Below are positions 1-64,000 of a stretch of 64,000 nt of DNA, piece by piece; positions within the stretch are counted from its first letter, which is position 1, and each line of letters opens with the position of its first letter. Under the pieces are notes generated by a model. It worked only from the letters and a program-made list of their open reading frames with translations, had not been told where the DNA came from and ran no database searches. This stretch comes from Methanotrichaceae archaeon. GTDB lineage: Archaea > Halobacteriota > Methanosarcinia > Methanotrichales > Methanotrichaceae. The translations under genes and the position numbers were made by a program. Location of the stretch: contig CAVWIG010000028.1 in the NCBI GenBank assembly GCA_963754945.1, positions 64,001 through 128,000 on the forward strand, in the 5' to 3' direction.

Positions 1-342
1 TCCGGGTCGAGGATAAAGTCGGATCCCCTGGGCGGAGCGCCTATGGGCAGAGGAATCGTTCTGGAGAAGGTTGGAATCGAGTGCAAACAGCCAAACTCGG
101 CCATAAGAAAGGCAGTGAGAATACAGCTTATCAAGAACGGACGCCAGGTTACTGCCTTCTGCCCGGGCGATGGGGCCATTGGATTCATTGACGAGCACGA
201 CGAGGTTACCGTTGATCGGATCGGTGGCCGGATGGGCCGATCCATGGGAGACATTCCCGGAGTCAGGTTCAAGGTCATAGCCGTGAACAACGTCTCTCTT
301 CTTGAGATGGTGCGCGGACGAAAGGAGAAGCCGGTGAGGTGA
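1..342 (+). CDS. rps12: 30S ribosomal protein S12 (5'-truncated by window edge)
   Basis: KQPNSAIRK and [10 protein letters not shown] motifs; frame open from base 1. Confidence 0.97.
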
Positions 343-346
343 TGGC

Positions 347-904
347 GTGAAGGTATTTGGCAAGTGGGACCCGACCGAGGTAGAGGTTACCGATCTGAGC
401 ATAAAGAGCTACATGAACCTCACTCCCAAGGCGGTCATGTACTCCGGCGGCAGGCATGCGAAGCAGCAATTCAAGAAGTCCGAGCAGCATATAGTGGAAC
501 GCTTGGTCAACAAGATCATGCGAAAGGAGAAGAACACTGGCAAGAAGCTGATGGCCTATGGCATTGTCGAGGGTGCCTTTGATATTATTGCCCAGAAGAC
601 CAAGGAGAATCCCCTTACCGTCCTGGCCAAGGCCATAGCCAATGCCGGTCCCCGCGAAGAAGTTGTTCGGCTTAAGTACGGCGGCATAACCGTTCCCAAG
701 GCGGTGGACACAGCTCCCCAGAGAAGGGTGGATACTGCCCTCATGTTCATAGCCAAGGGCGCCAAGCAGGCTTCCTTCAAGACCAAGAAGTCGGTTCAGG
801 CCGCGCTAGCAGATGAGATAATTTCTGCGGCGAACTACGATGTCCGGAGCTTCTCTATAACTCACAAGGACAGCGTGGAGCGCGTGGCCAAGGCAGCCAG
901 ATAG
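347..904 (+). CDS. rps7: 30S ribosomal protein S7
   Basis: [23 protein letters not shown] and ERVAKAAR motifs; follows S12. Confidence 0.97.
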
Positions 905-1027
905 ATAAAACTATCTGGTCAGTCTTTATTTTATTTGGGTTTTATCATCTTAAAACACATTCGATTCTCAATATTTTTATTAAATATTTTATCATTAATC
1001 TTATCTATTTTTGTATTCACCTGTATT

Positions 1028-2101
1028 CTATGCCTGGAACCGCTTGATGAAGGATCTGTCTATCCAGCTCTTCAGAGAGTATATCAGCCTAGTCGGCGCA
1101 CCGATGCACGTCTTTCCCACCACTCCCACGGCGCAATCACGCCCTAATGATATCAGAGCAACCTGACTGTCAGTGCTGGCGCGGACTGAATACCCCTCCA
1201 GGGGCTTGCCTTCGGCCTGCCTTGTCAGGTTCCGGGCAGTGTGCTTGGCCTGACGTTCAGCTTCAACTGCGGTCTTGGTGGCCAGCTTGCCAGACACATC
1301 CACCCATGCGCAGTCGCCAATGGCAAAGACTCCAACTCCATCCTTGGCTAGGAGGTAGGGATCCACTAGAATCCAGCCGTTCTTCTTGAGAACGCTGAGG
1401 TTCTGGACGAACTCTGGCGGCTTTATGCCAGCCGTCCAAATTGCCATGTCGCAGTCCAGGCAGATCCCATTCGTAAAGAGTATGCAGTCATCCTTTACCT
1501 CGCTGACCTTGTGGGAGGTTAGGATGTTGACTCCTTTTTTGGCCAGGGCCTTCTCAATCAGTTTGGAGGTCTGGGGAGAAAACTGAGGTAGGACTCTGTC
1601 CCTGGCCTCTACTATGTAGATGCTCGCGTCAAGGCTCTCTGACAGGACAGCCGCCGTCTCAACGCCTGTGAGGCCCGAGCCCATTATCATGACGCGGTCC
1701 GGGTTTTTCTCCTCGACGAACCTTCTTGCCCTGATTGTCTCTTCCAGAGTGTTGATGGAAAAGGTCTTCTCTGCACCTCGGACGCCGAAGTAGTTTTGGG
1801 CAGCACCCGTGGCGATCACAACCGAATCAAACTCGACCAGGCTCTTCTCGCAGACCACCACGTTGTCCTCTATTCTAAGCGCCCTCTCGTTCAGTAGATC
1901 GGCCCCCACGCGATTGCAAAAAGGCCTCAGAGGTGCGGTCAGCTCATCCAGCTTAGCAAGGCCGCCTAAATATTCGGGGTACAGCGCCTGGAGTTCTATC
2001 TGCGACTTCGGCTCGATCAGCGTGAACTCCAGGTGGGCAGGGGTTGCTACTCTTATAAGCTCGGCACCTGCTACTCCGCCTCCAATGACCGCGACTTTCA
2101 T
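1028..2101 (-). CDS. NAD(P)/FAD-dependent oxidoreductase (Ndh-2/pyridine nucleotide-disulfide family)
   Basis: VIGGGVAG, VIATG, GSGLTGVE, IWTAG and FAIGDC motifs. Confidence 0.85.
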   Translation of the reverse strand: MKVAVIGGGVAGAELIRVATPAHLEFTLIEPKSQIELQALYPEYLGGLAKLDELTAPLRPFCNRVGADLLNERALRIEDNVVVCEKSLVEFDSVVIATGAAQNYFGVRGAEKTFSINTLEETIRARRFVEEKNPDRVMIMGSGLTGVETAAVLSESLDASIYIVEARDRVLPQFSPQTSKLIEKALAKKGVNILTSHKVSEVKDDCILFTNGICLDCDMAIWTAGIKPPEFVQNLSVLKKNGWILVDPYLLAKDGVGVFAIGDCAWVDVSGKLATKTAVEAERQAKHTARNLTRQAEGKPLEGYSVRASTDSQVALISLGRDCAVGVVGKTCIGAPTRLIYSLKSWIDRSFIKRFQA

Positions 2102-2257
2102 ATTCAAACTTCTGACCTCTATTTGACCTAAATAATGCTTTTGTGCTTAATTATCTGATATCTTTGGCTCCGCTGTTATAAATAGATAAGACCGTAATAG
2201 CCCCACAATTCAAACAGATGGCCCGGTTACAGCTATAATTAATAAGTGTCCTAAAGG

Positions 2258-2695
2258 TTGGATGATAAGATGATAACAGTCTACTTCGATGGCCTCTGTT
2301 ACCCCAAAAACCCTTGCGGGGTTGCAGCTTATGGATATCTCATTTATCGGGATGGAGAGCTCATCCACAGAGGCTTCAGGGCAGTAGGGGAAGGCAAGGG
2401 AATGACCAACAACGTCGCTGAGTACGAGGGCCTGAAGGCGGCTGCCATGTGGCTCAATGACAACGGGATAGAAGAGAAGACCCTGATAAAAGGCGACTCC
2501 CAACTGGTCATGAAGCAGATGAAAGGGGAGTGGCAGGTGAACTCGGCCACGTCTAAGAAATACGTCCCTGAGATAAAACAGCTACTTCAAGGGAAGGATG
2601 TGACTTTCCAGTGGGTTCCACGAGAGAAGAACGAAGAGGCAGATAAGCTTTCCAGGGTGGCTTACGAAAGATTCAGGGGCAGCAAAAAGAACTAA
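2258..2695 (+). CDS. rnhA: Ribonuclease HI
   Basis: YFDG, TNNVAEY, GDSQLV and WVPREKNEEADKLS motifs. Confidence 0.93.
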   Translation: MDDKMITVYFDGLCYPKNPCGVAAYGYLIYRDGELIHRGFRAVGEGKGMTNNVAEYEGLKAAAMWLNDNGIEEKTLIKGDSQLVMKQMKGEWQVNSATSKKYVPEIKQLLQGKDVTFQWVPREKNEEADKLSRVAYERFRGSKKN

Positions 2696-2715
2696 AACGA
2701 GCTTGAAGTCCAATC

Positions 2716-3675
2716 TCATTCTAACCCCAACTTCGCATATTCCTTCGCCCAGTACGTTATTATCATGTCCGCCCCGGCCCTTTTTATGGAAGTCAGCGCC
2801 TCCAAGAAGGCTGCCCTTCCGTTCAGCCAGCCCCGTTCCGCAGCTGCGGCGATCATTGAGTACTCTCCGCTGACCTGATAGGCGGCGGTGGGCACGCCGA
2901 ACACGTCCTTCACCGACCGCAAGATGTCGAGGTAGGGCATCGCAGGTTTGACCATAACCATGTCCGCACCTTCCTCCAGGTCAAGCTGAACCTCCCACAG
3001 GGCCTCGGCAGCATTGGCCGGGTTCATCTGGTATCCTTTCCTATCACCGAAAGTGAACCCCGACTCAGCGGCTTCTCGGAAAGGCCCGTAGAAGGTCGAG
3101 GCGTACTTGGCAGCGTAGGATAGGATGGGCGTTTCAGTATAGCCCTCGATATCAAGGGCCGTCCTGATGGCCCCCACCATGCCGTCCATCATCCCGCTGG
3201 GAGCGATGATGTCCGCTCCTGCCTCGGCGTGGCTTACTGCGATCTCGCCAAGGATTGGAAGGGTCTCATCGTTCAGGATTTTTTCGCATCTTATGAGGCC
3301 GCAGTGACCGTGGCTGGTGTACTCGCAGAGGCAGAGGTCTGTTATTACGACCAGGTTGGTCGTCTCCTTTATTTTCTCTACCGCTTTTTGGATGACACCC
3401 TGTGGATCGTAAGAACCTGAGCCAATCTCGTCTTTGTGAGCGGGCAGGCCAAACAGGAGCACCGCCGGCACTCCCAGATCCTCCAGCTCGGCTGCCTCTC
3501 CGGCAACGCTGTCCAGGCTCTGTCTGTTCTGACCTGGCATCGAGTCGATCGGTTTGGGCTGGCTAAGCCTCTCATCAACGAAAATGGGCTGGATCATGCT
3601 TTTCATGGATAGCCTGTTCTCGGTCACGAGCTCACGAACTCCGGGCTGGCGAAGCCTTCTCATCCTCTTGATCAT
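2716..3675 (-). CDS. hemB: Porphobilinogen synthase
   Basis: [11 protein letters not shown] Zn motif, [19 protein letters not shown]; start MIKRMRRLR overlaps the hemA stop (ATGA). Confidence 0.96.
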
Positions 3676-4919
3676 GTCCCGTCCTCCAGCCTGAACAGCT
3701 CGGACATCGATTTCAAAAGAGTCACATCTCCTTTTTCCGCAGCTTCTTTTAGTACCTTGGTGGGCTCGGCGAAGATCTTGTTTACTATTGAGCGGCTCAT
3801 GTCCATCAACACCCTCTGCTCGATCTCTCCAAGGGTGTGGCGAGCGCTGAGCTTGTTCATTGCTCGCCTGCATTCCTGGTCTTTGATCTCCTCCGCCTGA
3901 GCGTACAGGATGCCCAACAGCTCCTCTGCCTCCTTCCTCTTGTACTTGGCCTTTAGTAGCTGTAGCTCCTCATCGATGATGGCCTCCACTCTGTCCATCT
4001 CCGCCATTCTCGCTTGCATATTATCACTGCTTATACGCCTCAAGCTGTCGATGTTGTGCAGCTCCACGTTTTCAACCTCAGCAGCCGCTTCGTCAATATC
4101 CCTTGGGTTAGCGATGTCTATCAGGAGCAGCTTCGATCGGCGACCGGCCATGGCTTTCTCAATATCCTCCTTTAGCAGGATGTAGTGAGGCGCGGCCGTG
4201 GCGCTGATCACCAGGTCGGCAGTCCTGATCTGTTCTCTCATCTGCTCGAAGGGTATGGCCGTTCCCCCCAAGCATTCTGCCAGGCACTGGGCCGAGCTTA
4301 AGGTTCTATTGGTCACGATGAGCGAGCTGATCTCCTTAGCCATAAGCGCTTTGGAGATCAGCTCACCCGTCTCACCTGCGCCTACGACCAATACGCACTT
4401 ACCTCGGAGATCTCCCAAGATCTCCTCAGCCAGATCTACGGCAGCCGAGCCAACTGATATCGAGCGTTCGTTGATCCTTGTCTCTTTTCGGACTCGCTTT
4501 CCCACCTGAATGGACTTCTTGAAGGCCGTCTCAAGCATCCATCCGGTCATTCCGGCCTTCTTCGCAATCTGGATAAGATCCTTCATCTGCCCTAGGATCT
4601 GGTCCTCACCTATGATCATCGACTCAAGGCCGGAGGCAAGCCTCAACAGATGAAGCAAGGACTCATGATGGTCGTGAAAATCTATTATGCGAGAGGACAC
4701 TCTGGCCTTCTTGGCCAGATCAAAGAGGACCTTTTCTCCTCTTGGCGAGACCACGTAAATCTCCACCCGGTTGCAGGTCTTGAGGACAGCGCACTCTTCG
4801 ACCAGCTCGTGGGAGCGGACCCAACGCAAGAGGGTCTCCACATCTCCGTGCCAGGCTCGCTCAATCTCGTCTATCGATGCTTTACGGTGGGTCACCAGCA
4901 TCGAGGCTATCTCGCTCAT
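3672..4919 (-). CDS. hemA: Glutamyl-tRNA reductase
   Basis: [23 protein letters not shown] and DIANPRD motifs. Confidence 0.96.
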
Positions 4920-5565
4920 GTTGTGGTACCTGTTCGCGGGCTCTCATATAGGCCTTTTCATAGGATTGGTCAAGGAGCCTCCAGACCTCCCTGTCGGAGA
5001 GTATTGACCAGATTATCCTGGACCTCTCTGTCTGGTCTGGGACCTCCTTTTTAATCTCCTTTCTGATCTGTCCCAGAAGCCGGGCCATATCTTCGAAATT
5101 CTCGCCAAGCTCTCTCTCCAGCCTGAGGCGAAGGTACTTAGAAAGAGCTGGAGTCTTGGTGGAGATGGCGATGTCTATGGGCCCTCTTCTTATCAGCGAG
5201 GGCACTACCACGTCACCGATTCCATCCACTTTGTTGACAAATATGCCCCTAATGGAAGCTGCTATTTCTATAGACCGATTAAGCTCTGCGTCGCTAGTGG
5301 CTGGGATGACCATGAAAACGCCTTCAAGGTATTCGTGGTAGCCATTAGATAAATCCGCTGAGATCAGCTTTACTGACCCATCCTTCTCCATCTGGAGAAG
5401 CCCTTCTGTGAAGCTCTTACTGACGACAGTGACCCTTGAGAATTCCGAGAATAGCCTGGCTTTGCGTTCGCCAACGCCTCCTCCACCGAAGATCACCACC
5501 GATCTAGATCCCAGGTCAAGAAATAAAGGCAGAAGCCGTTTATGGGATTTCGCCCCATTAACCAT
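4882..5565 (-). CDS. sirC: Precorrin-2 dehydrogenase / sirohydrochlorin ferrochelatase (SirC/Met8/CysG-N)
   Basis: PLFLDL, FGGGGVGERK, AIST..PALS; tetrapyrrole cluster. Confidence 0.88.
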   Translation of the reverse strand: MVNGAKSHKRLLPLFLDLGSRSVVIFGGGGVGERKARLFSEFSRVTVVSKSFTEGLLQMEKDGSVKLISADLSNGYHEYLEGVFMVIPATSDAELNRSIEIAASIRGIFVNKVDGIGDVVVPSLIRRGPIDIAISTKTPALSKYLRLRLERELGENFEDMARLLGQIRKEIKKEVPDQTERSRIIWSILSDREVWRLLDQSYEKAYMRAREQVPQHERDSLDAGDPP

Positions 5566-5669
5566 CTTTGTTACTCCTCCCTAGCCTTACTCTGCCCCAA
5601 CAATAATCATGGCAATATTTTTTTCAAATCCCTGCGGCACCGTCGAGTTTATTCTTTCCGTCCGGCCTT

Positions 5670-6128
5670 TCAGATTCGTGCACTGGTCTTCTTGTATTCG
5701 GCTTCGGAAAATAGGACTTTGTACTCCTCAACTCCTGTGGCCCTTGCGATCTCTGATGCTACCCTCACGCACTCTTCCCGGCTGCGGGAATGGACCATTG
5801 CATAAAGGTTGTAGGGCCATTCGGGCTGTACCGCTCTCTCATAACAGTGGGTGACTTCCTCGAAGGAGGCCACAATCCGACCGATCCTTTCCACATCCCG
5901 AGCTGGAACCTTCCATACGATCATGGCGTTGGCCACTATCCCTAAAGCCCGGTGGCCGATGGCTGCGGCAAACCTCCTGATAACTCCCTCTTCCACAAGA
6001 GCCCGAAGCCTTCGTATCACTTCATCCTCAGATATTCCCACCCGCTCTCCGAGGACTTGGTAAGGCCTTTTCGTCAGCTCCAATCCGTCCTGGACATTTT
6101 TTAGGAGCCTTATATCCAACTCGTCCAT
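5670..6128 (-). CDS. ahbB: Siroheme decarboxylase beta subunit (Lrp/AsnC-like)
   Basis: IRRFAAAIGHR, ANAM, VTHCYER, WPYNLYAMVH, EYKKTS; next to sirC-hemA. Confidence 0.85.
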   Translation of the reverse strand: MDELDIRLLKNVQDGLELTKRPYQVLGERVGISEDEVIRRLRALVEEGVIRRFAAAIGHRALGIVANAMIVWKVPARDVERIGRIVASFEEVTHCYERAVQPEWPYNLYAMVHSRSREECVRVASEIARATGVEEYKVLFSEAEYKKTSARI

Positions 6129-6130
6129 GA

Positions 6131-8272
6131 TCACATCCACCCACCAGGGTCTCTAAAGGGATATCTGTCCACTCCGTTGCTCGGGATTATCCTAGGAACA
6201 TCTCCGGGATTTCCTGTTGCTTTGAAGTCGCTCCAGTAATTCCCGCCGATTTTTGGTCCTGAGTCCCAGCTATTACCGCCATTGTCCGCGGCATTCTGAT
6301 AGACGTTGTAGATGAAGATGTTGTGGTAGATGTTGTTCCCATTGCAGTCCACCAGGTTGACGCCTGATATCAGGTTTCTCGTGAAACTGTTGTCGGTTAT
6401 GTTACATCCAGACGTAATGCTCATTCTCAGGCCGTGGCGGACGTTGGCGCTCAGATTGTTATCGCTGATCTGAACATTCTTCGACGACTGGACGTAAATA
6501 CCCTGGCCGTTAGCCAAAGCTATGTTTCTCGTGACCCTAACATCCGAAAGCTGCATCAGGGCCAGCCCGTCCTGGGAATTGGCGCTTGCGTTACAACCAT
6601 CGATCTTGCAGCCGTTGGAGCCCACAATGCTTATGCCCTCCTTGTTCAGTTCGGATTTCACTCTTTGGAGAGTGCAATCTGGTGAGCCGGTTATCTCTAA
6701 CCCTGCGTCTTTGTTCCCGGTGACTATGCAATCCAGCACCCGGCAGAGCGGAGAGTTCTTGATCCATAATCCCACTCCACCGCCGGATGCGCGTACGCCT
6801 CTTATGAACATGCCAGAAGAATCTTCTACCTGGAGGCTGGTCTCCGAACTGTTGGTTGCCACATAGTCCTTCAAGAGATCGTCGGATGACTTAGTGGCCA
6901 GGAAGCCCGTCTTGCAGCTCAGAGTCCTGCACTTCTCTACCGTGCAGTTCTTGCTGTTTATCATCCAAACACCATCTTCGCTGCGTTGAATGGTACAATT
7001 CCCTATATTGCAGTCGGTCGAGCCAACCAACAAGACTCCCGTGCTGCTGTTGGATATGGTCTGATTGGATACACTGACGTTACGACATTCGATCAATCCT
7101 ACAAAAGCGCAACCTTCATGGACAATTTTTTCGCTTTCCTCGACCAAGTAACAAATCGGCTTTCCGTCGGCTGAGTTGGAGAGGTCTACGTCCTGGAAGA
7201 AGTCTTCCTCTGCTGGTACCAGCCTGTTTTCAGAGTCTATGCGCAGGTTGTAGAGATTGGCCTTCATGGAGTTGTTCTTTAGGACGTTGTGTCCCGATCC
7301 CCGCAGGGAGATGCCGTAGGTATTATCAGAGGCCGTATTGGAAACGATTGTGTTTTTCTCAGAGGCTGTCAAAAGGATGCCGTTGCCATCTTCGGATAGG
7401 GAGTTACCCACGAGCTGGTTGTCTATGGAGCCGTTCATGTACACTCCCGCCCGCTCGTTCCTTCTGCAGGTGTTATTTGTCAGGCGGTTTTTGTCCGACT
7501 GCCTTAGGCTGATGCCCAGCATGCACCCATTCAGGAGATTATCGGTGAGGGTGTTGCCCGACGACTCCAAGAGGTCCAGGCCGCTGATGTACGACCCAGA
7601 GAACTGGTTCTCTGCCAGACTATTGTGGCCAGATTTGAACAGAGTGATCCCAAAGCTTGTTCCTGAGAAACTGTTCATCTCGATGCTGTTGTTGTTCGAG
7701 GATGTAATCTCGATGCCCTGCGAGGTCAAGAACCTGCAACTCTTGATTACGTTCTCGAATGAGTTCCCCATCTGGATGCCCTTGTCTCCGTTGAAGGTGT
7801 CGTTCTGGACGGTGCACTTGGCGCCAACCAACATCATACCTAAACTGGATTCAATCCTGCTGTCGCGGACTGTGTTGTTAGTTCCCTGAATCTCTATTCC
7901 ATTTGGTCCGCCGTTTATAATACAATTGGTCAAGATGTTGTCGGATGATTTAATTATCAACCCAGTACTTGATCCACTTCCTTCGATGTAGAGATTGGAT
8001 ATTCTGCAACCCGGTGCTCCGACGATGAGGGCGGTGTTACCATTGCCATTTATTACCACCCTCCCGGATCCGGATATGGAGAGGGTACGATCTACAGTCG
8101 CTCCGGAGTAGCTTCCCGGAATTACGACAATCTCATCGCCTGCGTTCGCCATCGCAACGGAATCGGCTAAAGTCTTGGAGCCTACGCGGCCGGTCGGATC
8201 AACAAATAGAGTTCTGCCATCTGTTGACGCCGTCATCAGAACCACAGCCGCCAAGAGCAACAACCATTTCAT
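6131..8272 (-). CDS. Secreted parallel beta-helix (NosD/CASH) repeat protein
   Basis: Signal peptide, many GI-L-S-N-N repeats, C-terminal GGNYWSD...DRYP. Confidence 0.85.
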   Translation of the reverse strand: MKWLLLLAAVVLMTASTDGRTLFVDPTGRVGSKTLADSVAMANAGDEIVVIPGSYSGATVDRTLSISGSGRVVINGNGNTALIVGAPGCRISNLYIEGSGSSTGLIIKSSDNILTNCIINGGPNGIEIQGTNNTVRDSRIESSLGMMLVGAKCTVQNDTFNGDKGIQMGNSFENVIKSCRFLTSQGIEITSSNNNSIEMNSFSGTSFGITLFKSGHNSLAENQFSGSYISGLDLLESSGNTLTDNLLNGCMLGISLRQSDKNRLTNNTCRRNERAGVYMNGSIDNQLVGNSLSEDGNGILLTASEKNTIVSNTASDNTYGISLRGSGHNVLKNNSMKANLYNLRIDSENRLVPAEEDFFQDVDLSNSADGKPICYLVEESEKIVHEGCAFVGLIECRNVSVSNQTISNSSTGVLLVGSTDCNIGNCTIQRSEDGVWMINSKNCTVEKCRTLSCKTGFLATKSSDDLLKDYVATNSSETSLQVEDSSGMFIRGVRASGGGVGLWIKNSPLCRVLDCIVTGNKDAGLEITGSPDCTLQRVKSELNKEGISIVGSNGCKIDGCNASANSQDGLALMQLSDVRVTRNIALANGQGIYVQSSKNVQISDNNLSANVRHGLRMSITSGCNITDNSFTRNLISGVNLVDCNGNNIYHNIFIYNVYQNAADNGGNSWDSGPKIGGNYWSDFKATGNPGDVPRIIPSNGVDRYPFRDPGGWM

Positions 8273-8559
8273 CGAATTCCCCGAGAGACGAATGGAACTA
8301 TGGCCTATTATCTATGACGGTAGGAGCAAGCCGCCGGACTTTTACTATCTATTTATATGGCTGTCAATGTACAGACCCGCACTGACTTATAAATTGTACA
8401 CTCTTGAGGTAGTTCTGCCTCACCCTCGCGTAATTGATCATGTTAGCTTAACTGATGAACATTTTTTTTGTAGTTACACATCATATTAATTCGAATAGTC
8501 ACTCAGAAAGATAGAAATACTCAGATAGAGTATCCATCTATTGGGTAGGACGGTCAGGG

Positions 8560-9840
8560 ATGGTAGAGCCTTATCGAATTCTGATTGTAGAGGATGATCC
8601 GGAACACGCTGATTTGATCCGGATGGGCTTCAGAAAGCACGACGAGTTCTTCCTGGACTTTGCCTCAACAGGCGAGCAAGGTCTAGAGATGATAAAATCC
8701 CGCTCGTACGACTTGATCTCAGTGGACCTTATCCTTCCAGGAATAGGCGGCCTTGATGTGCTTGTGAGGATACGCAAGTTCGATCAGGACATTCCCGTGG
8801 TAATGGTCTCCGGGCACGGCACCACCGAGCTGGCGGTTGTGGCCTTCGAGAACAGGGCTACCAAGTACGTTGTTAAAAGCATGGAGAGCTTCAAGAGCCT
8901 GCCCTACATCTTCGAAAACCTCATCCAAGAGGCACGGTTCAAAACCAACGAGCGTGCCATGAGAATGGAGATTGAGCGGTCAGAGAGAATCCACAGGAGC
9001 GTTGTCGAGAACTCTCTGGGAGGCATTTATATCCTACAGGACGGCGTCTTCAAGCTGGTCAACCCCAAGCTGGGTGAGATCTTCGGCTGCGCGGCGGAGG
9101 CTCTGGTGGGAATGCCCTTCTGGCATCTCGTTCGGCCTGATGACATGCAATGCGTAAGCAGGTTGGACCGAGGGATAGACGGACCTGCACCGGCCTACGA
9201 GTCCAGGATCCTGCGCAAGGACGGTGGCCTGCGCTGGATTGAGTTCAGGACTGTTCCCATCGAGTACGATGGACAAAGAGCTGTCCTGGGGAACATAATG
9301 GACATAACCGAAAGAAAGGAACTGGAGACTGAGCTTGTCAGGTCCAATCGGGAGCTCGAGGCTGTCAACAGCATTATGTCAAGGGCGCTCCATCCCGACA
9401 CCGATGTCGAGAAGGACATCACTGGTGCCCTGGCTGATCTGGAATCAGGCATCGAGGGCGGAGAAGTAGGGGGCATATTCCTCATGGAGAGCGGTAACTT
9501 AGTCCTGCGGTCTCTATTCGGCCCGGTGGAGAAGCTGATAAGCTTCATTGAAGGAAGGGATTCCAAAATCCTATTGGCTGGTCCTAATGTATACAAGATG
9601 GAAGAATTTTCTGATTATATCTGGACATCCGTACCTTTGATCCTCGGCAGGTTCAAGGGGACGATAGTGGTTGCCTCCACCTCAATCGACGGTGATCGCT
9701 GCCTATCTTTTCTGCAGAAAGCCGCCCCTCATATCTGTCGCATATTAAATGCCAGCGTCGTGAAAGGGTCTCTAAGGCAGGAACCGTCTGAGGAGCTACT
9801 GCTTACCAAGGAGAAAGGAGCTGGCCTTCAGAGTGGCTAA
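8560..9840 (+). CDS. Response regulator receiver + PAS domain protein
   Basis: ILIVEDD, DLILP, SGHG receiver motifs; PAS/PAC ending DITERK; C-terminal region possibly a degenerate GAF. Confidence 0.85.
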   Translation: MVEPYRILIVEDDPEHADLIRMGFRKHDEFFLDFASTGEQGLEMIKSRSYDLISVDLILPGIGGLDVLVRIRKFDQDIPVVMVSGHGTTELAVVAFENRATKYVVKSMESFKSLPYIFENLIQEARFKTNERAMRMEIERSERIHRSVVENSLGGIYILQDGVFKLVNPKLGEIFGCAAEALVGMPFWHLVRPDDMQCVSRLDRGIDGPAPAYESRILRKDGGLRWIEFRTVPIEYDGQRAVLGNIMDITERKELETELVRSNRELEAVNSIMSRALHPDTDVEKDITGALADLESGIEGGEVGGIFLMESGNLVLRSLFGPVEKLISFIEGRDSKILLAGPNVYKMEEFSDYIWTSVPLILGRFKGTIVVASTSIDGDRCLSFLQKAAPHICRILNASVVKGSLRQEPSEELLLTKEKGAGLQSG

Positions 9841-10445
9841 AGCCTTTGCCAGATATGGTGAAATCTCTGCAGGGCTGTAATGTGACTGGAGATCATTGTT
9901 GCTACCAGGACCCAGCCGAGAATGGGCAGTCCAGCTATGGGGTATGGGTAAGCGGCATTTCCAATAGTTGCTAGAAAGATCATGACGAGTCGGTCTGCCC
10001 GGCCCATTATGCCGCCGTAGTACCTGCCAAGCTGCAACGCCTGGGCCTGAGTTCCTATGTAGCTGGTCAGGAAAACGCCGATCACAGCCAGCAGGCCTAC
10101 CGGCCATGGTGCATAACCGGCAAATATTATTCCGCCTAGGAAAAACATATCTGCATATCGATCTATGGCGTGATCCAGAAAATCGCCCTTAAGGTCGGCT
10201 TTGCCCGTCCTCCTGGCCAGGGAGCCGTCTGCGGCATCAAAGATCGCATTCAACAACACCATAAGGGCCGCGGCGTAGAGCATACTTTTATCGGAAGCCG
10301 ACAAATAGTAAAAGGCTGATGCTGCAGCGGCAAATACCAACGACAGCACCGATAGCTGGTTGGGCGAGATGCCGGTTTTTTCCGCCAAGGCAGACAACGG
10401 CTCAGTGACTACTCCAGCCACTCCTCGAAAATCATCCAGGGTCAA
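9837..10445 (-). CDS. CDP-alcohol phosphatidyltransferase (archaetidylinositol phosphate synthase-like)
   Basis: SPNQLS and DAADGSLAR...GDFLDHAIDRYAD motifs; probable TTG start at 10445. Confidence 0.9.
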   Translation of the reverse strand: MTLDDFRGVAGVVTEPLSALAEKTGISPNQLSVLSLVFAAAASAFYYLSASDKSMLYAAALMVLLNAIFDAADGSLARRTGKADLKGDFLDHAIDRYADMFFLGGIIFAGYAPWPVGLLAVIGVFLTSYIGTQAQALQLGRYYGGIMGRADRLVMIFLATIGNAAYPYPIAGLPILGWVLVATMISSHITALQRFHHIWQRL

Positions 10446-10941
10446 AGAAGTCCTCCAGCCAGTCGACCTGTCCCGGCCCAAGCTCTATCTCTCCCCTTAT
10501 GACCCTCTGCACAAGGTCGGCCACTTCCTGCACAGATCTGCCAGTTGTGTCTATCTCGCTGACCCGACTGCAGAACTCGACCGCCTCTACAAGGATCACG
10601 TCCAGCGCCTCTGATTCGAGGTTCTCCTGGATTTTCTTTGCCGAATACCCTCTCGCTTCCATCCTTTTTTTCAGCTCGGAAGGCGCCAGCCTCAGAACCA
10701 CTGCTTCGTCTGCAAAGTAGTGAGAGAAATGGCCTTCCAGGATGGTCAACTCATCTGTATCCATCTCAACCAGCTTCTGCTCCAGACCGTCCATGTCCGC
10801 CTCCAGGCATCCCCTCTCTGGGTCTGTGCCCAGGTTCAGGCCGCCTTTTACAAGGGCGTTGAGATCTATCACCGTATAGGGCAGAAGACCGGCAACTGTA
10901 GTCTTGCCAGTTCCTGGAGTGCCAGTCAGAGCTATGCGCAT
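10432..10941 (-). CDS. Atypical adenylate kinase (AK6/Fap7 family)
   Basis: TGTPGTGKTT, EGH, RGY..KI.EN.E.E motifs. Confidence 0.9.
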   Translation of the reverse strand: MRIALTGTPGTGKTTVAGLLPYTVIDLNALVKGGLNLGTDPERGCLEADMDGLEQKLVEMDTDELTILEGHFSHYFADEAVVLRLAPSELKKRMEARGYSAKKIQENLESEALDVILVEAVEFCSRVSEIDTTGRSVQEVADLVQRVIRGEIELGPGQVDWLEDFFDPG

Positions 10942-11987
10942 ATAACCCTATAAGCCGCCAGAAAGAGGTTGTTCTCCGCTGGCGTACCGACGGACACGCG
11001 GATGTGATGATCTCCTGCTCCCCGGAATGACCGACAGTCTCTGATGATGATCCCCCTCTGTTGGAACTTCTCTGTAACAACGCCGGAAGGCTCTGCAGTT
11101 TCGAGGTAGAGGAAGTTGGCCTGAGAGGAATGCGCTCCTGTCTCCTTTCGCAGCCTCTCACGCTCCCTCCGAATCTCGTCCACGGAGCTGTGCGTGTAAC
11201 CTAAGTCGGAAAGGGCGGCCACACCAGCGGCTACCGAGGCGCAGGTAACTCCAAAGAAGGGCGGTGCTGCTCTTCTGTACTGGATGGCAATCCATTCAGG
11301 AACTACGGCATAACCCAGCCTCATGCCCGCTAACCCAAAGGCCTTGGACATTGTCCTACCCACAACGAGGTTGTCGTATTTCTTCACAAGGCTCAACAGG
11401 CTGCTGTCGGCGAACTCCACGTAGGCTTCGTCCAGGAAGACTACGGCCTCTGTGCTCTCCAGAATTTTTTTTACGTCCTCCTCCGGCGTGAGGTTGCCTG
11501 TGGGATTATTGGGAGAGCAGATGAAGACCATTTTCACATCCTTGGGGATATCCGTGGAGATCTCGAACTGTGGGCCTCGGGGGACAAATAGCGGAGTTGC
11601 ACCGCATAGCGTTGTCAGGATCTCGTAGTAGCTGAAGGTTGGGGTGTAGATGAGTGTTCTGTCACCCTTCTCCAGGAAGAGCCTTGTCAGGGTGTCCATC
11701 ACTCCGTCCATGCCCGAGCCTATTACTATCATCTCTTCAGGGTGACGTGTGTAGCCTACAAGGCCTTCCATCAACTCTTCTGGTTCAGGGTATCGCTCTG
11801 GCGAGATACCTTGCAGCAAAGAGAGCACCTTAGGGCTGGGACCGTAGGGGTTCTCGTTCGATCCAAGCTTGACTATCTTTTCCGGAGGGATGCCGTACTT
11901 TCTGGAGATCTCTGTGTAGCCCTTGCCCGCCACGTAGGGTTTGAGACTGTTAAGACATGGCCTAAGACTCTTCGAGAACCTCTCCAA
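10932..11987 (-). CDS. hisC: Histidinol-phosphate aminotransferase
   Basis: KLGSNENP, CSPNNPTG, DEAYVEF, RTMSKAFGLAGMRLGY. Confidence 0.93.
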   Translation of the reverse strand: MERFSKSLRPCLNSLKPYVAGKGYTEISRKYGIPPEKIVKLGSNENPYGPSPKVLSLLQGISPERYPEPEELMEGLVGYTRHPEEMIVIGSGMDGVMDTLTRLFLEKGDRTLIYTPTFSYYEILTTLCGATPLFVPRGPQFEISTDIPKDVKMVFICSPNNPTGNLTPEEDVKKILESTEAVVFLDEAYVEFADSSLLSLVKKYDNLVVGRTMSKAFGLAGMRLGYAVVPEWIAIQYRRAAPPFFGVTCASVAAGVAALSDLGYTHSSVDEIRRERERLRKETGAHSSQANFLYLETAEPSGVVTEKFQQRGIIIRDCRSFRGAGDHHIRVSVGTPAENNLFLAAYRVICA

Positions 11988-13191
11988 GGACTTTCACCAC
12001 TCTATCAATCTGCTCTTTGGTCACCACCAGTGGAGGGATGAACCTCAGGGTGTGTTCGCCCGTGTTGTTCAGGATCACTCCCCTATCGAGGGCCTTCTGG
12101 ACCACTTGTTTACAATCCGCATCCAGGTCCAGGCCTATCATCAGCCCAAGCCCGCGGACCTCCCGGGGCCCCAATCGTTCCAGCTCTGAGCGCATGTAAG
12201 CCCCCAGCTCCTTTGACCTCTGGACCATTTTCTCTGATCTGATGGCATCTATAGAGGCAAGCGCAGCGGCGCTGACAAGAGCGCCCCCAGCGAAGGTGGA
12301 GCCGTGGTCTCCCCTCTGGAAGGCTTCTGAGACGCTCTCGGAGGCGAGCATTGCCCCCATCGGAAGTCCGCCAGCCAGAGCCTTTGCTAGTGTCATTATG
12401 TCCGGTCCGACACCGGAGTGCTCTTTTCCAAACCACCTGCCAGTGCGGCCAAAGCCTGTCTGGACCTCGTCGAAGATGAGCAGCGCTCCGGCGTCATCGC
12501 AGACCTGGCGTGCAGCGCGAAGGTAATCGGCATCGGGCACATAGACTCCAGCCTCTCCCTGAATGGGCTCCAGGATTACTGCTCCGGTCTCTTTGGTCAC
12601 TGCAGCCTTCAGGGCCTCAGGGTCGTTGTAAGGCACGAACTCAGCTTCGTTCAGCGGCTTGAAGGGCTCCCTGTATATTGCTTTGTAGGTAGCGCCCAAA
12701 GCCCCCAGGGTCCTGCCGTGGAAGCTGCCCACCGCAGCAACCATCTTTGACTTGCCTGTGGCCCTTCGAGTGAGCTTAAGGGCAGCCTCCACGCTCTCTG
12801 CCCCGGAGTTGCAGAAGTAGGCCCTCTTCATTCCCGTGAGCTTCTTCAGCTCCTCAGCCAGGAGCACCTGGTTCTCGGTGTAGTACAGGTTGGAGGTGTG
12901 AATCAGAATCTCTGCCTGCCTCTTTATGGCCTCGACAACAGCAGGGTGGCAGTGGCCAACGTTGTTCACGGCTATTCCTGCCACGAAGTCGAGGTACTCC
13001 TTGCCCTCCGTGTCCCAGACCTTTGCGCCGGACCCGCGCACCAGAACCACCTTCTGACGGTTGTATGTCTGGATGATGGCCTCAGACTCCCTCTTCATCA
13101 GCTCGTCCTTGTCTATCATGGATACAGCATCCGGTTCAACCGCTTTGCACTTGTCATTCATAGCACCGCACTTGCTGCTCATAAAACTCAT
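11962..13191 (-). CDS. argD: Acetylornithine aminotransferase (start uncertain)
   Basis: NSGAESVE, FHGRT, EPIQGEAG, DEVQTGFGRTG, HGSTF. Confidence 0.92.
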   Translation of the reverse strand: MSFMSSKCGAMNDKCKAVEPDAVSMIDKDELMKRESEAIIQTYNRQKVVLVRGSGAKVWDTEGKEYLDFVAGIAVNNVGHCHPAVVEAIKRQAEILIHTSNLYYTENQVLLAEELKKLTGMKRAYFCNSGAESVEAALKLTRRATGKSKMVAAVGSFHGRTLGALGATYKAIYREPFKPLNEAEFVPYNDPEALKAAVTKETGAVILEPIQGEAGVYVPDADYLRAARQVCDDAGALLIFDEVQTGFGRTGRWFGKEHSGVGPDIMTLAKALAGGLPMGAMLASESVSEAFQRGDHGSTFAGGALVSAAALASIDAIRSEKMVQRSKELGAYMRSELERLGPREVRGLGLMIGLDLDADCKQVVQKALDRGVILNNTGEHTLRFIPPLVVTKEQIDRVVKVLGEVLEES

Positions 13192-13829
13192 AAAACGCTC
13201 CTGGCAAAGCGGAGGCTCGTCTGTATCTGGCGGTTGACGTCCCTGTCAGTGATCTCCATGTGGCCTGGATACAAAGTCTTGACGTCTAGGCCAGTCAACC
13301 TCTCGATGGACTTTATCAGCTTTATCGTGTCCCCACCGTACATGTCCGTCCGGCCGATGTTTCCGTCGGGAAAGACGGTGTCCCCGGAGAAGAGGACTTT
13401 CTCCGTCCTCTCGTAGAGGCAGATGCTGCCCTCTGAATGGCCTGGGGTCTCCAGGACCTCAAGCTTCCACGTTCCGATGTCCAGGACCATGCCGTTGGAC
13501 ACTGTCCCGTCGACTTTGTACTCAGGAGCTTTCTGTCCAAAGAGGTAGGACACTGTTGTGAGGTCGTCGCCCACGCAGCCCACCTCTTTTTCGCTTAGTA
13601 GGAGCTTCGCCCCAGTGACCTCCTTGATCTCCGGTGCAGCCCCGGAGTGGTCGTGGTGGCAGTGAGTAAGAACTATCGTCTCTATCTTTTTGGGATCTAT
13701 ATATTTTCTGATATTTTTTAAGGTGGGTCCGGCCACCATGCCAGCGTCAACCAGTATGGGCCTCTCGTCGAGGATCAGGTAGACGTTGCCATCGTTGGCG
13801 GTACCGCTAACCTTATGCACTTCGACCAT
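13188..13829 (-). CDS. MBL-fold metallo-hydrolase
   Basis: THCHHDH, TPGHS, FSGD, PGH; start trimmed to MVEVHK. Confidence 0.9.
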
Positions 13830-13879
13830 GCAAACACCTTCCCAAGGACTGTAACTCTTACTGTATATTAGTTGATAGC

Positions 13880-15154
13880 ATGACCCTGATGGAAGAGGCA
13901 AACGGTGGGCAGGTGCCCAAAGATATCGAACTCGCAGCAAAGCGTGAGGGAATAGAGCCAGCCAGGCTAGCCAGGCTTGTTGCAGCGGGCCGCGTAGTTA
14001 TACCAAGGAACGTTCGCCGGGAGATCGAGCCCATGGGTGTAGGGGAGCTTCTGACCACCAAGGTGAACGTGAACGTCGGGACTTCGCAGGCTCTGGACAG
14101 TCCAGAGACTGAGGTGGAGAAGGCCCTGGCAGCGGTGGAGGCGGGTGCTGACACTGTAATGGACCTGTCAACTGGCGGAGACCTGGACCTGGTTCGCCGC
14201 AGGATCCTCGATTCAGTCAGGGTTCCAGTCGGATCGGTTCCCATTTACAATGCAGCGGTCAAGAAGGATCTCACCTCGCAGGGCCTCTTCGATGCTCTCG
14301 AGAAGCACGCCAAGGACGGAGTGGACTATGTGACGGTTCATGTGGGCGTGAACAAGGTCTCCCTTGAACGGCTCAAACAGGACCCGCGGATCATGGGAGT
14401 TGTGAGCCGTGGCGGTTCGCTGACGATGAAGTACATCGCCGAGACAGGCGAGGATAACCCCTACTACGAGGAGTACGACTACCTCCTGGAGATGGCCAGG
14501 GAGTACGAGCTTACCCTGAGCTTGGGCGACGGCCTCCGTCCCGGCTGCATAGAGGACGCCTCGGACCGGGCCAAGTACATGGAGTTCATAATGCTTGGCG
14601 AGCTGGTCCGGAGGGCCCGAAAGGCCGGAGTGCAGGCAATGGTGGAGGGACCAGGGCACGTTCCGGCTGACGAGATCGAAACATCGGTCCGGGCCATGAA
14701 GCACTTGACGGACGGAGCACCGCTGTACCTGCTGGGGCCGCTGGTCACGGACATCGCTCCAGGCTACGACCACATCACTGCGGCCATGGGTGGAGTGATT
14801 GCAGGTATGGCAGGGGCTGACTTCCTCTGTGCCACGACACCCTCCGAGCACCTCGATCTTCCGACGAAGGAGGACGTAATTGAGGGCACTTATGTCACCA
14901 GAGTGGCCGCTCACGCCGCAGACCTGACCCGGCCGGGCGTTCGGGAACGCGCGCGGGCCTGGGACCTGAGGATGGCAAAAGCACGGGCGGAGCTGGATTG
15001 GGAAGGGCAGTTCAATGCTGCCATAAATCCCGCCAGGGCAAGGCAGATTCGGCATCGTCGGGGCGTGGAGACGGACACCTGCACCATGTGCAGCGAGCTG
15101 TGTGCCATCAGGCTGGCAAAAGAAGCGATGGAACGGGAGAAGGAGCGGAAGTGA
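13880..15154 (+). CDS. thiC: ThiC-family radical SAM enzyme (phosphomethylpyrimidine synthase; a Bza-type paralogue is not excluded)
   Basis: [37 protein letters not shown]...C. Confidence 0.9.
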
Positions 15155-15220
15155 GCCGCCCTTCATGGATACAATAGTAAACCGCCATGGAGTAGAGTGA
15201 TTGCTGCTTTATTTTTAAGT

Positions 15221-15795
15221 GAATACCCCGCAGCTTGCTGCGGGGATGAGCATGAAAACCGACTTAAGGGTAGTTGCATATTCGGCTTATGGTTAAATTA
15301 GGAAGGGCGAATCATTGCGTGTACAAAATTAGGTATCACATGGTTCTATGTATAAAGTATAGAAAGAAATTACTTTCTCGAAATAATAAGATTGAATATT
15401 TCAAATATATTTGCTCAGAATTGGGAGAACGATATCAATTTGTATTTGATGCCATTGGGACTGATGGAGATCACATACATATTTTCGTTGGAGCAGCTCC
15501 AAAGCATTCGCCATCAAGGATTATGCAAATAATAAAAAGCATAACCGCAAGAGAAATTTTCAAAAGATTTCCTCAAATCAAAAAAGCACTTTGGGGCAGC
15601 GAATTTTGGAGCGATGGGGGGATATATTGGGACGGTAGGTGATGGGATATTATCGGACATAATTCGCAATTATGTCGAAATGCAAGGAACAACGGAAGAA
15701 AAAGAAGGATTTAAGCAAATGAGTTTGCTTGAATTCGATTAACTTGGCGGCGGCGGGAACATGCCCCGCCTGCTTGCAGCGGGGTCCGCCGCCGC
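15221..15795 (+). mobile_element. IS200-type element (tnpA only) with terminal hairpins; exact ends approximate
   Basis: Left hairpin CCCCGCAGC-TT-GCTGCGGGG at 15226-15245; right hairpin CCCCGCCTGCTTGCAGCGGGG at 15764-15784, enclosed by GGCGGCGG/CCGCCGCC; AT-rich tnpA between them. Confidence 0.88.
15289..15742 (+). pseudogene. tnpA: IS200/IS605 Y1 transposase, frameshifted
   Basis: YHMVLCIKYR, DHIH (HUH), KS.TAR, FWSDG; G6 run at 15616-15621 shifts YIGTVG...RNYVEMQ out of frame. Confidence 0.88.
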
Positions 15796-15904
15796 AACGT
15801 TTGACTTTTGGTCACCAATAAGAGAAATCCAGGATTTAGATGAAGGCTGATATCCCATCGATTTGTGATCGAATTGATAGCCTCCGATGAATTTAAGTGG
15901 CTGA

Positions 15905-16005
15905 GCATGCAGTAAGACAAATAGCCGCATCCTGCTTTGCCCCATGCTGCGCCCCATGAGATCTTTATGAAGAGTGACACCGCCCAACGGTATTTTCATG
16001 GATTC
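15905..16005 (-). pseudogene. Remnant of a papain-like C1 cysteine peptidase C-terminus
   Basis: SLFIKISWGAAWGKAGCGYLSY resembles the IxNSWGxxWGxxGYxxLPY signature. Confidence 0.55.
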
Positions 16006-16065
16006 GACTAGGAACTTTTTTTAGCGTGATCGTTGGATGGATGGTCGGTTGTAAAATAAGGTCCG

Positions 16066-16094
16066 GCTCGATCGGGCGATAAGCCTGATCGAGC
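16066..16094. terminator. Stem-loop just downstream of the S53 peptidase gene
   Basis: GCTCGATCGGGC-GATAA-GCCTGATCGAGC. Confidence 0.55.
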
Positions 16095-16107
16095 GCCACT
16101 ACGGTCA

Positions 16108-17679
16108 TCAAAGGTTGCTTAGAGCTTGCAGCAGCTTGGTTCCGTCAGGTGTGCCGAGACCAGTGCAGGGGTCCCAGCCCGGCCCGGCATTGTAAGCTCC
16201 ATTGTTGCCAACGGTTATATCACGCAATGCGCCAGAATTAGCTAGCTGGTTGTAGAGCAGAGGGTTCAGATAGCCAACAGGCTTTCCGAGCTTCTGGTTG
16301 ATGAGGGCTATCAGGCCAGCCCAAAGGGGAGCTACCGCACTGGTTCCGCCGAAAACATCATTCTGTCCGTTGAGCAGTATGATGTAGCCAGTATTGGGAT
16401 CTGCATCTCCGGCTACGTCTGGTATACCCCTTCCTACTTTACCGCCGGGATTCGTCGATGGAGGGACATTGGCGTTTGATTGCCAGCTTGGCAACGGGAA
16501 GAAATCGCTTATACCCCCGCCAGTTGCACTTCCCGGACCAGCGTTCCATGTGGTCTCACTTGAAGCATCAAGCCTTGTGCCGCCGCAACCTGTGGCATAT
16601 GGACTGGATGCAGGGAAATCCGCATGAGCCATGTTGTCAGTTTCATTGTCTTTTGAACCGTCATCCCCGGCTGCAACAAAGACTGTAACGCCCACAGCAG
16701 CAGCAGCCTGGATGGCCTGGTCCATGGCTTGCATGGCCTGAGATGTCCATTCCTTCTCTGCTGCGCCCCAGCTTATTGATATTACTGTTGGCTTATTGAT
16801 TTTATCGTGAACAGCGGCGTTGATGGCATCAAGGAACCCTTTGTCTGAGTTGGGAGCAAAATAAACTGCAAGCTTCGACTTGGGAGCTATGCCTCCAGCC
16901 ACTTCGATATCGAGAACGACCTCACCATCTGCATCGCTTCCGGGCTGGTTTCGCGCACCATCGACTGAGATTGCGGTGACCTTGGGTTGGGTTAATTTAA
17001 GCCCTTTGAAATATGTGCTGATATCCTTAGCCTTGTAACCGCCCCCAAGTTCAATAATAGCTATGCACTGGTTACTGCCATCCAGTCCAGGTGGGAAATT
17101 GTAGAGCTCTGCAAGCTGGGGCGGAGTATAAGAGATCCCCGCAGCCATAGCCCTTACAGTCCCTCCTTGTTTTTCAAGGCGAACCGAGTGGGGCCTGAAC
17201 ACATGACGATCGTCTAGCCCGAAGACGCCAACGATGATTGAGGCCAGATCGGCAGGCACCTGGACCGGACCAACACGGCCTCTGTACTTGCCAGTTGGGC
17301 TATCGTACATTGAGAGCTTGGTGCCAAATGCCTCACTCAGATCAGTTACGGTGCCTGATAGGGATATACTGCTGCTTTCAGGACTTACCTTAACGATGGT
17401 CAAGCCATGTTCATGGGCGAATTCTTCTATCTTCGCGAGATCATCCGGATTTAGGGCATTGGCCGTGGCAAACTCCTCGCGGCTTAAATATCTGCGCTCC
17501 TTCAGCGGCTGAGCGCTAATCTCTCTGACTGAAGAAATCTGTGTACCTGCTCCTTTTGAGCGAAGAACAACAGTCACTTCTACAACTTCATTTGGGTCAG
17601 GTGTGCCAACTGACTTGGCATTTTTCACAAGAGCGCGTTCGCTTCCCGAGATAGGTTTTAGATCTTTACCGACAACCAT
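16108..17679 (-). CDS. S53 (kumamolisin/sedolisin) peptidase with pro-domain
   Basis: Pro-kumamolisin region (RYLSREEF...GLDD), EVVLDIE, SISWG, AAGDDG, GGTSAVAP, WDPCTGLG. Confidence 0.93.
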   Translation of the reverse strand: MVVGKDLKPISGSERALVKNAKSVGTPDPNEVVEVTVVLRSKGAGTQISSVREISAQPLKERRYLSREEFATANALNPDDLAKIEEFAHEHGLTIVKVSPESSSISLSGTVTDLSEAFGTKLSMYDSPTGKYRGRVGPVQVPADLASIIVGVFGLDDRHVFRPHSVRLEKQGGTVRAMAAGISYTPPQLAELYNFPPGLDGSNQCIAIIELGGGYKAKDISTYFKGLKLTQPKVTAISVDGARNQPGSDADGEVVLDIEVAGGIAPKSKLAVYFAPNSDKGFLDAINAAVHDKINKPTVISISWGAAEKEWTSQAMQAMDQAIQAAAAVGVTVFVAAGDDGSKDNETDNMAHADFPASSPYATGCGGTRLDASSETTWNAGPGSATGGGISDFFPLPSWQSNANVPPSTNPGGKVGRGIPDVAGDADPNTGYIILLNGQNDVFGGTSAVAPLWAGLIALINQKLGKPVGYLNPLLYNQLANSGALRDITVGNNGAYNAGPGWDPCTGLGTPDGTKLLQALSNL

Positions 17680-17824
17680 ATATTTTCACCTTTTATAGGT
17701 AATACTCCTTTATCGTATATATAACCAATAATTTTTTAGAGAGTCATATGTGGAATATCTTAAATAAATTTATATTGATTAATTTATGATTTAAGCTCAC
17801 TAGATATAACAACCAGCTACTGCC

Positions 17825-17913
17825 ATGATCGAGGGCATGCAAGATCACGCGCACGTGCCTGGGACCTGCGGATGGTAAAATCACGGGCTGAGCTGAACTG
17901 GGAAGGGCAGTTC
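17825..17913 (+). pseudogene. Diverged internal fragment of thiC
   Basis: 17847-17913 matches 14947-15013 at 59/67 nt; [22 protein letters not shown] vs [22 protein letters not shown]. Confidence 0.85.
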
Positions 17914-17978
17914 CTAACTAGAACAATTCTTAAATATCATGTCTTAACAACTTTATACCATTAAAGGAGCTAACTTCT

Positions 17979-18134
17979 ATGGCAGAATGCGAAAACACAC
18001 ACGTATTCATCAGAGACCAGCTTCCCTATGGTGGTGGGGTAAATATTCGGGGCCAGATAGTCTGGCGCATCACCAAGGAAGAGCACGATGCCATGAAAGC
18101 GAGAGTCTTGAGCCTATTCGAGGAAGATGAGTAG
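17979..18134 (+). CDS. 51-aa protein, candidate antitoxin of the downstream PIN toxin
   Basis: MAECENTHVFIRDQLPYGGGVNIRGQIVWRITKEEHDAMKARVLSLFEEDE; AAGGAG upstream; overlaps the PIN start. Confidence 0.55.
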   Translation: MAECENTHVFIRDQLPYGGGVNIRGQIVWRITKEEHDAMKARVLSLFEEDE

Positions 18135-18534
18135 GATTGCAGTCGATTCTAATATCTTTTTCTTCTCCTTCAAATCCCATCGCAGAGACATAAACCCTCG
18201 TGATGTTGAACGGCTTCTGAGAAAAATGAGTGGCGATCCGAGGATTGATCTCTTCGTGCCCGTTTCTGTTTTTGGTGAGAGTGTTATCGAGTGCCTCCAA
18301 GGAGAAAGAGCTGGCGACAGCGGGCATGATGTAAAGAGCTTTATCGCTTGATCGAGCTTTGGAGTGCTTTGAACCTGCTGTTTCTTTATCCAAACGATGT
18401 AGTTGCAGCCGTCTGTTATCAGTTAAGCCAGAGAAAAGAGGAAAGGAGAGATTTTAGGCTTTCTGATACAGATCTGGTCCATCTTGGATACGTCCTGGCG
18501 CACGAGATGGATTATTTCTTGACCACCGACAAGG

Positions 18535-19819
18535 GAGAGTTTCGAAAAACTAATCAATCGAAATACTTATATACTATTAATACTATAATATAATGCATGA
18601 GGACTCTCATTGATTTTGCCATTCGAGCAGAATATGCTCGAGTAAAAGCCCTCGGAGATGATCTATCCGAGATCGGATCGTTGATCAATTGGGAGCGTTT
18701 CAGATTTTTGGAACCATTGATATACAAAAATAAAACTAGCCGCGGAGGTCGTCCGAACATTGACATCGTGATTATGGTGAAAGCTCTCGTAATTCAGCAT
18801 TGGTTTGGTCTAACAGATCCAGAACTGGAGCGACAGGTTGCGGATAGGATCTCTTTTCGTATTTTCCTTGGCACCACTGAAGTAATTCCTGATTTCAGCA
18901 CAGTTTGGCTATTCCGTGAACGTTTGATTAAGTGCGACGTATACGATGATCTTTGGAATGAGCTTCAAAGGCAGCTCGATGAGATGGGGTTTACTGTAAA
19001 GAATGGCACTATCCAGGATGCAACCTTCATAACTTCGGACCCAGGTCGGAAGAGGAACAAGAAAGACGAGCAAGGCGGGGACAAAAAGGAAGGTCAAGAT
19101 TCCGAAGCCACCAGTACGAGCCTGAATCAGGAGTTTGATAAAGAGCTAATTGGTATTTCAAATAATATTATTGATGACAAGGCCAAACCACAGAGACTCG
19201 AAGAAGAGCCAATAAATGAGGGAAGTTGGGCAAAAAAGGGTGTCAAATCCTTTTTCGGATATAAAGGTCATATCTCAATCGATACCAATTACCACCTTAT
19301 CAGATATTTTGAGACTACAACTGCTTCTGTACACGATAGTCAGGTAGATCTTGGAATTGAAGGGCTACCACGTTACGCCGATAAGGGATATGATGGTGCA
19401 AAAACTCGAGGATATGATGCAGCCATGAAAAAAGCTACAAGAGGTCACAAGCTTGGAATCATAGATCTTCTGAGGAATAAGAGAATCAGTAAAACGCGAT
19501 CGCACATCGAAAGATGCTTCGCTGTTATGAAGCGGGGGCATAAGGGAGCACATGTTTATGTAACAACTGTCGCAAGAGCTGGAGTAAAATTCATGATGAA
19601 TTCGGTCGTTTACAACCTGGAACAGTTGAAATATTTAGTGCATAAACAAACAGCCTAGCGGAAGCTCTCTAAAAAAGCGCAAAAATTAGAAACAACAAGG
19701 TAAATTGAAATCTAATAAGCCAATTTAGGGGTGAAATATGCTAAAAAACCACTATAAAGATTGAAAATATTAACGCAAGAATTTAAGGCTTCATTAACCA
19801 ACACTAAATCGAAACCCTC
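18535..19819 (+). mobile_element. Complete IS5-family insertion sequence, 1285 bp
   Basis: Inverted repeats GAGAGTTTCGA / TCGAAACCCTC; AAGG duplication at 18531-18534 and 19820-19823. Confidence 0.92.
18597..19658 (+). CDS. IS5-family DDE transposase
   Basis: GGRP, LTDPELE, PDFST, QDAT, FGYKGH, ADKGY, RSHIERCF. Confidence 0.93.
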   Translation: MRTLIDFAIRAEYARVKALGDDLSEIGSLINWERFRFLEPLIYKNKTSRGGRPNIDIVIMVKALVIQHWFGLTDPELERQVADRISFRIFLGTTEVIPDFSTVWLFRERLIKCDVYDDLWNELQRQLDEMGFTVKNGTIQDATFITSDPGRKRNKKDEQGGDKKEGQDSEATSTSLNQEFDKELIGISNNIIDDKAKPQRLEEEPINEGSWAKKGVKSFFGYKGHISIDTNYHLIRYFETTTASVHDSQVDLGIEGLPRYADKGYDGAKTRGYDAAMKKATRGHKLGIIDLLRNKRISKTRSHIERCFAVMKRGHKGAHVYVTTVARAGVKFMMNSVVYNLEQLKYLVHKQTA

Positions 19820-19879
19820 AAGGATCTGAAACACGTTGATCCCTACATTCCAAGAAAGCAAAGCTGCGAGTAATTGGCC

Positions 19880-19989
19880 TTGAAGATGCCAGGGATCTAT
19901 TTTGAATGATGATCCCTTGATTGGCATTTCGTTACCTTAGAAGGATTGCTACACCGTATGTCCAGCAGCCACTGCGTATCATCCCTCAT
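19880..19989 (-). pseudogene. HEPN (DUF86) toxin remnant, internally deleted
   Basis: Start [11 protein letters not shown] overlaps the MNT stop (ATGA); similarity is lost after this and the left boundary is approximate. Confidence 0.5.
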
Positions 19990-20275
19990 AGTGACACAGC
20001 TTCTTTCAGTACTCGGTCTCGAATCCTTTTCCTAAGCCCCTTTTCCGTCACGACTTCCACGCGACATCCCAAAAGATCCTGCAGTTCCATAAGAAGCCCG
20101 CCAGATCAAGCAGGCTCAGCCCGGCTCCATCTCCACAAGAAGGTCCAGATCGCTGGCTACATCTGCCTCGCCCCTGGCAACTGAGCCGAAGAGGCGAACC
20201 GTTAGGACTCCGTGCTTGGCAGCGATGTGTAATATCTCCCAGCGCTTGTCCCTGAGTGACTGGATGTTCTGAATA
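19986..20275 (-). pseudogene. Minimal nucleotidyltransferase (MNT) antitoxin with two frameshifts
   Basis: Reconstructs to [88 protein letters not shown]. Confidence 0.85.
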
Positions 20276-20447
20276 AGACTCCCTGCTGCGGATATGCCCG
20301 CAATTCCATAAGAGCTGCATGATATTTATCTTTGCTTAATCGAACTGGTTAGCTCATCTGGACGAAGAAATGCTATTGCAATAGTTTCGCTAGTGTGGTC
20401 CTTTATTTAAAGATGAAGAAAGAGCTGATGGAGAGAGATAAAAGAAG

Positions 20448-22169
20448 CTAGGTAATGTTATTCCACTTTTTTATACGTTCGATTATTTCTACCATTCTTT
20501 TTTCTAGGTCAAATGTTGCGCCAAGATCTTGTCTATCCAGATACGGTCTAATTTTCTCCGCAAACATAACTTTTTTTTGAGAAAACTTTGAGCCCTCGCC
20601 AGGTTTTATTTCATTCAGATAGCTCCAGAAATTGTCGTACAATCCCAAATCCTTCTGAACCTCGATTTCATAAAGCTTTGAAACAGCAATTTTCGAGATA
20701 TAATTCTCGACTTCTCTTCCTGAAGTTATCCAACATAAACCATTTATTTCTTCAATTTCTTTACAGATTCTCTTTTTCGTATCATTTATCGGATCTGATT
20801 CGGTCCTTTTATCACTATCGATAAGCATAATAGCTTTTCGGTTTGTTGATAAAATTTTGATTAATTTAGGTTCTCCTTCTCCAGGCACCTCAGCAGATAA
20901 ATGAGCCAACAAACGCCCACCATAAAAGACACATTGATAATGTGCTTCCTCACGCAATGTGCCATTAGACCACAATTCCACCCATCTATTAAAATACAGC
21001 CTATCTGAAGGGCCTTCAACCCAAATCACGCCGTTGGACTGCAATAAATCGCTGGCACGGATTTCTAAATCGTCTAGGATTCCCGTTTTTTGGATGTATG
21101 TCTTTACTGGATTTGACGTTGCTTCTGTGCCATTATGGATGATATGGTATATCTGCGTGATAGCATCGCTGCTAAAGAGATCTATTACCACATTTGAATG
21201 AGTGGTAAGGAAAAAATGCGCTTTGTTTGTTAATGCAATCCCTCTAAGATATGAAAATAATCTCCTTTGGAGTGCCGGATGTAAATTGTTCTCAAGTTCT
21301 TCAAAAGCAAATATATAATTACTTAAAGGTCGCTTTTCCACATATGGAATTAATAAAATGTAAATTAGAACTATCAATATTGTTTTCAAACCGCTTCCTG
21401 ATTTTGATAAAGCTACTCGTCCCTTATGTTCTTCTTCGAGGTATATTTCCCAATTGCCGCCATCCAATTGTTGAACAAGAAACCGCCTAAAACTTGAATC
21501 AGGCTCTATAATCCTATTCAATTCACCAAGCAATTTTTCCTCCACTAACTCGCTAGGCAAATCTGATTTATTTATAAATTGCTCTAATATATTTGTTGCA
21601 CCATCCCCGTTCTCTTGAACTTTTAGTTCATTGCTTGACGTTTCTGGACGAATATCTCTTTCTGCACGAATTTTTTTAAATACAAAAGTAGTGAAAGGAT
21701 TATCTAATCTTGACGCTAATTCGTTGAAAAGACCCCTATTCCTTTTAATATCCACTTCTGATTCTATGCTAAATAACTCATTTTTTCTGTTATGATTAAT
21801 CCCGACTGTTATCTTTTTTCCCACAAATTTCTTTCCAAAAACCCAATAATTTCCGATAGCGCTGTTGGAAGTGTCCTCTCGAAACACCTTTTTGATTTCA
21901 GATTCTGTCAAAGTCTTTGAGAGTATGACCTCAGGTTGGTTGCCTTTATATCCTGATAATTCTAAATACCATTTTTTGGGTGATATGGCATATTCTATTA
22001 AGTCCAATAAACTAGATTTCCCAGAATTATTTCTCCCAATTAGCACATTTATTGGCTTAATGACATCGAATCCTTGATGAACCCCACCAAAGCACTTATA
22101 ATTTTTTATCTTTAGGGATACATCCGCTAATATATCCGGATCTACTGTTGACGGTTGGATTGGCACCAT
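20448..22169 (-). CDS. OLD-family ATP-dependent nuclease (ABC ATPase + TOPRIM)
   Basis: GRNNSGKS, SGSG, FEELENNLHP, TTHS, WVEGPSD, DSD, REVENY; strongly AT-rich; start trimmed to MVPIQ. Confidence 0.88.
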   Translation of the reverse strand: MVPIQPSTVDPDILADVSLKIKNYKCFGGVHQGFDVIKPINVLIGRNNSGKSSLLDLIEYAISPKKWYLELSGYKGNQPEVILSKTLTESEIKKVFREDTSNSAIGNYWVFGKKFVGKKITVGINHNRKNELFSIESEVDIKRNRGLFNELASRLDNPFTTFVFKKIRAERDIRPETSSNELKVQENGDGATNILEQFINKSDLPSELVEEKLLGELNRIIEPDSSFRRFLVQQLDGGNWEIYLEEEHKGRVALSKSGSGLKTILIVLIYILLIPYVEKRPLSNYIFAFEELENNLHPALQRRLFSYLRGIALTNKAHFFLTTHSNVVIDLFSSDAITQIYHIIHNGTEATSNPVKTYIQKTGILDDLEIRASDLLQSNGVIWVEGPSDRLYFNRWVELWSNGTLREEAHYQCVFYGGRLLAHLSAEVPGEGEPKLIKILSTNRKAIMLIDSDKRTESDPINDTKKRICKEIEEINGLCWITSGREVENYISKIAVSKLYEIEVQKDLGLYDNFWSYLNEIKPGEGSKFSQKKVMFAEKIRPYLDRQDLGATFDLEKRMVEIIERIKKWNNIT

Positions 22170-22240
22170 TTTTACCACTATTTGTACGTCAACGTAATAG
22201 GAATAAAACATTATCTATCTACAGATCGCCTCATAGTAGA

Positions 22241-22810
22241 TCATGTGGTCTTCCTGCCATTTTCCCCACTCCACTCCTCCGTCCCCACCACCCTCGCAAA
22301 CTTCGCAGCCATCGTCACCAGCACAGCCCGGTGCAGGTCAGAGACCGAGATGGATCCAGCACTGTTTTGCAAGGACAGCGTCCCCGTCGCATCTGAAAGA
22401 AAGTCTACCGGAAAGCCCAGATGGAATGCCTGGCGGGCGGTTGTGTCGCAGCACATCTGCGTCATGTAGCCGCAGATGGCGACACGCCCTATGACCAGCA
22501 CCCGCAGCCACTTCTCTAGCTCCGTTCCCGTGAAGCTGCCGGGCAGGTTCTTCTCTATCAGGATGTCGCGCTTTCGCTTCTCGACCTCCGGGTGCAGCTT
22601 CCACTCGTCGCTGCCTTTCCTGAAGGTCGGCGAGTCAATCGAAGGCGCAGTATGCTGGATGATCGCCACTGGAATGTCTGCTCGCGTGGCATCGTCCATC
22701 GCCTTGAGGATATTGCCCAAGCTGCCTTCCGGAAAGGTCACCGGAAGACGGCCAGTGAAGTATTCATTCTGCACGTCGATTACCAGCAGCGCCTGTCGGG
22801 TCTGAGTCAT
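22241..22810 (-). CDS. Isochorismatase-family cysteine hydrolase
   Basis: LLVIDVQNEY, EKNLPGSF, QMCCDTTARQA, SDAT. Confidence 0.9.
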   Translation of the reverse strand: MTQTRQALLVIDVQNEYFTGRLPVTFPEGSLGNILKAMDDATRADIPVAIIQHTAPSIDSPTFRKGSDEWKLHPEVEKRKRDILIEKNLPGSFTGTELEKWLRVLVIGRVAICGYMTQMCCDTTARQAFHLGFPVDFLSDATGTLSLQNSAGSISVSDLHRAVLVTMAAKFARVVGTEEWSGENGRKTT

Positions 22811-22820
22811 CCTATCACCC

Positions 22821-23294
22821 TCATTTCAAAGTCTCATTCTCCAGTGCCATCTCGAAGAGGTCAACCATAATCCCCTGGATCTCCTTGCGGCATTCTCCAG
22901 TTTCCATAAAACCGCAATTCTCATAAAGCCTTCTTGCCCGAGGGTTGGACTTTCGCACGATGAGATAGATCCTCTGAAGCCCAAGCTCTTGAAATCCTTT
23001 TTCAAGCGCCATCCGGGTCAGCTTTTTTCCGAATCCTTGCCCCAGATAATCCGGTTTCAGAGCGATCCGGAACTCTGCTTGGCGGCTTGTGGCTGAATCC
23101 TTTAAGAGGATTGTGAAACCGATGGCAACACCGCTCTCCTCGGCAATGTAGATCCTCGTCGAGTCCTTGCCCAGATACTCGTCTATCCACCCGGAATCGC
23201 GCAGGGCGTAATCGAGATCCTTAAACTCTTCCGGATAGGCTGGCCAGATCTTGATAATCGCGATATCCTGCTCATTTATTTCCCTGAGCAACAT
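22821..23294 (-). CDS. GNAT N-acetyltransferase
   Basis: PDYLGQGFGK and N.RA..LYE.CGF motifs. Confidence 0.88.
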   Translation of the reverse strand: MLLREINEQDIAIIKIWPAYPEEFKDLDYALRDSGWIDEYLGKDSTRIYIAEESGVAIGFTILLKDSATSRQAEFRIALKPDYLGQGFGKKLTRMALEKGFQELGLQRIYLIVRKSNPRARRLYENCGFMETGECRKEIQGIMVDLFEMALENETLK

Positions 23295-23455
23295 TTGAGA
23301 GCTTCTCCGATACAAAAATTGGATTGCTCTATTTCGTTAATAGCACTAACGCCGAGGATTTAAACGCGCATTAAGAAGGTTGCCAATAGTTGGCCTTCTT
23401 GCAGGAAGCACATTTTTAATATCTTGAAGTGTGATATCTATTTTGAGGATCTTTA

Positions 23456-23740
23456 ATGGACAAGTTTGAAACTACAATGGCTGTCCTTGCCAAGATGTCA
23501 GACAACGAGAAGACGAAGACGGTAGGGAATCTGAAGTCGATTTGCATCTGCCCGGACTGCCCGACCTACACCAATTGCGCAAAGAAGGCCGACGAAAGCC
23601 TTTTCTGCTGGTTTGGTGGAAGCAACAACTGCATCTCCAAGGAGATTGACTGTTTATGCCCATCATGCCCAGTCACATCGGAGATGGGGTTGAACCACGA
23701 TTTCTTCTGCACAAGGGGCTCAGAGAAGTCTCAGCGCTGA
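23456..23740 (+). CDS. Cys-rich small protein (DUF2769-like)
   Basis: CICPDCPTY...LFC..G.S..CI....CLCPSCPV...FC. Confidence 0.75.
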   Translation: MDKFETTMAVLAKMSDNEKTKTVGNLKSICICPDCPTYTNCAKKADESLFCWFGGSNNCISKEIDCLCPSCPVTSEMGLNHDFFCTRGSEKSQR

Positions 23741-23881
23741 GACTAGATGGCGAAGAAACAACAAGGGATCTGCTTTGCAGGCCATTCAGCTTGCACATTT
23801 TATTCTTTTATTACAAGATAATTTGACATCATGCAATCATAAATGCTTGAGTTTTGAGAGTCTCCTTCTGCCCTCAGAAGA

Positions 23882-24331
23882 TCAATCCTTTATTCCAGGA
23901 ACCAGAATGACAGGAACCTTGGAGTGCTGTGCCACCTTCTCAGCAACGCTGCCTAACAGAAACCTGTTCAGGCCGCTCTTTCCAACGCTACCCATCACCA
24001 GAAGACCCGCTTTAGACTCAAGGGAGTACCTGAGCAGCTCGTCGCTGGGGTGCCCCCTCAATACCACCTTGCTGCAGGTAACACCAGCCACTTGGGCCAT
24101 CTGCTCAACCTCTTCAGTGACATACCTACCTTCTTCTATCATCAGCCCCAGCAGCTTATCCTTCAGGCCCGGAACCATTGCGTATCCGGGAAGCTGGATC
24201 AGCCGGTTCACATCCACAACGTACACGGCTACAACCTCGGCGTTGTGAACGCGAGCCAAGTCTATTCCCAGCCTCGCTGCCCTGTTGCTCGGCTCGGAAC
24301 CATCGGTGGCAATCATTATCTTCTTGAACAT
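23882..24331 (-). CDS. Universal stress protein
   Basis: IMIATDGS, G.P, MGSVGKSG...LLGSVAEKV. Confidence 0.93.
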   Translation of the reverse strand: MFKKIMIATDGSEPSNRAARLGIDLARVHNAEVVAVYVVDVNRLIQLPGYAMVPGLKDKLLGLMIEEGRYVTEEVEQMAQVAGVTCSKVVLRGHPSDELLRYSLESKAGLLVMGSVGKSGLNRFLLGSVAEKVAQHSKVPVILVPGIKD

Positions 24332-24444
24332 ATATCCTCACCAATCCTCACGACATTTTGTCTCGCAACCCGTAATCCACGACCATTTTACAATTTGAGC
24401 CCTCAAGTACGAAGTCGTCAAGTGCGCGCACTCTTTCCCATCAG

Positions 24445-25446
24445 TCATTCCATACTGTCTTCGGGTTTCGCTCGTATAGCTTTCAGCTCATCCTCGCTGA
24501 GCTGGCATCCGCATGATTCATCTGTGGCTAGGGTACAGTTGCATGGCTCAATGTGAATAGTGACAACAGTGTTTGGGAGACACTCTTTTATGGATGACGA
24601 GATCATGTCCGTGATCCTGTGAGATTCATTTATGGACATGGATGAGTCGACCCTTGCATGAAACTCTACGAAACGATAAGGTCCTGATTTGCGGGTGCGG
24701 AGCCGGTGAAATCCTCGCACTGTGGGAGCAAATGCCGCTATGCACTTCCGAATCTTTTCCTCCTCATCAGGAGGTAGGCTAACGTCCATAAGACCACGAG
24801 CAGACTCGACTGTGAGCTTGTAAGCGGCCTTAATGATCAGAAGCGCTACTCCTATTGCCACCAAAGGGTCCACCAATTTGAGATTGGCTTCGGGAAACAG
24901 AATCCTCCCAAACCAGATTATTCCCAACCCTCCCATAACACCTGCGGAGGTGTATACGTCCGTTCGAAGGTGCCATGCATCTGCCTGGAGGGCAATCGAG
25001 TCGGTCTCCTTTCCCACACAGAAGAGTTTCCGTGAGACCATTATGTTTGCCACGGCCGAGACCAGCATCACTGCAACACCCAACCCCGGCTCCTCAAGCG
25101 GCTGGGGGTTAGCCAGTTTTTTAGCAGCCTCGAAGATGATACCACAGGCTGCCAGGAAGATGAGCAGGGCTTCCACTGTCCCAGAGATATTCTCTATTTT
25201 TCCGTGCCCAAATGGGTGATCCCGGTCGGCCGGCTTGCCAGAGATTCTAACAGCGAACCATGCAATCACTGCTGCCAGCAGATCAACGCCTGAATGGATG
25301 GCCTCGGAGATCACAGAAACCGACCCGATGGCTGTACCTATGACCAGCTTTAGCAGCACAAGGGTCGAATTGGAGATGACCGAAAGCCTAGCTGCTGAAG
25401 CCTTCCGTTCATCTCTGGTTTCCTGGTCATCCTGCATTAGAGGCAT
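24445..25446 (-). CDS. Cation diffusion facilitator transporter (FieF-like)
   Basis: EAIHSGVD, PADRDHPFGHGK.E, DAWHLRTD, IHIEP. Confidence 0.92.
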   Translation of the reverse strand: MPLMQDDQETRDERKASAARLSVISNSTLVLLKLVIGTAIGSVSVISEAIHSGVDLLAAVIAWFAVRISGKPADRDHPFGHGKIENISGTVEALLIFLAACGIIFEAAKKLANPQPLEEPGLGVAVMLVSAVANIMVSRKLFCVGKETDSIALQADAWHLRTDVYTSAGVMGGLGIIWFGRILFPEANLKLVDPLVAIGVALLIIKAAYKLTVESARGLMDVSLPPDEEEKIRKCIAAFAPTVRGFHRLRTRKSGPYRFVEFHARVDSSMSINESHRITDMISSSIKECLPNTVVTIHIEPCNCTLATDESCGCQLSEDELKAIRAKPEDSME

Positions 25447-25740
25447 CCTTTTCAGATCTCGCGGGTATCCCGCAAAGTCCAGCTATAACATCTATCTGTT
25501 TGACAGTCATCGCTATCATTAGCACAGTTGCCCGAGCAAGCACTATATTGGTCTGCGAGAGCTTCATTTTTTGGATCGCATATCAATTGCAAAATATCAT
25601 TTAATAGCCAGTGTTAACTTAATAAGCTGTCGCAAAGTGCTTTACAAGGTTCCTAAGCATTGGCCTTGTGCTTATCCAACGGAAAAACCAAACTTGAAAA
25701 ATTAACTAAGGCCGGTCGAACAGTCGATTTTTCCCTTGGA

Positions 25741-27036
25741 TCAAATCTGTTCATTCTTTTCCAGCCTTCTCTTCACCGACTCTGCATGAGCGAATAAACC
25801 TTCGGCCTCGGCCAGGGGAACGATGCTGTTCTTAAGGGCACCGAGGCCGTCCTCGGAGATCATCTGTACGGTCATCTTCTTGGTGAAGTGGTCCACATTC
25901 AAACCCGAAAAGACCCGTGCGTACCCAGACGTGGGCAGGACGTGATTAGTCCCGCTGGCATAATCGCCAGCGGCGACGGGCGTGAAACTTCCTAGGAAGA
26001 TGCTTCCAGCATTCTGGATCTCTTCCAGGACCTCCATAGGATTGACGGTGATGATCTCCAGGTGCTCAGGAGCGAACGCGTTGGAGAAATCGACCGCCTC
26101 CTCCAGACCGCTGGCCACAAGAACGGCGCAGTGCTCCAGGCTCTGTTTGACGATCTCCTTGCGGGATGCAGCCTCAGCCTGAATGTACATCTCCTCGGCC
26201 ACCGCCTGGGCAACGAGTTCGTCGGTGGTAACCAGAACGGCCATGGAGCTTGGGTCATGCTCGGCCTGGGCGATCATGTCAGCTGCTAAAACTCCGGGGT
26301 TGGCGGTTCGATCGGCAATTATTAGAACCTCGCTCGGACCCGCAGGGAAGTCTATCTCCACCGCCTCTCTCACGAGGAGCTTGGCCGCAGTGACATAGAC
26401 ATTCCCGGGCCCCACGATCTTGTGCACACGGTCGATGCTCTCAGTGCCGAAAGCCATGGCGGCAACTGCCTGGACACCTCCGAGCTTGTAGATCTCGTCG
26501 GCTCCAGCCATGTCCGCTGCCACCAAGGTCAAGGTATTGATCTGCCCATCGTTTGCAGGCGGGGTGCACACAACAATCCTGGGCACACCCGCAACCTTGG
26601 CCGGAACTACGGTCATAAGGGCGGAGCTCGGATAGGAAGCCCTGCCGCCGGGAACGTAGGCCCCCACGGATTCCAGAGGCACTACCTTCTGGCCAACCAA
26701 GACGCCTGGGGTGACCTCCGTAAGCCAGAAGTCTCGTTCCTTCTGCTCGCCGTGAAAGGCGAAGATGTTCTCCGCTGCCTGTCTCAGAGAGTCCATGAGA
26801 TCTTCATCCACCGCCTCATAAGCTCCGGCTATCTCCTCCGGTGTCACACGCAGGCTCTCCAGTTTGGCACCATCGAACTTCTCGGTGTACTTGAATAGCG
26901 CCTTGTCTCCTTCAGATGCCACTTCGGTGATAATCTCGCTCACACTGGGCAGTACGTCCTGGATTCCTACCTGTCTTGACAATAGCAAGCGTAGATCATC
27001 GTCCAACAGCTCTTCCAGCCTCTTGGTTATCATCAT
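25741..27036 (-). CDS. hisD: Histidinol dehydrogenase
   Basis: [36 protein letters not shown]. Confidence 0.96.
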
Positions 27037-27038
27037 CG

Positions 27039-28724
27039 TCACCTATCCTTTGAACCGGGCCTTGGGTTACGACCCCTTTGCAACCGATAAATCGAGATCA
27101 CCCTCTCCAGGGTATCAGCATCTTCCACCGATTTGTCGTCCCTTACTGCTACCAGACGCGGAAAACGCAAGGCAAACCCGGAGGAGTAGTTGGTGCTCGC
27201 CTGTATCTCCTCGTAGGCCACCTCGAAGATCACCGCAGGCTTCAGTTCGACCTCCATCCCCTTCTGGACCAGGATAAGATCCTTGAAGGTCTCAGTGAGC
27301 TCAGAGAGGACCTCGTCAGTTAAACCTGTGGCCACCCAGCCTATGTCCAGCAGCTTTCCTGTCTCGGGGTCAGCACAGGCCAGGCGGTATGAACCAAGGA
27401 AGTTGGCCCTTCTGCCCTCGCCCCAGGTGGCACCTATGACCACAAGGTCCAGCGTCTCCATGACCGGCTTGATCTTCAGCCAGTTCTTGCCGCGCTTACC
27501 AGGAGCATAAACAGAAGCAGGGTTCTTGATCATGACACCCTCGTGGCCAGCAGCCAAAGCCTCATTGTAGATCCTCTCTGCCTCTTCCGGATCGTCCGTC
27601 AGCACCTGGGAGGCAACAAGATCGGAATCGGCAATGCTTGCCAAGAGTTCGCGTCGCTCATTGAGCGGACGATCTATCAGGCTGTTTCCGTCCAGGTAGA
27701 CGAGGTCGAAAAGATGAAGATGCAGGGGAATCTGAGCTGCGAGCTTCTCCACGTCGTATTTCCTGCGGAACCGCTTGAGGATGTCCTGAAAAGGCCTGGG
27801 GCGACCGTCATCTCCGATGGCCACTGCCTCTCCGTCCAAGATGGCTCTTTTTGCCTTAACCTGCTTGATAGTCGCCTTCGATATCTCTGGCAGGGAGGAT
27901 GTGACGTTCTCCATGCGACGGGAGTAGATCCGAACTTTCTCCCCATCCTTGTGGATCTGGACCCTAGCGCCGTCGAACTTCCATTCCACAGCTCCTGTGC
28001 CCATCTCATGAAGGGCTGTGGGTATACCTTCTCCGAGCTGGGCCAGCATCATTTTGATGGGGTGGTTGATAGTTACGTTGAGGCTGGAAAGAGTTCCGTG
28101 TTTGGCTTGTTGAGCCACCAGTCCCATATCGTTAGTGAGGTTGTACCCGCGCTCGACCAAGTCCGCGGGCTGGCCAAAGGCCTTTGCAATGGCGTCTCTA
28201 ACTCCGCCTTCGCCCACTCCAATTCGCAGATCCTCCATGGCCAACCTGGCAATGTACCTTGCCTCTAGGGGAGACGCTTCTCCGAGGAGAAACTGCAGGT
28301 GTTTGACCTTTGCTTCCTGGCTTCGTTTGCCAGATGCCTTCGATATCGATACAAACCTTTGATAAACCTCGGAGATTGTCAGGGCGGCGGTCTCGCCGAA
28401 GGCCGCCAGATTGAGAGGCCGGCGTTTCTCTGCCACGGCATAGGCCACCAGCCCGGGATCACCAGTTGCCCTTAGAGTCTCCTGTATTTGGTCAAGTGTG
28501 CAGCCGCACGCTCTAGTCATTGCTTCGTAAAGGAGGCTGGGGCCGACCCCCAGAACCGTCTCGGAGTCGGGAAAAATCGTCCCCATTGCGAAGTTGGAAG
28601 CTATAGCCAGCTCGGGATCTTCAAGTTCTTTCAGGAATGCCGCAACCAGATCGATCTTCTCGAGCGAGCCGCTGATCTCCTCGACCTTCTGACATAGCTC
28701 TGCGAACCTGAGGAAGCTGGTCAT
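27039..28724 (-). CDS. lig: ATP-dependent DNA ligase
   Basis: EWKFDGAR, EGVMIK, WLKIK, ALRFPR motifs. Confidence 0.96.
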   Translation of the reverse strand: MTSFLRFAELCQKVEEISGSLEKIDLVAAFLKELEDPELAIASNFAMGTIFPDSETVLGVGPSLLYEAMTRACGCTLDQIQETLRATGDPGLVAYAVAEKRRPLNLAAFGETAALTISEVYQRFVSISKASGKRSQEAKVKHLQFLLGEASPLEARYIARLAMEDLRIGVGEGGVRDAIAKAFGQPADLVERGYNLTNDMGLVAQQAKHGTLSSLNVTINHPIKMMLAQLGEGIPTALHEMGTGAVEWKFDGARVQIHKDGEKVRIYSRRMENVTSSLPEISKATIKQVKAKRAILDGEAVAIGDDGRPRPFQDILKRFRRKYDVEKLAAQIPLHLHLFDLVYLDGNSLIDRPLNERRELLASIADSDLVASQVLTDDPEEAERIYNEALAAGHEGVMIKNPASVYAPGKRGKNWLKIKPVMETLDLVVIGATWGEGRRANFLGSYRLACADPETGKLLDIGWVATGLTDEVLSELTETFKDLILVQKGMEVELKPAVIFEVAYEEIQASTNYSSGFALRFPRLVAVRDDKSVEDADTLERVISIYRLQRGRNPRPGSKDR

Positions 28725-28726
28725 GT

Positions 28727-29734
28727 TCAGAATATAGCGTCGATTCTCTTGGTCCTGTATATGCTGATTATGTCGCTCAGTATGGCGCTTGCGGTCTCGA
28801 TGGAGCCTGCACCTAGGCCAGTAACTGTAATGGTCCCTGACAAGTCAGTGTAGATCGCTGCAGAATTGAGCGTCCCTGCTACTGCAATCGGGCTACCGAT
28901 GGGGACAAGCGTTGGCCGGACCGTGAGAGCTGGCACGTCTCCTATCAGCTTTATCACGTACCCACGCTTCTTCGCCAGGGCTAGAGCCTCGGGGGTGACA
29001 CCAGTTATGCCTGTCACTTCCACGTCGCCGTAATTTATGTTCATGTTGAACAAGGCGTTGGCCAGAATCACAACTTTGCCGGCGGTGTCCACGCCCTCTA
29101 CGTCATAGCTTGGATCGGCCTCGGCAATACCAAGGTCTTGGGCCTCGCTCAGGGCATGGGTGTAGGGAATGCCCTCCTCGGTCATCCTAGTCAGGATGTA
29201 GTTGCAGGTACCGTTGAAGATTCCCCTAATCCCGTAGAAGGTATTTCCCACGAGCGTTCGCTCCACAAGGCTTATCAGAGGCATAGTTCCACCAACGGTG
29301 GCCTCGAACTTGAGCATCACTCCGTTGTCCTGCGCCAGCTTATCTAGACGGCCGTAGGCGACAACAAGTGGTCCCTTGTTCGAGGTTACTACGTGCTTGC
29401 CACCTGCGAGCGCTACTTCCATATGGCCAAGTCCGGGCTGACCGTGGACTATGTTTGTAGGAGTTACCTCTATCACAAGGTCCGAGTCGATGGCCGTTAT
29501 GGCTTCTTTTCCTTTCATGCTGGTCGTGGCAACGTTCTGCAGGGTTCTCTCGCCAAGGATCTTCTCGGCATCGATCCCGTCCTCGCTGACCACGGTGCCA
29601 GTGTGATCTGTGACGCTTATGAGCTTCAGATTGAGCCCCATCTCACGAAGCATCTTCTTCTTTCTGTTTAGAACTTCGACAACGCCGTGACCCACGATCC
29701 CGTATCCCACCAGGGAGATCTTGACGTCTCTCAT
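28727..29734 (-). CDS. hom: Homoserine dehydrogenase
   Basis: GYGIVG, VTSNKG, FEATVGG, NGTCNYIL, AEADP..DVEG, GAG. Confidence 0.95.
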   Translation of the reverse strand: MRDVKISLVGYGIVGHGVVEVLNRKKKMLREMGLNLKLISVTDHTGTVVSEDGIDAEKILGERTLQNVATTSMKGKEAITAIDSDLVIEVTPTNIVHGQPGLGHMEVALAGGKHVVTSNKGPLVVAYGRLDKLAQDNGVMLKFEATVGGTMPLISLVERTLVGNTFYGIRGIFNGTCNYILTRMTEEGIPYTHALSEAQDLGIAEADPSYDVEGVDTAGKVVILANALFNMNINYGDVEVTGITGVTPEALALAKKRGYVIKLIGDVPALTVRPTLVPIGSPIAVAGTLNSAAIYTDLSGTITVTGLGAGSIETASAILSDIISIYRTKRIDAIF

Positions 29735-30237
29735 ACTGCCTCCACCTCTATGGGCTCAATCACCAGAAGCTTCTTCTCCGCACCTACTTCCCGAAGGATG
29801 GTCAGAGCCTTCTGGATCTCGGTCTTGCCTGTAGCTCGAATTCTGAGGTAGGCAGAGGAGGGTTCATCGACTCCCGGCATGGTCAAGGAAAGATCCATCA
29901 CCTCAGCAAATCCGGTGGAATCGATCCTTTTGACAGTATCCCCGAGGTCGCTGTCCAGGATGTGGCCTACAAGAACCACCGAGATTGCCTCAAGGAACCG
30001 GTCCTCTCCAGCCCGAACCACAGAGATGCCGCTGTCCGTAAGCTGCTTCTTGACGGTTTCTAGCCGTGACCTGTCCATCTCCACCACGAAGCGAACGGGG
30101 ATCATGCCCCGGGGAGTTTTCCTGTCTCTGTGGTGAACCACGCTGATTATGTTGGCTTTGCTATCCCTCAAGGGCTGCAACGCCAGCAGTAGCTGCCCTG
30201 GTATATCCTGTAGCTCCAAGTCCATGGAAAGTCGCAT
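29731..30237 (-). CDS. ACT-domain protein coupled to homoserine dehydrogenase
   Basis: LELQDIPGQL...NIISVVH; overlaps the hom start. Confidence 0.85.
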   Translation of the reverse strand: MRLSMDLELQDIPGQLLLALQPLRDSKANIISVVHHRDRKTPRGMIPVRFVVEMDRSRLETVKKQLTDSGISVVRAGEDRFLEAISVVLVGHILDSDLGDTVKRIDSTGFAEVMDLSLTMPGVDEPSSAYLRIRATGKTEIQKALTILREVGAEKKLLVIEPIEVEAV

Positions 30238-30341
30238 AGCATTCCTCGTAAATTCCTGAAATCTTCGGTGCCATTTAAAGGAAATAAAGCTTGTGTAGAG
30301 AATTTTATAAACACTTGCCTTTACTCCTTCGGCATTTGTCA

Positions 30342-31466
30342 TCAGAGCTGATCCGATTCACCGCACAGCCTGCTAAGCCTCTTGATGGCCTCGTACTTCT
30401 CCTTCTTTTCTAGCCTAGCACCCTCTACCGCTTCGTGGAGGGTTCTGATGGAACTGTCGTAAGTCTCTCTGTCCACGGGAAAGGGCGTCCCGTCCTTCCC
30501 TCTGTGGGCAAAACCGAACTTTGAAGGGTCCTTCCAGCTCGGACTGGCTCCGTAGACCAGCTCTGATATCAAAGCCAGGGCCCTGATCCGCCTCGGCCCC
30601 AGTCCCCTAAGGGCTACGAGTTCCTCATAATTGGAGGGCTGCAGCTCGTAGGCCATATGAAGAACTTTTCTGCCTGCTTCATCGATGTCCAGGGAAGCAA
30701 TCAGCTCGTGCCGCCTTGGCATGGATAGTTCCGGAACCGGGCTTGGCCTCGAATCTCCGAAGTCCAGCAGGCTGCGCTGAGCTGGACGAAACCCAATATG
30801 GGACGGGCCATCTTTGACGATATCAAGAGTGGCTTTCCGGTTAGCTTCACTTTCATGAGCCGTCAGGTCCAGGACGGTCTGCTCCAGTCTCTGCGAGCAG
30901 ATGGCGCTGTGTGGCTCCTCTACGAAGCTCTTCACCCGATCGGAGAGCCAGTGGTAGCGCCGGGCGAAAGAGTCGTTCATGCCCTGCTGAACCACAGCCC
31001 ACTCGCCATTCTCGGTGAACATGAAAGTGTGGTGGTAGAGCTGGTAGCCATCCTGAACCAGGGCATTATCAACTTTGGCCGACAATCTGCTTGCTCTAAT
31101 CAGCTCCGCTATCTTCTGGGGCCCAAATGAGAAGGCTTCGCCCAGCTTCTGGATATCCGCTGGCGTTTTTCCCGAGGTCTTGCCTTTGCCTCCTGCTACA
31201 GCTATTCCATGACGCTGTGGAGACACCGCCATTTTCAGAGCACCAGTTGTGACGGTGGTCGTGCCCGAGGAGTGCCAGTCGAAGCCCAAGACGCAGGAGA
31301 AGGCCTGGAACCAGTGAGGATCGGAGATGCGCCGAAGGAACTCCTCCGATCCGTGCTCGTAGACCAGAGCCTCCACTATCTCTCCTGCAAGGAGTCGCAT
31401 GCGCTTGAATAGCCATGGTGGGGCCGAGCCACCGTGCAATGGGAGATTGGCTATGCCGGTCTTCAT
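30342..31466 (-). CDS. DUF763 family protein
   Basis: LPLHGG.AP.WL, DWHSSGTTT, SAKVDN, YHH, VVQQGM. Confidence 0.88.
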   Translation of the reverse strand: MKTGIANLPLHGGSAPPWLFKRMRLLAGEIVEALVYEHGSEEFLRRISDPHWFQAFSCVLGFDWHSSGTTTVTTGALKMAVSPQRHGIAVAGGKGKTSGKTPADIQKLGEAFSFGPQKIAELIRASRLSAKVDNALVQDGYQLYHHTFMFTENGEWAVVQQGMNDSFARRYHWLSDRVKSFVEEPHSAICSQRLEQTVLDLTAHESEANRKATLDIVKDGPSHIGFRPAQRSLLDFGDSRPSPVPELSMPRRHELIASLDIDEAGRKVLHMAYELQPSNYEELVALRGLGPRRIRALALISELVYGASPSWKDPSKFGFAHRGKDGTPFPVDRETYDSSIRTLHEAVEGARLEKKEKYEAIKRLSRLCGESDQL

Positions 31467-31507
31467 GTTCAGATACCCTTTTCTTTTATCAGCGTCACAT
31501 ATATTTT

Positions 31508-32638
31508 ATGGATTCCAGCCCGAATAGAGTGGCTCCAGAGGGCCTCACTCCTGTTACAGAGATCGATCTGCGCAATCTGTCTGAGGTACGGACCGAAAAA
31601 GACACCATCCTAACGGTATATCTGACTACGAATATCAAAGACTTCCGGACCTTCGTTGACGGGAGGCTGAGGGCCATTAACAAAGCTCTGCCTGAAGATC
31701 TAAAAGATGCCTTTGCTCAAACACTGGATCTGGCCGAACCCGCCATTGCGTCCGCTGCTGCGAAAGGCGAGAGGGGCAGGATGATCTTTGCCTCGGCTTC
31801 AGCCTCAGCCCAAAACGATTTTCTGCACGTCTACAGGGTTAGTGTCGAGCTGGAGCCGCTGGTGGTCTGGGACAGTTCGCCTTTTCTGCTCCCGCTGGCC
31901 CGCCTCCGGAAAGACTACGAGGACTATGGACTTTTGCTCATCGACTCACAGGAGTACAGGCTGTTTTTGGTCCGGTCCAGAGTGGCAGTCGAGAAGGAGA
32001 AGCGGTCAATAGACCTCATGAACAAGCACAAGAAGGGAGGTTGGAGCCAGATGCGATTCAACCGTCTGCGAAGAGGCGCGATAAAGTCCTTCCTCACCGA
32101 AGCTGTAGAAGACCTGAATAGCCTCGACATCCAGGAGATCAAAGGGCTGGTGGTGGCCGGTCCGGGTGAGGCCAAAGGCCAGTTAATTGAGATGCTGCCG
32201 GCTTCCTGGAAAGGCAAGGTCCTGGGCGTTCTGGACATCTCCATGCAAACGCCTTCCGGCGATCTGGTAAAGCTGGGAAACGAGATTGTTAGCAGCGAGC
32301 AGTCCAGGGAACGGGAGCTGGCGGAGAAGCTGAAAGATGCAGTGTTCAAAGGGCAGCCTGCCGCCTACGGCCTGGCCGAGGTGGGAGAGGCTCTGAAGCA
32401 GGGAAGGGTGAACCACCTGCTCCTCGCAAACAGCTTCGCCCTTCCGCAGATGATCTGCAAGAAGTGCCATTTCCACGGAGAGGGCGAGACCTGTCCGACC
32501 TGCGGAGGACAGATGCAGGCTCTGAGCCTGGAGGAGCTGTATCAGCAAGCAGAGAGGACGGGGGCTGAGGTGGTGCTGGTGGAGGATGATGCGTTCCTGG
32601 AGTCGATCGGTGGAATTGGGGCGATGCTGAGGTATTAG
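31508..32638 (+). CDS. eRF1/VLRF1-like release factor homologue (baeRF/acVLRF1 type)
   Basis: HKKGGWSQMRF.R, VAGPGE, CxxC...CPTCG, GGIGAMLRY. Confidence 0.82.
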   Translation: MDSSPNRVAPEGLTPVTEIDLRNLSEVRTEKDTILTVYLTTNIKDFRTFVDGRLRAINKALPEDLKDAFAQTLDLAEPAIASAAAKGERGRMIFASASASAQNDFLHVYRVSVELEPLVVWDSSPFLLPLARLRKDYEDYGLLLIDSQEYRLFLVRSRVAVEKEKRSIDLMNKHKKGGWSQMRFNRLRRGAIKSFLTEAVEDLNSLDIQEIKGLVVAGPGEAKGQLIEMLPASWKGKVLGVLDISMQTPSGDLVKLGNEIVSSEQSRERELAEKLKDAVFKGQPAAYGLAEVGEALKQGRVNHLLLANSFALPQMICKKCHFHGEGETCPTCGGQMQALSLEELYQQAERTGAEVVLVEDDAFLESIGGIGAMLRY

Positions 32639-32693
32639 TAGGATGCAGGCAGGAGAGACTCATTTCATTTGAAATTTTAAAAACTTAATTTCT

Positions 32694-33035
32694 TTAGTGT
32701 ATGGAGACGTTGTATACCATCCACAATGATATAACTCCCACAGCAACGAGAAGAGCATTTACGATTTGACCGTCTCCTAGTCGCCAGCGTTTAAGGGTGA
32801 ATTTTGTGTTTATCAGGACATGCACCATGAAGAAGAAAACCAGATACATATCCAGTTGGGTGTGTAAATATTTGGCCTGCTGAACCGGCATTATGATATG
32901 ATCTACCCAGGCATATCCTGAAACCAGGAAGACTATCATGAAGATCAAAAGTGCCCAAGCGCTGATTCTGTTAATCTTAACCAAAATGTGACCGGTGTTC
33001 AGAGTTAACCACCATTTGATATTACAAGTGAACAA
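32694..33035 (-). CDS. Small three-helix membrane protein (start uncertain)
   Basis: Three hydrophobic segments; His residues in YLH and MVH. Confidence 0.6.
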   Translation of the reverse strand: MFTCNIKWWLTLNTGHILVKINRISAWALLIFMIVFLVSGYAWVDHIIMPVQQAKYLHTQLDMYLVFFFMVHVLINTKFTLKRWRLGDGQIVNALLVAVGVISLWMVYNVSIH

Positions 33036-33359
33036 GTCTGTTCTTTTATAGCTTTCTTATTATTTGACGATTTCGGTCAAGGCAATTGTCGATATACTTC
33101 TATGGATGTAGATTGATGCGCGCATTTTTAAAAGTATAAATTAGAGTTCCGTCATTCCTTCTGCCATATGGTAAGCCTCTGCCCAAGAATTGCGAGCAGA
33201 GGTATCGCCTGATAATTCAGTGCTGGTTAGGCAATATTCTTACAACTAAAGGTATCCTGGGAATCCAAGCACCTAGAGAGCCATCTCCGATCTTCCCAGC
33301 GGCTGCGTTGCAGACTTCTCTCGGTTAGTTAAATGGCCCTCGATGAATTTGTTAATGCT

Positions 33360-33731
33360 TTACTCCTCCTCCAGCCTGCACAACTGGCAGCTATGATGCC
33401 AGACCGGCTCAGCCCTGACGTGCAGCGGATTCTCCATGCTCCACTTGCCAGCCCTCATCTCCTGAATGAACTTGTGGACCCCGGCTGCGTCCATGCCCTT
33501 TGGTTTGATCTTCCCCACCTCGCGACCGATGACGTCGTGGTGGCCTTCAGCCTTGTCGAACTTCATGACAACATACTCGGGGTCGTCCTCGGAATCGCTG
33601 TCGTTCAGGTAGAGCAAGCCATCGTGATAGAAACTGTAGCACATAGGCCACTTATGCCTGGTCATGGCCTCCACCAGGTCATCTTCGCTATCGAGTTCCT
33701 TGCTGGAGAATACGCGGTCGGAATGAATCAT
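33360..33731 (-). CDS. Hypothetical protein with C-terminal CxxC
   Basis: Host-like codon usage, GGTGA ribosome-binding site, HHSCQLC. Confidence 0.7.
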   Translation of the reverse strand: MIHSDRVFSSKELDSEDDLVEAMTRHKWPMCYSFYHDGLLYLNDSDSEDDPEYVVMKFDKAEGHHDVIGREVGKIKPKGMDAAGVHKFIQEMRAGKWSMENPLHVRAEPVWHHSCQLCRLEEE

Positions 33732-33831
33732 AATCTTTCACCTTTACGAGGAGAATACTAATGCCGCTTGGACTTAAATAGTTTCTTTGATGCCAAAAAT
33801 TGCCGACGGAGTAGCATTGCCACCCCTTCAC

Positions 33832-34716
33832 TTAGAACGGTGCACGTAAACCGCTTGGGTTGTTGTTCCTTATGAGATCCGTTGTGCAACTGCAAATGTC
33901 CTGTATCGCCTTGGCGCTTGCTACACCTTGAGAAGCCTTTGACTGCTGGGCATCCTGCTGCTTCTGTTGCATTTCCAGCACTCCGGAAGCCATCACAGCA
34001 GCTTCTCGAACGCTGCTATTCTCGTCCTTTAGTGCTTGAGTAAGAGGACCTGATGCACGTATGTCTCCGATCGATCCAAGGGCGTATGCAGCATACCGTC
34101 GGACCGCCCAATCTCCATCCCTAAGCGATGTGATAAGCGGGTCTACTGCTTTCTTGTCTTTGATGTTTCCCAGAGCTGCCGCCGCATTTGCACGGACGGT
34201 TCCATCCGTATCATTGAGAGCCAGGATTAAGGGGTCTACTGCTTGATCGACTTTTATACCTCGGGATGATAATTCAACTAGCACCACTGCAGAGCCCCGG
34301 CGGACATTGATATCTCCGTCCTTGAGGGCCTGGGTCAGTGGAATTACTGACTTGCTATCGTTGATCATTCCCAGAGCTAAGGCGGCATTTGCCCGGACGT
34401 ATGGATCTTTATCGCCCTTTAGGACCTTGCTCAAAGAGCCCGCGGCTATCGGATCTCCGATCTTTTCTAATGCAAGTTCTGCTCCGACCCGGACGCTGCT
34501 ATTGCTGTCATTAAGAGCCCTGATCAACGGTTCTACTGCCGGTCCTCCAATTTTTTCGATAGCGGATACAGCCGCTTCTCGAACGCTGGAGTTATTATCA
34601 TTTAGTGACTGAATTAAAGCATCAATGGCATTTGCATTTGTTTGCCCTTGCCCCAAAGCTGGCAAAGTGGACAACACGGCAATTAGGATTAGACAGATAA
34701 TGAAATCTCGCCTCAG
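33832..34716 (-). CDS. Secreted HEAT/PBS-lyase repeat protein, probable CTG start
   Basis: Repeats of LI.AL.D....VR..AA.ALG; in-frame upstream extension gives a signal peptide. Confidence 0.8.
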   Translation of the reverse strand: MRRDFIICLILIAVLSTLPALGQGQTNANAIDALIQSLNDNNSSVREAAVSAIEKIGGPAVEPLIRALNDSNSSVRVGAELALEKIGDPIAAGSLSKVLKGDKDPYVRANAALALGMINDSKSVIPLTQALKDGDINVRRGSAVVLVELSSRGIKVDQAVDPLILALNDTDGTVRANAAAALGNIKDKKAVDPLITSLRDGDWAVRRYAAYALGSIGDIRASGPLTQALKDENSSVREAAVMASGVLEMQQKQQDAQQSKASQGVASAKAIQDICSCTTDLIRNNNPSGLRAPF

Positions 34717-34903
34717 TATAATTCCTCCAAGGACTATTAGGTTAATATTGATTATATAACTTCTTTAAGGCGCGCTTTTGTTAGTCATGCAATAATCATC
34801 GGGAATTTCTGAAAAATGGGTAGGTATAAAGGGTACGCGGTATTAATTGTTTCTCGAAGGCAGATGAGGAGATCTTGAGACTGACCTCCCCAGATTTCTG
34901 TCT

Positions 34904-35899
34904 TCAAAAGACAACAGTCCAACCTTCGTTTGATGCATCCTGTGCGGTGTAGCTGACTCCATGCACCTTCAAACCTTTGTTGTCGAGAAGGGTTATGATG
35001 CCACCGCCAATTGGCAGCTCTATGCCCTTGGCAAGGAGCTTGACCATCATGGTCTGTCCAGCATTGATGACTCCAGAAAGCGGCACTTTATTCTTGTTCC
35101 TGTCCGCCAGTGACCATCCCTTCAGATCGATCGTCTTCGGCGTGGTGTTGAGGATGGTGACACTCTCCAATCCCTGGTCAGGACCTGTCGGATTAACCAG
35201 AGCGGCAACTATGAGCACCCGTCTATCCGCAGCTTTAGCCACGCAGGCTTCAGGAATACTGTGGCCTGTAGTGTCATCTGTATGGAAGCACTGCGATTGG
35301 AAGGCCAGAAACACGGCCACCCATCTGTTTTCATCCGGGAAATGGAAGATGAGACCACCATCCTGCCAGGGGCCGTCATCATTTGCCCAGTTCGAAGAGT
35401 TTCCCTGGTTCATGTGGATGTCGTGAATTCCGTTTCCGGGCAGGAAGTCGAAATACTGATCACGCTTGTCGTTCTCCGGGCCCCATCTCTGGCCGAATGC
35501 GTAGACTTCGCTTGACTCCATGGCCATGCTTCTTTCTACGTACTTGTGAAGCAGCTCGTTCAAGTCGTTGTCCGGTCCAGGGACGTTGGCAGGAAGCGGC
35601 TTCATGTTAGATACATCGAAGAGGTTTGCTCTTATGAAGTCCAGGGCCATTCCGCCCGGCTTACTATCCAGCTCCTGGAATCCGAAGTCCAAGGCTTGGA
35701 GATCCTTTAGGATCGGGTGATCGAAGTTCTCATCTACATAATAAAGATCGTCAGATGGAGAATCCTGGGATTTCACATTGACCGCAATGCGGAACCTATC
35801 ATGGTTGCTTACCTTCACCTGAAAATGGGGGCTGTTTCCCTGGCCGTTCATCGAATCCTTGGCTTTTCCTTTTAAAACACCGTAGTTATTTATTGGCAT
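34904..35899 (-). CDS. DUF2278/YukJ family protein with C-terminal lamin-tail-like domain
   Basis: YGVLKG, PH, AVNVKS, LDFIR, GIHDIHMNQG, WQDG, FQSQ; ALVNP...E.V.I.N...DL.GW. Confidence 0.82.
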   Translation of the reverse strand: MPINNYGVLKGKAKDSMNGQGNSPHFQVKVSNHDRFRIAVNVKSQDSPSDDLYYVDENFDHPILKDLQALDFGFQELDSKPGGMALDFIRANLFDVSNMKPLPANVPGPDNDLNELLHKYVERSMAMESSEVYAFGQRWGPENDKRDQYFDFLPGNGIHDIHMNQGNSSNWANDDGPWQDGGLIFHFPDENRWVAVFLAFQSQCFHTDDTTGHSIPEACVAKAADRRVLIVAALVNPTGPDQGLESVTILNTTPKTIDLKGWSLADRNKNKVPLSGVINAGQTMMVKLLAKGIELPIGGGIITLLDNKGLKVHGVSYTAQDASNEGWTVVF

Positions 35900-36135
35900 A
35901 TATGTCTCCCAACATGTTAAAAGATTTTAATATATAAGTAGATTTGCACACCAATAAGAATCAAAAATTGCCCTCAGTTACATCGGAAATCATCTGCCGG
36001 ACAGACCAGAGAGATCAGAGACATCCCAAAGGAACTGCAATTTCTTAATGGATGAGACTGAGGCAAGTTATGAAGTTATTACATCCATAAATATTATATG
36101 AATATTTCACGATTAATTGAGCGCTCAAAGCAAGC

Positions 36136-37041
36136 TCAAATTGGCAGCGTTGACTTGAGGAGCACGTCCACAATTATTGCCGCAAACAGCACCGCTCTAT
36201 AGTTGGCCGACTGGTAAAACAGCCGATTCCCGCGTTCTGCAGTGGGATTAAGCACGAAGTCCAGATTTTGTAGGAGGAGCCAGCCTCCGGCCAAGGCCGC
36301 AGCGACCAGATAGAGCAGCCCGAGACCAGCAGAGAGGCCAAGAGCAATTGATAGGGCAACTCCGATTAACCAGAATATCGCTACCATCTTTGAGGTCGCC
36401 GGTATTCCATAAGTCGCAGGCGTTGTCGGTATGCCCTCGGCCCTGTCGCCTTCAACGTCTCGGGAAGCATCGCAGTTTGTGAAGCCCCAGTCAGTGATGC
36501 AGATCATTAGGGCAAGGATTATGGAAGCTGGATGGATACCAGAACCTGCCTTCAGGAATCCGACGGGCTCCACTGCCAGCCAGACTCCTAACGGTACCAG
36601 ACCGAAGGCAAGGCCAACGAAGATCCAGGAAAAGGGTGTGGCCCTCTTGGCCCAAGCTGAGTAGATGGTGATAATGATCGTTGCGACTATGAGGTTTACA
36701 AAGCTCTCAGGGTTGAGATAGAGCGAAATGACACCTGCTACTGCAAAAAGGAGAAGCGACCAGGCTTGAGCCTCGTGCTTGCCGAGCCGCAGTGAAGGCA
36801 GAGGCCGGTTGGGCATAGCAACCCTATCAACATCTATGTCGCAGCAGTCATTGAAGACATACGAACTGGTTATGGCACAATAAGCGCCAACGACAACGAG
36901 GAGAAACGGCAAAAGGGCAGGCAGGCCGCCGCTGACTGCATAGCTTGCTAGCATGGCCGATGCCGCTGGCATAGCCAGGTCCATTGGAGCCAGAGGTGGC
37001 CGCAGTAGCTGGATATGACCCTCAAAACGCGTGAGGTTCAT
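36136..37041 (-). CDS. UbiA-family prenyltransferase
   Basis: FNDCCDIDVD, P.RPLPS, YS...K, D..GD...G..T motifs; multiple transmembrane helices. Confidence 0.88.
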   Translation of the reverse strand: MNLTRFEGHIQLLRPPLAPMDLAMPAASAMLASYAVSGGLPALLPFLLVVVGAYCAITSSYVFNDCCDIDVDRVAMPNRPLPSLRLGKHEAQAWSLLLFAVAGVISLYLNPESFVNLIVATIIITIYSAWAKRATPFSWIFVGLAFGLVPLGVWLAVEPVGFLKAGSGIHPASIILALMICITDWGFTNCDASRDVEGDRAEGIPTTPATYGIPATSKMVAIFWLIGVALSIALGLSAGLGLLYLVAAALAGGWLLLQNLDFVLNPTAERGNRLFYQSANYRAVLFAAIIVDVLLKSTLPI

Positions 37042-37064
37042 AACCCCCATTAGCAATACACCAT

Positions 37065-37787
37065 CTAAATAAAACCCTCGAAGAGATCGAAGTGCAATTC
37101 GGGCTTAACCAGAAAGTCCAGACGTCCTTGCTCACGCAGAAGTGGATACATCTCCTTTCCCTTAGTAATGCCAAGCTTGAGCAGCAAGCTATTATCCGGA
37201 GCGTCAACCCTGCGCAGTTCGGCGGCCTCCGGGCAGCGAGGGTTTTTTACAAACCCGTCTTTGGTAAAGAAGTATGCCCCCCCACCCTTTTGTCTATAAG
37301 GATCGTAGAGCGATGAAAACTCCCTGGCCACAAAGTTGGCCATCTTGAGAGTCTTGTTGGATCGATTTATAGTGATGTGGCCATAGTCCGGAGGCACAAG
37401 CACCTTGTCTCCGGGAGAGGCATTAACCGCCACTGCGTCGCTAAAGTCCTGTTTCTGCAGGAGGTACAACGCCTCTCCCTCTAACACTTCGTAGATCTCT
37501 GGGTAGGAGACTCTGCCTCCGGGGGGTATAGGGTGGTAGTGGCCTGCTGTCTTGATGTACTCCAAGCCGAGCATGCCTGGAGGAATGACGGTGATGTCGT
37601 ACCTTAGACCTTGGTCGAGGAGACGATCGCGATCCGACCGACTGAGGTAAAGATCTCTATACATGTAGTAAAGCTCGAGGTTCGGGGCACCAGCTAGCCA
37701 CTTTTGATCGAAGATCACATCCGACATATCGTATAGCCGACGAATATCGGGCTCTTTGAACTTGCCTCCAAACTCAAGTCCTTTCAT
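37065..37787 (-). CDS. pgiA: Cupin-type glucose-6-phosphate isomerase
   Basis: LRYDITVIPP, KTAGHYH, YPEIYEV, VPP.YGH.TIN. Confidence 0.85.
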   Translation of the reverse strand: MKGLEFGGKFKEPDIRRLYDMSDVIFDQKWLAGAPNLELYYMYRDLYLSRSDRDRLLDQGLRYDITVIPPGMLGLEYIKTAGHYHPIPPGGRVSYPEIYEVLEGEALYLLQKQDFSDAVAVNASPGDKVLVPPDYGHITINRSNKTLKMANFVAREFSSLYDPYRQKGGGAYFFTKDGFVKNPRCPEAAELRRVDAPDNSLLLKLGITKGKEMYPLLREQGRLDFLVKPELHFDLFEGFI

Positions 37788-37934
37788 GCCCCAACTCCAT
37801 ACATTCAGATGTATCCATGGTTTATATTGATAGTCCCAGCTATAGTCCAGGTATCCTACAACGCCTCAAGCTTATGTTTGGATCGCTTCAGCAGAGCTAG
37901 TCGTGGGCTCAACGCCAATTCAAGGAAACCCTGA

Positions 37935-38384
37935 TTAATGGCAGTTAAGAGGCCCGTCGATGGTAAAGTACTCAGTCAGTACCTTCTTGTAATCGACTAT
38001 GACGTCTACCTTCCACATGCCGGGCATGCGGGCAGGATCATACCCCTTTATTTTGAGACAGGACCATAGCGGTGCTGCCCATTGTCCAGCCGGGCCGTCG
38101 ACCGGCGGTATCACTCCAAAGGACCTTGAATAGACTCTTCCCTCTGGATAGTACCATCTCCATTCAACATTGTGGACTTCAAGGTCCCTCCACACCAGGA
38201 GCCAGGAGACGGCCTGATCATCATCTGTCGAGAAGGTGCTCGTCCTCCCTATAGGTTCCGAGAACTTGCCTATGTCTGAGGCCATTGTGTGCTCGCTGAT
38301 CAGGAAGAACATTGGATCTGCATGTACCGCTCCTCCAACGAGCAAAAAGGCCAGAATAGCCAAAACTAACTTGGTTGCTCTCAT
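37935..38384 (-). CDS. Secreted hypothetical protein (beta-rich)
   Basis: Signal peptide ending AVHA; W.WY.P.G and PG.W.V motifs. Confidence 0.7.
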   Translation of the reverse strand: MRATKLVLAILAFLLVGGAVHADPMFFLISEHTMASDIGKFSEPIGRTSTFSTDDDQAVSWLLVWRDLEVHNVEWRWYYPEGRVYSRSFGVIPPVDGPAGQWAAPLWSCLKIKGYDPARMPGMWKVDVIVDYKKVLTEYFTIDGPLNCH

Positions 38385-38599
38385 CGCTGCTCACCTTATA
38401 AGTTTGTTTAATACCCCATCTATCTATAATAAATGACTTGATTATAAAGATAACGATCCTTACCACCCAGTACATAGATCGAAAATTCGGATCTCAAGAA
38501 AAGTGCGACTCACACATTTCGAAGCCGATGTCCAGGACACGTGGTCTATCTAAGGTAAACAGACACAGCGTAAAGATATGAATTATTGAATAATTCTAT

Positions 38600-39234
38600 C
38601 TACAAAATCAGCGGCTCAAATCCACTCATCCTGGCTATAGCTCCAGGGATATCCACAACGCTTATCGCCGCATCTATTATGTTTCCATCGCCTGTTGCAA
38701 TCACGCCCTCCATCTCTTCAGTTGACGATCGACGTCTCGAGCCGTCCTGACCATTCCCTGCACATCATGCTCGGACATGATCCTTCTCATCAATTCGGCC
38801 AGTCTGCCGCTCATGCCGATCTGTTGATCCAAAAGGACCTCGGTTACGGCCGGGCACGCGGATAAGAGCAGATCGAAAATTGCGTCGAGGGCTGGAGCTG
38901 TTAGGTCTGAGGGCCTGTAGCTCCTGAATATCCCCTGGATATCGCGAAGGAAACCATCGTCGCAGAGATATACTGGCTTTCCGCCGAGGAGGCTCTCCAC
39001 CGAGATTAGCACGTTGTATCCATCGATAAACAACGCTCTTGCATGTAGAGCTTCCAAGGGCTGAATCTTATCCTTTCGTGCTTTCGCCGTGTCTGAGGCC
39101 ACCACCACTCTTGTCAGCACAAATCTCTGCTCTTCAGGGAGCAGGTGATGATCGGACACAAATCTTATGGCCGACTCCTTTGGGTATCCGCGATCCACCA
39201 GATACCTGGCATCCCGGGCGGCTGACCTCAGCAT
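38600..39234 (-). pseudogene. DUF434 family (PIN-like) protein with a frameshift near 38714
   Basis: RGYPK..A..FV..H, IDGYNV, DGFLRD; C-terminal VIATGDGNIID lies in another frame ending at 38600. Confidence 0.75.
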
Positions 39235-39767
39235 CTCGTCGGCTTTGGCTTGTTCTCTAGAGACCTTCTGACCTCCTGGTAAAGATCGCCGCCATGCGAG
39301 TCAATGGCCACCACCATTGGCCCCAGATCTAAAGCCTCGAACTCCCAGAGGGCCTCGGCCATCCCCAGCTCCTGCAGGTGAACTTCCCGTATTTTGAGCT
39401 GCTTAGCAGCCACTGCCCCGCAGCCTCCTGGGTAGGCTAAGTACACTGCCCTTCCCCGAAAGGGCAGGCCCGGCAAGCCGCCTTTGCCAATGATGGCTCG
39501 AACGCCCAGATCGAGGATGAAGTCTGTGTACCGGTCCATCCTTCCGCTTGTGGTGGGACCCGCAGAGATGACCTTTTGGCCTCCGATCAATGGACCGCAA
39601 TGGTAAAGGGCAGCACCTTTCAGCTCGGCTGGGCTTCCCTTTGACCTGAGCAGGGCGTGAGCCTTGTCCCTGGCCGTGAATACGATACCGCTAAGAAAGA
39701 CGATATCTCCAACGTGTAAGGCCTCTATGTCCTGAATGGAGAGGGGCGTTTTGAGCTTATGCTCCAT
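39228..39767 (-). CDS. Fumarate/tartrate hydratase class I, beta subunit
   Basis: TARDKAH, YHCGP, AGPTTS.RM, IGKGG, LGMAEA, DSHG. Confidence 0.92.
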   Translation of the reverse strand: MEHKLKTPLSIQDIEALHVGDIVFLSGIVFTARDKAHALLRSKGSPAELKGAALYHCGPLIGGQKVISAGPTTSGRMDRYTDFILDLGVRAIIGKGGLPGLPFRGRAVYLAYPGGCGAVAAKQLKIREVHLQELGMAEALWEFEALDLGPMVVAIDSHGGDLYQEVRRSLENKPKPTRC

Positions 39768-40585
39768 TACCTCACCACCTCCGAGGCGCACCTGTGGGCC
39801 CAGCACTGAAAGTTTATGGCCACAGGAAGCGAGGCCGTGTGACAGGAGGCCTTCTCAATCCTCACACCCAAGGCTGTAGTGTCGCCTCCCAGGCCCATAG
39901 GGCCTATCCCAAGGAAATTGATTCTTTCAAGCAGGTCCAGCTCCTGCTCGGAAGACCCAGGCAAGTTGAACAGAGCCTTCTTTGCTAGCCTTGCTGCCAG
40001 GTCGAAGGTTCCGCCTATTCCTATGCCCAGGAACAGAGGGGGACAGGCGTTGGCGGCGCGTTTCGCGACGCTCTGTAGAATGAAGTCGATTGGATCGTCG
40101 GCAGGGTTCAGCATCCCCACAAGGCTCATGTTCTCTGAGCCAGCACCCTTGGGAAAGACCGTGATGTGCAAGCCGTCTCCGTCCACCTCGTCCACGATCA
40201 AGTCAGGAAGCATTTCACCAGTATTGTCTCCGGTGTTCTTTCGGCTGAGAGGATCAACAACATTGGGCCTGAGCGGGACCTCCAGAGTTGCCCTGCGAAC
40301 TCCCTCCGCTATGGCATCGCGAAGATCGAAGTCCATATTCAGGTCGCGACCTTTCTGCACATTGAAAATAAGAAGGCCGGTGTCCTGGCACATGGGCAAG
40401 CTCTCAGACTGAGCTGTGTGGATGTTCTGAAGGATCAGTTGAAGTTGTGATCTGGCGACCCGATTGGTCTCAATCTCAAAGGCATGCTCGATCAGCCTCT
40501 GGACCCAAAGCGGCAGTGATGTCTCTGCCTCTCGGAGAACCCGTATGGTAGCCTCGACAACATCAGATCTTCTCATCTTTGCCAC
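39767..40585 (-). CDS. Fumarate/tartrate hydratase class I, alpha subunit
   Basis: PMCQDTG, PKGAGSEN, ACPP, GIGPMGLGG, HTASLPV, QCWAHR. Confidence 0.92.
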   Translation of the reverse strand: MAKMRRSDVVEATIRVLREAETSLPLWVQRLIEHAFEIETNRVARSQLQLILQNIHTAQSESLPMCQDTGLLIFNVQKGRDLNMDFDLRDAIAEGVRRATLEVPLRPNVVDPLSRKNTGDNTGEMLPDLIVDEVDGDGLHITVFPKGAGSENMSLVGMLNPADDPIDFILQSVAKRAANACPPLFLGIGIGGTFDLAARLAKKALFNLPGSSEQELDLLERINFLGIGPMGLGGDTTALGVRIEKASCHTASLPVAINFQCWAHRCASEVVR

Positions 40586-41291
40586 CTATCTTGATCGGCC
40601 TGGACTGCTCAGGTATGGTCAGCTCCGTCTTTATTCCCAGGGCTTTTTCCAGGGCGTGCTTGTGCAGGTCTGCGGATGTGTGGATTCCTCCTGGGGTCCC
40701 GCGCACTGCCCGGCAGGGGTACTGCTGGCACAAAAGGCCCGCCAGGGCGGGAGCTTCCTCAACGGTCTTGCCTACCAGACCCTGAGCCACATGCCAGGTG
40801 CCTCCGCAGGGAGAGCCTCTGACAACCTTCACTGATGTTATCCGGCCGTCCTTTGTCTCCACATCGAACACTGGACTGCCCAGGCGCTCTGCAAAAGCGT
40901 CTACTGCAGGTATGCCGCACTTCTCCAGGGTGCAACAGATCTCATCCACCTCTATGTGAATGCCGTATTTTCTGGCGAGGTTCTCCAGCTCGCCTATGGA
41001 CCCCGCCCGACCCATTCCGCCAGGTATGACGACCGCCTTAACTCCCCGTTCTCCTGCAAGCTTTACGATTGAAGGGGTCAGATCCGGATGAAAGGTGTAG
41101 AGGATTAGAATGTCCGACTGAAAAACCCGTAGGTCCAGGTTCAGACCTTTGAGGAACTCCTCCGGGTCCTCTATGAAACCTGGAAGCTGCTCAGGGACAT
41201 CAGCCGTCATGACTTCAAAGTCGGTTTGCTGTTTGATGGTTTCTATCAGGCGTTCTCCATACTTGCCTCTCTTGACCACTCCAACCCGCAT
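40563..41291 (-). CDS. DUF166 family protein
   Basis: G.YG.R, FIEDPEE, HPDL, EICC, RGSPCG.T, YPCRA. Confidence 0.8.
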   Translation of the reverse strand: MRVGVVKRGKYGERLIETIKQQTDFEVMTADVPEQLPGFIEDPEEFLKGLNLDLRVFQSDILILYTFHPDLTPSIVKLAGERGVKAVVIPGGMGRAGSIGELENLARKYGIHIEVDEICCTLEKCGIPAVDAFAERLGSPVFDVETKDGRITSVKVVRGSPCGGTWHVAQGLVGKTVEEAPALAGLLCQQYPCRAVRGTPGGIHTSADLHKHALEKALGIKTELTIPEQSRPIKIGGKDEKI

Positions 41292-41371
41292 GGAAGAACA
41301 TTCCCAAGGCGGGTTAAATAAATTCCTTTGCCGGAGAAAAGATATTTTAGGTGGCCAACAGAGCTAGGCTT

Positions 41372-42691
41372 ATGATTCCGGCAGTGCTCATAGCTGGCAC
41401 TCACAGCGGTGTGGGTAAGACCACGGTGGTCCTGGGGCTAATGGCCGCTCTTCGAAGGCGCGGCTTGGCTGTCCAGCCCTTCAAAGTGGGGCCGGATTTC
41501 ATAGATCCATCACACCACACTGCCATCTGCGGCCGCCCTTCCAGAAACCTGGACGCCTTCATGATGGGGATCGACGGAGTCAGGCGATCTTTTGACAGGG
41601 GAGTTGCAGGGGCGGACGTGGCAGTGGTTGAGGGGGTCATGGGTCTGTATGATGGTCTGGACGCAACTGAGGAAGCAAGCACAGCCCAAGTGGCCAAGGC
41701 CCTTGACATTCCTGTCCTTTTGGTCATAAACGTCCACGGCATGTCCCGGAGCGCAGGCGCCATGGAGCTCGGGTACGCCGACTTCGACCCGGGGGTCCGG
41801 CTGACCGGAACCATCCTGAACCGCGTAGGAAGCGAGCGGCATTTATCCATTCTCCAGGAGTCACTTAAGCTGCCGATCTTCGGAGCTCTACCGCGCAGCC
41901 CTCAGGTAGAGCTGAAGAGCAGGCACTTGGGATTACAGATGGGATTCGAGATGGAGCACGACCTTGAGGCTCTTGCATCCCTCGTGGAGGAGCATGTCGA
42001 CATTGAGAGCATCCTCGATCTGGCCTGTGAACCATGCTACGCAGCCGAAACAGAGGAGACATGCGATGCAAAGGTCCGGATAGGAGTAGCAATGGATGAG
42101 GCATTCTGTTTTTATTACGAGGAGAACTTCACGGAGCTGCAGAGAAAGGGAGCGGAGCTGATTCACTTCAGCCCCATGCGCGACGAGCTGCCTGATGTGG
42201 ACGGATTGTACATCGGCGGGGGTTACCCTGAGCTTTATGCAGCACAGCTAGAGAGCGGTAAGGCCCGCAAGCAGATCAAAAAGGCATCTCAAGACGGCAT
42301 GCCGATCTACGGAGAGTGCGGTGGACTGATGTACCTTGGACAGGATCTAATCTCTGAAGATTCAACCCACCGCATGGTTGGAGCCCTGCCAGCAACAACT
42401 GTTATGACCAAAAAGCTCCAGGCCCTGGGTTATGTGAAGGCATGTGTAGTTAAGGCAAACCCAATTGTGGCTCTGGGAAAGGCCATACGAGGTCACGAGT
42501 TCCACTATTCCAGGATGGAGTGCGAGCATGATGCCGAATTCGCCTACCAGCTAAGCAGAGGTCGCGGCATTCAGGATGGCTGGGACGGCCTGGTGGAATA
42601 TAACACTCTTGGAGGATACCTGCACACTCATTTTTATACTTATGCGATTGATAGATTTATCGATAGCTGTAATGCATACAGCAGGCGATGA
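41372..42691 (+). CDS. cbiA: Cobyrinate a,c-diamide synthase (CbiA/CobB; CfbB paralogue possible)
   Basis: SGVGKTT, FKVGPDFID, EGVMGLYDG, RHLGL, GGYPE, ECGG, HEFHY. Confidence 0.85.
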   Translation: MIPAVLIAGTHSGVGKTTVVLGLMAALRRRGLAVQPFKVGPDFIDPSHHTAICGRPSRNLDAFMMGIDGVRRSFDRGVAGADVAVVEGVMGLYDGLDATEEASTAQVAKALDIPVLLVINVHGMSRSAGAMELGYADFDPGVRLTGTILNRVGSERHLSILQESLKLPIFGALPRSPQVELKSRHLGLQMGFEMEHDLEALASLVEEHVDIESILDLACEPCYAAETEETCDAKVRIGVAMDEAFCFYYEENFTELQRKGAELIHFSPMRDELPDVDGLYIGGGYPELYAAQLESGKARKQIKKASQDGMPIYGECGGLMYLGQDLISEDSTHRMVGALPATTVMTKKLQALGYVKACVVKANPIVALGKAIRGHEFHYSRMECEHDAEFAYQLSRGRGIQDGWDGLVEYNTLGGYLHTHFYTYAIDRFIDSCNAYSRR

Positions 42692-42841
42692 GATCTTCAA
42701 TATTTTTTGCTATAAACCGGCTTTCCGACTCGATGATTGGCATTATTTCTCACATCTCAAGGTTCATATGCAATTTTTTAGAGAAAAGCTTAAATTTAGC
42801 ATGGCTAACAAGGCAATGGATTAATCAAAAAGGGATGTATT

Positions 42842-43549
42842 ATGAAGAGTTCGATTAAGTATGGATTGGTGCTTTTCTCCGTGCTGATGGCTGTCTCTTT
42901 TGGAGTGGCTTATGCAGAGAAACAGATGGCTTCTAACGAGACGAACAAGACTATGATGAATGCAACCAACATGACCAACGTCACTATGCCTAAAAACGCA
43001 ACCAACATGACTAACGTTACTATGCCCAACAATGCGACCAACAAGACCGTTCTGAAGGTCAAGTCCGTTGAGGCAGTTTCCAAGAATGCAACTAACAAGA
43101 CCAACGTCACTATGCCTAAAAACGCAACCAACATGACTAACGTTACTATGCCCAACAATGCGACCAACAAGACCGTTCTGAAGGTCAAGTCCGTTGAGGC
43201 AGTTTCCAAGAATGCAACTAACAAGACCAACGTCACTATGCCTAAAAACGCAACCAACGTGACTAACGTTACTATGCCCAACAATGCGACCAACAAGACC
43301 GTTCTGAAGGTCAAATCCGTTGAGGCAGTTTCCAAGAATGCAACCAACATGACAAACGTCACAATGCCCAACAATGCAACCAACAAGACCGTTCTGAAGG
43401 TCAAGTCCGTTGAGGCAGTTTCCAAGAATGCAACTAACAAGACCAACGTCACTATGCCTAAAAACGCAACCAACATGACTAACGTTACTATGCCCAACAA
43501 TGCAACCAAAGTCGTGCCGATGAACAATAGCAGCAAACCGTCGAAGTAA
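42842..43549 (+). CDS. Secreted low-complexity Asn/Thr repeat protein with about 40 N-X-T/S sequons
   Basis: Signal peptide ending AYA followed by NATNMTNVT repeats. Confidence 0.85.
   Translation: MKSSIKYGLVLFSVLMAVSFGVAYAEKQMASNETNKTMMNATNMTNVTMPKNATNMTNVTMPNNATNKTVLKVKSVEAVSKNATNKTNVTMPKNATNMTNVTMPNNATNKTVLKVKSVEAVSKNATNKTNVTMPKNATNVTNVTMPNNATNKTVLKVKSVEAVSKNATNMTNVTMPNNATNKTVLKVKSVEAVSKNATNKTNVTMPKNATNMTNVTMPNNATKVVPMNNSSKPSK
42960..43508 (+). repeat. Intragenic tandem repeat, 126-nt unit with 36-nt sub-units
   Basis: Near-identical units at 42975, 43101 and 43227, plus one shortened unit. Confidence 0.93.
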
Positions 43550-43570
43550 GAAGTAAATACCTATTTTGAT

Positions 43571-43647
43571 CCGGGGCTGAATGCCCCGGGCCACAATATA
43601 AGCTGGGTTATTGCCAAGAACCTCTGCTAATAATGTGCAGCGGTTCT
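43571..43647. terminator. Two stem-loops after the repeat-protein gene
   Basis: CCGGGGC-TGAAT-GCCCCGG (43571-43589); AGAACCTCTGC/GCAGCGGTTCT (43617-43647). Confidence 0.5.
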
Positions 43648-43875
43648 GACAACTTCACAAAGCCAGCATCAAGATCTAGTCCTCATAGATGTCCAAAATG
43701 CCTGAGACCACGGCATCAAAAAGCAGCCAAGAACAAGAAGTCACGAAAGGTTGTGACAGATCGATAATTATAGCTATTACAGCTACTCCTACAGGTGATC
43801 TGGAGAAATGTATCGCTGGCCCTCATGCAAACATTTTTCGCCAAGGACGCAAGAGATGTGCTCAGAGGGAATATA

Positions 43876-44583
43876 TTGAAGCTCTGTCTCGCTATCATCG
43901 CCGTCATACTCCTGACAGGATCGGTGCCGGCGTCTACGATCGTTGTCTGCCATAGCGGCTGCAATTACAGTTCCATACAGAAGGCCATAGATTCCTCCCA
44001 TGCGGGGGATACCATTCTGGTTCAAAGCGGAACGTACAACGAAAACGTTTACGTCAGCAGAGAGCTTACCCTTCGCGGCGTGGACACCTACAAGGGAATG
44101 CCTGTGGTCAATGCCAAAGGATCCGGGAGCGTAATAACCCTTTACGCAGATAACATAACCCTGGATGGGTTCAATGTGACCGGCTCGGGCAGCTGTGGCT
44201 GTGGAAATGCAGGCATAAGGATAATGTCCAACTACAGCACCATCTTTGGAAACACAGCTTACGGGAATAAGTACGGCATCTACTGCGCAAATCACATAGG
44301 TAACAGGATCTACCTGAACAGCCTGGTGAAGAACAACATCAGTGCCTACGATGGCGGAAGCAACCAGTGGTATGAGGATGTGGCGGCTGCCTATGGCATC
44401 AAGGGACTCGCCAACGTCGCCAACGGTCAAGAAGAAATGGGTAACCATTATAGCGACTTCGATCAGCCAGGCCAGGGCTGCAACGATACCAACGGGGACG
44501 GGATATGCGACTCGCCTTATAGAATTAGAGGAGGCTCGAACGTAGACAATTATCCTCTGACTTCTGGTAACGCTGCTCCTTGA
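43876..44583 (+). CDS. Secreted short NosD/CASH beta-helix protein
   Basis: SIQKAID...GDTILV..GTY.E, GNHYSD, DTNGDGICD.PY, DNYPL; probable TTG start. Confidence 0.82.
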   Translation: MKLCLAIIAVILLTGSVPASTIVVCHSGCNYSSIQKAIDSSHAGDTILVQSGTYNENVYVSRELTLRGVDTYKGMPVVNAKGSGSVITLYADNITLDGFNVTGSGSCGCGNAGIRIMSNYSTIFGNTAYGNKYGIYCANHIGNRIYLNSLVKNNISAYDGGSNQWYEDVAAAYGIKGLANVANGQEEMGNHYSDFDQPGQGCNDTNGDGICDSPYRIRGGSNVDNYPLTSGNAAP

Positions 44584-44698
44584 TCTATTTTCATTTTTAG
44601 TCGGCCTTCAGCCGTTCGGCGCCGCCTATCAGAATGAGGTGTCTTCTCAGGTTAGAGATTTATCCATGCACGACAATATCTTCTGGAGGCGACTGGAA

Positions 44699-44974
44699 TT
44701 GGAGATAAGTGAAGGTTCCCTTGTCATGTACAAAGGAACGGGAACTGTTGGCGTTGTGAAGGTTCTGAAGGAAGAAGAGGACGGCAAGTGGGCGTTTCTC
44801 GATTCCACAGGCCTGTATTATCATGTCAGCACTCTGGAGCCCATCGAAAAGGTCCCTGAGAGGAGAGAGCTAGGCGCTGGCTCCCTGGAAGACCTGGAGC
44901 AATTGATGAAGTCCCAACAGGAGATGATGGACAGGGCAAAGATGCAGGACGAAAACCTGGAGACCGGAGGATAG
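44699..44974 (+). CDS. DUF2098-like methanogen protein
   Basis: V.Y.GTGTVG.V, WA.LDST.LYY, C-terminal GG. Confidence 0.7.
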   Translation: MEISEGSLVMYKGTGTVGVVKVLKEEEDGKWAFLDSTGLYYHVSTLEPIEKVPERRELGAGSLEDLEQLMKSQQEMMDRAKMQDENLETGG

Positions 44975-44983
44975 AAGAGCAGG

Positions 44984-45661
44984 CTAGGGCTCGATCCATT
45001 CAACTTTTATCTGCTCATCCAGCTCGATCAAGGCTGCATATCCCTGGCGCATCTCCCCGACATTCACAACAGCAGTTTTGCCCAGCTCAGCCAATCCTCT
45101 GTCCTCATGGATGTGGCCGCAGATGACGAGGTCTGGACTAAAATCATCGACGTAACGTCGCAGGCTCACGCACCCCACTGACTCGCCACTGTAAACAACG
45201 TCACGAGCACCACGTGGCGGCTGATGGGACAGCACAACTCTGCGAGCCGATCCTGAAATCTCACCGTTGGTCGTCTCCAGCGATTCATAAGCACCTTCCA
45301 TCGGCAAGTAGAATCTTCCAGGATCGTTGATCCGCACGGGGTCGCGGATTGCCATCCCGCCGAAACCGACAAAGCCGATTTCTCCAGATCGGCACGAGCT
45401 GCCGTGCATAACCCTCAGGCCTAAATCCTTCCAAAGGTCAAGGACGAACCCCTTGGGGTCCATATTGCCGGGAACGATCAGTACTGGAGGCCCAAGACTT
45501 GCCAGGGTTTCTGCAACTGGCCGGGCCCCCTCTGGCGTGTCACCGTTGTGCAGGTCGCCGCAGAAGGCGATGAGGTCAGCATCAAAGTCCTCTAACCCGG
45601 AGAGCTGCTCTGCGTGGCCGTGAAGGTCGGCCATTCCGAGGATTCTGATGGGGCGATCCAT
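44984..45661 (-). CDS. Metallophosphoesterase
   Basis: DLH, GD, PGNMD, SHQPP, GHIHE. Confidence 0.9.
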   Translation of the reverse strand: MDRPIRILGMADLHGHAEQLSGLEDFDADLIAFCGDLHNGDTPEGARPVAETLASLGPPVLIVPGNMDPKGFVLDLWKDLGLRVMHGSSCRSGEIGFVGFGGMAIRDPVRINDPGRFYLPMEGAYESLETTNGEISGSARRVVLSHQPPRGARDVVYSGESVGCVSLRRYVDDFSPDLVICGHIHEDRGLAELGKTAVVNVGEMRQGYAALIELDEQIKVEWIEP

Positions 45662-45845
45662 TCCACACTCCTACATCCAACAATTGACTTAAATCAGTAA
45701 TGTAATTGGTCGTTTGATCCAAATCATGAAAAAGTTTGTGGAAACCTGTGGATCTGGGGCAGCCTATACAAAGGTCCCATGGAAGAAGATAACTTGAAAA
45801 ATTATATCAATGATAAGGCGCACTAATAAGTTGAAGGTGAATGCA

Positions 45846-46070
45846 ATGGCGGGCAAGAGCTACAAAATCATTGAGCTGGTCGGATCTTCTCCCGACAGTT
45901 GGGAGGAGGCAGTCAAGAAAGCAGTGGATACGTCCTGTGCAGAGCTGACAAACATGAGGATAGCCGAGGTTGTGGAGCTGGACACGAGGCTAGAAGGCGG
46001 AAAGATAGCAGAATACAGGGCCAAGGTCAGGTTGTCCTTCAAGGTGGAAAAGGAACCGGAAACGCTCTAG
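45846..46070 (+). CDS. Dodecin (flavin-binding)
   Basis: YKIIELVGSS..SWEEA...YRAKVRLSFKVE. Confidence 0.88.
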   Translation: MAGKSYKIIELVGSSPDSWEEAVKKAVDTSCAELTNMRIAEVVELDTRLEGGKIAEYRAKVRLSFKVEKEPETL

Positions 46071-46142
46071 ATAGCCAACACCACCATCAAGGAGATCGGC
46101 CCCGCCCTTCCTGGATTCATTCGTTCTTTGAACAGAAATGCT

Positions 46143-46868
46143 TTATGCAAAAATGGCCAGATCTAACCCTGCAAGAAATATGAATGCAGCTATGAAAATT
46201 CTGAACCGGTCCTGAGGAACTCTTTCTACAACTTTTTTGCCGATTACCGATCCAACCAGCGACGCCGGAACATAGATCAAAAGGCCGAACATTATCAGAG
46301 GTTCGAGTCTCGTACCCCCTGTAAAATACGTTGCAATACGGGTGGAGTCTATGACCAGCGCGATGGCTCCGGATGTCGCTATATAAACGGCCTTCGGCAA
46401 GTCAAAGGCGCTCAGGAACATGCCTCTCACGGCTCCACCAATCCCGAAGATACCGGCCAAAAATCCGTAGGATGCTCCTCCGGCTGATGCGGTAAGTGTC
46501 CTCTGCTGCAACCTAAAACGCGGATTAACCAGGATGAATAGGACATAGATGATGAGAAATCCGCCAAGCGCTCTCGAAAGAATTTCTTTTGGGACATCGA
46601 GCGAGATGGACGCACCGATGAAGCTGGTGATTATGCCAGGCGCACCGAACGCGAGCAGCAGCCTCCACTTTATCCCTTCACGGAACAGCAGAAGCTGCCA
46701 GAGCGAACCGAACACATGGATGATGCCCACGAGGAGAAGCGTTTCAGGCAGTGGCAAAAAAAGCAGCAGAACAGGCGTCATAATGGTGGCTATGCCAAAT
46801 CCGGTCATGGCTCCAATTCCGCTCCCGAGAATTGAGAGCAATGCGATGTAGACGATCTCCATTTCCAC
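46143..46868 (-). CDS. TauE/SafE family membrane transporter
   Basis: Two GFG/GIGG half-repeats, about 8 transmembrane helices. Confidence 0.88.
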   Translation of the reverse strand: MEMEIVYIALLSILGSGIGAMTGFGIATIMTPVLLLFLPLPETLLLVGIIHVFGSLWQLLLFREGIKWRLLLAFGAPGIITSFIGASISLDVPKEILSRALGGFLIIYVLFILVNPRFRLQQRTLTASAGGASYGFLAGIFGIGGAVRGMFLSAFDLPKAVYIATSGAIALVIDSTRIATYFTGGTRLEPLIMFGLLIYVPASLVGSVIGKKVVERVPQDRFRIFIAAFIFLAGLDLAIFA

Positions 46869-47091
46869 ATGTATCTAATATCCTCGATGTGAGATTAAGG
46901 TATGCTGCTTGCTTGCGACGACGAAAATATCTGAAGCGCAAAAAAAAACATGAGACCAGAGCGGGACCAGAGTCTCAAGAAAATATTCTCAAAGAAACCC
47001 GAGAAATGAATTATAGATAATTAAAAAAGTCATAAATCCTTTATACTATGAGACGAAATATACTTACCATTAAAAATGGAGAAGAGCAACT

Positions 47092-47370
47092 ATGTCTGCT
47101 ATGAAAGTTTACAGTTGGTCTTACATAGCCCCCGGTGCTACTGTGAGCCTGTATCTATACGGTTTCCCGAATAATTGGGCGTCTACATTCAGCGCTGTAG
47201 TTTATGCTCTAACTGGGCAGGCTTATTATCCATTGGGGAATATAAATTTAACTCAAGGTGAGGTAGATCGAAATAGTGACAACAGTATCGCTCGAAAAGC
47301 TTGGGTGCAGAACCTTGCACCATTCAACCCGTGCGCTGTAGATCTATCCATCCTATTTGATTCATATTAA
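47092..47370 (+). CDS. Hypothetical protein (92 aa, aromatic and beta-rich)
   Basis: ATG with GGAG upstream; TATA-like TTTATA near 47040. Confidence 0.6.
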   Translation: MSAMKVYSWSYIAPGATVSLYLYGFPNNWASTFSAVVYALTGQAYYPLGNINLTQGEVDRNSDNSIARKAWVQNLAPFNPCAVDLSILFDSY

Positions 47371-47393
47371 AAAATGGAATGCGAGGTAATATC

Positions 47394-47621
47394 ATGGGAA
47401 AAGTAAAGATCCACGTTTGGCATGACGCTGCAGGCCAGATCGTTGCAGTTGGCCAGCCTATGCTAGGACAGGACAAGGACCTTCAGGTGACACCACTAAC
47501 TGGCGAGGGCCAGCTAGTATTGGAGACCGAAATTGATGAAGCGAAAATGAAGAACTTGCACCAGACACATGTCGTAGATGTGCATAAAAAGGTCCTTGTT
47601 AAGATTAAAAGTGAGGCTTAA
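47394..47621 (+). CDS. Hypothetical protein (75 aa)
   Basis: GAGGT ribosome-binding site; directly follows the 92-aa ORF. Confidence 0.65.
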   Translation: MGKVKIHVWHDAAGQIVAVGQPMLGQDKDLQVTPLTGEGQLVLETEIDEAKMKNLHQTHVVDVHKKVLVKIKSEA

Positions 47622-47817
47622 CATCCTAAGCTCTTGGCCCCTACCTATTTTTCGTCGAGTTCGGTTATTAATAGTTCATCTGAGCTCTTTCTAAAGCAGC
47701 CTGAATATATTCCATGAACATGTTCCAAGATTCTATCCGAACTTCAGAGGATACGAAATATGCGATTCGCCTCAAAGAAACAAAATAGGCTCAAAAAAGC
47801 GAAATGAAGGCCGAGTC

Positions 47818-50568
47818 TTATGTCCCCGCCCTCATCGCTTCTGCCCCAACCTTCAGCGCGTCATCCAGTTTACCCACATCCGGCCCACCTCCTTGCGCCA
47901 GTTCAGCCCTTCCTCCGCCTCCTCCACCTAGCACCTTTGCCGCAGACCTGATCATATTCCCGGCCTTGATCCCCCGCTCAAGCCCTGACTTGCCAACCGC
48001 CGCCACTAGCTTGCCGGTATCACTGCCCAGAAGGACAACATAATCCTGCTCCGCCAGCAAAGTGGCCGCCTTGATGAGGGCATCGATATCAGCGCCTCCC
48101 ATCTTTTGGACAACCACCTTCAAGCCGTCCATCGATTTTGCATCGGACGCCAGCGACTTCAACTGAACCCTGGCCAGATCCTCTTTCAACCGCTCGATCT
48201 CCTTTTGCTGGCCCTTCCACTCCTCGAAGAACCTGCTGGCTGACTTCGGAAGCTGCTCGGATGGCACTCGTAAAACACCCGCAGACTCCGTAAGCAGATC
48301 ATCCCTTGCCTGGCTGGCCCGAACGGCGGCCTCGCCTGCTGCAAACTCGATACGTTCAACGCCATCCTGGATACGCTCGGTGTGCAGGATCTTGATCGCT
48401 CCGATCATGCCGGTGTTGGTGACATGCGTTCCAGCGCACGCCTCGATGTCCGAGCCCACCCTCACGACCCGGATCTCGTTGCCCGGCGGGACGCCTCCCT
48501 GGTAGAGCTCGAAACCGAATATCTTCTCGGCCTCGGAACGAGGCAGGAACTGAGTGTCCACAGGTATGACCTCCATAACCCTGCGGTTGGCCTCTAGCTC
48601 GATGGCCTTCAGCTCCTGTTCTGTGATGCGCTTGAAGTGCGATAGGTCCAGACGGGCTCGGTCCTCGCTCTTCTGGGCACCGGCCTGCCAAATGTGCTTG
48701 CCTAAGACCCGTTTGGCCGAATCGTGGACCAGGTGAGTTGCCGTGTGGTGCCTGGCGTGGGCCAGACGCCTCTGCATGTCTACCCTGCCGGTTACACGGT
48801 CGCCTGGATTCAGCCCTCCGGCTGCCTTCACCAACTCAATCTCAAGCTTGTGAACAACTATGTCCCCGACCTTCTGGACATCTACAACTTGGAAGGTTAC
48901 GCCGCCTTTCTCCAGAGTTCCGTGGTCGGCCGGCTGGCCTCCGCCCTCCGGATAGAGCAGGGTCTTGTCCAGTATTATCGAGCCGTCCTCCAGGACGGTC
49001 TGCACCTTTGCCTCGAAGACCTGGTCAAAGGGATGGTCGTAGAACATAAGCTCTGTCTTCTCTCCGGGTATGGCAACCTGAGTGGTCTCCTCCTTCTCGG
49101 ACTTGAGATGAGTTGATGCAACCAGTGAATAGAAGTTGTCCGGCAGTTCGACTGAAGCTCCAATCTCCTCTGCCGATTCCCTGGTGATCTCTGGGGGTAT
49201 CCCGTGAGTATCGTAAAGGGAGATCATCTCCTTCAGAGGTATAGGTTGACCCAGCTTTGCGAAATGCTGGGCGGTCTTCTTGACCAGCTTCCTTCCCTTC
49301 TCAAGGGTCTCGGCGTACTTCTGCTCCTCTTGGCCCAGGATCTCGGAGATGGTCTGGAACCTTTCCTTCCAGTCGGGATAGTCGAGCCTGGAAATCTGCA
49401 TCTCGACCAGATCGGACAGCGGCATTCCGATCCCCAGATCCTTCATCTGTCGAAGTGTCCTTCTTATGACAAGCCTTGCGAGGTAACCAGCCTTGACGTT
49501 GGATGGGATTATCCCGTCGCCAAGCATGAAAGCCAGACACCTAGTGTGGTCCACAACAGCATAGACCCTCTCCATGGGAGCAATGATGCGCTCCAGCTTC
49601 TCGGGGGGTATTCCGATATTCCTGGCGATCTTCTCCCGGATCTCCTTCATGCTTGAATTGTCCAGGTCCACCATTCCCGCGAGCCTGGCATTCTGGGCGA
49701 AGATCTCGGCGTACTCCGGGTCCAACAGGTTATGCTCGACCCCAGCGAGGTCGGCTACCTTCCTCACGAGGTCCGGGAATATGGCGTCGTAGATGGTGGG
49801 CGTGCCCTTGGATGCCCAGACGAACCTCTCAAGGCCGTAGCCTGTGTCGACGATGTAGTTGTCCATCTTGCTGTAGCTCTCGCCCTTGATCTGGACGGGA
49901 CCTCCCGGAGTGACCTTCAGGTCCATGAAGACAAGCGTGGCCAGTTCGAGGCCAGCCACCATGCATTCAACGCTCGGGCCGGCGTTGCCACCGCCTGCCC
50001 AGGGGTTCTCTTTGTAGGTGACTGCCAATGGGTCCATTCCCAGGCCCAAAAACAGGTCGTCGCAGAGCTGGACAGTTCGGTCCTTCCAGTAGATCTCCCT
50101 CGACCTGGTGTTAAATACGTGGTGGGCCATCATCTCAAAGGTGGTGAGGTGCCGGCCACTTCGGCCCACGGAATCCAGATCGTCAAGCCTGATGCATGGC
50201 TGGCTGATAGTCAGGGGATTGGCCGGAGGTGGAACCTGACCGGAGGTCACAAAGGGCTGGAAGTCAGCGATCGATGCAATCGTGAGATAGATGTCGTCTC
50301 GCCACCGGGCTATTACCGGATACCTGGATATGCGCGTGTGGCCTCTGGCCTCGAAGTAGCTCAGGTAGTGCTCACGCATCTCGTCAAGGCTGTGCTCACG
50401 CTTGAACACGGGAGCGCCTATGAACGTGTAAGGATCGCAGGGTGGGTCGCCACAGGTCTTTCTGGCCGCATCTCTGGTCCAGAAGAACTTGCCGCAGCTT
50501 GGGCATTTCCGACGTTCGAACCCTCCGTCTGCGAAGAAATCCAATCGATACTCATCTTCGGAGAACAT
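47818..50568 (-). CDS. alaS: Alanine-tRNA ligase (archaeal type)
   Basis: ASIADFQP, QPCIR, DTGYGLER, DHTR, HTATH, EACAGTH, GGGGG. Confidence 0.97.
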   Translation of the reverse strand: MFSEDEYRLDFFADGGFERRKCPSCGKFFWTRDAARKTCGDPPCDPYTFIGAPVFKREHSLDEMREHYLSYFEARGHTRISRYPVIARWRDDIYLTIASIADFQPFVTSGQVPPPANPLTISQPCIRLDDLDSVGRSGRHLTTFEMMAHHVFNTRSREIYWKDRTVQLCDDLFLGLGMDPLAVTYKENPWAGGGNAGPSVECMVAGLELATLVFMDLKVTPGGPVQIKGESYSKMDNYIVDTGYGLERFVWASKGTPTIYDAIFPDLVRKVADLAGVEHNLLDPEYAEIFAQNARLAGMVDLDNSSMKEIREKIARNIGIPPEKLERIIAPMERVYAVVDHTRCLAFMLGDGIIPSNVKAGYLARLVIRRTLRQMKDLGIGMPLSDLVEMQISRLDYPDWKERFQTISEILGQEEQKYAETLEKGRKLVKKTAQHFAKLGQPIPLKEMISLYDTHGIPPEITRESAEEIGASVELPDNFYSLVASTHLKSEKEETTQVAIPGEKTELMFYDHPFDQVFEAKVQTVLEDGSIILDKTLLYPEGGGQPADHGTLEKGGVTFQVVDVQKVGDIVVHKLEIELVKAAGGLNPGDRVTGRVDMQRRLAHARHHTATHLVHDSAKRVLGKHIWQAGAQKSEDRARLDLSHFKRITEQELKAIELEANRRVMEVIPVDTQFLPRSEAEKIFGFELYQGGVPPGNEIRVVRVGSDIEACAGTHVTNTGMIGAIKILHTERIQDGVERIEFAAGEAAVRASQARDDLLTESAGVLRVPSEQLPKSASRFFEEWKGQQKEIERLKEDLARVQLKSLASDAKSMDGLKVVVQKMGGADIDALIKAATLLAEQDYVVLLGSDTGKLVAAVGKSGLERGIKAGNMIRSAAKVLGGGGGGRAELAQGGGPDVGKLDDALKVGAEAMRAGT

Positions 50569-50783
50569 CTTGATCAGCGGATTGGGAAGGATACAACAAC
50601 GCTAAAAGGCTTTCTCAGGAACAGTCACTCAGAATGTCAACTCCGGATTATCTTGTCCAAGGGGTCTAACAGGCTGAAAATCAAAACAGATCCTAAGAAA
50701 AGAATGATCTGGTAAAGAATCAGTCTTACGGAAGGAATGCGTGAATGGCCTGACGCTGAAAGCCCGGCCATCCCAGCAATCCC

Positions 50784-51401
50784 TTAGTTAACGCGTATGA
50801 CCTTCAGCAGCGAAACCACTGGCACCCCTGCGATCTCGTCAGTTCCCTTCTTGTCTATCAGCACAGCGATGGCGTTAATCTTGGCCCCGTGCTCGTCCAG
50901 GTACTCGACTGTCTCCTCCAGCGTGTGGCCTGAGGTTACCACGTCATCGATAATTACGCACTCCTTGTCATTGACGTCAGAGAAGTTTGCGCTCAGGTTG
51001 CCTCGCAGTTTCTTACCCTCTTGGGACAGCATCTGCTTGGACGGGGTGTAAACAGCCAGCTCGGCGGACAGATCATTGGCAACCATGCTTGCCAGGGGAA
51101 GACCGCTCAGAGCTATTCCAACTACTACATCCACACCGGAATCGCTTGATATAAGGCTCTCGTCAATGATGTCCGAAAGTGCCTGGGAGACGTGGCTCAA
51201 TCTATAGGCGGACTTGCCTATCATCGACCAGTCAACTGAGATGTCCTTAGGTCCCTGGCCGGTTCCCGTCGTTTCTGCATGGGTCAGCAGCCAGGTTACA
51301 GTCTCACTTGAGACGTTCAGCTCTTCCGAGATCTGGCCCTCCACCAGCCCCTCAGATTTCAGTTCGGTAGCCTTCTTAATCAATGTCTCAATGTTATTCA
51401 T
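50784..51401 (-). CDS. PyrE-like phosphoribosyltransferase with N-terminal HTH (GfcR-type)
   Basis: ISEELNVS.ET..WLL, PKDISVDWS, IIDDVVTSG. Confidence 0.85.
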   Translation of the reverse strand: MNNIETLIKKATELKSEGLVEGQISEELNVSSETVTWLLTHAETTGTGQGPKDISVDWSMIGKSAYRLSHVSQALSDIIDESLISSDSGVDVVVGIALSGLPLASMVANDLSAELAVYTPSKQMLSQEGKKLRGNLSANFSDVNDKECVIIDDVVTSGHTLEETVEYLDEHGAKINAIAVLIDKKGTDEIAGVPVVSLLKVIRVN

Positions 51402-51859
51402 TTTATCCTCCTCTTTTTCTTTCTGAAGGGAGTTCCGCAATCGGGGCAGGCCTCGCCTTCAAAGGTCGCGCCACACCCAAAGCACCTCAAAGTGTGCTTA
51501 ATCCTCTTCTTGATCAAAGGCTGCCCAATTGGCTCGATTGGGATTCCCAAGAAAAGCGCAACGTTCTGCACAGCATAGTCGTCCGTCGCAAGCCTCGCCT
51601 GGTACTCCAGTGCCTTGGCCAGGACCTCCAGGTCGGCCTGGGAGAGGACACGGATGTCGCCCGTCTCCTCGGCCGCTTTCGTGGCCCTCTTGAGGCTATC
51701 AGCGGTGGGGCTCTCCACTCGGGCCCCGCTGATCTGAAGAAGCAACCTCGAGCGGATGTCCTTTAACTCGCGCTCGACTGCAGGAACGGTGATCAGCTCT
51801 CCTTCCAGCCTCTTGCCCAGGATGAAGACAGACGAATCGACGACGATGCACGCACACAT
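51398..51859 (-). CDS. nob1: Nob1-like PIN/Zn-ribbon endonuclease
   Basis: VVDSS, LSQAD, TDDYAVQN, C.GC...CPDCG. Confidence 0.88.
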   Translation of the reverse strand: MCACIVVDSSVFILGKRLEGELITVPAVERELKDIRSRLLLQISGARVESPTADSLKRATKAAEETGDIRVLSQADLEVLAKALEYQARLATDDYAVQNVALFLGIPIEPIGQPLIKKRIKHTLRCFGCGATFEGEACPDCGTPFRKKKRRIK

Positions 51860-51941
51860 CCAGGGGTTCTTGGAAGTTATACTACTTGGATTTTTGCCCG
51901 GACCAAAACGCTATTATCATATGATGCTCTCGTGGAGTGGG

Positions 51942-52352
51942 ATGGCCAAGAACAGGAAAAAAGGCGGCAAATCCAAAGAAGACCAACAGATAGAGGAAAA
52001 GGGCAACAATGCCCCCCAGAACACTGCAATCAAGAGTCCAATGCCCAAGGCCAGGCCAAAGACGCCAGCAGAACGAAGGAAAATCCAGATTGACGGCATA
52101 AAGAAGACCGTTTACCCATCAATTCTCGGTGCGGCTGCAGGCTTTGCCTGCTTCTACAGCCCGAGCTTAATAAACCAGCTTCCGTGGCATTTCGTGTTGC
52201 TGATGGTCATAGGGGCAACCTATTTTGTTCAGAAGATGACGTATCCTTTCTTGGGGATAGACGCCGCCGATTTCAAAGGTAAGGACTGGTTTTATGTCGA
52301 GTTTATTGTGATCGACCTTTGGCTTGTTTCCTGGACAATGCTTCTGAACTAG
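51942..52352 (+). CDS. Small membrane protein upstream of RLI (archaeal EMC6-like)
   Basis: Three helices; C-terminal KDWFY......W..SWT.LLN. Confidence 0.7.
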   Translation: MAKNRKKGGKSKEDQQIEEKGNNAPQNTAIKSPMPKARPKTPAERRKIQIDGIKKTVYPSILGAAAGFACFYSPSLINQLPWHFVLLMVIGATYFVQKMTYPFLGIDAADFKGKDWFYVEFIVIDLWLVSWTMLLN

Positions 52353-52371
52353 GAGCTCAAAGGAGTCGGCC

Positions 52372-54132
52372 ATGAGAATAGCGGTAATAAATAGAGACAG
52401 ATGCCAGCCTCGGAAGTGTTCCAAGGAGTGCGAATACTTCTGCCCGCCGGTGCGCACAGGGGACGAGACCATAGTCTTCGAGGATAGCAAACCCCTGATA
52501 ACAGAGAGCCTGTGCGTGGGATGCGGGATCTGTGTTCGGAAGTGTCCTTTTGGAGCTATCACCATAACCAACCTTCCCGAGGAGATGGAGGCACCAGTTC
52601 ACAGATATGGCCAGAACGGATTCGCCCTTTACGGTCTGCCCATTCCTATGGAAGGAAAAGTAGCAGGAATCCTCGGACAAAACGGAATCGGAAAATCCAC
52701 CGCCATCTCCATTCTATCCGGAATACTGAAGCCCAACCTGGGCGGGAAAGCCTCATGGGATGAAGTCCTTGAGAGGTTTGCCGGATCTGCACTAGGCGAT
52801 TATCTCAAGAAGGTAGCAGACCAGGGAGTCAAGACCGCTTATAAACCTCAGTACGTGGACCGCATTCCCAAGAGCTACTCCGGCCCCGTCCGCGGACTTC
52901 TCGACCGCACCGACGAACGAGGTGCTCTGGAAGGTCTGGTGGAGACTCTGGGTCTCTCCAGGCTCATGGACAGAGAGATAAGCAGCCTCTCAGGGGGAGA
53001 GCTGCAGCGGGTGGCCATTGCGGCAACGGCAGCGCGCGATGCTGAATTCTACTTCTTCGACGAGATAAGTCCGTATCTGGACATCCATCAGCGCATAAAT
53101 GTGGCCAGGATACTGCAAAATCTGGCCGAAGGAAAGGCGGTCATGGTTGTCGAGCACGATCTCGCCCTCCTTGATCTTCTGGCGGAGAGCGTCCACCTGA
53201 TCTACGGAACGCCCGGTGCCTACGGTGTCATCACCCGGCCGAAAGGAGTCAGGATCGGGATCAATCAGTACTTGAAGGGCAACCTGCCCGAAGAGAACGT
53301 GCGGATAAGGTCCGAGGCTATTAAGTTCGAGGTGCACGCCCCGAGGATTGAGAAGGATGTTCCAACACTGGTGGAGTACGATGCCTTCAGCGTGGAGTAT
53401 CCTTCGTTCACCCTCAAGGCAGAGCCGGGCATCATTCGCAGCGGCGAGGTGGTTGGAATCCTGGGGCCTAACGGCATTGGAAAGTCCACTTACATCAAGA
53501 TCCTCGCCGGAGTGGAGAAGCCAACTACCGGCAACATCGACCTCAAGCTGAAGGTATCCTACAAACCACAGTACTTGAAGGCTGAATCGGACATGACAGT
53601 TCAGAGGCTGCTGAGGGAGACCACCCACGATTTCGACACCAGCTACTACCAGTCGGAGATCCTCCGGCCCATGGGGTTGGAGCCCCTTATGGACCAGAAC
53701 CTGATGGAGCTTTCGGGAGGCGAGCTGCAGCGGGTGGCAATTACGGCCTGCCTGTCGAGGGAAGCCGACATATACCTGCTGGACGAGCCGTCCGCTCACC
53801 TGGACGTAGAGCAGAGGATGCTGGCGGCAAAGGTGATGCGCCGGTTTGCCGAGTCAACGGAGCGATCCGTACTGGTTGTAGACCACGACATCTACCTGAT
53901 AGACCTCCTGTCGGAGAGGCTGATCGTCTTCGAAGGAGAGCCTGGGACCCTAGGAATCGCCTATCCTCCCTACGAGATGCGCGAGGGGATGAACGTCTTT
54001 TTAAAGGGCATCGGGATAACCTTCCGTCGGGACGAGGAGACCCGGAGACCCAGAGTGAACAAGCCTGGTTCCAGGCTGGACAGAGCTCAGCGAGATTCGG
54101 GCGAGTACTACTACCTCATTGAAGAAGCCTGA
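52372..54132 (+). CDS. rli: ABCE1/RLI ribosome recycling ATPase
   Basis: Fe-S cluster cysteines, two ABC domains (GIGKST, LSGGELQR), RPRVNK. Confidence 0.96.
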   Translation: MRIAVINRDRCQPRKCSKECEYFCPPVRTGDETIVFEDSKPLITESLCVGCGICVRKCPFGAITITNLPEEMEAPVHRYGQNGFALYGLPIPMEGKVAGILGQNGIGKSTAISILSGILKPNLGGKASWDEVLERFAGSALGDYLKKVADQGVKTAYKPQYVDRIPKSYSGPVRGLLDRTDERGALEGLVETLGLSRLMDREISSLSGGELQRVAIAATAARDAEFYFFDEISPYLDIHQRINVARILQNLAEGKAVMVVEHDLALLDLLAESVHLIYGTPGAYGVITRPKGVRIGINQYLKGNLPEENVRIRSEAIKFEVHAPRIEKDVPTLVEYDAFSVEYPSFTLKAEPGIIRSGEVVGILGPNGIGKSTYIKILAGVEKPTTGNIDLKLKVSYKPQYLKAESDMTVQRLLRETTHDFDTSYYQSEILRPMGLEPLMDQNLMELSGGELQRVAITACLSREADIYLLDEPSAHLDVEQRMLAAKVMRRFAESTERSVLVVDHDIYLIDLLSERLIVFEGEPGTLGIAYPPYEMREGMNVFLKGIGITFRRDEETRRPRVNKPGSRLDRAQRDSGEYYYLIEEA

Positions 54133-54393
54133 AAGGATCGCCAATAGATTCTGGCGCTCTTCTCTCAAGTTTTCGTCTCTACAAAGAGAGGAGCGGTTCA
54201 TTGCTATTGCTTACATTACATAGCACAGACTGAAACAAAAGAAGCGACAGAATATAATCGGGAAGGTTTTGAAGATCTAAAAACCTAAGAGATTAAAGAT
54301 TTAACAGGGCTCAAAAATCCACCCTGTTTTTGCCTATATTTTTGTATTACAGATTACAACCAAGACTTAGAAAAAGATCTAAGATAGATCTCT

Positions 54394-54564
54394 TTAAAAG
54401 CTTCTTCTGGGTGGCCTGTGCTTCTGGTAGCAATCGCTGCAATACACTGGCCTGGTCCCATCGGGCTGGAAGGGAACCTGGGTCTGCTTGCCACAATCTG
54501 CACAAACTGCATCGTGCATCTCTCTTGGGCCTCTGTTGAAGCCACCACGTCTTTCTCTATCCAT
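54394..54564 (-). CDS. CxxC-x17-CxxC zinc-finger small protein (56 aa), absent from the ORF track
   Basis: MDRERRGGFNRGPREMHDAVCADCGKQTQVPFQPDGTRPVYCSDCYQKHRPPRRSF. Confidence 0.9.
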   Translation of the reverse strand: MDRERRGGFNRGPREMHDAVCADCGKQTQVPFQPDGTRPVYCSDCYQKHRPPRRSF

Positions 54565-54829
54565 GCTAATTCACGTATCCTTTTGGATATATCCTGAGGA
54601 ACGCCCATGGTATATATATTAGTTTGCATTCCTGGCCTCCTCTGTGCAACAATCCCAAAAATGTTTGACCCTCATATTGCAACGTGAATAGTTCTGAGAA
54701 TATCGGCAAGTTATGTCAGCCACAACGTACAATGCCGTGCCTCTCTGTAGGAATATACTTCAGCATTGATTCGTTCCAATTTCGTCAAGCGTTTACCCTA
54801 AATACTTCCTCAGAGAATGTGTGAGTTTC

Positions 54830-54916
54830 AAGCGAAGGGACATTCTATCCCGTTAGACCGTTCGCCATCTGGTCCTCCGTATTAGTCCCTTCGCTTACCG
54901 TCTAACTCCTGATGGC
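54830..54916. ncRNA. Candidate structured RNA element with three crossing helices
   Basis: Complementary pairs 54830-41/54885-96 (12/12), 54852-61/54897-906 (9/10), 54864-72/54908-16 (8/9). Confidence 0.4.
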
Positions 54917-55005
54917 TTAGATCTTTCGGTTTGCTCGATTCTTGAACCGTTCAACTATATTCAGCGCTCGGCTGCGAGAAGGTTCTGGAGTAGACATGCC
55001 AATCG

Positions 55006-55016
55006 ATATTTATATG
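55006..55016. promoter_or_regulatory. TATA-like box, possibly bidirectional
   Basis: TATTTATATG about 22 nt before the EndoQ ATG; reads CATATAAATA on the minus strand. Confidence 0.5.
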
Positions 55017-55036
55017 GAACTGCTCATTGGGGACTG

Positions 55037-56233
55037 ATGAAGATAAACGCAGATCTCCACATTCACTCTAAGTATTCAGCAGCGGTATCGCGTGACATGG
55101 ACTTGCCGGATATCGCCAGAGAAGCCAAAAAGAAAGGCGTTGGGATCGTTGGCACCGGAGACTGTCTTCATTTCAAGTGGCTTCAGGGGATAAAGGCCCT
55201 CCCGGAAAGCGATGGCCTCTTTACTCTGGACGGCACACGCTATGTTTTGACAGTAGAGGTCGAAGACTCACACCGGGTTCACCACCTGATAATCCTGCCG
55301 GATGTTGCCAAGGCAATGGAACTCAGAGAGAGGTTTGCTGGAAGGACAACTTCCCTTGACTCCGACGGCCGACCCAAGCTTCATATGAACGGTGCAGAGA
55401 TAGCCGATGTCGTAATCGAGGCTGGCGGCCTGATCGGTCCCAGCCATGCCTTTACACCCTGGACAGGAATGTACGCAGCATACCGATCGCTTAGAGAGTG
55501 CTACCAGGAGCACGCCGACAGAGTCACGTACATCGAGCTTGGTCTCTCGGCAGACACAGACTACGCGGATAGAATTGCTGAGCTTTCCACAAAGACTTTT
55601 CTTTCAAACTCGGACGCTCACTCCCCCAGGTCCAATAAGCTTGCCAGGGAGTTCAATCAGCTCGAAATACAGAACCTGAGCTATGAGGACCTCCGCGATG
55701 CCCTAACCAGGGAGAAAGGAAGGCGTGTCACATTGAACGTCGGGTTCTATCCCGAAGAGGGCAAGTACAACCGAACAGCATGCACCAGATGCTACCGGCA
55801 GTACACGGCTGATAAGATGGATGAGCTGCAGGGCAGGTGTCCAGAATGCAGTGGCCAGATAAAGCTAGGGGTAAGGGATAGGGTAGAATCCCTGGCCGAT
55901 TTTGCGGAGCCTGTGCACCCGGACCATCGTCCGCCTTATCTCCACCTCATACCTCTGGCGGAGATCATCGCCATGGCTCTCGGCATCAAGAGTGCCCTGG
56001 CCGTTGGCGTGCAGCGACGCTGGAATGAGCTCGTTGAGGGCAGAACGGAGATAGAGGTGCTGATGCAGGCCGAACTCTCCGAGCTGGAGGCTGAGCCCAA
56101 GGTGATCGAGGCAATCGAGGCATTTCGGACTGGAAAGGTGATAGTCAAACCAGGAGGCGGAGGGAAGTACGGAGAGGTAACGCTTCCTGAGCAATCCCAA
56201 AGTCGAGAGCAGAAGTGCCTGTTCGACTTTTGA
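55037..56233 (+). CDS. Endonuclease Q family PHP nuclease (TIGR00375-like)
   Basis: DLHIHSKYS, GTGD, HAFTPW, ELGLSAD, SNSDAHS, GKY...C..C, GGGGKYG. Confidence 0.88.
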   Translation: MKINADLHIHSKYSAAVSRDMDLPDIAREAKKKGVGIVGTGDCLHFKWLQGIKALPESDGLFTLDGTRYVLTVEVEDSHRVHHLIILPDVAKAMELRERFAGRTTSLDSDGRPKLHMNGAEIADVVIEAGGLIGPSHAFTPWTGMYAAYRSLRECYQEHADRVTYIELGLSADTDYADRIAELSTKTFLSNSDAHSPRSNKLAREFNQLEIQNLSYEDLRDALTREKGRRVTLNVGFYPEEGKYNRTACTRCYRQYTADKMDELQGRCPECSGQIKLGVRDRVESLADFAEPVHPDHRPPYLHLIPLAEIIAMALGIKSALAVGVQRRWNELVEGRTEIEVLMQAELSELEAEPKVIEAIEAFRTGKVIVKPGGGGKYGEVTLPEQSQSREQKCLFDF

Positions 56234-56280
56234 TGGCACAGATCCTATCTGATTTGACCGATGAATCCTTTTGACTTTTT

Positions 56281-59200
56281 CTATGGAATCTCCCCATCAG
56301 ATGATTCGCTGAATGCGGGACACGGACCTGGACATTCTGCCAGAGCCTCCTGGTTCCAGTTGTAATCGGAAGGGGGTTCATTGGGGCAAATAACCTCTGT
56401 GCAGGATGAGTCCTTCCCGCTCTTGCCTGGCTTTCCCGGCGTCGGCCCGACCACCACTTCAGCGCTGGCCTCTGCAGACACGGATCCCTGGCCGTGCACC
56501 AGAATGGCATCCACATGGACCAGACCAATGAACTTGCCATCTCGTGAAGCTTCGGCTCTGTAGGTTATGGAGCGTTGCACGCCCGGTGCCAGGTCCATGG
56601 TCATCCATTTCACAGCGTTTTGGCTTTGCTTTGAGGGCACCATTGATGAGTTGAGAAATCTCATACCGTCGGGAATGTGGTCAGTAATCACGGTCGTCAT
56701 GGTGCTTTTGGCTCTATTCTTGAGGGTGATGTTGTACCACACTATGGTTTTCTTAAGCGGATCAATCCTCGCTGTCTCTGTCAGATCGATCTCCGGAGGA
56801 CAACAGCCAAGCCAGCTTTTTTCAATAGTCGATATGTTGCTGGCGGTGACCAATTTATCGCCGTATTCGCCGGCCACCTTTACCCTGTTGACCAGATCGG
56901 AGTCCGGCTCGGCCTTCAGCCACAAGCCAATGGTGATTGAGCTGCCGATGCCCAAGTTCATCAGAGTCCAGTTGGCTCGCCCGGAGTCCGTCTTTATCGG
57001 CATGATTGAGGAGTTGATGAACTCCGTTCCGGGAGGTAATAGGTCCGTGATGCGAACTGGACCTAAAGCTGTGTTGCCGTCGTTATGAACATTGATTTTG
57101 TACTCTGCTACCGTGATGTTTACATCATTGATTCTTTCCGTCTTGGTTTGCCCTTCTTTGATAACCGAAATATGAGGTCGGTCAAAACTCGCCACGCCTT
57201 TGAGCAGCAGATTGCGTTTAATGGAGAAGACTCCGTTGTTCTCCTGGTCCAGCTTCAGATTGTCGCCTGATCGGGCACCGAATCTGGCCCTTCCTGAGAA
57301 GTCTGCCTCTGTCTCCATCTGGTTCAGGCCTTTGGCTGTAGTCGTTTTCTTAAGGCGTTGGATGTCTTCGAACTCCTCCACGATATATCCAGTGTCCTTT
57401 ATTTTGGACCACATCCCTTCCTTCCATCCTGCCGAAGCGGTAATGTTCATTCTCGACATGTAGCCATACCGTACTGGACGGCAGTTCAGGAGGATCTTCT
57501 TATCCATGAAGCTGGTTGGAGTGTCTATCAGCTCCTCAATCCGGTAGTCTCCAGATCCCGACTCGTAAGTCCTCTGGCTCAGGCGGATGTGTTTGTCTGC
57601 GTTCACGGAACCTGTGCCATTTGCTGATTCATTCATCCGGACATCCTCGCCGTACTCGTTTACGTCCTGGAAAACTCTAAAGCGTCCCGCGTAGTGATCT
57701 CTGGATTCGAAAGTCAGACATCCGGTCTCCGCCACCGACTTTCGCAGAAATCCCAGATGGGCATCGCCTTCGAAGTCTGTTCTGACAGCGATATCCGTGC
57801 CATTTTTGTCCAGTTTGATCTTGCTTTTGTGCTCGATCTTATCGGCATAGCGGTACGATTCTTCCGTGGATGTGCCCGAGATTCGGTTCTTGGCTATCGT
57901 TCGATCGGACCATTTTGACCTGAAATGCGCAATCCTGTTTCCCGGCAGTGCAAACGTGGTTGGCTTTGTTCTCGCCGACAGGATCTTTTCGACTTCTACC
58001 GACCTGTTCTTAGAATGGAGCTGCAGGATCGCCTTACTGGAATAACTGCCGCTTCCATGTTCGTTAGCTTGCAGTTCAGTCCCCGGGGCGCTCGATATTG
58101 TGACCTTCTCGTTAGCATGACCCTCGAAATCTTCGGCGGTAACGTAGACCTGGTTGTTCAAATAATGCTGTTCCTGGGTCGTAGAGAATTTGTTGGCGAC
58201 ATTGACAAAGCCATCTCCGACTATCTTTTGATCTGCGTTGAAGTTGATCTCGGATACAGGCACTCTGACAGTAAGAATGATGATCACTGATGAGCCTGGT
58301 TCAATCAGGCTGAAGTGCCAGACCCCGTTGCTATCTGGCAAGGGTGAGGCAGAAACGAACTCGATCCGGGAATCGAAATTGTCCCTTACAAGGACGTTCT
58401 TAACGGGGATTTTTCCAGTGTTGGCGAGTAGTATCGTATATATTATATCTTCTCCTGGACTGAACACCTTTTTAGATGCAGTCTTACTGACGGTTAGCAC
58501 TGGAGTCAGGGCATTTACCTTCGTAGAATTTGAACTAGCGAATTTGTAGCCGGTTGAGTTAACATTATAGGAGACTGTTACGCTGTTGTCCAATTCTCCA
58601 AACTTGCTTCCATCAATCGTTGCCACCAGCTTGGCCTGGGTTTTATCTCCTGGGGCGAGATCTACACGATTCGACCAAATGACTGTATTTCCCACATCGG
58701 ACCCAGCTGGATCGCTTGATACGTAGTTCAGTCCAGTAGGGAGGGAATCTGCAATGCCGGTCAATATGATGCTAGAGTTGCTAACGTTTTTAGAGTTTTT
58801 TGCCATTCGGTTTTCTATGCTTATGCCGAAAGTGATGTTTGATCCTTTAGGCCCTGAATCTGGCATGGCATCAATTAAAACCAATATTGGCGAAATGGAC
58901 TTTACAGTGACACTACCGGAGCCGTAGACGTAGTCGCCGATGTAGGGCTTTCCTGTTGCTATGACTATATTTTCTAGCTCGCCGAATATTGGTCCGTCAA
59001 TTTTTGCTTTGAGATGAATGGATGTCGACGATCCTGGACTTAGAGCAGAATTCGAGATATTGTTCCAGATAATCGTTCGGGACCCATTGCTGTTTATTTG
59101 ATTACTGTCCGGATCGATAGACGCAGATGAGTAGTTCAGCCCTGTGGGCAGGAGGTCTACAACCCTTAAGTCGTTGAGGTTCACCTCTCCAGTGTTGGTC

Positions 59201-62200
59201 AGCTCTATCATGAAGTCCACAGGTGTCTCTAAGCTGCCTGAGCTCGGAGTAGACGTTTCGACGACCTGGATAGCAGATCTGCAGGCGGTTACATTTTTCA
59301 GATCTTCTCCCGTGACATCGAAACCCGTTAGGGTGATGCCGGTCGCTACAACTCTGTTCTGTAGAGGCCCATGCTGTGTTCCATCCACCCAAGTGTACAA
59401 ATGAATTGTTGTGGACGAATTTGGGGCAAGGGGCACAGATAGTACATTGTTCCATGTCATATCTGTGGTTCCATCCGGATCAATTTTTTTCACGGATGGG
59501 GCGATGGATGCGGAAGAGAAGCTCAATCCTTTGGGCAACAGGTCCACCAGCTTAACTTCATCGAGATTGACATCCCCTGTGTTAATTATATCCATCTTAA
59601 AATCTATTATAGTTCCAAGGCTTCCGGATTCAGGAGTTGGTGTCAGGGCAATCTCAATAGCAGGAACGAAAGCGGTTATACTCCTCCTATCCTCTCCGGT
59701 TACATTGAACCCTTCCGATGTGCAGCCTGTGGCTGTGATTTTGTCCTGTAACAAACCCGACTGCGTCCCGTCTATTGTAGCAGCAAGATGGATCGATTTG
59801 GATGCATCCGGAGCGAGAGGCTCAGTTAAGACATTATTCCATGTGACTGAAGTAGTTTTATTATGATTGGCTCTTTTCTTGGTTGGATCGATGGATGCTG
59901 ATGAATATTTTAATCCCTTTGGCAGCAGATCCACAAGTTTGACAGCATCGAGATATGTATCTCCAGTGTTAGTGATATCTATCCTAAAATCTATCGAAGT
60001 ATCAAGACTTCCCGATTCGGGAGTTGATACTGCTACAACCTGGATAGCCGATTTGCAAGCAGTAATATTCACCTCATCCTCTGCGGTTATATCGTCCCCT
60101 GTCGGAATTGTTCCTGTAGCTGTGATGGTATTTTGGAGCGAACCTGACTGCATTCCGTCTATCTTCGAAACTAGATGGAACGATGTTGACGCGTTCGGAG
60201 TTAGCGGTGCAGTCAGGATGTTGTTCCATGTGACCGACGTACTTTTATTATGATGTACCGTCTTCTTGTCGGGATCAATTGATGCTGATGAATATTTCAA
60301 TCCTGTAGGCAGCAGATCCACGACCTTGACGGCATCCAGATTCACATCTCCCGTGTTGGTTATGTCTATCTTGAAATCCACTAGATTCCCAGGGCACCCC
60401 GACTCCGGTATAGGTGTCTCAGATACCTCGATTGCTGATCTGCGAGCTATGATATCTTTACTGATCTCTGTGGTTACGTTCGACCCCGTTAGAGGCTTTC
60501 CTGTGACAGTGACTGCATTTTGTAGCGGCCCAAATCGAGTCCCGTCTATAATGGCCGCCAAATGGATCGTTGCTGGTACGTTTGGTGGGAGCGTCGCAGT
60601 CAGTATGTTGTTCCAAGTGAGCGATGTATCGCCAGTGGCACCGAAGGTTCTTTCAGAAGGGTTGATGGATGCTGTTGAATAGCTCAATCCTTTGGGCAGT
60701 AGGTCGACCAACTTAAGAGATTCAAGGTTCACCTCTCCTGCGTTTGTTATATCTATCCTGAGGTCTACCGGGGTCCCGGGGACTCCCTGATCGGGTGAAG
60801 ATGTTAAAGAAACCAAGACGGCCGATCTATAAACCGTAATATTCTGTTCGCCCTCCGCGGTCACATTATACCCCGTTGGAGGTGTTCCCACAGCTATAAT
60901 TTTGTTTTGTATCGAGCCGCATTGGGTCCCATCTATCGCAGCGAACAGATGAATCGATGTGGACGCGTCAGGAGCCAGAGGGGCAGTCAGAAGGTTGTTC
61001 CATTCGATTGATGTTGTTCCATTGCCTTCGATCCTATTCCCTGTTGGGCTGATGGATGCCGACGAATATCTCAATCCTTTAGGCAGAATGTCTACCAGAT
61101 TAACTTCGTTTAGATCCACCTCTCCCGTGTTGGTCAGGTCTACCTTGAAGTCGACCAAGGTCCCAGAACTTCCCGAAGCTGGAGCCGGAGTCTCGACGAC
61201 CGCTATTGCCGATCTATAAGCGTTAATATCCTTCTTGTCTTCTACAGATACAATGGATCCATCCGGAGACGTTACATCGACCACAACGCTATTCTGAATA
61301 GTGCCTAACTTAGCACCATCTATCTCTGCACGAAGATGAATCGATGTGGAGTTGTCCGGAGCAAGGGGTCCAATCTGGATATTGTTCCAAGAGATTGTTG
61401 TAGTTCCATTGTCGTTGACTTTTTTCTCTACTGGATCAATGGATGCCGATCTGAACCTCAATCCTCTGGGAAATAGGTCGACCAACTTAAGGGATTCGAG
61501 GTTCACCTCTCCCGCGTTAGTCAGGTCTATCCTGAAATCCACCAAGGTCCCTGGGCTTCCAGAGTCTGGGGTGGCTGTTTCGGCCAGGTGAACGGCTGGC
61601 ATGAAGGCAGTTACACTCTTCATGTCGTTTCCTGTTACACTGAACCCCGCTTGAGTTAGGCCCTTGGCATAGATTTTGTTCTGCAGCGAACCCGAATGAC
61701 TTCCATCTATAACAGCAACGAGATGAATTGAAGCGGATGAGTTCGGTGCCAGAGGTGCTGCAAGGATGTTGTTCCATACGACTGAGGTTGTCCCATTCTC
61801 CTCGACCTTTTTCTCGGTTGGATCGACGGACGCGGATGAGTACCTCAATCCTTCGGGAAGCAGGTCTTCCAGGTTTATCGCGTTGAGATTGACGTCTCCT
61901 GTGTTGGTTATATCTATCTTGAAGTCAATGCTGCTTCCGGGAACGCCAGACTCCGGGATTAGTGTTTCGTTGACCTGTAATCCTGGCCTGTATGCGACCA
62001 ACTCTAACGAATCATCATCTGTGACGTTGCATCCGCCTGGAGGCCAGCCCGTGACTGTAGCCCTATTAACCAGAGTTCCATATTTCTGACCGTCGATCTT
62101 TGCGGTCAGGCGTACTGGAATCGAACTACCTGGGGAAAGATTGCCGAGATTGTCCCACTTTATCTTCCTGCCTAGTTCAGATCCTGCAGGATTGCTGGAG

Positions 62201-63219
62201 ATGAAGGTCAACCCTTCTGGAATAGTGTCAGTGAGTTCCAGGCGTAGAGACACTTCTCCTGTGTTCGAGATGTTGATAGCAAAATCAGTAATAGTACCTG
62301 GAGAACCCGATGATGGAGACACATTTTCGGATAGCTCAACCCCTGATCTAAGGGCCTGGACATTTGTACTGGTAGTGTTGACCACACGGTACGCATCTTT
62401 GGGCGGTTTGGCAATTAATCTCAGGCTGTCCGTTAGCTGGCCGAATGCCTCTCCGGTCATTCGAGCCTTCAACGTTATTATCTTTGGGTCTGTTTTGATG
62501 GGTCCCAAATTGTTCCAGGTAAGGTTGGTGGTACCGTTATCGTAAATGATGGTTGAATTAGGGGCTGGAACGGCACTTCCAGTGACGTAGCTTAATCCTT
62601 TAGGCAGGAAGTCGGAGAACCTAACCGAGCTGAAGCTATCCTCTCCGGTGTTGAGGACTTTGATGGAATAGGTCAATTCAGCGCAGGAAGCTCCTGATGA
62701 AGGCGACGCCGATTCGACGATTCTTATATTAGGTTTTAGAACGGTCACGCTGTAAGATTTGGAGGCGAGTACTGCTTTTCCAGTCTGATCCTTGCCGGTT
62801 ACTGTAGCGTAGTTCACTACAGGACCGAAGACTCTTCCATTTCTTGTGCCTCTGGGGTATACCGTCTTGTTGCCCCCGGATTTCATATTTCCAATGTTCC
62901 AGGTTATTGTGGAGGACCCGTTCTCATTCAGGGTATTGCTGGAAGGTGTCAGAGTGGATCCAGTAAAGGTAATGCCGTTTGGCATGAGATCTGTAAGAAC
63001 CACAGAACTCAGATTACTATCGCCAGTATTTATTATGTATATCTCGAAGTTGGAGCTTGCTCCTGGGGACCCCGTCGGATAGCCTGTTGAGGACACGGTC
63101 TTGGCAATGCTAAGGCTTGGGGCGGCACCAGCCGCTTGGATCCAGAGGCAAAATGGAGGAGATATCAGGAGCAATATCACAAGCAACCTGATCGTCGATA
63201 CAGTTTTGTCTGTGGTCAT
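56281..63219 (-). CDS. Giant secreted surface protein (2312 aa) with about 15 DUF11/Ig-like repeats
   Basis: Signal peptide; repeats of F.I.ITNTG...L..V.L.D.LP.GL with a 387-nt period; about 320-aa non-repeat domain near the C-terminus. Confidence 0.9.
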   Translation of the reverse strand: MTTDKTVSTIRLLVILLLISPPFCLWIQAAGAAPSLSIAKTVSSTGYPTGSPGASSNFEIYIINTGDSNLSSVVLTDLMPNGITFTGSTLTPSSNTLNENGSSTITWNIGNMKSGGNKTVYPRGTRNGRVFGPVVNYATVTGKDQTGKAVLASKSYSVTVLKPNIRIVESASPSSGASCAELTYSIKVLNTGEDSFSSVRFSDFLPKGLSYVTGSAVPAPNSTIIYDNGTTNLTWNNLGPIKTDPKIITLKARMTGEAFGQLTDSLRLIAKPPKDAYRVVNTTSTNVQALRSGVELSENVSPSSGSPGTITDFAINISNTGEVSLRLELTDTIPEGLTFISSNPAGSELGRKIKWDNLGNLSPGSSIPVRLTAKIDGQKYGTLVNRATVTGWPPGGCNVTDDDSLELVAYRPGLQVNETLIPESGVPGSSIDFKIDITNTGDVNLNAINLEDLLPEGLRYSSASVDPTEKKVEENGTTSVVWNNILAAPLAPNSSASIHLVAVIDGSHSGSLQNKIYAKGLTQAGFSVTGNDMKSVTAFMPAVHLAETATPDSGSPGTLVDFRIDLTNAGEVNLESLKLVDLFPRGLRFRSASIDPVEKKVNDNGTTTISWNNIQIGPLAPDNSTSIHLRAEIDGAKLGTIQNSVVVDVTSPDGSIVSVEDKKDINAYRSAIAVVETPAPASGSSGTLVDFKVDLTNTGEVDLNEVNLVDILPKGLRYSSASISPTGNRIEGNGTTSIEWNNLLTAPLAPDASTSIHLFAAIDGTQCGSIQNKIIAVGTPPTGYNVTAEGEQNITVYRSAVLVSLTSSPDQGVPGTPVDLRIDITNAGEVNLESLKLVDLLPKGLSYSTASINPSERTFGATGDTSLTWNNILTATLPPNVPATIHLAAIIDGTRFGPLQNAVTVTGKPLTGSNVTTEISKDIIARRSAIEVSETPIPESGCPGNLVDFKIDITNTGDVNLDAVKVVDLLPTGLKYSSASIDPDKKTVHHNKSTSVTWNNILTAPLTPNASTSFHLVSKIDGMQSGSLQNTITATGTIPTGDDITAEDEVNITACKSAIQVVAVSTPESGSLDTSIDFRIDITNTGDTYLDAVKLVDLLPKGLKYSSASIDPTKKRANHNKTTSVTWNNVLTEPLAPDASKSIHLAATIDGTQSGLLQDKITATGCTSEGFNVTGEDRRSITAFVPAIEIALTPTPESGSLGTIIDFKMDIINTGDVNLDEVKLVDLLPKGLSFSSASIAPSVKKIDPDGTTDMTWNNVLSVPLAPNSSTTIHLYTWVDGTQHGPLQNRVVATGITLTGFDVTGEDLKNVTACRSAIQVVETSTPSSGSLETPVDFMIELTNTGEVNLNDLRVVDLLPTGLNYSSASIDPDSNQINSNGSRTIIWNNISNSALSPGSSTSIHLKAKIDGPIFGELENIVIATGKPYIGDYVYGSGSVTVKSISPILVLIDAMPDSGPKGSNITFGISIENRMAKNSKNVSNSSIILTGIADSLPTGLNYVSSDPAGSDVGNTVIWSNRVDLAPGDKTQAKLVATIDGSKFGELDNSVTVSYNVNSTGYKFASSNSTKVNALTPVLTVSKTASKKVFSPGEDIIYTILLANTGKIPVKNVLVRDNFDSRIEFVSASPLPDSNGVWHFSLIEPGSSVIIILTVRVPVSEINFNADQKIVGDGFVNVANKFSTTQEQHYLNNQVYVTAEDFEGHANEKVTISSAPGTELQANEHGSGSYSSKAILQLHSKNRSVEVEKILSARTKPTTFALPGNRIAHFRSKWSDRTIAKNRISGTSTEESYRYADKIEHKSKIKLDKNGTDIAVRTDFEGDAHLGFLRKSVAETGCLTFESRDHYAGRFRVFQDVNEYGEDVRMNESANGTGSVNADKHIRLSQRTYESGSGDYRIEELIDTPTSFMDKKILLNCRPVRYGYMSRMNITASAGWKEGMWSKIKDTGYIVEEFEDIQRLKKTTTAKGLNQMETEADFSGRARFGARSGDNLKLDQENNGVFSIKRNLLLKGVASFDRPHISVIKEGQTKTERINDVNITVAEYKINVHNDGNTALGPVRITDLLPPGTEFINSSIMPIKTDSGRANWTLMNLGIGSSITIGLWLKAEPDSDLVNRVKVAGEYGDKLVTASNISTIEKSWLGCCPPEIDLTETARIDPLKKTIVWYNITLKNRAKSTMTTVITDHIPDGMRFLNSSMVPSKQSQNAVKWMTMDLAPGVQRSITYRAEASRDGKFIGLVHVDAILVHGQGSVSAEASAEVVVGPTPGKPGKSGKDSSCTEVICPNEPPSDYNWNQEALAECPGPCPAFSESSDGEIP

Positions 63220-64000
63220 GAAAATAAACCCCCAGTCATGGCGTGATCCATTTTGTTTGTAAAGAAACGACTACCTGGAGAGATGAAGTCAGGTGGAGGG
63301 CATATCTTTGCGAGCATCGTGATAGCGATAAGAACCGGGCTATCCAGAATTGAGAAAGAAGAAGAAGGAAAAGAGCCAGGCGAAGCTTTATCTCGAGCAG
63401 CCAGGCGAAATGCTGTCCGTTTGATAGATGGTCCAAAACGATAAAAGACGTCTGAATCGAGGAGGGAGGGCGCTTTTCTTGGAGATAAATTAGAAAAATT
63501 ATCTTTCAAGTAGCGTCCTTGCACATTCATACGTTCGATGGGTGAGTTTTCGGCAATGTTCACGATACGATGGTTAGTATTTTCTATTGTTGATTTATCC
63601 ATAGAATCGCAAGCCCTTAAGTCAATCCAGCGAAGAGTGCTATTAAATATATAAATAGATAAAATTCTAATTATCAAATTGTATCTCGGCTCTTTTCTAT
63701 TCAAAGTCGCCACCTCACGCTAACAAATCTCGAACTGTTTAGTAAAATTGTTACTACTATTAGATAAATCCTTTGATCTATTAAGGTTATATTAATACAT
63801 ATAGTTAATTTTAATATAACATTTTTGTCATATCACAATATAGATTCTCGATTGAGAATACCGTGATATAGCTTTAATATCAAATATCGAGATGCACCGA
63901 TGATTAACCGCTAAGAACAAACTAGAACCAGCTAGATATATCGTTTATCATACATATTGTATAGTATTTTTATATACTAGAATAATATCGTTCGCTTTTC

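Follow-up and report, generated by a model that had tools for sequence, protein, structure and literature searches.

A predicted multicopy hairpin RNA family at a locus with crossing complementary segments in an acetate-using methanogen lineage

Genes and features at the locus

The window is the whole stretch of DNA that was analysed, 64,000 nt of a Methanotrichaceae archaeon (contig CAVWIG010000028.1, positions 64,001 to 128,000), and the element under study occupies 87 nt of it (54830-54916). The flanking genes encode an RLI-type ABC ATPase, a 56-aa CxxC-x17-CxxC protein and a TIGR00375-family protein, which the first-pass annotation called EndoQ. The first-pass annotation had set the element between a CxxC-x17-CxxC gene and a TATA-like box near 55010. 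Both were found: the gene lies at 54394-54564 on the minus strand and belongs to TIGR04272 and PF23477, and the box reads TTTATAT. This box was kept with the TIGR00375-family gene in the ortholog of genome G002. Its distance from the start codon suggests a leaderless or near-leaderless mRNA for that gene. The coordinates of all features are listed in Table 1.

The arrangement in genome G001 was informative. There the RNA module, corresponding to 54626-54944 of the window, was 90% identical although both flanks were replaced. A 1.36-kb insertion with a DUF4411 gene parts the Zn-finger gene from the module, and a convergent IS1-like transposase fragment follows the module. The AT-rich stretch at 54610-54622 stays with the Zn-finger gene, and the synteny break falls at window position 54626-54635. 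Since the module is intact despite its replaced flanks, it appears to be autonomous. According to the annotation, the element could sit in a long leader of the Zn-finger gene, on the minus strand, or be a separate small RNA. The leader is disfavoured by the G001 insertion, by a promoter on the plus side and by the box at 55009-55015, which better fits the TIGR00375-family gene. A separate small RNA unit is supported, and its predicted strand is plus.

Two minor observations concern the surroundings. The G001 insertion (L011:141-1501) also holds a 180-aa ORF without a family, and the transposase fragment lies at L011 1834-2514. On the minus strand of the window, 56281-63219 is a 2312-aa ORF with many similar repeats of about 100 aa and a signal-like N-terminus, which looks like a giant surface protein.

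Table 1. Positions in the window of the predicted RNA unit and of two neighbouring promoter-like boxes
Feature	Position	Strand	Remarks
Promoter: AGCG (54788-54791) and TATA-like box TAAATACT (54799-54806), core AAATAC (54800-54805)	54787-54806	+	Conserved
Box-to-start stretch: AATGT (54816-54820), TTTC (54826-54829)	54816-54829	+	Conserved in alignments
Predicted transcription start	A54830	+	Box-to-stem spacing; pyrimidine at -1, purine at +1
Helix A, 5' arm AAGCGAAGGGAC	54830-54841	+	12/12 pairing with 54885-54896
43-nt loop with B (54852-54861) and C (54864-54872)	54842-54884	+	54852-54881 nearly invariant
Anti-start/anti-SD stretch GCCATCTGGTCCTCC: CAT (54866-54868), CCTCC (54874-54878)	54864-54878	+	Loop sequence
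Helix A, 3' arm GTCCCTTCGCTT	54885-54896	+	Repeat finder, covariation and ortholog comparison
Variable tail with B' (54897-54906) and C' (54908-54916)	54897-54916	+	Ortholog and RNA-library variants
Conserved tail end TTAGATCTTTCGGTTT, T-runs (54924-54926, 54930-54932)	54917-54932	+	Invariant in 6 orthologs; presumed termination region
TATA-like box TTTATAT	55009-55015	+	21 nt before ATG (55037) of the TIGR00375-family gene; outside the RNA unit
AT-rich TATA-like stretch	54610-54622	-	Proximal to the Zn-finger gene (ATG 54564); outside the RNA unit

Three complementary pairs and their frequency in shuffled sequence

A repeat finder recovered the three complementary pairs on which the first-pass annotation had built its reading, at the positions given in Table 1. 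Helix A pairs at all 12 positions, helix B at 9 of 10 and helix C at 8 of 9. The partner strands A', B' and C' make up a 32-nt block (54885-54916) and follow one another in the order of their counterparts, which is the crossing order. A' and B' directly adjoin (0 nt), and a 1-nt linker separates B' from C'.

The shuffling that the annotation had asked for was carried out as a post hoc test in which helix A was taken as given and the 43-nt loop and 44-nt tail were shuffled 5000 times with their dinucleotides preserved. At least one loop-tail helix of 8 or more positions with no more than 1 mismatch arose in 874 of the 5000 shuffles, and a loop-tail helix with at least 9 matches arose in 42. Two non-overlapping loop-tail helices were seen in 18 shuffles, and two in the same crossing order in 8, so the pattern goes beyond chance. 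The loop-tail duplex of the window reached -19.8 kcal/mol against a shuffle mean of -11.4 kcal/mol (z -2.75), a value that 0.7% of 300 shuffles equalled. The crossing pattern is real in the window strain and exceeds chance; it is not a conserved structure.

A multicopy family of hairpins

BLAST, nhmmer and motif searches identified paralogs of the element in the same genome, two each on contigs C29 and C18 and one each on C53, C22, C35 and C39. The genome of the window holds at least 8-9 copies, and family copies were also found in related genomes, in three related genera in all. Members consist of an AAATAC box, the 5' arm AAGCGAAGGGAY, a variable loop and a matching 3' arm. When the pattern AAATAC-N24-AAGCGAAGGGA was searched with 0-1 mismatches, it was confined to genera g1 and g4 and a single genome of g2.

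A covariance model, R1, was built from 24 members, which match it by construction. The model gave 34 matches, which represent 31 loci, 7 of them new, and 7 of 105 genomes of the taxonomic family carried at least one. All three genomes of the window's genus and all three of g4 were positive, as was 1 of 59 g2 genomes. R1 had 0 matches in 76 genomes from four other families of the class. The window copy, itself a training sequence, scored 76.6 bits (E 2e-19).

Copies are in tandem or clustered in the window's genome on C29, C18 and C35. Clusters were also seen in G041 (L080, C25:5600-7000), with at least 5 hairpins in 1.3 kb, and in G019 (L045, C1:278100-279200), with 3 hairpins in 1.1 kb; most hairpins of these two clusters have their own AAATAC box. 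The spacing between the arms ranges from 25 to 143 nt across copies. The copies on C18 and C35 lie near contig ends, and other copies adjoin unrelated genes in varied orientation.

Two peculiarities of single copies were recorded. The 143-nt loop belongs to C18:194719-194885 (G000; locus L055:1345-1511, minus strand) and includes an inverted repeat of 14 bp of its own, which gives the appearance of a secondary insertion; R1 misses this copy. The tails of the C53- and C29b-type paralogs (L003:1440-1500, minus strand; L002:1596-1660) carry a second hairpin, GAGGNCCAG...CTGGNCCTC. Its arms are an SD-like stretch and a second anti-SD stretch, and a pyrimidine run comes after it.

The annotation had not recognised the element as a known RNA family and had named Rfam as a check; region 54300-55200 gave 0 Rfam matches up to E=10. 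ARAGORN reported 0 tRNA or tmRNA genes in 50000-60000, the stem pattern had 0 matches in viral contigs, and no box C/D arrangement was seen by eye. The element is apparently one copy of an undescribed family of small hairpin RNA genes in this methanogen lineage. We hold with good confidence the part of this explanation that concerns the gene, its family and helix A.

Conservation of helix A

The family stem AAGCGAAGGGAY/RTCCCTTCGCTT is a terminal helix of 12 bp whose pairing is kept through sequence changes and is complete in the window. Among the 24 members, 23 of them distinct, 90.9% of 276 cells were paired. Double-sided changes were found at 4 of the 12 pairs, in 12 cells. The covariation score was reached by 0 of 500 shuffles, and slid controls were only 37-53% paired. 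Among 6 orthologous sequences, helix A was without any change. Wobble pairs in the stem comprised 12 G:U versus 13 A:C. Besides its pairing, the stem is also strongly conserved in sequence; therefore, structure is not the sole constraint on helix A.

For 54830-54935 read as plus-strand RNA, the fold has helix A as its dominant helix and an energy of -32.3 kcal/mol (z -3.38). The minus strand of the element folds better, to -37.1 kcal/mol (z -4.19). Of the three proposed helices, only A survives comparison, as the terminal stem of a predicted small RNA.

Helices B and C in orthologs and paralogs

Six orthologs of the window copy were compared, namely the window, genomes G001 and G002, and three metagenome loci that were anchored solely on A, A' and four tail bases. 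Covariation across orthologs, another of the checks proposed beforehand, gave 0 compensatory changes for both B and C in the six sequences. The third pair of B (T:A) was unpaired in 4 of 6 orthologs, and the second pair of C (C:G) was intact in the window only (1 of 6). The isolated helices of the window had energies of -8.2 (B) and -11.1 kcal/mol (C), compared with -4.1 to -5.3 and -3.4 to -3.5 kcal/mol, respectively, in the other five orthologs. For both helices, pairing was best in the window copy.

The two strands of these helices also differed in variability. Among the six orthologs, 7 of 13 positions were variable in the tail (54904-54916) versus 2 of 19 in B plus C, and none of the changes was compensated. 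Variants in the RNA-library contigs fell at 54904, 54908, 54915 and 54916, which are the same variable tail positions. Such unequal constraint on the B/C and B'/C' strands is not expected of a selected helix. Loop-tail complementarity that no more than 5% of shuffles equalled was present in 3 of 18 promoter-bearing members and is not a family trait; for the two genome orthologs, about 21% of shuffles were as good.

Folds forced to hold B or C reached -21.8 and -21.4 kcal/mol versus the optimum of -32.3 kcal/mol; this penalty of about 10.5-11 kcal/mol applies to nested folds only and is not the energy of a true pseudoknot. By geometry, linkers of 10 nt and 2 nt would need to bridge stacks of 22 and 9-10 base pairs. 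By kinetics, helix A would be expected to close before B' and C' are transcribed.

On a paralog of contig C29, a T-to-C change in a B-like pair was matched by an A-to-G change in the tail, and given this matched change there may be an old, weak loop-tail contact. The motif CCAT[CGA][ATC]G was found in the forward direction in 10 of 24 loops and 4 of 24 tails. Reversed, it occurred in the window tail and in one likely spurious match. A weak idea is that C' could be a small inverted copy of this family motif; the C' of the orthologs does not match the motif pattern. A proposal that four window-specific tail bases are all derived and pairing-improving was dropped, as the most distant ortholog, L091, also has A at 54904. 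The complementarity of B and C is specific to this copy and links motifs of the loop to a tail under little constraint.

Promoter, start and end of the predicted RNA

The AAATAC box lies exactly 24 nt 5' of the helix A arm and is invariant across the 6 orthologs. At this 24-nt spacing, 20 of the 24 aligned members carried a plus-side box with at least 5 of 6 positions matching, and 0 of 24 carried one on the opposite strand. The RNA is assigned to the plus strand because the promoter is conserved on one side only. An archaeal promoter whose predicted start is the first base of the stem is consistent with the box spacing and with the bases at -1 (pyrimidine) and +1 (purine). T-runs follow the hairpin in the paralogs at varying distance. 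Termination is presumed at the T-runs of the conserved tail end, which would give an RNA of about 100 nt.

Four RNA-library (metatranscriptome) records cover parts of the region as assembled contigs without strand. Contig X15 spans 54560-54617 and 54738-55021, and the others span 54718-54871, 54738-54866 and 54815-54968. All four begin 5' of the predicted start at 54830. The presence of the region in RNA libraries counts for a small RNA gene. These contigs may represent DNA carry-over, read-through or minus-strand RNA, and their upstream starts weigh against a clean plus-strand-only picture.

Two coding readings of the region were rejected. A frame of 22 codons that begins with the ATG at 54818 ends in GPPY*; owing to indels, the paralogs reach that end in another frame, so the frame is not conserved. 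On the minus strand, the mirror of 54864-54884 forms a mini-ORF with an SD, 5 nt, an ATG and 7 codons, and its peptide is not conserved in paralogs.

Loop sequence and proposed function

The loop core (54852-54881) contained 2 single changes among the 6 orthologs, and its flanks vary. Within it, GCCAUCUGGUCCUCC (54864-54878) is the exact mirror of an SD core GGAGG, a 5-nt spacer and AUG. The 16S rRNA of the same genome ends in ...GGATCACCTCCT, and GCCAUCUGGUCCUCC resembles this 3' end, CCTCCT. Across the family, CCTCC was found in 13 of 24 loops versus a shuffle mean of 2.4, and CCAT in 17 of 24 versus 5.5; the members are related, so neither set of counts is independent. GGAGG was found in 0 of 24 loops. 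CAU or CAC stands 3-5 nt before a CCUCC-type motif in 9 of 24 loops, with a spacing that differs by paralog type. A pyrimidine-rich loop with a CCUCC-type motif is a family trait that the window copy shares.

The proposed mechanism is as follows. A plus-strand RNA gene of about 100 nt, from about 54830 to 54932, would be transcribed from its own archaeal promoter. The predicted RNA would begin directly with the conserved 12-bp stem, which closes the variable pyrimidine-rich loop, and a fast-evolving tail 3' of the stem would end in the T-runs. The loop may pair with translation-initiation regions of mRNAs and thereby block the ribosome, and the terminal stem could serve as a stabilising or protein-recognised scaffold. 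As the loop mirrors SD, spacer and AUG and its motifs are enriched, pairing with initiation regions is the best-supported mechanism. We hold this anti-initiation-site mechanism, with its deduced target class and repression, as a serious but tentative possibility. Taken as a whole, the explanation of the family as multicopy, self-promoted hairpin sRNAs that mask translation starts is probable in our estimate.

Candidate targets were searched for with the loop mirror, genome-wide, at up to 2 mismatches. The best matches, on contigs C4 and C21, lay inside ORFs of 815 aa and 319 aa, respectively, and not at starts. BLAST E-values in the search for trans targets were 0.1-5. A GGAGG-type site, read from the sequence, was absent at the starts of the adjacent Zn-finger and TIGR00375-family genes and of the paralog-adjacent genes.

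The paralogs differ in their start-codon complement (CAU or CAC) and spacer (3-5 nt), and each copy may thus address a different gene set. A more elaborate version would make the family scaffolded, natural anti-initiation-site RNAs whose copies silence different gene sets, with the tail of the window copy masking the seed; we regard this combination as rather unlikely. Its family-level part is likelier than its self-masking part. The latter, in which B' and C' of the tail would cover the loop seed and keep the RNA self-inhibited until released by a target or a nuclease, is improbable when taken alone.

Alternative explanations

The first-pass annotation read the 87-nt element as a multi-pseudoknot RNA or a switch between mutually exclusive conformers, A on one side and B/C on the other. 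The three pairs do exist, shuffles given A seldom yield two in crossing order (8 of 5000), the loop-tail duplex stands out (z -2.75), isolated B and C have respectable energies in the window, and the C29 paralog shows one T-to-C change in B with its matching A-to-G in the tail. However, a multi-pseudoknot is unsupported, with 0 compensatory changes in B or C, pairs broken in most of the 6 orthologs and weak B/C energies in the other five. The B'/C' strand varies far more than B and C (7/13 versus 2/19), the genome orthologs show no loop-tail excess over shuffles, and the linkers would be too short for stacked helices in an RNA whose helix A would close before B' and C' are made. The switch is likewise unsupported, as nested folds with B or C lose 10.5-10.9 kcal/mol relative to the optimum, which contains A. 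This reading is very improbable; because the loop mirrors a ribosome-binding site and only A is conserved, a translation-damping sRNA is more likely than a triple pseudoknot. Scarcely more probable is that the element lies within a minus-strand transcript, either a long Zn-finger leader or an antisense RNA, to which the RNA-library contigs with DNA 5' of the predicted start, the good fold of the minus strand and the TATA-like box at 55009-55015 could point. Against it, the Zn-finger start codon is preceded at 46-58 nt by an AT-rich box of its own, which stays with the gene in G001, where the 1.36-kb insertion parts both from the element, and the 55009-55015 box fits the plus-strand TIGR00375-family gene. 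The family box is seen solely on the plus side, at a constant 24 nt, other copies sit beside unrelated genes in varied orientation, and the RNA-library contigs are strandless and may be DNA.

A DNA-level feature, that is, a miniature mobile element or a recombinase- or protein-binding site made of 12-bp inverted repeats, would agree with the sequence conservation of the arms, their spacing of 25 to 143 nt, the position of the C18 and C35 copies near contig ends and the wobble pairs, which show no strand asymmetry. We judge it to be about as improbable as the minus-strand transcript. The interiors differ while a one-sided external promoter is kept at fixed spacing, the reverse of a miniature transposon. 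In addition, compensatory changes preserve the pairing, the loop motif is strand-specific (CCTCC in 13/24, GGAGG in 0/24) and viral contigs held 0 copies. Even less probability falls to a cis-acting leader of the TIGR00375-family gene, with a transcript running from 54830 into the gene at 55037. The two are on the same strand and 120 nt apart, and 54881-54889 is complementary at 8 of 9 positions to 55030-55038, across the start codon. Yet that gene has its own TATA box 21 nt before its ATG, the G001 module is followed by the convergent transposase fragment rather than by the TIGR00375-family gene, and the genes downstream of the paralogs are unrelated or distant.

Comparison with known systems

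The intergenic Methanosarcina mazei sRNA154 and sRNA41 are reported in a review to mask ribosome-binding sites via loops (PMC5867862). They are single-copy regulators tied to nitrogen status. Like these RNAs as described, the window copy has a loop complementary to an SD/start region (GGAGG-5 nt-ATG). Unlike them, the present family is multicopy, has a constant stem and variable loops, and occurs in a different methanogen family.

Bacterial sRNAs with C-rich loops, of the RsaE/RoxS type, expose pyrimidine motifs that pair with Shine-Dalgarno sequences and end in intrinsic terminators. The present family differs from them in being archaeal, in its scaffold and in its 0 Rfam matches. H-type pseudoknots and riboswitch platforms share with the element the crossing complementary segments, and part of the tail could alternatively pair with a downstream TTAGA. 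Unlike those structures, the crossing helices here lack covariation, have linkers of 0-2 nt and include no conserved junction resembling a ligand pocket. The family also differs from miniature inverted-repeat mobile elements, as its interiors are not homologous and its 5' flank, the promoter, is conserved. For the crossing-helix claim, the value of the analysis is a correction: the pattern is real in the strain and is not a conserved structure.

Methanogens of this lineage use acetate, rank among the main producers of methane and are difficult to cultivate. For this reason, to our knowledge, almost nothing is known of their RNA regulators. A literature search on small RNAs of Methanothrix/Methanosaeta listed no description. 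With about 31 defined loci, the family can be looked for in stranded metatranscriptomes.

A set of hairpin units at about 199,000-199,600 of the window's own contig, C28 (G000), about 71 kb beyond the window, offers the closest comparison. These units are likewise self-promoted and clustered, with the stem at the predicted start. They share with the present family a pyrimidine-rich loop, an ATCTAT-like loop start, and CAT followed by CCCTCC. They differ in their stem, which is of GGYAAAAGTC type versus AAGCGAAGGGAC, in their promoter sequence and in having no R1 match. By these sequence features, the present family is a second, sequence-distinct family of predicted hairpins of the C28-unit design. 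With two multicopy, self-promoted hairpin families whose loops mirror ribosome sites, masking of translation starts may be a common regulatory layer in this lineage. The shared loop motifs suggest that the C28 units and the present family may have a distant common origin.
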